Assembly: GCA_964510585.1 (NCBI GenBank)
Contig: CAZECW010000121.1
Span: 32,955 to 64,954 of the forward strand
Origin: an uncultured archaeon
GTDB taxonomy: Archaea > Asgardarchaeota > Jordiarchaeia > Jordiarchaeales > Jordiarchaeaceae
DNA: 32,000 bases
Reading direction: 5' to 3'
Below the pieces are notes generated by a model, which was not told the DNA's origin, did not search any database, and worked only from the letters and a program-made list of their open reading frames with translations. Positions within the stretch are counted from its first letter, which is position 1. The number at the start of each line of letters is the position of its first letter. The translations under genes and the position numbers were made by a program. Positions 1-32,000 of this stretch are shown in pieces.

Positions 1-963
1 GAAGAATGCCTCTCCATATTCGCGGGTTGGGAAAAAGAGTTTGACCTCTACGAAAAATTGGGGTTGGACAGCTCCACCGTATACACCCTAATGTTTAGCC
101 CCAAAAATTCTAGAGGACTGGATAAGGACAGGTACGTTGACTCTTGGGGGCGAATCTACAGCGCCAATATTTCCGCGGGCTACATTTCCCATTTCTATTT
201 GGGTGGATACCTAACAACTCCGGAAAGGTATGAGGAGTTTCCCAGACTTGACCCCCTAGACTCTTGGGGCATTGAACAATTTAAAATTGCAGTAAAAGCC
301 GCAGGCGACCGCATACTCCCAGTAGCCGCAGTAGGCTCAATCTGGGAAGTTCAGGGCGAGGCTCTGGGATGGGAGAACATGTTCCGCTACATTTTCACCA
401 ACCCACAATTCGTAAAAAGGGTTCTTGCAGACTCAACCAAATTCTTAATAGAGCTGGGAAAAGCCTGCATAGATCTGGGGGCTGAAGTTCTCCTAGACTG
501 GGACGACTACGGCTACACACATGGACCCATGATTTCTCCCAAACATTTCGAAAAGTTCGTCTATCCCTGCCTAAAAAAGGCGGCCGACACATTCCATAAG
601 AAGGGAGCGTTTCTCATGGTACACTCCGACGGAGACATACGCCTCCTCATGGACCTCATAATAAAAGCGGGTGTGGACGCCATCCAACCCTTGGAGCCCA
701 AAGCAGGTATGGACATAGAGGAGGTGGCTGAGAAGTGGGGAGACAAAATTTGCCTGGTCGGAAACATCGACGTTTCCCACCTTCTACCCTTCGGAACCCC
801 TGAAGAGGTCGCAAGAGAAGTGAAAAGAGCCATAAATGCGGCTGCCCCCGGCGGAGGCTACCTTCTGGGTTCAGGACACCAGATTAACGATTGGTGTAAA
901 CCAGAAAATTTCTTAGCCCAAATAAAAACAGCTAAAAAGTTTGGAGTATATCCCTTGCACTAA
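1..963 (+). CDS. Uroporphyrinogen decarboxylase / MtaA-CmuA methyltransferase superfamily protein, 5' end outside the window
   Basis: The frame is open from base 1 (EECLSIFAGW...). It carries the family motifs DWDDYG, MISPKHFEKF, HSDG, DAIQPLEP, GNID, GTPEEV and GGGYLLGSG. Confidence 0.85.
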   Translation, partial: EECLSIFAGWEKEFDLYEKLGLDSSTVYTLMFSPKNSRGLDKDRYVDSWGRIYSANISAGYISHFYLGGYLTTPERYEEFPRLDPLDSWGIEQFKIAVKAAGDRILPVAAVGSIWEVQGEALGWENMFRYIFTNPQFVKRVLADSTKFLIELGKACIDLGAEVLLDWDDYGYTHGPMISPKHFEKFVYPCLKKAADTFHKKGAFLMVHSDGDIRLLMDLIIKAGVDAIQPLEPKAGMDIEEVAEKWGDKICLVGNIDVSHLLPFGTPEEVAREVKRAINAAAPGGGYLLGSGHQINDWCKPENFLAQIKTAKKFGVYPLH

Positions 964-1075
964 AAATTATTTCCTACTTAAGGGTGCCAAAATTGGTAAT
1001 AGAACCAAGCCATGTTCTGATAAAGTTTCGTTGAGAAATTGTGAATGGTAATTCGTCTGTGAAGTGGTGGAATTT

Positions 1076-2116
1076 ATGGACTCTAGGGAGAGGATTTTAA
1101 GAGCGTTGTATGGTGAGGAGCCGGACGCTGTTCCTCTTTTCGAGATTGAAATTAATGTTCCCATAGTGAGGCAAATTTTGGGCAGAACTCCTAGCGACGC
1201 TTTGGACTTTTATGAGGTTTACAGTAGCTGTGGGTTGGATGGGATAAATTTTTGGGACAATTTTAGGCTCGTGAAGCCTCTGGACGAGAAGTCCTTCATT
1301 GATGATTGGGCCAGAATATGGTCAATTGAGGAGAACGAGGTTATCTATTACGTGAGGGGAACAATTGATAGTGAGGAAGATTTTGAAAAGTTCAACCCAC
1401 CCGACCCATTCGATTATGATAGGTTGGACAGGCTCAGAAAGGTGATAAAAAATAATAAAAACAGGTTGGCGGTTGTGGGCGGAATACATGACGCCTTTGA
1501 AATACCATCCCAGATGAGGGGCGTAAACAATTTCCTGATAGACCTTTATAAGAATCCAGGCTTTGCAAAGAGACTCATTGAAGCCTCCGTAAATTATAAC
1601 ATTGAGCTGGCAAAAGCCATGATTGACCTGGGAGTAGACGCCCTCATATCGGGAGACGACTACGCCTATAAACATGGACCATTTATGTCGTTGAAACTTT
1701 TCCGAGAATTCATAGCTCCCTATTTGAAAAAAATCGTCGATGAGGTACACCGGAGGGGAGTTCCCTTTATTAAGCACTGTGACGGCTACATCTGGCCAAT
1801 CCTAGACGACATTGTGAACACCGGAATAGACGCTCTACACCCAATAGAACCCCAGGCGGGAATGAGCTTAAGGGAAGTCAAAGAAAAATATGGTAACAGG
1901 ATATGCGTAATGGGCAATGTGGATGTGACCAATGTGCTGCCCCTCGGAACAGTTGAAGACACGGTTAAAGATGTTAAAAGATGCATAGAAGAAGCAGCAA
2001 ATAGTGGCGGGTACATCCTAAGCTCCAGCAACTCAATCCACAACGCAGTCAAAATTGAAAACTTCAAAGCCATGATTAAAGCCACAAAAAAATATGGAAA
2101 ATATCCCCAAATTTAA
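1076..2116 (+). CDS. UroD / MtaA-CmuA superfamily protein, paralog of the upstream gene
   Basis: ATG at 1076 follows GTGGTGG. It has the typical N-terminus MDSRERILRAL...EPDAVP and the motifs GDDYA, HCDG, DALHPIEP, GNVD and GGYILSSSNS. Confidence 0.9.
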   Translation: MDSRERILRALYGEEPDAVPLFEIEINVPIVRQILGRTPSDALDFYEVYSSCGLDGINFWDNFRLVKPLDEKSFIDDWARIWSIEENEVIYYVRGTIDSEEDFEKFNPPDPFDYDRLDRLRKVIKNNKNRLAVVGGIHDAFEIPSQMRGVNNFLIDLYKNPGFAKRLIEASVNYNIELAKAMIDLGVDALISGDDYAYKHGPFMSLKLFREFIAPYLKKIVDEVHRRGVPFIKHCDGYIWPILDDIVNTGIDALHPIEPQAGMSLREVKEKYGNRICVMGNVDVTNVLPLGTVEDTVKDVKRCIEEAANSGGYILSSSNSIHNAVKIENFKAMIKATKKYGKYPQI

Positions 2117-3210
2117 GTTAAGTCCGAGTTAAGTATATATCTACGTTTCTCATATTTATGTATTATGTTGCCGCAGAAGTTAACCTTATCTAGGAAAGAA
2201 GAGGCGGAAATCAGGAAATTCATGGCAGAAACCAAAAGCAAGGAGGAGTATAGAAGGGCGGAGGCAGTCCTTTACAAGGCGGAGGGACTCTCCTACAGAG
2301 CCATCGCAAAGAAGATGAACGCAGCATACCTCTCCGTCTACAAGTGGATCCAGAGATACAAGGAGGGAGGGGTGAAAGCCCTCCGCACCAAAACCCGCCC
2401 AGGAAAAAAGCCCAGAATAACCCCTGAACAGAGGAAAGCCATAGTTCAAACCGCCCTCCAAAGTCCCCAGGCCTTCGGCTACCTCAAAAACGAGTGGAGC
2501 GTAAGGCTCCTTGCAAAACACCTCACCCAGAAGATGGGAATCCCGATAAGCAAGACCCACGTGTGGGAAATCCTCCACGAGCTAGGCATAGCCTACAAGA
2601 GAGCTAAAGCTGTGGTTGAGAGCCCCGACCCCGAATACCCGGAGAAAGCCCGCCGAGTGGAGGGCTACAAGAAAATTGCTCCCGCGCTCCTTAAAAAGGG
2701 GTTGCAGTAGCCTTTGAGGACGAGAAGTGGCTGGAACTCAACCCCATAATAGGGTCTGGGTGGATGCCCCGAGGAGAGCAAAGGAGGGTTCCCACGCCAG
2801 GCGTTAATCGGAGGATAAACACCTTCATAACCTTGCTCTGGCCCTCCAAGAAGAAGCTCCACCATATCCGCAGGAGGAGGAGAAGCCGAGAATTCAAAGA
2901 GCACCTACAACAGCTGCTAAGGTACATAAAGAGGCACAGACTAAAGAGGATCATCCTCATCATGGACAATGCAACAATCCACCGTAGCCGGGAGACCATG
3001 CAGTTCCTTGAGAAACACGCGGAGAAAATAACCCCCTTCTATCTGCCGAAGTACGCCCCGCGGCTCAACGAGGTTGAAGGCCGGGTGAACAGACACCTCG
3101 CACGCGACGTGTGCACAAACCACAACTATCAAAGTATTGAAGACCTAGAGAAAGCAACAAGAAAATATATAAGAAAGCTCAATAGATATCACAAATAATC
3201 GGACTTAACT
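2116..3210 (+). mobile_element. IS630-family insertion sequence, apparently intact
   Basis: Terminal inverted repeats AGTTAAGTCCGA (2116-2127) and TCGGACTTAACT (3199-3210) are flanked by duplicated TA (2114-2115, 3211-3212). It encodes HTH and DDE ORFs. Confidence 0.92.
2165..3198 (+). CDS. IS630 transposase made as an orfA (HTH) / orfB (DDE) fusion by -1 frameshift
   Basis: orfA 2165-2710 has the HTH (GLSYRAIA...VYKWIQRYKEGG, RPGKKP, WSVRLLA). The -1 frame resumes at 2695 with KGVAVAFEDE...LIMDNA...LNEVE, the D-D-E triad. Slippery heptamer A_AAG_GGG at 2695-2701. Confidence 0.85.
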
Positions 3211-3277
3211 TAAATTATAAAGAACACCCTTCTTTGGGTCAGATTTGCTACATATGGTCCTGAAACATTTAATGCAC

Positions 3278-3667
3278 TTATTTTTTCGTCTTCTTTACTT
3301 TTTGGACAAAGTCACTTACAACCTCAAGCAGTTCCACCATTTCTAGCAGTTCCCCCTCTCCGATACGGTAAAATTCATGGACTTTCATATATCTCAAAAA
3401 AATTAGTCTTTTAGCATGGTTAAAAACTTCGCTGGATATTATTCCCTCGTTTTTGAGAATTTCAAAAATTTCCCTGTAGGTTGACGGAAACCCTAACTTT
3501 TCCTCTGATACTATGTGTTCTACTATTTCTATAAGAGCGTTTACTGCTTGGAAACACTCCATTGCCAGTGTGTTATAGATAAGATAGTCTAAAACATTTT
3601 TGTCCCTCAATTTTTGGGCGTTAGCAAAGTGTTTTTCAAATCGTAGTATGTTCTCGACAAGCCTCAT
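3278..3667 (-). CDS. HEPN (DUF86/HepT-like) RNase toxin
   Basis: ATGA overlap with the upstream MNT stop places the start at 3667. It has CFQAVNALIEI...PSTYREIFEIL and an R-X4-H motif (RYMKVH). Confidence 0.8.
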   Translation of the reverse strand: MRLVENILRFEKHFANAQKLRDKNVLDYLIYNTLAMECFQAVNALIEIVEHIVSEEKLGFPSTYREIFEILKNEGIISSEVFNHAKRLIFLRYMKVHEFYRIGEGELLEMVELLEVVSDFVQKVKKTKK

Positions 3668-4038
3668 TTCAGCATATCCATTGCTATCCTTTGATATAGC
3701 CATGAAGTTTCAAGGTAGTTTCTCAACACAATCCTTTTTATGTTGAGTAAGAAGTCTTCGTCCCTACAAAAAATTTCTCGCCCATATTTGAGAACTTCAA
3801 ATTGAATGTGAAGAGGAAGACGGTGAAAAAGAACAACGTCAAATTTCTCAGAGTACATACTGCCTACCTCAGCCTCTATTTCCGCATCGGGTTCCTTCAA
3901 AACAACCGCTAAGTCTATATCTGAAAGCGGTTTTTCAGCCCCCATCACGTAAGAACCAAAAAGAAAGATGGCAACAACCTTGGGGTAAGCCTTCATCTGA
4001 TTAATTAAAGTCTCTAACTTTTCACTGTTCTTCTTCAT
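3664..4038 (-). CDS. Minimal nucleotidyltransferase (MNT) antitoxin
   Basis: GS-X10-DXD motif (LFGSYVMGAEKPLSDIDLAV); translationally coupled to the HEPN gene. Confidence 0.88.
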   Translation of the reverse strand: MKKNSEKLETLINQMKAYPKVVAIFLFGSYVMGAEKPLSDIDLAVVLKEPDAEIEAEVGSMYSEKFDVVLFHRLPLHIQFEVLKYGREIFCRDEDFLLNIKRIVLRNYLETSWLYQRIAMDMLK

Positions 4039-4110
4039 TCAAACAACACCTATGCGTGCTTGTTCAACGTTGCGGAAGTTCTTTAATGTTTAGTTTCTGT
4101 TTTTTGGGAA

Positions 4111-4566
4111 TTAGAGGTCTTCTTTAAGGTAGGTTTCTTTAAGGAACTCTGAAACTGTTTCTAAGGTTTTCTCCGCTATGTCCACCGCTTCTTTAGCATC
4201 TTTCTCAGAGTATAGGTCCATAGGGGTGACTACTCTCCCTGCTTTCACTTTTGGATACCTGGCAAGGTAGTATTGGTCCATAAGCCAAGCCAAATCGTGA
4301 AGCATTTCTCGCAGGGGCTTCACCCATTTTTCTGGAGCGGTTACTATTATGTCTGATGCGAAGAATGCCGAGGGATCGTGCTCCGCTATTTGGGTTACCC
4401 CTTCACATGCTAGGGCTGCCTTCATTGCCTTTTCGGCGGTTTGTTGCGCTTCTAAAACGGCCTTGTGGTATCTTTTCTCCCTGAGGTGAGTTTTTGCCGA
4501 TTCTAGGTCGATTCCAGCTTCTCTTAGAAGTGCCTTTGCCATCTCACGGGTGATTCCAGAAACCAT
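4111..4566 (-). CDS. HEPN domain protein (AQQxAEKAxKA...H...RYP type)
   Basis: Motifs AQQTAEKAMKAAL, EHD and YYLARYP; TAATG overlap with the upstream MNT. Confidence 0.85.
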   Translation of the reverse strand: MVSGITREMAKALLREAGIDLESAKTHLREKRYHKAVLEAQQTAEKAMKAALACEGVTQIAEHDPSAFFASDIIVTAPEKWVKPLREMLHDLAWLMDQYYLARYPKVKAGRVVTPMDLYSEKDAKEAVDIAEKTLETVSEFLKETYLKEDL

Positions 4567-4976
4567 TATTTAGCCACCCACACTCTTGAGTGAGAGTATC
4601 TTTTTATCTCTCCCCTCTTTTCCATATCTTCAAGGATATTCGTCTGCTCTCTGAAGAAGCCATTGTCAAATAGGACTTTATATGAGGAGTAGACTCCGAG
4701 AGCGAAGGGGAACTTTTCTTTAACCATGAAGTGAAAGTCATCCATAGAGCAGACTTCCACACTTATCTTTTTCCTCACCTTTAGAGAGGCCCTAAACGCA
4801 ACTTCACTTATTGTTTTAGCCACATCTTGAGAATAGTCTGGCAAGATTACCAGGATATCAATGTCACTGTCCGGCAGAGCGTCACCCCTAGCTTCAGACC
4901 CATATACCACAATGGAAACAGCACCCAAACCAACCAACTCTTCAGTAAAACCGCGTAACTCTGCCTCTCTTAGCAA
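4566..4976 (-). CDS. Minimal nucleotidyltransferase (MNT)
   Basis: Motif YGSEARGDALPDSDIDILV; TTG start after GTGAGG. Confidence 0.88.
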   Translation of the reverse strand: MLREAELRGFTEELVGLGAVSIVVYGSEARGDALPDSDIDILVILPDYSQDVAKTISEVAFRASLKVRKKISVEVCSMDDFHFMVKEKFPFALGVYSSYKVLFDNGFFREQTNILEDMEKRGEIKRYSHSRVWVAK

Positions 4977-5264
4977 AACCTCACAACCTCACAATATTAG
5001 CTTCAAATCTATTACTTAAACCTAGTGAACACGACACTAGCACAGCCTATACACAAAAGATCCCCCTTTTTAAACTAATTTTTCCAGACTCATTCTTCGA
5101 GATCCTTCGCAGCTTTAAATCCTCCTCTCGTAGAGGATAGATCTCATGCATTTTCTTGAAAAGGGAGATACCTAAAACAGTTTCAAAAAAGGGTGCAGTC
5201 AACAGTTAAAGGGAGCCAAATATCCCAGCTGCATTCACAAATATGTGAAACGAGTTTCAATAGT

Positions 5265-5385
5265 ATTTATGGTGCTTTCCTGTGGTTCCAACCCTTTTCT
5301 TCTATGAATAGTCTTGAAAAACATTTTGTAGCAAACACTGGGAAGCTCTCTGTCTTTTAATTTTTTTATGGTAATGTGCCTGGCA
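5265..5385 (-). pseudogene. Diverged, frameshifted duplicate of the 3' end of the 6798-7610 gene
   Basis: ATTTATGGTGCTTTCCTGTGGTTCCAACCC...GGGAAGCTCT matches 6796-~6915. It translates as ...ELPSVCYKMF(fs)SRLFIEEKGWNHRKAP*, versus ELPSICYKMFSRLFIKEQGWNHRKAP* in the intact gene. Confidence 0.8.
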
Positions 5386-5800
5386 CAATTTACTCAGCGT
5401 TACCTACTGTGGGTGGTGTAGTTTTGTGACTTCCACTCACCCTTTTTTATGCCTAGAATAGTATTTTTTCCACGCCAAATGCAGATTTTAAGGACTAGTT
5501 TGAAGCAGTTTTTACGCTAACCGAAACCCCCAACAGGTGAAGCCCAGTGAAGTGTTCCATGTGTCTGAGAGCATGATTAGCTGAGGAATAATTTAATTAG
5601 CCAAATGGTACTGTACAGGGCGTTTCTGTGTAAGTCGACCGGCTTCAAGGTGTAGTGGTAAGGTACAGGCTACCTGCACATTTCCATTCTAACCATAGAA
5701 AAAGGGTGTATTCCCTAAAAAAATAGAATTTTTTTGGGCGATTTCGCTTGGAAAAATTTAAAGCCACGCTTCAATAATAGTCACTCAACTGGTGGTTTTG

Positions 5801-6016
5801 ATGGGTGAAGTTATCGAAGTCGTATATGAGAATGGGGTTTTTAAACCTCTCAAAAAAGTGAGGTTGAGAGAGGGTGAGTTCGTGAAAATAGAGATTAAGG
5901 AAACTAAAAAAGTTACTAAGAGATTTTTCAAAAAGCTGGAAGAGTTGGAGAAAAGAATCGAGAAGGTTGAAGGTGCCTACAGAGTGCTTGAGGAGTTAAG
6001 GAATGCTCGTTGTTGA
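5801..6016 (+). CDS. AF2212/DUF104-like antitoxin (VapB)
   Basis: [32 protein letters not shown] signature; overlaps the downstream PIN gene. Confidence 0.8.
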
Positions 6017-6443
6017 TTCCTCTGTTTTTGTCGATTCTCTATTTGAGAAGAATGCAACCAGAAACAGAATGGCTAAAGAACTATTGAAGTCAATTGAAGG
6101 CTTACCCATATTCATCCCAAGAGTTTTTCTCCTTGAACTGGTTTCCGTCGCAGGAAGGCTTAACATAAGCCTCACCAAAAGGGATGTCGAAGAACTCACC
6201 GGCGACTTCGAAATTCTATCTGAAGATTTCTTATTCGAAGAGGCTTTCAAAATAGTTGAAAAAACCCACTCCAGAGCAGTTGACTCATACTTTATTTTCG
6301 CTGCAAAATTAACGAATTCAGCCCTAGTTTCCTGCGATAAAAAAATGATTGAAAATGCCAAAAAAATTGGTGTAGAAGCGTACTATCTACTTGAAGAACT
6401 AGACAAAATCATAAAAATTATCAAAGAATTCAAGAAAAGGTAA
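6003..6443 (+). CDS. vapC: PIN-domain (VapC-like) toxin
   Basis: Motifs [23 protein letters not shown] and LVSCDKKM carry the acidic PIN residues. Confidence 0.88.
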
Positions 6444-6797
6444 AACCCAAAAACATTAAACACCAAAGAACAACGAGTATATTTCAGGTAACCATTTTCT
6501 ACATTGTTTCCCACACAAACCCCAGATTTCCTCTCAACACCCCTTAAACAAGTTAAAACGGGCATAAACCTGTTGATAGAAGCTATCTCAACATTTGGTT
6601 CCTCCAACAAAATCTCTGGAAGACACCCCTACCAATTGGGGGCACAAACACATCAAAGATGAAAGAGTGCGCACGCATAACCACAGCCTGCACGAACCCC
6701 TAAAACACATGAAAATTTACACTTAAACACCTTTGGCTATTTGTAGAACCCCAAATACTACAATATTGAAAAATGTACTTAATACATTTTAATAGAT

Positions 6798-7610
6798 TTA
6801 TGGTGCTTTCCTGTGGTTCCAACCCTGTTCTTTTATGAATAGTCTTGAAAACATTTTGTAGCAAATACTGGGAAGCTCTTTGTCCTGGTTTTTTATTGTA
6901 ATATACCTGAGAATGTGGTTTATGGTAAATGTTCCAATCAGCTCAATATGGTACCTTCCTATTTTAGTCAAATTTTTACCCGAATATGATGTGTCTAAAA
7001 TGTTTTTATCCTTATCAAAGGTTACCTCGACGAATATTTCGGGGAACACTCTTTTCTTTATTCTCCATTTTGAACCAGTTTTAGTTACCTCGCCGCCAAT
7101 AAATTTCCCTAGCCCATCTATGTCTTCCTCCACCAAAAGGTTGAATGGCTCTTTACGTTGTTCCAAAATCTTCTTCATAAGATCTGTTTTTTCGCCATAC
7201 TCTTTATCAGATGGCTCCTCATTCTTAATTCTGCGTCCAATGAAATCCAAAATTATTCCCGTATAGGTGACTGTGTCCTCTCCGGGAATCATGTGGACTC
7301 GTTCCCCTGAGAACAGGAATTTTAGTTCACCCTCCACATCCCCGAACTCATCTCCATAATAGAAGTAAGAGATGTGCCCATTTGCTTCGGGGAAAAATTC
7401 GATGGTAATTGTCCAGTCCTCATTCAACCCCACATCGTCAAATCTTGCCCCAAGATCCTCATATACTATCCTGTGAAGCGTAGCCTCCTCCAAACCCTTA
7501 AACAATGAAAATTTATTGGCACTGTATTCCTCCAATTCCTTCTGATGAGGACTACCCACACCAGTTGCATCAATCTGGTTCACAGTAAAAAACCTTCTAG
7601 CCCCAACCAT
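6798..7610 (-). CDS. Hypothetical protein with two tandem DUF3786-like repeats
   Basis: Long ORF, ATG after GGTG. WTITIEFFPEANGHISYFYYGDEFG...LKFLFS...IPGED resembles the DUF3786 pattern, and WRIKKRVFPEIFVEVTF is a second degenerate copy. The family call is from memory. Confidence 0.65.
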   Translation of the reverse strand: MVGARRFFTVNQIDATGVGSPHQKELEEYSANKFSLFKGLEEATLHRIVYEDLGARFDDVGLNEDWTITIEFFPEANGHISYFYYGDEFGDVEGELKFLFSGERVHMIPGEDTVTYTGIILDFIGRRIKNEEPSDKEYGEKTDLMKKILEQRKEPFNLLVEEDIDGLGKFIGGEVTKTGSKWRIKKRVFPEIFVEVTFDKDKNILDTSYSGKNLTKIGRYHIELIGTFTINHILRYITIKNQDKELPSICYKMFSRLFIKEQGWNHRKAP

Positions 7611-8164
7611 ACACAACACCAATTACCATGTCTATAAATTAGTACAAGCATTCCTAAGTTAACAAATGTAAAAAGTCTTTGTACTACTCAAAGAATAATT
7701 TTGAAAACGAAAATAAAAAACGTTTGGTTTGAGGCTAAGTCAAATTCGTACTTTATGTGGCTTGAATGGTACACGACTATCAGGATACCAAAGCTTTGTA
7801 CTGAAAATTTTGTAGCTCTCCATTTCCAGGTGGATCATAGTCCTTGGCTAATTGCACATCCTATGGTAGTTCCTATCTTTTCCTCCACTGCAGTACAAAC
7901 AATTTCTGAAATATGGTGAAACCAAACATAACATACAATGTATCCAAGGCTGATATAATTAAATGGCATGTAGTTCCACGCCGTTTGTAGCAGGTTCGAC
8001 CTATTTTCCGCACATTTGTGAGTGTTATGATAGTGTTTGTTGTTTTCTCAAGTGTTTAACCGTAACTTTTGAGTTAAATATATTATGAAGCTTAGAATCC
8101 GTAGGAAAAATGGCTGCTCATGCTTGGAGGGACTAAACCCTGAGGAAAACATCAGAATCTGAAA

Positions 8165-8693
8165 ATGGATTTCAAACCAACTAGATATAATGCTTCAAAT
8201 ACTGAGTTTAGTAGCTCCTATTATTTTAAGGTGCAGCTGGTTTGGAGTGGGGTTTACTGAATCAAGAAGAGGCGTATACACCTCATAATAAAGACCCCGG
8301 GTTACTACACGATACATGAGTTAGCAGTTACAATACTTGAAAGCTTCAACCTAGATCTGGACCACCACTTTGAATTCTATGACACATTGATTGGCCTGTA
8401 GCTTCCATCGCCTTTGAGAGGGCGGAAGCAAGCCTCCTTATCGTAGACATGATATGTAGCACAATGTTCTCCAAGGGACGCAAAAACAATTGTACACAAT
8501 ATAGATGAAATTACGATATCAAGGGGCCTTCAGAAATATCGGGGACTACCTTTTGCTAATTTTTGACTACGGAAACTTCTGGATCTTTCTAGTAGAACTG
8601 GTGCAAGTGCAAGATGAAGGGTTAAAGAGACCGGAGATAATCGAATCTGTGGGTGCCTCACCGGTTCAATATCCTGAATGCAAGCCCAAATAG
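8165..8693 (+). pseudogene. Decayed pRiA4b ORF-3-like (PF07929-type) gene
   Basis: Reads YYFKVQL..*..IIKTPGYYTIHELAVTILESFNLDLDHHFEFYD with stops at 8258 and 8399. In a shifted frame it continues GDYLLLIFDYGNFWIFLVEL...PEIIESVGASPVQYP, the family C-terminal signature. Confidence 0.6.
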
Positions 8694-8858
8694 AAATTGA
8701 GAAGGACTTTCCTGAAATTGAAAAACATTCGGAGCTGAAGAATGAGCTGAAGTTATGAGGAGAGAACCTCAAAAATAATAGAAGAAATGATGAAAAAGGG
8801 AAAAAGGATAAACGAAGCCAGAAAATTTCACCCAAGACCTAAATGAAATTGAGTGACG

Positions 8859-8995
8859 TGCTTTGTTGCACAATTTTACTTTTTCGAATGGATTTATTTA
8901 ATATTCCTAATTTTTTCAGATTAATATTGTGAAATTGCAAAAAATTCATCAAAATATATAAATAAATAAAAAAAATAAAATTATGCAACACAGCA
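8859..8995. mobile_element. MITE copy A (137 bp)
   Basis: Terminal repeats TGCTTTGTTGCACAATTTT and AAAATTATGCAACACAGCA. Flanks GAGTGACG and GACTGACG form a 7/8-matching target duplication. Homologous along its full length to 27842-27980. Confidence 0.85.
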
Positions 8996-9209
8996 GACTG
9001 ACGGAAAAGTTTTTACGCAAATTATATCGATAACATTTAAGAAATGCTGACTGACTGGGCCAATTATATTTTAATATTACACTATTCCATCAATAATTTT
9101 AATATGCACTTTAGAAAAATAATCTTGGAGGAGTAAGTGTCTTTGCGTCATCATTCACTTTGTCTGAAATAATTGATGAGGCAGTTAGTTTTTGTGGAGT
9201 GTTGTTTTT

Positions 9210-12176
9210 ATGGGTGCCGTGAATTTTTCTGGTTTGGTTGACTTAACTCCTAGTTATCATGTTAAGGTTTGGCTGGTTAATTGTTTTGTTAAGGGCTTGA
9301 CTGAAATTGGAAATGTTGATGAGGCGGTTAAGGTTGTTTCTGCTTTGCCGGACTCTGCGTGGCGACTGCAAGTTTTATCGGAATTAGCTTACCGTCTGGC
9401 TGAAAAGGGAGATTGCGAGGGCGCCTTGAAAATTTTTGTGGATTTCAAGGACGATGACATTGTACTGGATCATCTCCTAGATATTGGAAAGTGTGTTTAT
9501 GAGAATGTTGAGAAGGTGCTGAATACTTACAATATTAATGGTGAAAGGGTGAGGCGGGCGGTCACCAGACTTGGAAATTATTGGCTACTTGAGTGGTTTA
9601 GACTTATCGCTAGGGCGGGAAGAGTGGATGAGGCACTGGAAGCTTTGCGAAAGTTTGAGGAACACCACTACCGCGCAGAGGGTTTGTTAAAGGTAGCAAC
9701 AGCCTTGGCGGAGAAGGAAGATCAACGATATGGAGAGGTTTTGGATGAAGCCCAGAGGGTTGCCGATAGCATTTCCAATACAGATTATGATGACATAATC
9801 TCTGATGCGGCTGAAGAATTAGCATCTGTAGGGAAGAATGACAAGGCTCTTGATTTGGCTTACAAGATTTTTGACGATTTCCGGTTAGCTGAAACCCTAA
9901 CTTACTGTCTTAAGTATTTTGAAGGAGAACTATTCGAGAGTACTGTTAATGAAATTCTTGAAATTGTTGATCCACTCCCCTGGGCAGATAGAGATTACCT
10001 TTTAACTAACCTTTTCTCTATTGCTGCCACGAAGAAGGAGTTAAATAAGTCTCTTCTTAAAAGGATTATTGAGAAAACGGAACCTGAAACTCTTCAAGGC
10101 GCAATGCAAGTTGTTTACGCCTCTAGGCTTGCGAAAGGGGGTGATGAAGAGGCGGCAAAACTATACAGGGAGGGTATGGAAAAGTTGAGGAAGATGAAGT
10201 GGGAAGAACGAGCCGACATAGCTATTACTTTAGTACCGCTTATACCTCCCGCCTTCGTAGATGAGTTTGTTAAGTTTGTAAAAGAGATTCCAGATATCAG
10301 AAACCAAGCCATAATTCTCCGCGAAGTATCTTTGCTTCAAACTGCCATGGGAGAGATTGATAATGCTTTGAAGATAGCTAGAAGCATACCTGTGTCATCG
10401 GATAGTTCCGCATCCCTATTTGGTATAGTTCGAGCCCTATCTAAGGAGAATTTTGAGAAAGCCCTAAACATTGCTGGAGAGATACAGGATAAGAATTGGC
10501 GTGTGGCCGCATTATCCATAATCTTCGCCGATGCATTAGAAAGGGGAGAGTTCAAAGAGGAGCTTTTCAAAAAAATTCTATCCAGTCAAATCAGGGGAAA
10601 TGAGAGAGACGCACTCTTAATCCTTGAGCAAGTAGTTATTGCTCTAGTTAAGTCTGGGAGGAAAGAGTTGGAGGAAGTAGTTAAACTAGTGTGTGGGCTC
10701 GACCAGCTGAAAACCTTGGAAAATACCTTAAAATTTTTATCCAAAGATAGTTTGGAAGATGCCCTAAAGGAAGCCAGAAAGGGGCTGGGAGTTATAAAGC
10801 CGCTGGCTCTCTCTGCAGTAGCTATAAAGGCTTACAAGTCTAGGGCGGCCGTCTCCCTAAAGAGGATTTTTGAGGAGGCTATGAAGGAGGCTAAGAAGAT
10901 CAAAGTCCTGTATGAGATCGAAGCGGTCTACACCGTGATAGCCTCAGTGTTAGCAGCGACTGGAAAAGTTGAGGACGCTATTGAGATAATCATAGATAAA
11001 ATTCCTCCAAATGCACAGATACAAACTCTATCCACTCTCCTCACTCTCATGCCCGTGGTTGGAAGAGTCGATTATCCGGTTAGATTCCTTTCCAGAGCCA
11101 CTGAGAAAATGGATTTGCCCCTATTCCGAATCCTTACCTACACTTTTGAGGAGGACCGCACAAGGGAATTTGAAGAACTAGTGGACTCCTTAATATCCTA
11201 TGACTTCTTCCCCCTCGACGAGTTAATAGACTATTTTGAAATAAGGGGGGAGACTGAGTGGTTTCAAAAACTGATTGAGAAAGAGAAGGATGCCAATGAA
11301 CGACTTGATGATTTTCTGACATTAGGCCTCACACTTTCTGTTAATGGGAAAATCGACCAAGCTAAAAAGTCCTTTGAAAAAGCAATCGAAGAACTTGACA
11401 AAATATCAGAAGAGGAGGACAGAAAGTACGCAGTATATTCCTTAATGGCGAACGTTTTAAGTTCGACTGATAAAAATTGCATAGACCTAGTAAAAGACCA
11501 CATAGATCCTGAGAAAGGTAGGCTACTCTCCACACTTTTTGAAGCCTACAAACATGCCTCAGAAGGACACGTGGAAAAAACACAGGAAATCTTCAAAGAA
11601 ATCATTGACAGACACCCAGACTTAGAAGACATTTTAGAATCTATGGTCACAGTAGCGGGATTAGCAAAAGGCAAAACTTCCACAGTACTCCTCCAACAGC
11701 TAGAACCGGAAATACTAAAATTTTTCGACGAAGATAGTGTTTCTACAATTTTGTGCCGCTTCATAATCGCCGGCGGCGATCCTGAGGCAACTGTAAAAAT
11801 GGTTGAAAAAAATTGGGAAGGAAGCTCAGAAATACTAAAAGAAATAGCATACTATTTGGCACTATCAGGAAAAATGGAGCCACTAATAAAAATAGTGGAA
11901 AGCGCAAACCAAAAAAATAAAGAAGCCATACTCGAAACAGTCGCTTGGCGAATGGCAAAACAGAACCCAGATAAAATCCTAGAATTGGCAGAAACCCTAC
12001 CAGCCCATACCAAAGACCGAATCCTACACATGATCGTGGAAGTACTCACCAGAAAGGGAAGGGTCGAAGAAGCGATAAATATCACAAGAAAAATAGCAGC
12101 TCATGAAGACTACATTCAAGCCCTGACAAACATCCTCCTAACCTACATAGAAAAAACAGCAAAAATACAAAAATAA
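9210..12176 (+). CDS. Large TPR/HEAT-like alpha-solenoid repeat protein (~990 aa)
   Basis: Uninterrupted ORF with recurring G[RK]xD/EEAxxxxxxI.....RxxAL repeats (GNVDEAV, GRVDEAL, GEIDNAL, GKVEDAI, GKIDQAK, GRVEEAI); ATG 9210 after GGAGTG. Confidence 0.85.
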   Translation: MGAVNFSGLVDLTPSYHVKVWLVNCFVKGLTEIGNVDEAVKVVSALPDSAWRLQVLSELAYRLAEKGDCEGALKIFVDFKDDDIVLDHLLDIGKCVYENVEKVLNTYNINGERVRRAVTRLGNYWLLEWFRLIARAGRVDEALEALRKFEEHHYRAEGLLKVATALAEKEDQRYGEVLDEAQRVADSISNTDYDDIISDAAEELASVGKNDKALDLAYKIFDDFRLAETLTYCLKYFEGELFESTVNEILEIVDPLPWADRDYLLTNLFSIAATKKELNKSLLKRIIEKTEPETLQGAMQVVYASRLAKGGDEEAAKLYREGMEKLRKMKWEERADIAITLVPLIPPAFVDEFVKFVKEIPDIRNQAIILREVSLLQTAMGEIDNALKIARSIPVSSDSSASLFGIVRALSKENFEKALNIAGEIQDKNWRVAALSIIFADALERGEFKEELFKKILSSQIRGNERDALLILEQVVIALVKSGRKELEEVVKLVCGLDQLKTLENTLKFLSKDSLEDALKEARKGLGVIKPLALSAVAIKAYKSRAAVSLKRIFEEAMKEAKKIKVLYEIEAVYTVIASVLAATGKVEDAIEIIIDKIPPNAQIQTLSTLLTLMPVVGRVDYPVRFLSRATEKMDLPLFRILTYTFEEDRTREFEELVDSLISYDFFPLDELIDYFEIRGETEWFQKLIEKEKDANERLDDFLTLGLTLSVNGKIDQAKKSFEKAIEELDKISEEEDRKYAVYSLMANVLSSTDKNCIDLVKDHIDPEKGRLLSTLFEAYKHASEGHVEKTQEIFKEIIDRHPDLEDILESMVTVAGLAKGKTSTVLLQQLEPEILKFFDEDSVSTILCRFIIAGGDPEATVKMVEKNWEGSSEILKEIAYYLALSGKMEPLIKIVESANQKNKEAILETVAWRMAKQNPDKILELAETLPAHTKDRILHMIVEVLTRKGRVEEAINITRKIAAHEDYIQALTNILLTYIEKTAKIQK

Positions 12177-12411
12177 AATAAACACCAATTCTAGCCCAAC
12201 AAAACAACACAACATCCACAAATTAGAGTCTATAACTAAATCTCCTCCTAGCAAATTTTTTTGAACCACCTCCACCAAAAACGAGTTCACATCATTTATT
12301 GAATTCAGCAAGGCATTTTGTCCAATTCAAGAGTCCTCTACGCACAACCACCCCGATTACTCTTATCCGAAAATGTAGTCCCGGTAACAGCACAATAAAA
12401 ACATTTCGCTC

Positions 12412-12679
12412 AGAGGATCATCCTCATCATGGACAATGCAACCATCCACCGCAGCTGGGAAACCAGGCAGTCCCTTGAGAAACACGCGGAGAAAATAACC
12501 CCCCTCTTCTATCTGCCGAACTACGCCCCGCGGCTCAAAGAGGTTGAAGGCCATGTGAACAGAAACCTTGCACGCGACGTGTGCACAAACCACAACCATC
12601 AAGGTATTGAAGACCTAGAGAAAACAACAAGAAAATATATAAGGCTCAATAGACATCACAAATAATCGGACTCAACTTG
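12412..12679 (+). mobile_element. Truncated 3' remnant of the same IS630
   Basis: Closely matches 2945-3212 (AGAGGATCATCCTCATCATGGACAATGCA...AATAATCGGACT); degenerate right terminal repeat TCGGACTCAACT. Confidence 0.9.
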
Positions 12680-12874
12680 AGAGCGAAATATTTAATACAA
12701 AACAATATAATAGAGAAGGTAACGCCCGGTATTGGACAAGAATGATGGTGAAAACCAAGCCAGCCAATTAGCCTAAAAAGGGGCCTGAACGTAGGTTGGG
12801 ATGCTAAAGAAGCTCAAAAACGCAACCTGCGTTGAGTAGTACTTCCGCCGTCGCCAGTTGGTTGCAGTACACAA

Positions 12875-13170
12875 AACGTCTGCAGGAGTGAAGAGGTTTA
12901 TGCCCTAAAGGGCATGTGCCTAGTGGGCGGAAACCGGGGACCACCAAGGAATGTTCAAGAAGTTTCGGACAACGGCAGCCCTCAGTGGTGTGAAGAATGG
13001 GAGTATACTAAGGGTGGTGGGGATTTGTGTTATTGCTGACTGCTGGCAGACAAAGGGGATTGTGTAGTTGTTCACAGAGGAAAAATGAGGAGGATGCGGC
13101 GAATACTTTGGTTAGATGTCCAGTTTGATGCGGAGTTTTGGGGAAGTTTATGAAATGTTTTGGAGGAGGC
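12875..13170 (+). pseudogene. Possible highly decayed IS1-like transposase
   Basis: Fragments in different frames read VCRSEEVYALKG, SGRK...KECSRSF (zinc-ribbon-like), EEWEY and FWGS...NVL. The resemblance to InsA/InsB is weak. Confidence 0.2.
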
Positions 13171-13177
13171 ATAGTTT

Positions 13178-13660
13178 ATGGTTGATAAAGAAGAGGGATT
13201 GACTGGAGAAGATGTGAAGGTCCCCATCCGTGAATTAGTCATTAATGATAGTAAACGGGTGAGGATAAGAGATATGGCGGACTATAGTGACATATTTTTT
13301 GCCATAGAGTTTACCATTTTAACCTATTGGGAGGATTGTTGTACCACTTTAAAGGATAGAGATGTTATTAAATCTCTTTACAGTCTACTTGGAAATTTTG
13401 ATGGCCAAGAAGAGGGAACACTAGCTTCAGAAATAGCAAAAGCCTTGAAGGCGACTCTAATATGGAGGAAGAGAATCAGAAGAAGAAAATATAAACTTGG
13501 AGAGATTCTTTCCTGCATTTCACTACTTATATCTGTGGCTAGAAACCATCAAAGCCCAGACGGCATAGGATATCTAAAATGGATTAAAAACTTCTTTGAA
13601 GGAAAAATGCCCTTAACCATAGAGGAAATATTAGATTACATGTGGGAAAATGAAATGTAA
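13178..13660 (+). CDS. Hypothetical protein
   Basis: 160-aa ORF with ATG after GGAGG and protein-like composition; no family recognised. Confidence 0.7.
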   Translation: MVDKEEGLTGEDVKVPIRELVINDSKRVRIRDMADYSDIFFAIEFTILTYWEDCCTTLKDRDVIKSLYSLLGNFDGQEEGTLASEIAKALKATLIWRKRIRRRKYKLGEILSCISLLISVARNHQSPDGIGYLKWIKNFFEGKMPLTIEEILDYMWENEM

Positions 13661-13888
13661 ACCTGTCCTTCATAGATGCTATAATATTAGTGGTTGTACT
13701 CTAACTCATGTGGAATACATGTATCTGTTGGATTAATCATGATAATGAGTATATGGAAGATAAAAACAAGTTAACTGCAATATTTATGGATGGTGTTTGG
13801 AAATATGTGTGGAGATTTAAAACTGGTTCCAAGAGTGGAGGTTCAGATATGTATCCAACCTGGTTCTAAATGAGCAAGGGTGAGATAA

Positions 13889-15826
13889 ATGTTTACTTTT
13901 GGAGATAAAGATAGGTTTTTGAAGATGAATTTATCCCCCACATTTATTCAGCTTCTCGGCTTGGATTTGTTATTAACCCTTTATGCAAAGAAGAGGAATG
14001 CTTGTACACTGAGTGAGGTTGAAAAGGAGCTTAGAGGAATACTATCGGAATCTTCGAAGCAGGAGATTCTGACTTTTTTTATGGAAATGGAAAAAAGAGG
14101 CTACATTGAGATGGAAGAAGTTGAAATCGCTGGAAAAAGAGACTTCCTCTTAAAACCTACCGACAAACTCTTAAAAGAGTTTAATATAAGCGATCTTTTA
14201 CTAGATCGAATGGCTATGATTAAAGATATGGTGGATATGTCTCTCCCAATGCCGGGTCAAATTAGAATTTATGAACCCGGTCCGAGCAGAATTTATGGCC
14301 TGATAGTTTCCTCTGTTGAGGATAGTATGCCGGAAGGCGTTGAGAAGGAGGTTGTGTGCAGACTGTTGGAGGGAGTGGAGGACTACGCCCTCGAAGAAGA
14401 TTTTGGATTTATAGTATGTTCCTTACTTCTACATCTAATTGTTCTACTTGGGGTGAGAAGCTCGAAGATTGGAAGAGCACTGAACATGTTAGAGGTGTTT
14501 GAGGAGAAGATGATGAATGGTGAGAACAGTCTTTTCTGGTCAAAAGTCATGATAGAAGCCGCTGAGGCGAATATACTCTACGGTGGAAGGAGGATAAATA
14601 GAGCTGAAAAAATATTCGAGAAATTGGAGAAGTATCCTAATTTCCCACTAGAAAATAGGCTTCTCCTTAAAGCGAAAATAGCCTCTCTAAAAATGCTAAC
14701 TAGCGTCAACTCCTGCATGGAAAAGTTTCGGGGGATAATACATTACATAAAGGAGAATTACTCAGGGATTGGTAAAGGCCCCTACATTAAAGATCCCGGA
14801 CTTGTTCTTATAACTGTGCTTAATAGAATCGGTGACTGCATGAAGATGGAAGGCGGTTTTCCGCTGAGAACACTCTACTTCGGCTTTTTCAGCTTCTTGA
14901 GGAGCCGACTCAAAGGTCAAGACCTTTATGGTCTATACCACTCACTTGGAAGTTTACTGGTCAAAAATAGATACACTCTTTCGAACCCAAGTCTTGTTGA
15001 GGAGGTTTTCAAGTTTTGGGATAAAGAAATGGATAATTTAGAGCAGAAGGCTGCAGAGTCCGGACTTGATGCGTTTGGATACGTTTCAGAATTTATTTTT
15101 TATGCCTTGCGGTGTTTCTCAGGGAAACCAGAGGTAATTGAGCAAATGCTTCAAGTTGATGTCAAACGCTTAGGAATAGATATGGATGATCCTTCAAATA
15201 TTATTGTTATGTTGCTTGTTGAACTGTATATCGAAGATAAAAAAGTAAATCTTGAAAAACTATTTGTGGCGTTAGAGAGTTTTGTCAGTGAAACAAAAAG
15301 TTCTCGAGGAACCAAGAAGAGAGAGTGGCATCCGCCTGAAAATATATTTTTTTCACTCAGAGACCTAATATTAACCTGTGACTCACTGGGAAAAATGGAT
15401 GTTCTAGAGGAAATAGAAGAGAAATTTGACGGCTACCCTTCCTCATTCGAGAAACTTGTCGTATTAACTGATATTGCCTATGCCTATGCGCTCCACGGAG
15501 TAGGAAAATATAAACAGGTTGTTCTAAAAGTTGTGGAATCCGCAAAGCAGATGGTGAAAAAAATTCGGGTACCTTCCTACCCTGAAGAACTCAACCCCAA
15601 ACAGATAAACAAGTTATCGAAAATCGTCGCTATAGTGGACACCCTAGGAAAAATCTTAGCCGTAACTATGAACCCAGACATTGTAGAACCCATAGTGGAA
15701 CTATGCTCAAATATTCCGCTAAATTATGACTATTTTAACATAAGGAACCTTCTACAAGCAATGATTTGGCAGATAAAATCAACAAAACAGGGAATAGAAT
15801 ACAGCAGATGCACAGAATATGGCTAA
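13889..15826 (+). CDS. Hypothetical protein with a putative N-terminal winged helix and a helical-repeat C-terminus
   Basis: 645-aa ORF after GGTGAG. LLTLYAKK..TLSEVEKEL...MEKRGYIE...LKPTDK is wHTH-like; the remainder is helical. Confidence 0.8.
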   Translation: MFTFGDKDRFLKMNLSPTFIQLLGLDLLLTLYAKKRNACTLSEVEKELRGILSESSKQEILTFFMEMEKRGYIEMEEVEIAGKRDFLLKPTDKLLKEFNISDLLLDRMAMIKDMVDMSLPMPGQIRIYEPGPSRIYGLIVSSVEDSMPEGVEKEVVCRLLEGVEDYALEEDFGFIVCSLLLHLIVLLGVRSSKIGRALNMLEVFEEKMMNGENSLFWSKVMIEAAEANILYGGRRINRAEKIFEKLEKYPNFPLENRLLLKAKIASLKMLTSVNSCMEKFRGIIHYIKENYSGIGKGPYIKDPGLVLITVLNRIGDCMKMEGGFPLRTLYFGFFSFLRSRLKGQDLYGLYHSLGSLLVKNRYTLSNPSLVEEVFKFWDKEMDNLEQKAAESGLDAFGYVSEFIFYALRCFSGKPEVIEQMLQVDVKRLGIDMDDPSNIIVMLLVELYIEDKKVNLEKLFVALESFVSETKSSRGTKKREWHPPENIFFSLRDLILTCDSLGKMDVLEEIEEKFDGYPSSFEKLVVLTDIAYAYALHGVGKYKQVVLKVVESAKQMVKKIRVPSYPEELNPKQINKLSKIVAIVDTLGKILAVTMNPDIVEPIVELCSNIPLNYDYFNIRNLLQAMIWQIKSTKQGIEYSRCTEYG

Positions 15827-16033
15827 CCACCAGCAGGAGAACAACCAACTACGAGAAAAAAACCAAAAAATGGCAAACCCTCTAGCACTATTCCTCATCC
15901 ATTTGACAAGAAGCTGTTTGAAGCACAATCCTTATTTTCAGAATCCTCGGCGAGACAAACCACCAAATCTATTCTAGCGGGGCGTCAACAAATAAAGCCT
16001 TGCGCTTTTCGCAAGTTATGGAGGGAGAATAGT

Positions 16034-16942
16034 CTATCTACCTTTTCTGTTTTTAAGGTTCCACAATTCTTCAGCCAACTTTTCTATGTAGTCTATCTTT
16101 TCCAGCCTGTTTTTCCACTCTTCTGGAATCTTCTCCACTCCGTGATATGCTCCGCTTATCGCCCCAGTCATGGCTCCTATAGTATCAGTATCTCCACCAA
16201 GGCTTATCGCATAAGTAACAGCATCCCTAAAACTATCCACATTTCGCGAAAAGGAGTAAATGGCTGCCGGCACCGAATTATATGCCTCTACTCCATTTCC
16301 AAGCTCCCTAACAACCCTTCTTTTGTTCGTTTCATTCAGCAACTCGAAACATTTTTCAATTTTCTGCCTGTAAACTTCACTTCTTGTAAAGTCTTTTATT
16401 TTGCCTAAGAAGTCGTATGGATCCAGTTTGATGGATGGGTCGGCTTTAACCGCTAGTGCTACACTATAGGCCTGTATGGCCGCCCCCTCCATTCCCAGCC
16501 CGTGAGCATGTGTAATTTGGCTTTGAGCATAGGCTACTGAACGCAGCTCTTCCTGATCATCGTAATAGAGAAGCCCCACAGGAGCAACCCTCATAGCCGC
16601 ACCATTCCCATAGGAACCCAATCCATTAAACAACTGCTTTGAAGCCTCACTCCACGAATAACCCCTCTTTATCATCCTAAAAACACGAGGCGGACCACTC
16701 GCATAGCCCCTCCAAGGCTCCTCCTCATAATTCCTGATAAAAGTCTGAGCCATGTGGCCCCCATCAAAACCCCCACACGAAATTAAAGATTCCGCCACAC
16801 CAATCATCATGTGAGTATCGTCCGTCCACCTCCCAGAATAGCCACCAAACTCCAAGTCCGAAACCCAAAAACCCTCAAAACTGCTGCCTAACGCGTCACC
16901 CACAGCATTCCCAACTAGACATCCTAAAAACTTCGTCAACAT
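16034..16942 (-). CDS. ADP-ribosylglycohydrolase (DraG/ARH family)
   Basis: Motifs GNAVGDALG, WTDDT, GSYGNGAAMR, HAH and GGDTDTIGAMTGAISGA; the Mg-binding acidic motifs are intact. Confidence 0.93.
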   Translation of the reverse strand: MLTKFLGCLVGNAVGDALGSSFEGFWVSDLEFGGYSGRWTDDTHMMIGVAESLISCGGFDGGHMAQTFIRNYEEEPWRGYASGPPRVFRMIKRGYSWSEASKQLFNGLGSYGNGAAMRVAPVGLLYYDDQEELRSVAYAQSQITHAHGLGMEGAAIQAYSVALAVKADPSIKLDPYDFLGKIKDFTRSEVYRQKIEKCFELLNETNKRRVVRELGNGVEAYNSVPAAIYSFSRNVDSFRDAVTYAISLGGDTDTIGAMTGAISGAYHGVEKIPEEWKNRLEKIDYIEKLAEELWNLKNRKGR

Positions 16943-17280
16943 AGCAATCAAATTAAAACTAAATGCTACAAATTTTTAAAAGTTTAGCCTATCTTAAATA
17001 TCGATAAGTTCAATTTTAGAAACTGGCAAACCAATCATATTGAAAAAGGGCATCCAACCAAGACAGATCCAATTGTGGAAAATTACATCAAAATGGAAAT
17101 GATATTGAGGCCGCAAATCCGAAACGAAATTTTTTGAGAGAAGCATTCCCCGAATTCCCGCATGAAAAGGGCTGGGTAGTTGAATAACACTGAGAAAGTG
17201 AAGGAAGAGAGCATGGATGAGTGAAGGAAGTAGGAGACTAACAGAAAACGAAGCCTTAAATTTAGAATGGAGGTTCAATC

Positions 17281-17475
17281 ATGAACTTGGAGGAAGCAGA
17301 GAAGGTTGTTAGAATATTGCTTACAGCCGATGGAGGATGTGAGTGCTGCGTGTCAAGTTTGCTGGAACTATTCTGTGAAAACTTCCCCCAATTCAAGGAA
17401 CGCGCGCAGAGAGCCTTTAGAAAAAGGTTTAACATGGAACTTGAGGACTTTATAAGGGAAAAAGAGCTTTGCTAA
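17281..17475 (+). CDS. Small Cys-containing hypothetical protein (ADGGCECC)
   Basis: ATG after GGAGG. The paralogous copy at 18285 differs by synonymous or conservative changes, which supports coding status. Confidence 0.65.
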   Translation: MNLEEAEKVVRILLTADGGCECCVSSLLELFCENFPQFKERAQRAFRKRFNMELEDFIREKELC

Positions 17476-17543
17476 TTTTCATCAAAACAGCTAAGATTAA
17501 AATCACGGTAAGAAATATAATCTGTGGAGGTGTCGTAATACCT

Positions 17544-17777
17544 ATGACTGAGTTGAAAATTAAAATTCCCGAGGAACTAAAGAGGGAGATGGAGAAATTT
17601 GGAGTCGACTGGTCACCAGCAATAAGGAGAATGATCAAAAGGGAAATTCAAAACTTGACCGAGATCGAGAGAATAATCTCTAAAAGCAAAATGACCGAGG
17701 AGGAGGCCTTAGAACTAGGCGGAAAAGTGAGCAAATCGGTTGCAGAGAGGTTTAGAAAGCATGCTACTGGTGACTGA
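17544..17777 (+). CDS. Ribbon-helix-helix-like antitoxin
   Basis: ATG after GGAGGTG; MTELKIKIPEELKREMEKFGVDWSPAIR; overlaps the PIN gene. Confidence 0.75.
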   Translation: MTELKIKIPEELKREMEKFGVDWSPAIRRMIKREIQNLTEIERIISKSKMTEEEALELGGKVSKSVAERFRKHATGD

Positions 17778-18180
17778 TGCCAATGTGGTATTTGCTGCTC
17801 TCATAACTGGGGGAGGGACGTTTAGAGTTTTTGTGACAAACAGGCTATTGAGGAATTTCCGTTTCATAGCTCCAGAGTATCTGTTCATCGAAATTCATGA
17901 GTACTCTGATGAAATAATGGAAAAGGCAAAACTCCGTCAAGAAGAATTAGAAGTTGTTTTGAACTTTCTGGAGGAACAAATAGAGATAATTCCGTTTGAA
18001 GAGTTTGCAGAAAAGTACAATGAGGCAAAAAACATTTCACCAGACCCCGACGATGTACCTTACTTCGCGCTTGCACTAAAGTTAAACTGTCCAATTTGGT
18101 CGAACGATAGGAAACTAAAAGAACAGAATGCTGTTAGAGTTTACACGACGCAGGAAATCATACGAGCGCTTGGAATTTGA
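17761..18180 (+). CDS. vapC: PIN-domain (VapC-like) toxin
   Basis: Motifs MLLVTDANVVF, LFIEI, DPDDVPYFALA and IWSNDRKL. Confidence 0.88.
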   Translation: MLLVTDANVVFAALITGGGTFRVFVTNRLLRNFRFIAPEYLFIEIHEYSDEIMEKAKLRQEELEVVLNFLEEQIEIIPFEEFAEKYNEAKNISPDPDDVPYFALALKLNCPIWSNDRKLKEQNAVRVYTTQEIIRALGI

Positions 18181-18188
18181 GATTTTTG

Positions 18189-18209
18189 CTCTCTCGTAAC
18201 CGGAGAGAG
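18189..18209 (+). terminator. Hairpin just after the PIN gene, possible terminator or processing site
   Basis: CTCTCTC-GTAACCG-GAGAGAG is a perfect 7-bp stem, preceded by TTTTT, 8 nt after the stop. Confidence 0.3.
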
Positions 18210-18284
18210 GTGGACTTATTTAATGCTTGCATGTCCGCAAAGAAGTTTTTAAGGAATTTAGAGTAGAGGTTCCGTTACGAACCG

Positions 18285-18482
18285 GGAGGAAGTAGAGAAG
18301 GTTGTTAGAATATTGCTTACAGCCGATGGGAGTTGCGAGTACTGCTTGTCAAGTTCGCTGGAACTATTCTGTGAAAACCTGCCCAATTATAAAAACTCGC
18401 AAAACAAGCTTTTAGAAAAAGGTTTAACGTGGAACTTGAAGAGTTTATAAAAAGGAAAAAGATGCTTAATGGAAGGAGATAG
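18285..18482 (+). pseudogene. Start-less, frameshifted paralog of the 17281-17475 gene
   Basis: GGAGGAAGTAGAGAAGGTTGTTAGAATATTGCTTACAGCCGATGG... aligns to 17289 onward (offset 996). It reads EEVEKVVRILLTADGSCEYC...ENLPNY, then has a 1-nt deletion. Confidence 0.8.
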
Positions 18483-18486
18483 AAAC

Positions 18487-18819
18487 ATGGAAGATTTGAA
18501 GGTTCTATGGAGGGAGACTAAGGAATTTGTTGAGGAACAGGAGAGACGAATAGCCGAAAAATATATCCATTTCCTCCGAAGAGTAGCAGAAGCCTACATT
18601 AGAAGCGGAAAACGAGTATTTTTCAGGGAGAACACAGTTGTCCACTACGGAGAAGGAGGATTCGGATGGATGATCATTGAAGCTCAGGAAGACCCATACC
18701 AAGTTTTCGGCGGCTATGTTCAAGAAATCCACTTTGAAACCAAAATAAGCGAGAGAGAAAAAAGAAACTATAAAGAGATAACAGAGCAAAATATCCAAGA
18801 GATAAAATACGAAATTTAG
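18487..18819 (+). CDS. Hypothetical protein
   Basis: ~110-aa ORF with ATG after GGAG (alternative start 18469); no family recognised. Confidence 0.65.
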   Translation: MEDLKVLWRETKEFVEEQERRIAEKYIHFLRRVAEAYIRSGKRVFFRENTVVHYGEGGFGWMIIEAQEDPYQVFGGYVQEIHFETKISEREKRNYKEITEQNIQEIKYEI

Positions 18820-19100
18820 AATCACAAGAAGTTCTTCCCTATATCTTAAAAGTAGGAGTTTTTTTGAATAGAATTACGTTGAGAGACCGCTGAATCTTTG
18901 AGCTCTTATTTTGCTTTTAAAATTCGGATAACCGTTAGAAATAATATTAGCGAAATTTAAACATTGCTAAAATTAATAGTGCTCCTATGGAAAAATTATT
19001 ATAAATACCCTATCATCCAGTTTTCGCCATCAGAACGGGAGTCTAAATCTAGGAAATATTCATAACCCAAATAGAGTTAGATAATCAGTAAAGAGAGGTA

Positions 19101-19128
19101 TCTCGTATTAATACCTGTGAATACGAGA
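19101..19128 (+). promoter_or_regulatory. Candidate operator upstream of the HEPN-MNT pair
   Basis: Perfect 9-bp inverted repeat TCTCGTATT-N10-AATACGAGA, 30 nt before the ATG. Confidence 0.45.
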
Positions 19129-19157
19129 ATTCCTATAAACGGGATTGGTGCCCATTA

Positions 19158-19562
19158 ATGAGAGGCGAAGCAAGAAGATGGTTGGAGGAGGCGGAGTGGG
19201 ACTTCGAAACCGCTGAATATCTTCACAGGAGCGGAAGATTCAACGCTGCTTGCTTCTATGCTCAGCAATCCGCGGAGAAAGCGGTAAAAGCATTACTATA
19301 CTCCATAAATGAGTCACCCTGGGGGCACTCTGTAAGAGAATTGATCACCCGATTCGCAGGTGCCGCGAAAAACAATGTTGAACATCTTCTCTCCTACGCG
19401 AGGGAACTCGATCGACACTACTTCCCGTCACGCTACCCAAATGCGCATCCCTCTGGAACTCCCCACGAAGCTTATGATGAGGCCACCTCCAAAAGAGCAC
19501 TAAGCTACGCAAAAGAGATTTTATCCTTCGCCAAAGACAGGATTGAGAGGAAGGAGCCTTGA
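19158..19562 (+). CDS. HEPN domain protein
   Basis: Motifs WLEEAEWD, ACFYAQQSAEKAVKA, WGHS, LDRHYFPSRYP. Confidence 0.9.
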   Translation: MRGEARRWLEEAEWDFETAEYLHRSGRFNAACFYAQQSAEKAVKALLYSINESPWGHSVRELITRFAGAAKNNVEHLLSYARELDRHYFPSRYPNAHPSGTPHEAYDEATSKRALSYAKEILSFAKDRIERKEP

Positions 19563-19978
19563 AAGCCGATGTTCCAGAAGCTGTAAAAAACTACGTAGAC
19601 AAAATTGCTAGGAAATTCGAAGCGCGGTGCATCATTCTGTGGGGTTCAAGAGCAAGAGGTGACCACACACCCAGCAGCGACTATGATATAATAGTTATCG
19701 CAGATTTTAAGGAGAAATTCCTCGATAGGCTCACAACTTTGATGGAGCTTGCCCCACTCCAGCCCAACATAGAAGTACTCGGCTACACACCTGAGGAGTT
19801 TGAAACCATGTTTCAACGCGGCAACGTAACCGCCCTAGACGCAATCCATGAGGGAATCCCCCTGCACGGCGAAGAATACTTCAAACAATACGCGAAACGT
19901 TTAAGGGAGCTTTTTGAGAGAGGACTTGAAAGAACAACCTGTACATGGAAACTGCCCGAACCTCAACGAACCCATTAA
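19559..19978 (+). CDS. Minimal nucleotidyltransferase (MNT)
   Basis: Motif LWGSRARGDHTPSSDYDIIVI; TTGA overlap with the HEPN stop. Confidence 0.9.
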   Translation: MKADVPEAVKNYVDKIARKFEARCIILWGSRARGDHTPSSDYDIIVIADFKEKFLDRLTTLMELAPLQPNIEVLGYTPEEFETMFQRGNVTALDAIHEGIPLHGEEYFKQYAKRLRELFERGLERTTCTWKLPEPQRTH

Positions 19979-20226
19979 ACCCACAGTAAGCCATCCGCTC
20001 CCAACACAGTTGGTTTTAGTGTTTGGGCAATTGAATGAGTTGACAGCCCCCCTTGGATTTGTACAAAAGCATTTTCTAGTTCTTGGCTTCTTCTCCTTCG
20101 CTTAAGCTCAGACCTCTGAGTTAAACGCATTGCCCTTTTTAGTGGAGAAGAATTTACGTTTCTTGTACATTCAATCCACAACTCTGGAAATTCAAATTCG
20201 CTTCCATCCTCAAAAGTTATCTTCAT
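19975..20226 (-). CDS. Possible small hypothetical protein or remnant
   Basis: ATG after AGGA and a plausible N-terminus (MKITFEDGSEFEFPELW); no family recognised. Confidence 0.25.
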   Translation of the reverse strand: MKITFEDGSEFEFPELWIECTRNVNSSPLKRAMRLTQRSELKRRRRSQELENAFVQIQGGLSTHSIAQTLKPTVLGADGLLWV

Positions 20227-20551
20227 TCCTTACCTTCTCCTTTATCCTTTAAAGCGCTTCAAACATTTTCCGATTCGATACTCTCTTTGATGAATCCTAC
20301 TAGATTGAGACCAAAACTAACGCAAATTGACGCAATTATTTCTGAATGACGCTTTGTCCGGTTTCTTTTGGCAAGAGAACTCCACGAATACTTCTTTGCT
20401 ACTCTCATTTTTATCTCGCATTTAAGCTATATAAACCACCCTTCTATCTGAAAAAACGCGTATGCATTTTTTGTGGTAGGTGCATCCTTTCCGGTCATAT
20501 GCGTCATTTTTAAATAAAGCCACACTAATATGTTATCAAAAGGGAAACAAA

Positions 20552-20962
20552 ATGTCACTGGACGATAGGGCTAAACTACTCGAAACCATCTCGCAGAATT
20601 CCCTCGGCATAAGAGAGCTGATAAAGAAATTGAGGTGGAACCCTTCACGAGTAACCCAACTACTGAACAGAATGAGTGAAGAGGGACTCCTAGAGTTAAA
20701 ACCAGTTAAAAATGAGACGCGGGGCAGACCCAAAAAAACAGTGGTTTTAACAATTTTAGGCCTTGATTTTCTGGAAACCCACAGAGAGTTAAGAGCGAAA
20801 CCACTCAGGGCAAGAAAAGAAGACTTTGAACATGCAGTTAAGGACGCCCTATACGCTGAAAGACTAGCTGCAAAGGGCCAATCACTTTTTAGACTGTTTC
20901 TGGAGCTGAACCAAATTGTCCACAATATTAGGAGTTCTTCGGAAGCTTCTCAGCCTACTTGA
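20552..20962 (+). CDS. Winged-helix (MarR/ArsR-like) protein, putative antitoxin or regulator
   Basis: LGIRELIKKL..NPSRVTQLLNRMSEEGLL...RGRPKK...LT..G forms a wHTH with an RGRP wing. Confidence 0.75.
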   Translation: MSLDDRAKLLETISQNSLGIRELIKKLRWNPSRVTQLLNRMSEEGLLELKPVKNETRGRPKKTVVLTILGLDFLETHRELRAKPLRARKEDFEHAVKDALYAERLAAKGQSLFRLFLELNQIVHNIRSSSEASQPT

Positions 20963-21458
20963 AGAAAAAAACCTTCCATACATGATAATTGGAGGCTACG
21001 CCCTTCCCTTCTATGGAAGAGTCAGAGCCACACTCGATATTGATGTAGCCGTTATGGTAGAGATGGAAGAAGAGTTGGAGAAGCTTCGTGAGTATTTACT
21101 CTCAAAAAACTTCAAAGTTGAACTTTACTCCCCAAGGAACCCCTGCTTTGTAGCGGTTGACCGTGAAAGTGGCGTTGAAGTGGAAGTTTGGCTGAGACCC
21201 GACGGAATAGTTTTCGACCAAGAAACTCTAAAAAGGAGAAAAAGAGTCAAACTGGACAAAGACCTAGAAGCATGGATTGTTTCCCCAGAAGACTTCATAG
21301 TAAACAAACTTGCCAGCCCAGACAGAGGAGCGGTCGACGAACAAGACGTAAAAAGCGTACTAACCAGACAAAAAAACAGTTTAGATGAAAGCTACCTCAA
21401 AAAAAGAGCGAAAAACGCCGGAGTACTAAAGGTCCTGGAAACCATCCAAAAAATTTGA
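20916..21458 (+). CDS. Nucleotidyltransferase, AbiEii/DUF6036-like
   Basis: Motifs YMIIGGYA...RATLDIDV, SPEDFIVNKL and DEQDV; overlaps the wHTH gene. Confidence 0.8.
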   Translation: MSTILGVLRKLLSLLEEKNLPYMIIGGYALPFYGRVRATLDIDVAVMVEMEEELEKLREYLLSKNFKVELYSPRNPCFVAVDRESGVEVEVWLRPDGIVFDQETLKRRKRVKLDKDLEAWIVSPEDFIVNKLASPDRGAVDEQDVKSVLTRQKNSLDESYLKKRAKNAGVLKVLETIQKI

Positions 21459-21623
21459 AGCACCATCTTTGGTTCCCGTCCGTCAAAAACCTTCTTTGCC
21501 TTGGGATGATGCGGTACACTAAACCATTCAGTTTTCCTCAAAGGGGAATTAGTTATTCTTTTTCTTCTATGCTTGTTTCTCTTCAAATTTTTCCTTTAGA
21601 TGGTGTTTCTTGGTTTTTCTACG

Positions 21624-24368
21624 CTACGCCATAGTGTACCTTTTATAGAACCATTTTTTAATAGCTTCAACCAGCAATAGGTAGGCGCCTATTAAACCCA
21701 CTAAGACTATGTAGAATAAGAGGGGTGGGGGTTCGAATCCGAATAGTTCGCCTAGTGGTGTGAATGGTATTATCAGTGCGAGGGCAACAACGGCTAATGT
21801 GCTTATGAGCAGAGGCTTGCTTGGCTTGCTTTTATAGGAGGGTGTTTTGCTGGTTCTAATTATGAATATAACCAGGGCCTGAGTACATAGAGACTCTATG
21901 AACCATCCAGTTTGAAAAAGTGATTCAGACGCGGCAAAGACGGATAACATTATGAAGAAGGTTAGGAAATCAAAAATGGAGCTTATGGGTCCAATGAGTA
22001 GCATGAATCTTCTTATGAAGGAAATGTTCCATCTCTTGGGTTTTTCGGTATATTCTGGATCAACATTGTCAGTAGGTATGGTTGACTCGGACAAATCGTA
22101 GAGGAGGTTGTTTAGGAGTATTTGTACTGGCGCCATGGGTAGGAAGGGCAGGAATAGAGATGCGCCTGCGGCGCTGAACATGTTACCAAAATTGGAACTC
22201 GTGCCCATAAGAATATACTTCAGTGTGTTGCCAAAGGTTTTTCGCCCCTCTAAAACTCCCTCAACCAACACCGTTAAATCATTACGTAGAAGTATTATGT
22301 CCGCAGACTCCTTTGCAATGTCTACTGCGTTGTCAACCGAAATGCCGACATCCGCGGTCCTTAAAGAAGGAGCATCATTAATACCGTCACCAAGAAAGCC
22401 TACAACATGCCCATTACTTTTTAAGGCATTCATTATCCTATCCTTCTGTTGGGGAGTCACCCTCGCGAAAACATTTGCTTCCTCCACAACCACCCCGAGA
22501 GCATCGTCAGGCATTCCCACAATTTCGCTTCCAAGAACAATTCCCTTAATTTTGAAACCCAACTGCTCACACAACTTTCTTGTCACTATTTCATTGTCGC
22601 CCGTGAGAATTTTTAGTTCTACACCAGCCTTGCTCAACAGTTGCAAAGATTCTTTAGCAGTTTCTTTGGGCGGATCTAAAAACACCAAATAGCCCAAAAA
22701 CACTAATTCGCTCTCATCGTTGACGGAGTATACCTTCTTTTCCTCTCTAACCCACTTATAGGAGATTCCCAAAACCCTGTATCCTTCACTGCTAAACTCG
22801 ATATGTTTCTGCTCAACCTTTTTTCTCAAATCTTGTGTCATATCAATTATCCTACCTTCAAACTCACAGTAGGAACACACTTTAACTATCTCCTCAAGAG
22901 CCCCCTTCGTAATAAAAAGCCGTTCGCCCCTCACATCATCAACAACAACTGAAACCCGCTTCCTCGTAAAATCAAATGGAATCTCATCCACCTTCCGGTA
23001 ACCCCTAGCATTAACATCCACATTCTCATGTCTAAGTATTGCCTCATCAAGAGGACTCCTCAAACCAGTCTGATAATAACTATTCAAAAAGGAATACAAC
23101 AAAACTTTTTCATACTCGTTCCCCTCAAAATCCACGTGGAAAACAAGCGTTACCTTATTCTCCGTAAGCGTTCCCGTCTTATCAGTACATAAAACATCCA
23201 TGCTTCCAAAATTCTGAATCGCTGCCAAACGCTTAACTATAACTCCCCTCTTAGACATTGCCAGAGCCGACTTTGAAAGGTTTACAGAGAGAATCATAGG
23301 CAAAAGTTCAGGAGTCAAACCAACTGCCAAAGCCACAGCAAAAAGAAGAGACTCAAGAACTTGAGCACTAATAGCAGTATTTAAAGAAAAAATCGTTGGC
23401 AAAAGCTGAGGCAGCAAACCAGCCCCCTCAGGAGTCAAACCAACTGCCAAAGCCACAGCAAAAAGAAGAGACTGCTCTGCTTGCAGGGTTTGCCCCTTGA
23501 GTAAAACATTCATAAAAAAGACAAACAGCACAAGGAAAAAAGTGACCTGCATTATTAGAAAACCAAATCTTCTAAGCCCCCTCTCATACTCCGTTTCCGG
23601 ATGCCTCTCAACAAGCCTCTTAGCAATTTTCCCATATTCTGTATGGCTTCCAGTCCTCACCACAACAACAGTTGCCGAACCGCTCACAACAGAAGTGCCC
23701 AGAAAAACATTGTTACCCATCTCAGTAAAATTTCCACGTTTCCCCTTAGGCTCCAAGGCCGTTTTTTCCACCGGAAAAGACTCCCCCGTTAACGCTGACT
23801 GATTAACAAAAAAATCCTTGGCCTCAATCACCCTGGCATCCGCCGGAACAATATCCCCCGCCGAAAGAAATACAATATCCCCCGGAACAATCTCGGAAAG
23901 CCTTACCTCCCTCCTGACACCATCCCTAAGCACCATCGCAGTAGTAGCCACCCTCTCCTTAAGCATCTCAGCAGCCTTCTCAGCTTTAGACTCCTGATAA
24001 AAGTCAAGAACCACACTAAACATCACAATCGAAAATATAATACCCGCATTCACTACCTCCCCCAGAAAAACCGAAATCAAACCCGCAAACAACAAAATAA
24101 TTAACAAAGGATTCCTAAAGTGAGAAGCAAACTCAACAACAGCCGCCCGCCTCTTCCTCCTAGCAACCTCATTATAACCATAAATTTCAAGACGCCTCCC
24201 CGCCTCCTCAGATGAGAGACCCGACCGAGAAGTACCCAAACGAGCAAGAAAATCATCAATCGGAAGATCCAAAAGCTCCTCTGTCTCCACCACTAACTGC
24301 GCCTGGCTTGAAACCCCCTTCTTGCTCTTCTCCCTCGAAACGCTTAAACGCCTCATCGCTCTCACCAC
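21624..24368 (-). CDS. mgtA: Mg2+-translocating P-type ATPase (P3B), with an in-frame 40-aa insertion at TM4
   Basis: Motifs TGES, AVGLTPELLPMI, DKTGTLT, FDFTRKR, DPPK, TGD, GDGINDA, GTSSNFGNMFS and FQTGWFIESL (MgtA-type). Confidence 0.92.
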   Translation of the reverse strand: MVRAMRRLSVSREKSKKGVSSQAQLVVETEELLDLPIDDFLARLGTSRSGLSSEEAGRRLEIYGYNEVARRKRRAAVVEFASHFRNPLLIILLFAGLISVFLGEVVNAGIIFSIVMFSVVLDFYQESKAEKAAEMLKERVATTAMVLRDGVRREVRLSEIVPGDIVFLSAGDIVPADARVIEAKDFFVNQSALTGESFPVEKTALEPKGKRGNFTEMGNNVFLGTSVVSGSATVVVVRTGSHTEYGKIAKRLVERHPETEYERGLRRFGFLIMQVTFFLVLFVFFMNVLLKGQTLQAEQSLLFAVALAVGLTPEGAGLLPQLLPTIFSLNTAISAQVLESLLFAVALAVGLTPELLPMILSVNLSKSALAMSKRGVIVKRLAAIQNFGSMDVLCTDKTGTLTENKVTLVFHVDFEGNEYEKVLLYSFLNSYYQTGLRSPLDEAILRHENVDVNARGYRKVDEIPFDFTRKRVSVVVDDVRGERLFITKGALEEIVKVCSYCEFEGRIIDMTQDLRKKVEQKHIEFSSEGYRVLGISYKWVREEKKVYSVNDESELVFLGYLVFLDPPKETAKESLQLLSKAGVELKILTGDNEIVTRKLCEQLGFKIKGIVLGSEIVGMPDDALGVVVEEANVFARVTPQQKDRIMNALKSNGHVVGFLGDGINDAPSLRTADVGISVDNAVDIAKESADIILLRNDLTVLVEGVLEGRKTFGNTLKYILMGTSSNFGNMFSAAGASLFLPFLPMAPVQILLNNLLYDLSESTIPTDNVDPEYTEKPKRWNISFIRRFMLLIGPISSIFDFLTFFIMLSVFAASESLFQTGWFIESLCTQALVIFIIRTSKTPSYKSKPSKPLLISTLAVVALALIIPFTPLGELFGFEPPPLLFYIVLVGLIGAYLLLVEAIKKWFYKRYTMA
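23308..23473. repeat. Perfect 46-bp direct repeat inside mgtA, 120-bp period
   Basis: TCAGGAGTCAAACCAACTGCCAAAGCCACAGCAAAAAGAAGAGACT occurs at 23308-23353 and 23428-23473; each copy encodes SLLFAVALAVGLTPE. Confidence 0.95.
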
Positions 24369-24464
24369 CCATTCATAAACAACTCACTTAGCTTGAATCG
24401 TATTCCTCTAACATAGAGAAAAGGCACTTGCTTATAAGACTTGTTAAAAAATTGTTGTTTCAGG

Positions 24465-25018
24465 TGCTGTGTTGCACAATTTTTATTTTTTCAATTTTTT
24501 TTATCTAATGATGAATTTTTTATAATCGCCCTTAAATAAGAATTTTGTGGCTGGCTGACCCTTTTTTAGGTTTGGTTCCAGGGCTTTGGAAGCATCCCAG
24601 TACACCGCCCACAAAAACCAAAAAATAACCATAGCCAGAACATCCTTCAGGGCCTCCAAAGGATTCCTTCGCCTCAAACTTCTACACACCCTAAATGCTA
24701 CAATGTAGAACCTCAGGTTATCCTTACACACACCTTCCGTGGCAAGCAAACCACACCCGGATTATAAGAGCCTCGGCTCTCACACACATTCACGTGAGCC
24801 TCACCCCTGACATACTCGCCCGCCGAGTGGTTAACCCCCACATGCCGGTATCCTAACTCATCCAGGAAAGAGTAGGAGGTAAAGGCATCCGTGTAAACCG
24901 TGGAATCCTTAGAACGTGTATAAAAATGTTCAAAAAAAGGGGCGCTCTGGAGGCACACCAGTAGGAAGCTACAACCAAAAACTAGCATCTGGAGTACTGT
25001 TTGAATATATGGTTTCAA
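24465..25018 (-). mobile_element. IS1595-family (ISXO2-like) remnant: frameshifted transposase 3' part plus one terminal repeat
   Basis: STVYTDAFTSY...GYRHVGVNHSAGEYVRGEAHVNVCE, then after a frameshift GVCKDNLRFYIVAF, is the IS1595 DDE signature. Terminal repeat TGCTGTGTTGCACAATT at 24465. Confidence 0.8.
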
Positions 25019-25228
25019 AAACTTTTACAAACACTATACCCGGCTAGTACTTTTGCGTCGTCGCTCGGACTGGAGTGTTTAGCAACATTTCCATTTTAGG
25101 CTTTTTACAGCCACCTACGCGTAGAGGGTTTTAACACATTCTTACTAAATGTTATCCTTGGTCGTGTGGCTTCTGGATTGAAGAGAAAGGGGGTTTTGAA
25201 GTTTTACCTCGTGTCTTGAAGGGTGGAG

Positions 25229-25639
25229 TTAATAGGCTTCTACCTTTAGCCCTGTGATCTCTTCGATCCATTTGAAGTGTTTTTTGTTTCTTGTGACTAC
25301 CGCTTTGCAGCCGTTGTTTATGGCGATTGCTGCTACGACCGCGTCGGCTCCAACGCTCTTCCCGTTTCGCGCCAGTTCTCCTGCTATTTTTGCGGCTAGA
25401 ATCGCGTCGCTGTATTTAAAGCTTAAGACTTCTAACCTTTCAAAGGCGCTTCCCAGTTTATGTATTATTTTTTCCCTTTTCATGTTGTCTATCAAAACGT
25501 AGGCACCGAAGAGTGCTTCGTAAACGTTGAGAGCGGTGGTTGCGTGGATGCCTTCGTTGTCTAGCTTTTTGGTGAGTTCTCTAATGGTGCTCGGCCTTCT
25601 GATCAAATCTACGAAGTAGGTTGTGTCAATACATTTCAT
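25229..25639 (-). CDS. vapC: PIN-domain (VapC) toxin
   Basis: Motifs MKCIDTTYFVD, NVYEAL, DAVVAAIA and VVTRNKKHF. Confidence 0.88.
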   Translation of the reverse strand: MKCIDTTYFVDLIRRPSTIRELTKKLDNEGIHATTALNVYEALFGAYVLIDNMKREKIIHKLGSAFERLEVLSFKYSDAILAAKIAGELARNGKSVGADAVVAAIAINNGCKAVVTRNKKHFKWIEEITGLKVEAY

Positions 25640-25853
25640 GCTCTAGCCTTCTATCAATTTCTTTCCGGATGGAGCTTACAGCTTCCTCGTAACCCTGCAC
25701 ATCGCTCAGTTCGGGGTAGAGATCTAGCACTTCAATTAGTTTACCTTTCTTCCCCACCAGCCTCTTTATGACATCTGAGAAACTTTCATCGTTTCTTTTT
25801 ATGCTCTTCAAAAGTTTGTACGCCTCATCTGAGAGAGATATTGTTTTGGTCAT
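25626..25853 (-). CDS. vapB: Archaeal VapB-type antitoxin (DUF217-like)
   Basis: MTKTISLSDEAYKLLKSIKRNDESFSDVIKRL signature. Confidence 0.85.
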   Translation of the reverse strand: MTKTISLSDEAYKLLKSIKRNDESFSDVIKRLVGKKGKLIEVLDLYPELSDVQGYEEAVSSIRKEIDRRLEHEMY

Positions 25854-25882
25854 ATGTGCACATATGTGTACAAATATTTAAA
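25851..25882 (-). promoter_or_regulatory. Leaderless promoter with a palindromic operator for vapBC
   Basis: TTTAAATA (25882-25875) lies ~22 nt upstream of the ATG. A perfect 16-bp palindrome CATATGTGCACATATG (25851-25866) overlaps the start codon. Confidence 0.6.
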
Positions 25883-26069
25883 TTTGATGGGATGCCAGAA
25901 GTTGTCCCATAATTCTCTTGGATTTTAACAGGTTTGAGGTGGCAAAGCCGACCGCCAAGCGTGACGCCACCTATATTATCTCCATTGAACCAAAACACCG
26001 AGAACATAACTCCTGCAGAGAAATGTTTTAGAGTGGAGGAAGCTTCCAAATTCCTACCCAGGTTATTCC

Positions 26070-26429
26070 ATGAAAAGGGTTCACAGACGTAGGGATAGCT
26101 ACACCAAGACTACTTCAATGGCGAAGTCCCACTTCCTCCGGCTGATAATGTTTCTCGTCGAGATGCTCTTCAAACAATTCGAGGACGCCCAGCTTGAATG
26201 TCCACGAGGAAGGGGAAGACGGCACAGCCACCCTCTAGGAAAGCTGGTCACCCCCGCCGTAATAAAACAGACCATTCACTTCTCTCACATTTTTCTAGAG
26301 ATAATGACCCCCTCACCCGTAGGCATATCGCCAAACGACAACACCATATGGCGTGCCGCCACAAACCCAAGGCTGAAGCCCATCATAGACGAGATGAGCA
26401 AACATGTAGTTCCAAATAAAAATGTTTAG
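26070..26429 (+). pseudogene. Possible N-terminal remnant of an IS4/IS5-group transposase
   Basis: RGRGRRHSHPLGKLV...VIKQ...PNDNTIWRA resembles DUF772-type N-terminal domains. No DDE part or ends were seen. Confidence 0.3.
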
Positions 26430-26595
26430 AACTCTGTTCATGTTAGAAAACGGATCGAAATTCTCAGATAAGTTCCAGAAGATCTTGAAAATTGTTAATT
26501 GTGTTAAAAGGATTGTTGGAAAACAAAAGTTACCTAGCAATATTACCACAAAAGTTTGACAGCGAAGATACAACTCAAAAGAGGCTACAAGATAT

Positions 26596-26790
26596 AATTC
26601 ACGCAGAAACACTAGTTGACACTCTCCGCGACTAAAGTCGCGGGGATTCTTCTGACTCATCGGGAGCCTTAGGAAGCAATGGGTGTGCCATCACCCAGTT
26701 AACACGCCCTTCCCTCAGGGGAACGGCGTCTGTGTTGGTACCCTCATGGGGGCTGCGTCTTGTTTAGCCCCTTAAAGCCCAAGCTAAACC
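26596..26790 (-). ncRNA. Candidate TnpB omega-RNA (reRNA): scaffold plus flanking guide
   Basis: A GC-rich, structured ~170-nt segment ends in the right-end hairpin and TCAA, where TnpB reRNAs map. The predicted guide is the downstream flank CTAGTGTTTCTGCGTGAATT. Boundaries are inferred. Confidence 0.45.
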
Positions 26791-26892
26791 CTTCAGCTAC
26801 CAACAACTATTGGTATACCCTACTTTCAAATAAGCTTTTTGGCGATTCATCCCCACGACTTGAAGTCGAGGCTATCTCGCCAAGGTTTTGTG
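26616..26892 (-). mobile_element. Non-autonomous IS200/IS605 derivative with no tnpA or tnpB
   Basis: On the minus strand the left-end hairpin reads GGCGAGATAGCCTCGACTTCAAGTCGTGGGGATGAATCGCC. The right end reads GAAT-CCCCGCGAC-TTTA-GTCGCGGAG-AGTG-TCAA, matching the IS608-type GAAT guide and TCAA cleavage site. The left boundary is uncertain by a few nt. Confidence 0.8.
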
Positions 26893-26914
26893 ATAAGTGA
26901 ACACTCATTCATAT

Positions 26915-27187
26915 TCACGAACCGAAACATACCATTGTATAGAATCCATATTGGTAGCCCCATTCCCAAGCGTCATTCCTTAATCCGCTAAGTAACCAAT
27001 TGTTATAAATCGCATAGCCTAGTAAACCACCCACTGTTATTATGGGAACGTATTGAGTATAGGGGTTGGGTAATCCCTGAACGAAGACACCATTATAAAG
27101 AACATAGCCAATTAAATAAATGGAGCATGTTGCCAATATTCTTCTAAACTTAATATTACGATTTCTGCGTAGACCTCTCCTTTCCAT
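26915..27187 (-). CDS. Small membrane protein (~2 TM)
   Basis: Two hydrophobic stretches after a basic N-terminus; overlaps the upstream gene. Confidence 0.45.
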   Translation of the reverse strand: MERRGLRRNRNIKFRRILATCSIYLIGYVLYNGVFVQGLPNPYTQYVPIITVGGLLGYAIYNNWLLSGLRNDAWEWGYQYGFYTMVCFGS

Positions 27188-27686
27188 CTCTGGGTCCTAG
27201 GATTATCCAAGTGGCGTATAAAATAACATATACTGATAGTCCAATTAGAAGCATTGCTCCTACAATAATTATTGGTGTTACCGGTGTGAAAGTGATGATG
27301 AAACTCAGGATAGCTAGAAAAACCAAAGGTATCAAGAGGTATCCAAGCACTCCAACCTCACCCTTTTTCTTCCAGATAAGAGCGCCAACCGCCGATATCA
27401 TAAAAGCAAAAATGAAAGGAAGAAAGACGAGGAGAAATGAACCATTCAATAGAGAATTCAGCACATAAGAAATTTGGGGAAAGTCACTTGCAAAAATAAC
27501 CAAACTGCTAGGATCCAAACCCACATCAAAAGGGATAAGATATAACACGGATATGAAACCTGATAACCCGCTGACATCCGACGAAAACAAGTAGTAAAAG
27601 TAACCGAGAAAGCCGCCAAACATAGCCACACCCGCAAGAGACACAGATCGGCCCAACTCTTCAATCGTATATTTTCTCTCAACCAA
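27156..27686 (-). CDS. Multi-pass membrane protein (~4 TM)
   Basis: 176-aa ORF with four hydrophobic segments; RBS-like GGAGGG upstream. Confidence 0.65.
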   Translation of the reverse strand: MVERKYTIEELGRSVSLAGVAMFGGFLGYFYYLFSSDVSGLSGFISVLYLIPFDVGLDPSSLVIFASDFPQISYVLNSLLNGSFLLVFLPFIFAFMISAVGALIWKKKGEVGVLGYLLIPLVFLAILSFIITFTPVTPIIIVGAMLLIGLSVYVILYATWIILGPRDGKERSTQKS

Positions 27687-27841
27687 ATTTTCAACCCTCC
27701 TAGACTTTTTTCATAACCAAAGCAAAACCATTAACCATCAGTAAAAAAACTAAATGAGTTTAAAAGTACTCATATCAAATTTTACACCTTAAACACTTGT
27801 TTCTATCATGCTCCTCGATAATAAAAATATTATCAACTCGA

Positions 27842-27980
27842 TGCTGTGTTGTATAATTTTACTTTTTCTAATAAATTTATTTAATTTTCTTAAATTTTTT
27901 CAAATTAACAATGTGAAATTGCAAAAAATTCAAAATAATATATAAATAAATTAAAAAAATAAGAATTATGCAACACAGCA
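27842..27980. mobile_element. MITE copy B (139 bp)
   Basis: Terminal repeats TGCTGTGTTGTATAATT and AATTATGCAACACAGCA. Perfect 8-bp target duplication CAACTCGA at 27834-27841 and 27981-27988. Confidence 0.92.
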
Positions 27981-27999
27981 CAACTCGACCACTTATTTT

Positions 28000-28607
28000 T
28001 TAACTCGTTTTGAAGGCACTTAATATTTTTCTGAATAGAGCCATATTTAAGCTGATAATTGGGCCGTATCCAGTTAAAAATGACACCAATAAGACGAAGT
28101 AAATGGGATACAGACTTATGTTCCCAAAAAAGGATACGTGAAAAGTGAAATAGGAGGCTAGTACTATGACCAGATACAGCGTTATAACAATCACTGCAAT
28201 GAGATATACTAGCAGTCTATGTTTTTTAGGTGCTTCGGCAATCGAATATTTAATGTTCCTCCAGTCCTCCGAAAATTGTTTGTACCCTCTTACCCTGCCC
28301 AGTGAAACGAAAAAGGATAGAATCCAAGACAAAACAATGGAGGGGTAATAAAGAGTAGGAAAAGAAACATAAGTATCAGAAAGAACTGTGTACCAATCGG
28401 ATAAACTATCACATCTCTTACTACCAATCCATAGGGGGAATAGCTCACCACATCATACGGGGCATCAGAATACATAATTAAAGGTATAGAATACGAGGAA
28501 AAAGCCATCGCATATACAAGTAGGGGTACAGCCGCGATTATAATGAAAGTGAGGTCTAACCCCAACAATATGTTAACCACATATTGGGTATTGCTATTAC
28601 CAAACAA
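28000..28607 (-). pseudogene. Frameshifted 4-TM membrane protein, paralog of 28832-29431
   Basis: Two overlapping hydrophobic ORFs join near 28330. They share YGxxV...VYP and FVxLxxVxGYxxFS motifs with the neighbouring gene. Confidence 0.6.
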
Positions 28608-28831
28608 AGTTAAAACCTTCTCTTCCTTTGATTTTTAAAACCTACATAGGCTACGCTTCTTAGAAGAAAGAAGCCCAAAAAACAATAAACACCTTGCTTC
28701 CTGCCTAATACGTATCATTCGGGTAGATCAGGGTGGAGTAATGGGACCCACACCCATCTGTTGGTACCGCTGTTGGCGTTAAACCATAAACAGGCCGAGA
28801 ACAGAAGGGGAGTTTTTTATGATAAGTTGCA

Positions 28832-29431
28832 CTATTCTCCACCCTGTGGCACTAGTCTTGTTTTAAAGTGTTTATGGCTAAAGTACCAGCAAAGAAACGC
28901 GAAGACCGCAAGTAACATTACAGAGGGTGCTATCATGGAAGTTGGACAAACCTCTACAAAGCCCAAATATGCCACTATAAACGCTATTGTTATAGCTATT
29001 ATACCCATTTTGCTAGTGAGGAGCATGGTTTTGTCTTTTTTTGACCCATACTTAAGGGAGTTCATTGCTTTCTTGACATCGCTAAAGTGTTCGTACCCCT
29101 CAACATCCTTCAATATATCTACGAATTCTCTATAATAGCTAACTACTCCAAACAATACTAGGGAGATAACAGTTACAATTAACATGGCAAGTTTAAGTGG
29201 AGAAAATAAGGGATACACCCGGATAAAATTAACTTCTATTCCATGGTACGAGTATCCTAAAGTCAGAAACGGATTGATACTAACCGGAAAAAATACAAGG
29301 GAACTTACCTCTAGATAAAAGGTAAACAAAATGGTTACCACAAAAGGTATAAGAGTTACCATATCCGCTGCGTGTAAACAACCCCTAACTTTTTTCGTAT
29401 TTTTTCCATTCCACACATTTAATCTATTCAT
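28832..29431 (-). CDS. 4-TM membrane protein
   Basis: Layout TM-loop-TM-charged helix-TM-TM in a 199-aa ORF. Confidence 0.7.
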   Translation of the reverse strand: MNRLNVWNGKNTKKVRGCLHAADMVTLIPFVVTILFTFYLEVSSLVFFPVSINPFLTLGYSYHGIEVNFIRVYPLFSPLKLAMLIVTVISLVLFGVVSYYREFVDILKDVEGYEHFSDVKKAMNSLKYGSKKDKTMLLTSKMGIIAITIAFIVAYLGFVEVCPTSMIAPSVMLLAVFAFLCWYFSHKHFKTRLVPQGGE

Positions 29432-29506
29432 CTACTTCATCTCCAAAAAGTTTTAATGGGGAAGCCAAACCTCGGAACCCGAAGTCTGATTTTCCTCCCG
29501 AACAGA

Positions 29507-30842
29507 TTATTCTGGGACTTCCAAGGGCCCTATCCAAACCCATCTGTTAGTACCAGCTAAATCTATCCACATAACGCTTTCCATCCAGAATTGACCTGCA
29601 CTAGCTGCGTCTAGAGGAATAACAAGCCTTGGAAGAGGTGATACCTGAATAGTATATCCGTTGTAGTATGCGAAATGGTAGGTAGTAAATGACTGTAGAT
29701 CCCACCTTTGTGGTGTAACAACATAATGGAATCTTTGCATAATTTCGACTCCGAAATCCGGGTCATTTTCATTGTTGACAGCGTACACATCTAAAAGTGA
29801 CCACCATATATTCCAATATACATCTTCGACCGTACGGCCTGCACTCCATTCCGTGAGTTCCATAGCGAATATTAGTGCAGCCGCAACTGCTCCTGGTATA
29901 CCCGCATTTCGTGAGAGTAGCATACTGCCAACTACTGCTAGACCATCTACTAATTTTCCCCAAGTCTGCCCCTCCTTATATAGGTCACCCCATAAGCTAT
30001 ATGTATATATATGCCTCGCTTGGGTCTCCTGCATTGTTTGGGAATCGACAGTAGTATAAGCAGTCATAGCCGTAAAGTACTGGAACATAGACTCAGTATC
30101 CAAGTGGCCACGACCAAACCCAGAACCAGCCCCAATATATTAGGGGATTAACGATAAGATAAACGTACGGGTCAATTATTTCCGTACCGTTGGGGTTGTA
30201 GATTGATACTTTGATCACGGTCTGGGTGGTTCCGTTTATTTCCAGCTCATACACTCTGTTTATGGCTGTGCAGTTCTCGCCGTTGATTGTGGTGGTTGTG
30301 TTCCACTCACGTATTAACTTTCCCTGTTTTATTACTAGGTCTATGTTTTTGAATGATTCGTGTGCTTGTCGGGTTATGTTCTCTATTTTCTGCTCTATCT
30401 CCCGGCTTTGCAGTTTGTCGTAGAGTTTGAATTGTTCCCGGTACTCGGGGTTCTGGTCTAGGAAGCTGAAGAGCAAAGATTTGAGTTTTTCGTTATCCGG
30501 TGCGGCTTTGCTCATTAAAACTCTAGAATTCTGAATCTGCCACTTTTTGAATCCTTGGTTGATGCTGTTCTGAAGAGTGTTCTTATATTCGTCGATCTCT
30601 TGGAGGGTGAGTGAGCCTTTCTCTATCCTCGCAATTGCCTCCAAGTCCAAAGGATTAATTACAGCCGAGCTCTTGTTTTGAATAAGCATGAACAATCCGA
30701 TCGCGAGGTGGTTTTGTTCCGGAATCTTGTACGCTTGTACCGTTACCACTCCGGTCCCCATTCCTAGCATGATTGCCACGAAGAACACTACAAAGAAGAT
30801 TTTAACTCCAGTGCACCAGCGGGTTAGCTACCAGCATCCCAT
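29507..30842 (-). pseudogene. Secreted protein gene (~440 codons) broken by stops and a frameshift; appears as the ORFs 30093-30788 and 29507-30103
   Basis: Signal-peptide-like TRWCTGVKIFFVVFFVAIMLGMGTGVVTVQA. In-frame TAG at 30828-30830 and TGA at 30093-30095. The frame continues VYVPVLYGYD...EAYIY and shifts to YSLWGDLY at an (AT)n run near 30005. Confidence 0.55.
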
Positions 30843-30958
30843 ACGGATCTTTAACCATTACTTCATCCGGACTATAGATTGACACTTAAGTAGATGCAAG
30901 TCGCGTCTTCTAATAAAATATGTCTTCCTAAAAAAGGTAGGAGAGCTAGAAGAGACTC

Positions 30959-31639
30959 TTAAGCAGGAGACTTGAAGCTATCGGGAGACAGAGACTTCAG
31001 CCTATTCCAGAAGGATGAGTCGTAGCGCCAGCTAATTAACGCTATAAGCAGAACAATGAAAAGTATGCCGTAAATAGAGTTTATATGCCCGATTTGAGTA
31101 TAATGCATTATGGTTAGGATCATTAGAATTTCGAGGTTGAAAAGCAGAGGCGAAGAGTAGAGGAAGTAGTTGATGACGCAGTGGAGGAAGAAAACCATGA
31201 GGCGGGGACCGTACGGAAGGGCAAGCAAGTAAATGCCGATTGATGCCCCCAGCAGAGGAGGGGCTAGTAGGGCAGATAGCATTAACCTGTTTTTCTTGTA
31301 ACATTTCCGAGTAAAAGCTTTAAAGGCTCCCCACGCCTCGCCAAAGCTCTCAAAATTCTTAGACAGAATGTTAAAAATTCGTGTGAACATAGCGAGTGTA
31401 AACACAAGAATGGAAAGGCTGAGGGGAACAGGCCGAGCCATCATAGAGTACTGGTAGCGAAGATATAAATCATAAGCCGCCACCAAATACTGCTCCCGAG
31501 GCAACCAATAGTAAAGCAACAGTGAGTCCGGCACAGTTACCATCAAATAAAAGTGGTAAATGAGGATCAATACCAAACCTAAAATGAATAAAGAAAGTAG
31601 GAGGCGAGCTACGCTTTTCGTTCTCACGTTCATTAACAC
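30959..31639 (-). CDS. Multi-pass membrane protein (~6 TM)
   Basis: 226-aa hydrophobic ORF after GAGGTG. Its cytoplasmic helix IFNILSKNFESFGEAW...KKNR resembles those of the other array members. Confidence 0.7.
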   Translation of the reverse strand: MLMNVRTKSVARLLLSLFILGLVLILIYHFYLMVTVPDSLLLYYWLPREQYLVAAYDLYLRYQYSMMARPVPLSLSILVFTLAMFTRIFNILSKNFESFGEAWGAFKAFTRKCYKKNRLMLSALLAPPLLGASIGIYLLALPYGPRLMVFFLHCVINYFLYSSPLLFNLEILMILTIMHYTQIGHINSIYGILFIVLLIALISWRYDSSFWNRLKSLSPDSFKSPA

Positions 31640-31759
31640 CTCTCAATTTTTTCTTGTCTTCACAAAGATAAAGATTATTCTGGTGGCCACGGGCACAATG
31701 TAATAATTATGTTTTTGGGAGTTAAGTTAACTAACCCTTTTCGTCTAAATGAGGGTATG

Positions 31760-32000
31760 TCAGTCGAAGAAGTTTTTGAAGGCACAAACCTTGAAAACCT
31801 CCGCCACCTCCCCCGATTCAAAGAGATTAAGGAAACAGTCTGGAGGGGACTCACACTCCAAGAATTCAAGCCCCCCTCAGCCAGCCTCCCAAGCCGCATA
31901 ATGTTTATGGCCCACATGATTCTGGAACCAGTCAAATCCCTGTGGACCCTCTGCCTCTTCTACCTATTCTTGGTAGAACCCGATAACTGTCCGGTCTGCG
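31760..32000 (-). pseudogene. 3' end of a possibly decayed gene running off the window
   Basis: The frame reads ADRTVIGFYQE*VEEAEGPQGFDWFQNHVGHKHYAAWEAG*GGLEFLECESPPDCF...FD*, protein-like across two stops. Confidence 0.3.

What the first reader, a model, noticed from the sequence alone, without database searches (positions are those of the whole stretch)
26596..26897. Protein-less IS200/IS605 mini-element retaining a probable omega-RNA: a mobile stand-alone guide-RNA cassette
The ~277 bp keep both TnpA-recognition hairpins, including an IS608-like right end (GAAT...hairpin...TCAA), and the structured 3' region where TnpB guide RNAs are encoded. All tnpA and tnpB coding sequence is gone. An A/T-rich AAAAAGCTTATTTGAAA just inside the left end could act as a promoter. 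If transcribed, it would load a TnpB made elsewhere with the guide CTAGTGTTTCTGCGTGAATT, which targets its own empty site next to a TAM (candidates TTAT or TCAC). Every new insertion would create a new guide.
Basis: partly seen in the sequence, partly recalled or inferred. Interest (0 to 1): 0.75.

Follow-up and report, generated by a model that had tools for sequence, protein, structure and literature searches.

The report
Gene-less IS605 mini-transposon with guide-RNA scaffold
This 274-base stretch is a worn copy of a protein-free jumping element found at least 81 times in a hot-spring Asgard archaeon; it keeps both transposon ends and the folded RNA region that normally guides the TnpB nuclease, a kind of element already described in bacteria and haloarchaea.

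Summary
Window 26616-26889 (minus strand, 274 nt) is one copy of a protein-less IS200/IS605 mini-transposon of the IS608 type (a PATE).

- **Copy number:** the 3.78-Mb genome holds at least 81 left-end and 69 right-end junctions. 91 of its 434 contig ends lie inside the element.
- **Ends:** copies have sharp ends. TTAC sits outside the left end in 86 of 91 junctions, and the element ends in TCAA.
- **Parent:** full-length elements with the same ends occur in the genome. They carry a Y1 tnpA and tnpB fragments at contig ends.
- **Make-up:** the element is about 83 nt of left end, including the TATA-like box upstream of tnpA, fused to the last ~190 nt of tnpB plus right end. That is where TnpB guide RNAs (omega RNAs) are encoded.
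- **Structure:** a covariance model of this 3' module matched 29 of 151 genomes of the phylum. Of 33 base pairs, 29 show changes on both sides, and 13 matches sit at the 3' end of full tnpB genes.

Transcription and TnpB loading were not shown. This copy is decayed: TCAC instead of TTAC, ATAG instead of AAAG, a changed TATA-like box and a 3-nt deletion in one stem.

Published work already describes PATEs that encode omega RNAs. This scan also found the family earlier on other DNA of the same genome.

The parts
26616..26889 (-). Whole mini-element (PATE), 274 nt, read from left end (26889) to right end (26616)
   Evidence: Alignment of 29 full copies with flanks shows sharp ends. It is 92.5% identical to the 275-nt family consensus.
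26890..26893 (-). Target / left cleavage site (TAM position). It reads TCAC here and TTAC in the family.
   Evidence: TTAC in 86 of 91 left-end junctions; this copy is the only TCAC.
26872..26875 (-). Left guide tetranucleotide position just 5' of the left hairpin. It reads ATAG here and AAAG in the consensus, as in IS608.
   Evidence: Alignment. IS608 rule from PMC3201880.
26851..26871 (-). Left-end subterminal hairpin (core CGAC-TTCA-AGTCG). It is weakened here by one deletion and one substitution relative to the consensus CCCCCGAC...GTCGTGGGG.
   Evidence: The first ~60 nt of the element are 90-96% identical to the left end of the tnpA-bearing elements.
26824..26840 (-). The first 11 nt (AAAAAGCTTAT) are shared with the full-length element.
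   Evidence: Promoter activity was not tested.
26807..26817 (-). TATA-like box position. It reads TATACCAATAG here, TATATAAATAG in the family consensus and TATATTGATAG in the parent, where it lies ~25-30 nt before the tnpA start codon.
   Evidence: The genome encodes TBP, so it uses archaeal TATA promoters. Function is inferred.
26616..26733 (-). 3' structured module (omega-RNA-like scaffold): stems P_A 26729-26704, P_B 26697-26680, P_C 26679-26647 and P_D 26643-26626
   Evidence: Covariance model R1 scores 99.6 bits, E 2.6e-21. The minimum-free-energy fold of a typical copy reproduces the four stems. This copy has a 3-nt deletion in the 3' strand of P_C.
26626..26643 (-). Right-end subterminal hairpin CCGCGAC-TTTA-GTCGCGG, preceded by GAAT (26649-26646)
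   Evidence: It is nearly identical to the right end of the tnpB-bearing contig ends C8, C45, C54 and C152.
26616..26619 (-). Terminal TCAA (right cleavage site), 10 nt 3' of the hairpin foot as in IS608
   Evidence: All copies end in GTGTCAA. IS608 geometry from PMC3201880.
26596..26615 (-). 3' flank that would form the guide if the element is transcribed through its right end
   Evidence: Flanks differ in every copy. The guide role is inferred only.

Best explanation
The stretch is a decayed copy of a high-copy, gene-less derivative (PATE) of an IS608-type IS200/IS605 insertion sequence in a hot-spring Asgard archaeon.

Shown:
- The family arose by internal deletion of a tnpA-tnpB element.
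- It keeps ~83 nt of left end and the last ~190 nt (tnpB 3' end plus right end).
- It lies 3' of TTAC, has no target duplication in the aligned flanks, and ends in TCAA.
- A Y1 TnpA with HUH and Tyr motifs is encoded by full-length elements with near-identical ends.

Inferred:
- The high copy number at 95-98% identity to the consensus points to recent mobilisation, with that TnpA acting in trans.
- The retained tnpA TATA box drives transcription through the four-stem scaffold and ~16-20 nt into the flank.
- This would give an omega RNA whose guide matches the element's own empty site.
- TnpB made by full-length elements would load it and cut the TTAC-flanked donor joint after excision.
- Recombination with a sister copy would then restore the element (the homing/retention model of Meers et al.).

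This particular copy has a mutated cleavage site (TCAC), a mutated left guide (ATAG), a weakened left hairpin, an altered TATA-like box and a 3-nt deletion in stem P_C. It is most likely an immobile relic.
For: - **Copies and ends:**. There are 81 PATE-type left-end junctions and 69 right-end junctions; TTAC occurs in 86 of 91 left-end junctions, counting 10 that belong to full-length elements.
- **Parents:** a left end plus tnpA (Pfam Y1_Tnp, E 9e-35) plus the tnpB N-terminus sits on C169, C7 and C162. A tnpB C-terminus (Cas12f1-like TNB domain, E 2.5e-18) plus right end sits on C8, C45, C54 and C152.
- **Homology to the tnpB 3' end, with compensatory changes:** GTGCC..GGCAC becomes ACGCC..GGCGT, and GGAGG..CUUCC becomes GCUUC..GAAGC.
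- **Covariation:** model R1 hits 29 of 151 genomes of the phylum. In 44 aligned sequences 90.6% of cells are paired, against 69% in shuffles and 44-54% when partners are slid. 29 of 33 pairs change on both sides.
- **Link to tnpB:** 13 of 33 hits other than copies of this family (32 outside G000) lie at the 3' end of full-length tnpB. Most of the rest are tnpB-less remnants.
- **Fold:** a typical copy folds into the same four stems, z = -3.5.
- **Promoter context:** the genome encodes TBP. The TATA-like box lies at leaderless distance from the tnpA ATG in the parent.
- **More kept than TnpA needs:** IS608 needs only ~45-56 nt of right end for TnpA complexes (PMC3201880), so the ~105-190 nt kept here exceeds that.
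- **Literature:** it states that PATEs often encode omega RNAs used in trans (PMC10055086).
Against: - No transcript has been demonstrated.
- The complete TnpB of the closest (C8) type is not assembled. Residues ~203-285 are missing and the C7 copy is frameshifted.
- The element's scaffold is a mosaic. It is 78% identical to the C8 type over the last ~97 nt, and its P_C stem resembles the C81 type. Which TnpB, if any, binds it is unknown.
- The covariation was measured across the IS family and on a model-fitted alignment. It shows that the module is structured in the family, not that it is under selection inside the PATE.
- Within the PATE family, variable sites are not significantly enriched in unpaired positions.
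- The TnpB clade lacks the canonical RuvC-II glutamate. This is a known 'rearranged' type, but it has not been tested here.
Confidence: 0.78

Rival explanations
1. An inert TnpA-mobilised PATE. The 3' scaffold is only a passive leftover of the deletion that made the element. It is not transcribed or not used by TnpB, and copy number reflects TnpA activity alone.
For: - There is no transcript evidence.
- Copies are 95-98% identical to the consensus, so selection on the scaffold cannot be seen within the family.
- Different PATE families of the genus keep different lengths, ~105 nt in G003 against ~190 nt in G000.
- In Haloquadratum, 52-bp terminal-only PATEs also seem mobile (PMC3119063).
Against: - The amplified family keeps all four covarying stems intact and sits behind a conserved TATA-like box.
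- The only terminal-only mini-element found in this genome (contig C157) is single-copy.
- TnpA needs far less of the right end than is kept.
Confidence: 0.2
2. A mobile promoter or regulatory cassette. The outward-reading TATA box mainly changes expression of the gene downstream of each insertion, and the structured RNA is a by-product.
For: - 27 of 29 full copies lie where no long ORF spans the reconstructed empty site, so they are mostly intergenic.
- One copy abuts a start codon.
Against: - Orientation relative to neighbouring genes was not analysed.
- The module is shared with tnpB-bearing elements across the phylum, which ties it to the transposon rather than to host genes.
Confidence: 0.02

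Closest known systems
PATEs (palindrome-associated transposable elements) of IS200/IS605: Haloquadratum walsbyi (PMC3119063) and the PATE-like elements of Geobacillus stearothermophilus, said to often encode omega RNAs used in trans (PMC10055086)
   Same: It has no ORF and no terminal inverted repeats. It has near-terminal palindromes and no target duplication. It derives from an IS605-type element by internal deletion. It forms a homogeneous high-copy family and retains the tnpB 3' end and omega-RNA region.
   Different: The host is an Asgard archaeon from hot springs. The copy number is very high for a 3.8-Mb genome (at least 81). The tnpA TATA-like box is fused ~25-100 nt upstream of the scaffold. 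Expression and TnpB use were not tested here.
IS608 of Helicobacter pylori (PMC3201880)
   Same: The target and left cleavage site is TTAC and the right cleavage site is TCAA. AAAG and GAAT guide tetranucleotides lie 5' of the hairpins. The spacing is ~18-19 nt at the left end and 10 nt at the right end. The transposase is a Y1 TnpA with tnpB downstream.
   Different: There is no sequence similarity beyond these short motifs. The host is archaeal. The TnpB belongs to a clade with Gly in place of the RuvC-II Glu. The element studied has lost both genes.
TnpB omega RNA / reRNA (for example ISDra2, ISGst elements) and stand-alone omega RNA loci
   Same: It sits at the 3' end of tnpB, overlaps the ORF end and stops at the right-end boundary. 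It is a multi-stem scaffold. A possible loop-to-tail pseudoknot lies next to the guide. The guide would come from flanking DNA and the TAM would equal the transposon target site.
   Different: It matches no curated Rfam family. The scaffold sequence is specific to this archaeal clade. RNA existence, ends and TnpB binding are inferred only.

Membership tests
IS200/IS605, IS608-type ends | Insertion 3' of a fixed tetranucleotide (TTAC) that stays outside the left end, with no target duplication | tested here: met
   TTAC in 86 of 91 left-end junctions, and the flanks are unrelated on the two sides. The window copy itself has TCAC, a one-base deviation.
IS200/IS605, IS608-type ends | Subterminal imperfect palindromes at both ends, no terminal inverted repeats, and a right end terminating in TCAA ~10 nt 3' of the hairpin foot | tested here: met
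   Geometry compared with PMC3201880.
IS200/IS605, IS608-type ends | Guide tetranucleotides 5' of each hairpin (AAAG left, GAAT right) | tested here: met
   The consensus has AAAG and GAAT. The window copy has ATAG at the left and GAAT at the right, so the left guide is not met for this copy.
IS200/IS605, IS608-type ends | A Y1 (HUH) TnpA in the genome on elements with the same ends | tested here: met
   PF01797 hits on C7, C169 and C162. The C169 protein scores E 9e-35 and has HLH and SY motifs. Its left end is 95% identical to the PATE left end over 60 nt.
PATE | Too short to encode a transposase, and derived from an IS605-type element by loss of the core | tested here: met
   274 nt with no meaningful ORF. 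Alignments to the left end and to the tnpB 3' end plus right end of full-length elements.
PATE | Multiple dispersed copies with defined boundaries (evidence of mobilisation) | tested here: met
   At least 81 insertions at 95-98% identity to the consensus.
TnpB omega RNA | Encoded at the 3' end of tnpB and ending at the right-end boundary | tested here: met
   The same module lies at the 3' end of 13 full-length tnpB genes in other genomes, and at the four G000 contig ends that carry a tnpB C-terminus and right end (C8, C45, C54, C152).
TnpB omega RNA | Conserved secondary structure supported by covariation | tested here: met
   29 of 33 pairs have double-sided changes, and 90.6% of cells are paired against 44-54% in slid controls. 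Caveat: the alignment was fitted to the model. For the pseudoknot 98.5% of cells can pair, but there is no double-sided change.
TnpB omega RNA | A transcript that extends ~16-20 nt past the right end | tested here: inconclusive
   Only one metatranscriptome run held anything. It gave two low-depth contigs of a related element crossing a right end, with no strand information and possible DNA carry-over.
TnpB omega RNA | A cognate, intact TnpB in the same genome | tested here: inconclusive
   The C8-type TnpB is present only as contig-end fragments (residues 1-202 and 286-392). The C81-type TnpB is an intact 424-aa ORF. Intact relatives exist in congeneric genomes.
TnpB omega RNA | Binds TnpB and directs TAM-dependent DNA cleavage | not testable with these tools
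   Needs biochemistry or an interference assay.
Rfam RNA families | Match to a curated covariance model | tested here: not met
   No hit at gathering score in the window. Only a chance-level ROSE_3 hit (E 2.9) appeared at a relaxed threshold.

The most novel reading that the evidence does not exclude
The scaffold-bearing PATE is a working 'parasite of a parasite' that hijacks both TnpA and TnpB in trans. Its own promoter makes at least 81 different omega RNAs. TnpB-mediated homing would then explain why this form reached high copy number, while a terminal-only derivative stayed single-copy. That would make it a natural genome-wide guide library in an Asgard archaeon, served by a TnpB with a rearranged RuvC site.
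Probability: 0.3. Interest if true: 0.5.

Novelty: new member of a known kind. Interest (0 to 1): 0.3.

Why it matters
It gives a clear, high-copy archaeal (Asgard) example of guide-RNA-only IS200/IS605 derivatives, with a covariance model for the scaffold that works across the phylum. It explains about a fifth of the assembly breaks in this MAG. It offers a compact TnpB, omega RNA and TTAC-TAM system from a thermophile that could be tested. It does not change the current picture of TnpB biology, because the principle is already published.

Tried and rejected
- **Rfam:** scans at gathering and relaxed thresholds found no relevant family.
- **Public sequencing runs:** no RNA holder was listed for the window stretch. 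For a typical copy, one metatranscriptome run held 2 of 28 words. Laying it gave two low-depth contigs of a related element that cross a right end. They carry no strand information and may be DNA, so I do not use them as evidence.
- **Model R1 on 73 haloarchaeal tnpB loci:** no hits, so the module could not be linked to the experimentally seen haloarchaeal sotRNAs/omega RNAs.
- **Within-family test:** I asked whether variable sites avoid paired positions. By my count from the per-position table, 7 sites are unpaired and 5 paired, which is not informative.
- **Extra genomic targets of the 81 guides:** 12-mer seed matches occur at about the chance rate. Two full 16-nt matches are duplicated right flanks behind other TTAC sites (C12/C154, C62/C75). 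They are not empty sites of the same locus.
- **Full-length parent with the PATE-type 3' region:** none found inside contigs. All partial right-end matches of PATE type (at least 86% identical and longer than the terminal ~40 nt) stop at contig ends.
- **Gene disruption:** the window copy does not interrupt an ORF.
- **Strand:** folding the whole element on both strands does not tell the strands apart.
- **Not used:** Complex prediction and structure prediction, because no protein-protein claim is made.

Full report
**What is there.** Read on the minus strand, window 26889 -> 26616 is a 274-nt element with a GC-rich hairpin near each end.

The element is not unique. blastn against the window's own 3.78-Mb, 217-contig assembly gives 137-141 matches. 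Of these, 29 are full-length and about 90 run into contig ends. An alignment of the 29 full copies with 40-nt flanks shows unrelated flanks and sharp ends. The element starts AAAACCTTGGCGAG just after TTAC and ends GGAGAGTGTCAA.

Counting junctions gives 81 PATE-type left ends and 69 right ends. TTAC lies outside the left end in 86 of 91 cases. 91 of the 434 contig ends lie inside the element, so it causes about a fifth of the assembly breaks. Most positions differ from the 275-nt consensus in under 2% of copies, which points to a recent burst.

**Organism.** The genome encodes TBP. The nearest TnpB relatives are in Hadarchaeota MAGs and haloarchaea. DNA runs holding the window are hot-spring metagenomes. 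Earlier notes of this scan call it an Asgard archaeon of the Jord/Freyarchaeia group; I did not verify the class.

**Parents.** Pfam Y1_Tnp and TnpB domains are present in the genome.
- On contig C169, TTAC is followed by a left end 95% identical to the PATE over 60 nt. Next comes a 129-aa TnpA with the HLH and SY motifs (Y1_Tnp, E 9e-35), then the N-terminus of a TnpB that runs off the contig. C7 and C162 are similar.
- Contigs C8, C45, C54 and C152 begin or end with the TnpB C-terminus (TNB domain, E 2.5e-18), followed by a right end whose last ~36 nt are almost identical to the PATE.
- TnpB residues ~203-285 of this type are not assembled, and the C7 copy is frameshifted.
- A second, more distant element on C81 has a degenerate tnpA and an intact 424-aa TnpB.
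- Congeneric genomes hold intact relatives.

**Anatomy of the mini-element.** The first ~83 nt equal the parent's left end. This part includes AAAAAGCTTAT and a TATA-like box: TATATTGATAG in the parent, about 25-30 nt before the tnpA ATG, and TATATAAATAG in the PATE consensus. The remaining ~190 nt align, with divergence, to the last ~190 nt of the parent, meaning the tnpB 3' end plus right end. So some tnpB-derived sequence does survive, as non-coding remnant.

A congener (G003) has an independent ~205-nt PATE family from the same kind of element. It keeps the left end, the TATA-like box and only the last ~105 nt.

The end geometry matches IS608 as described in PMC3201880. TTAC lies ~18 nt before AAAG and the left hairpin. 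GAAT precedes the right hairpin, and TCAA lies 10 nt after its foot.

**The 3' module is a conserved structured element tied to tnpB.** Comparing the PATE with the C8-type, C81-type and other lineages shows four stems kept through different sequences:
- P_A is a two-part hairpin (GTGCC..GGCAC against ACGCC..GGCGT against ATCCC..GGGAT).
- P_B reads UGGGUG..CACCCA, with GGGCUG..CAGCCC in one lineage.
- P_C reads UUGGAGG..CUUCCAA against UUGCUUC..GAAGCAA against CGGUUGU..ACAACCG.
- P_D is the right-end hairpin.

I built covariance model R1 on this structure. It matched 29 of 151 sampled genomes of the phylum, in 13 of 52 genera.

On the 44-sequence model-fitted alignment, 90.6% of cells form standard pairs. 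The figure is 69% in column shuffles and 44-54% when partners are slid by 1-3 columns. 29 of 33 pairs show changes on both sides, and all seven helices vary. Because the alignment is fitted to the model, these figures lean towards the structure. The slid controls and the many pair types still make the structure convincing.

Thirty-three hits are not copies of this family (32 of them lie outside G000). Of these, 13 lie at the 3' end of a full-length tnpB, and most of the rest carry only a C-terminal tnpB remnant or none. A typical PATE copy folds by itself into the same four stems (z = -3.5).

For a loop-to-tail pairing (UGGCA of the P_B loop with UGUCA before the last A), 98.5% of cells can pair. 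It shows only one-sided changes, so it is compatible with a pseudoknot but not proven.

IS608 TnpA complexes need only ~45-56 nt of right end. The ~105-190 nt retained here is therefore more than transposition should need. This is the region where TnpB guide RNAs are encoded in characterised systems.

**Mechanism.**
Shown:
- a TTAC-targeting, gene-less IS608-type element that reached high copy number, which implies mobilisation in trans;
- a cognate Y1 TnpA present in the genome;
- retention of an intact, family-wide covarying scaffold behind a conserved TATA-like box.

Inferred:
- transcription from that box through the scaffold into the flank;
- loading of the RNA by TnpB made elsewhere;
- cleavage of the TTAC-flanked empty site, followed by recombinational restoration (model of PMC10055086).

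In this genome 74 of 76 right-end termini keep the scaffold. One terminal-only mini-element (C157) and one solo right end (C136) are single-copy. This fits a retention advantage, but it is only one genome.

**This copy.** It is 92.5% identical to the consensus, the second lowest of the 29 full copies. Its deviations are:
- TCAC instead of TTAC;
- ATAG instead of AAAG, at the same position of the guide/cleavage pair, and not a Watson-Crick rescue;
- a shortened left hairpin;
- TATACCAATAG in place of the TATA-like box;
- a 3-nt deletion plus a C-to-U change in P_C.

It still scores 99.6 bits with R1. It lies in a non-coding stretch downstream of a membrane-protein ORF and interrupts no gene. 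It is most likely a relic that can no longer be excised.

**What remains open.** No transcript is shown. No Rfam family matches. The only RNA-library signal is two low-depth, unstranded contigs of a related element. Which TnpB would recognise the PATE scaffold is unknown. The scaffold is 78% identical to the C8 type over the last ~97 nt, with a C81-like P_C. The TnpB clade has Gly in place of the RuvC-II Glu (VGDL/LGRL). This corresponds to the 'rearranged catalytic site' groups described in PMC10691335, whose activity I did not test.

**Novelty.** PATEs were defined in Haloquadratum, including one that retains part of the tnpB C-terminal region (PMC3119063). Meers et al. state that PATEs often encode omega RNAs that must be used in trans by TnpB from other elements (PMC10055086). 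This scan has already followed up other copies of the same family in this genome and reached the same conclusion. My tests agree with those notes. The finding is real and well formed, but it is a new member of a known kind, and this copy is one of the least intact.

Noticed in passing
L057:776-2047 (G000 contig C81) and L060:141-1421: The TnpB proteins of this clade have Gly where the RuvC-II catalytic Glu is expected (IVLGRL / IAVGDL). The RuvC-I Asp, the zinc-finger cysteines and the RuvC-III Asp are present. This fits the 'rearranged catalytic site' TnpB groups of PMC10691335.
   Followed up: partly
L057:773-2446 (G000 contig C81): A second IS605-type element has a degenerate tnpA (HUH motif lost) in the same frame as an intact tnpB, giving one 557-aa ORF. 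The tnpB frame runs through the right end and stops at a TGA formed with the flank, right after TCAA.
   Followed up: partly
G000 contig C157 (minus strand, near 51717) and contig C136:4663-4700: C157 holds a terminal-only mini-element of ~50 nt, a left-end hairpin fused directly to the right-end tail. C136 holds a solo 36-nt right end. Both are single-copy, unlike the scaffold-bearing family.
   Followed up: partly
L032, L041, L043, L047, L049 (genome G003, same genus): There is an independent ~205-nt PATE family from the same kind of IS. It consists of the left end, the TATA-like box and only the last ~105 nt of scaffold. G005 has a PATE of the C81 type (L033).
   Followed up: partly
window 27842-27981, 8859-8995, 24464-24526: A second, unrelated A/T-rich ~140-nt mini-element has terminal inverted repeats (TGCTGTGTTGYAYAATT ... 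AATTATGCAACACAGCA). The genome gives 43 blastn matches, 17 of them full-length and many 99% identical.
   Followed up: partly
window 2945-3211 and 12412-12678: Two ~270-nt direct repeats, 93% identical over their two longest blocks. Their sequence translates to a DDE-transposase-like fragment (…ILIMDNATIHR…). It is probably two copies of another insertion sequence.
   Followed up: no
G000 contigs C62:12659 vs C75, and C12:8956 vs C154:2124: The right flanks of two PATE copies recur elsewhere directly behind another TTAC(AA), with unrelated left flanks. They are probably paralogous sequence or another TTAC-targeting element, not empty sites.
   Followed up: partly
whole genome G000: 91 of 434 contig ends lie inside this PATE, and full-length IS copies are broken at contig ends. 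Repeat content is a main cause of fragmentation of this MAG.
   Followed up: yes
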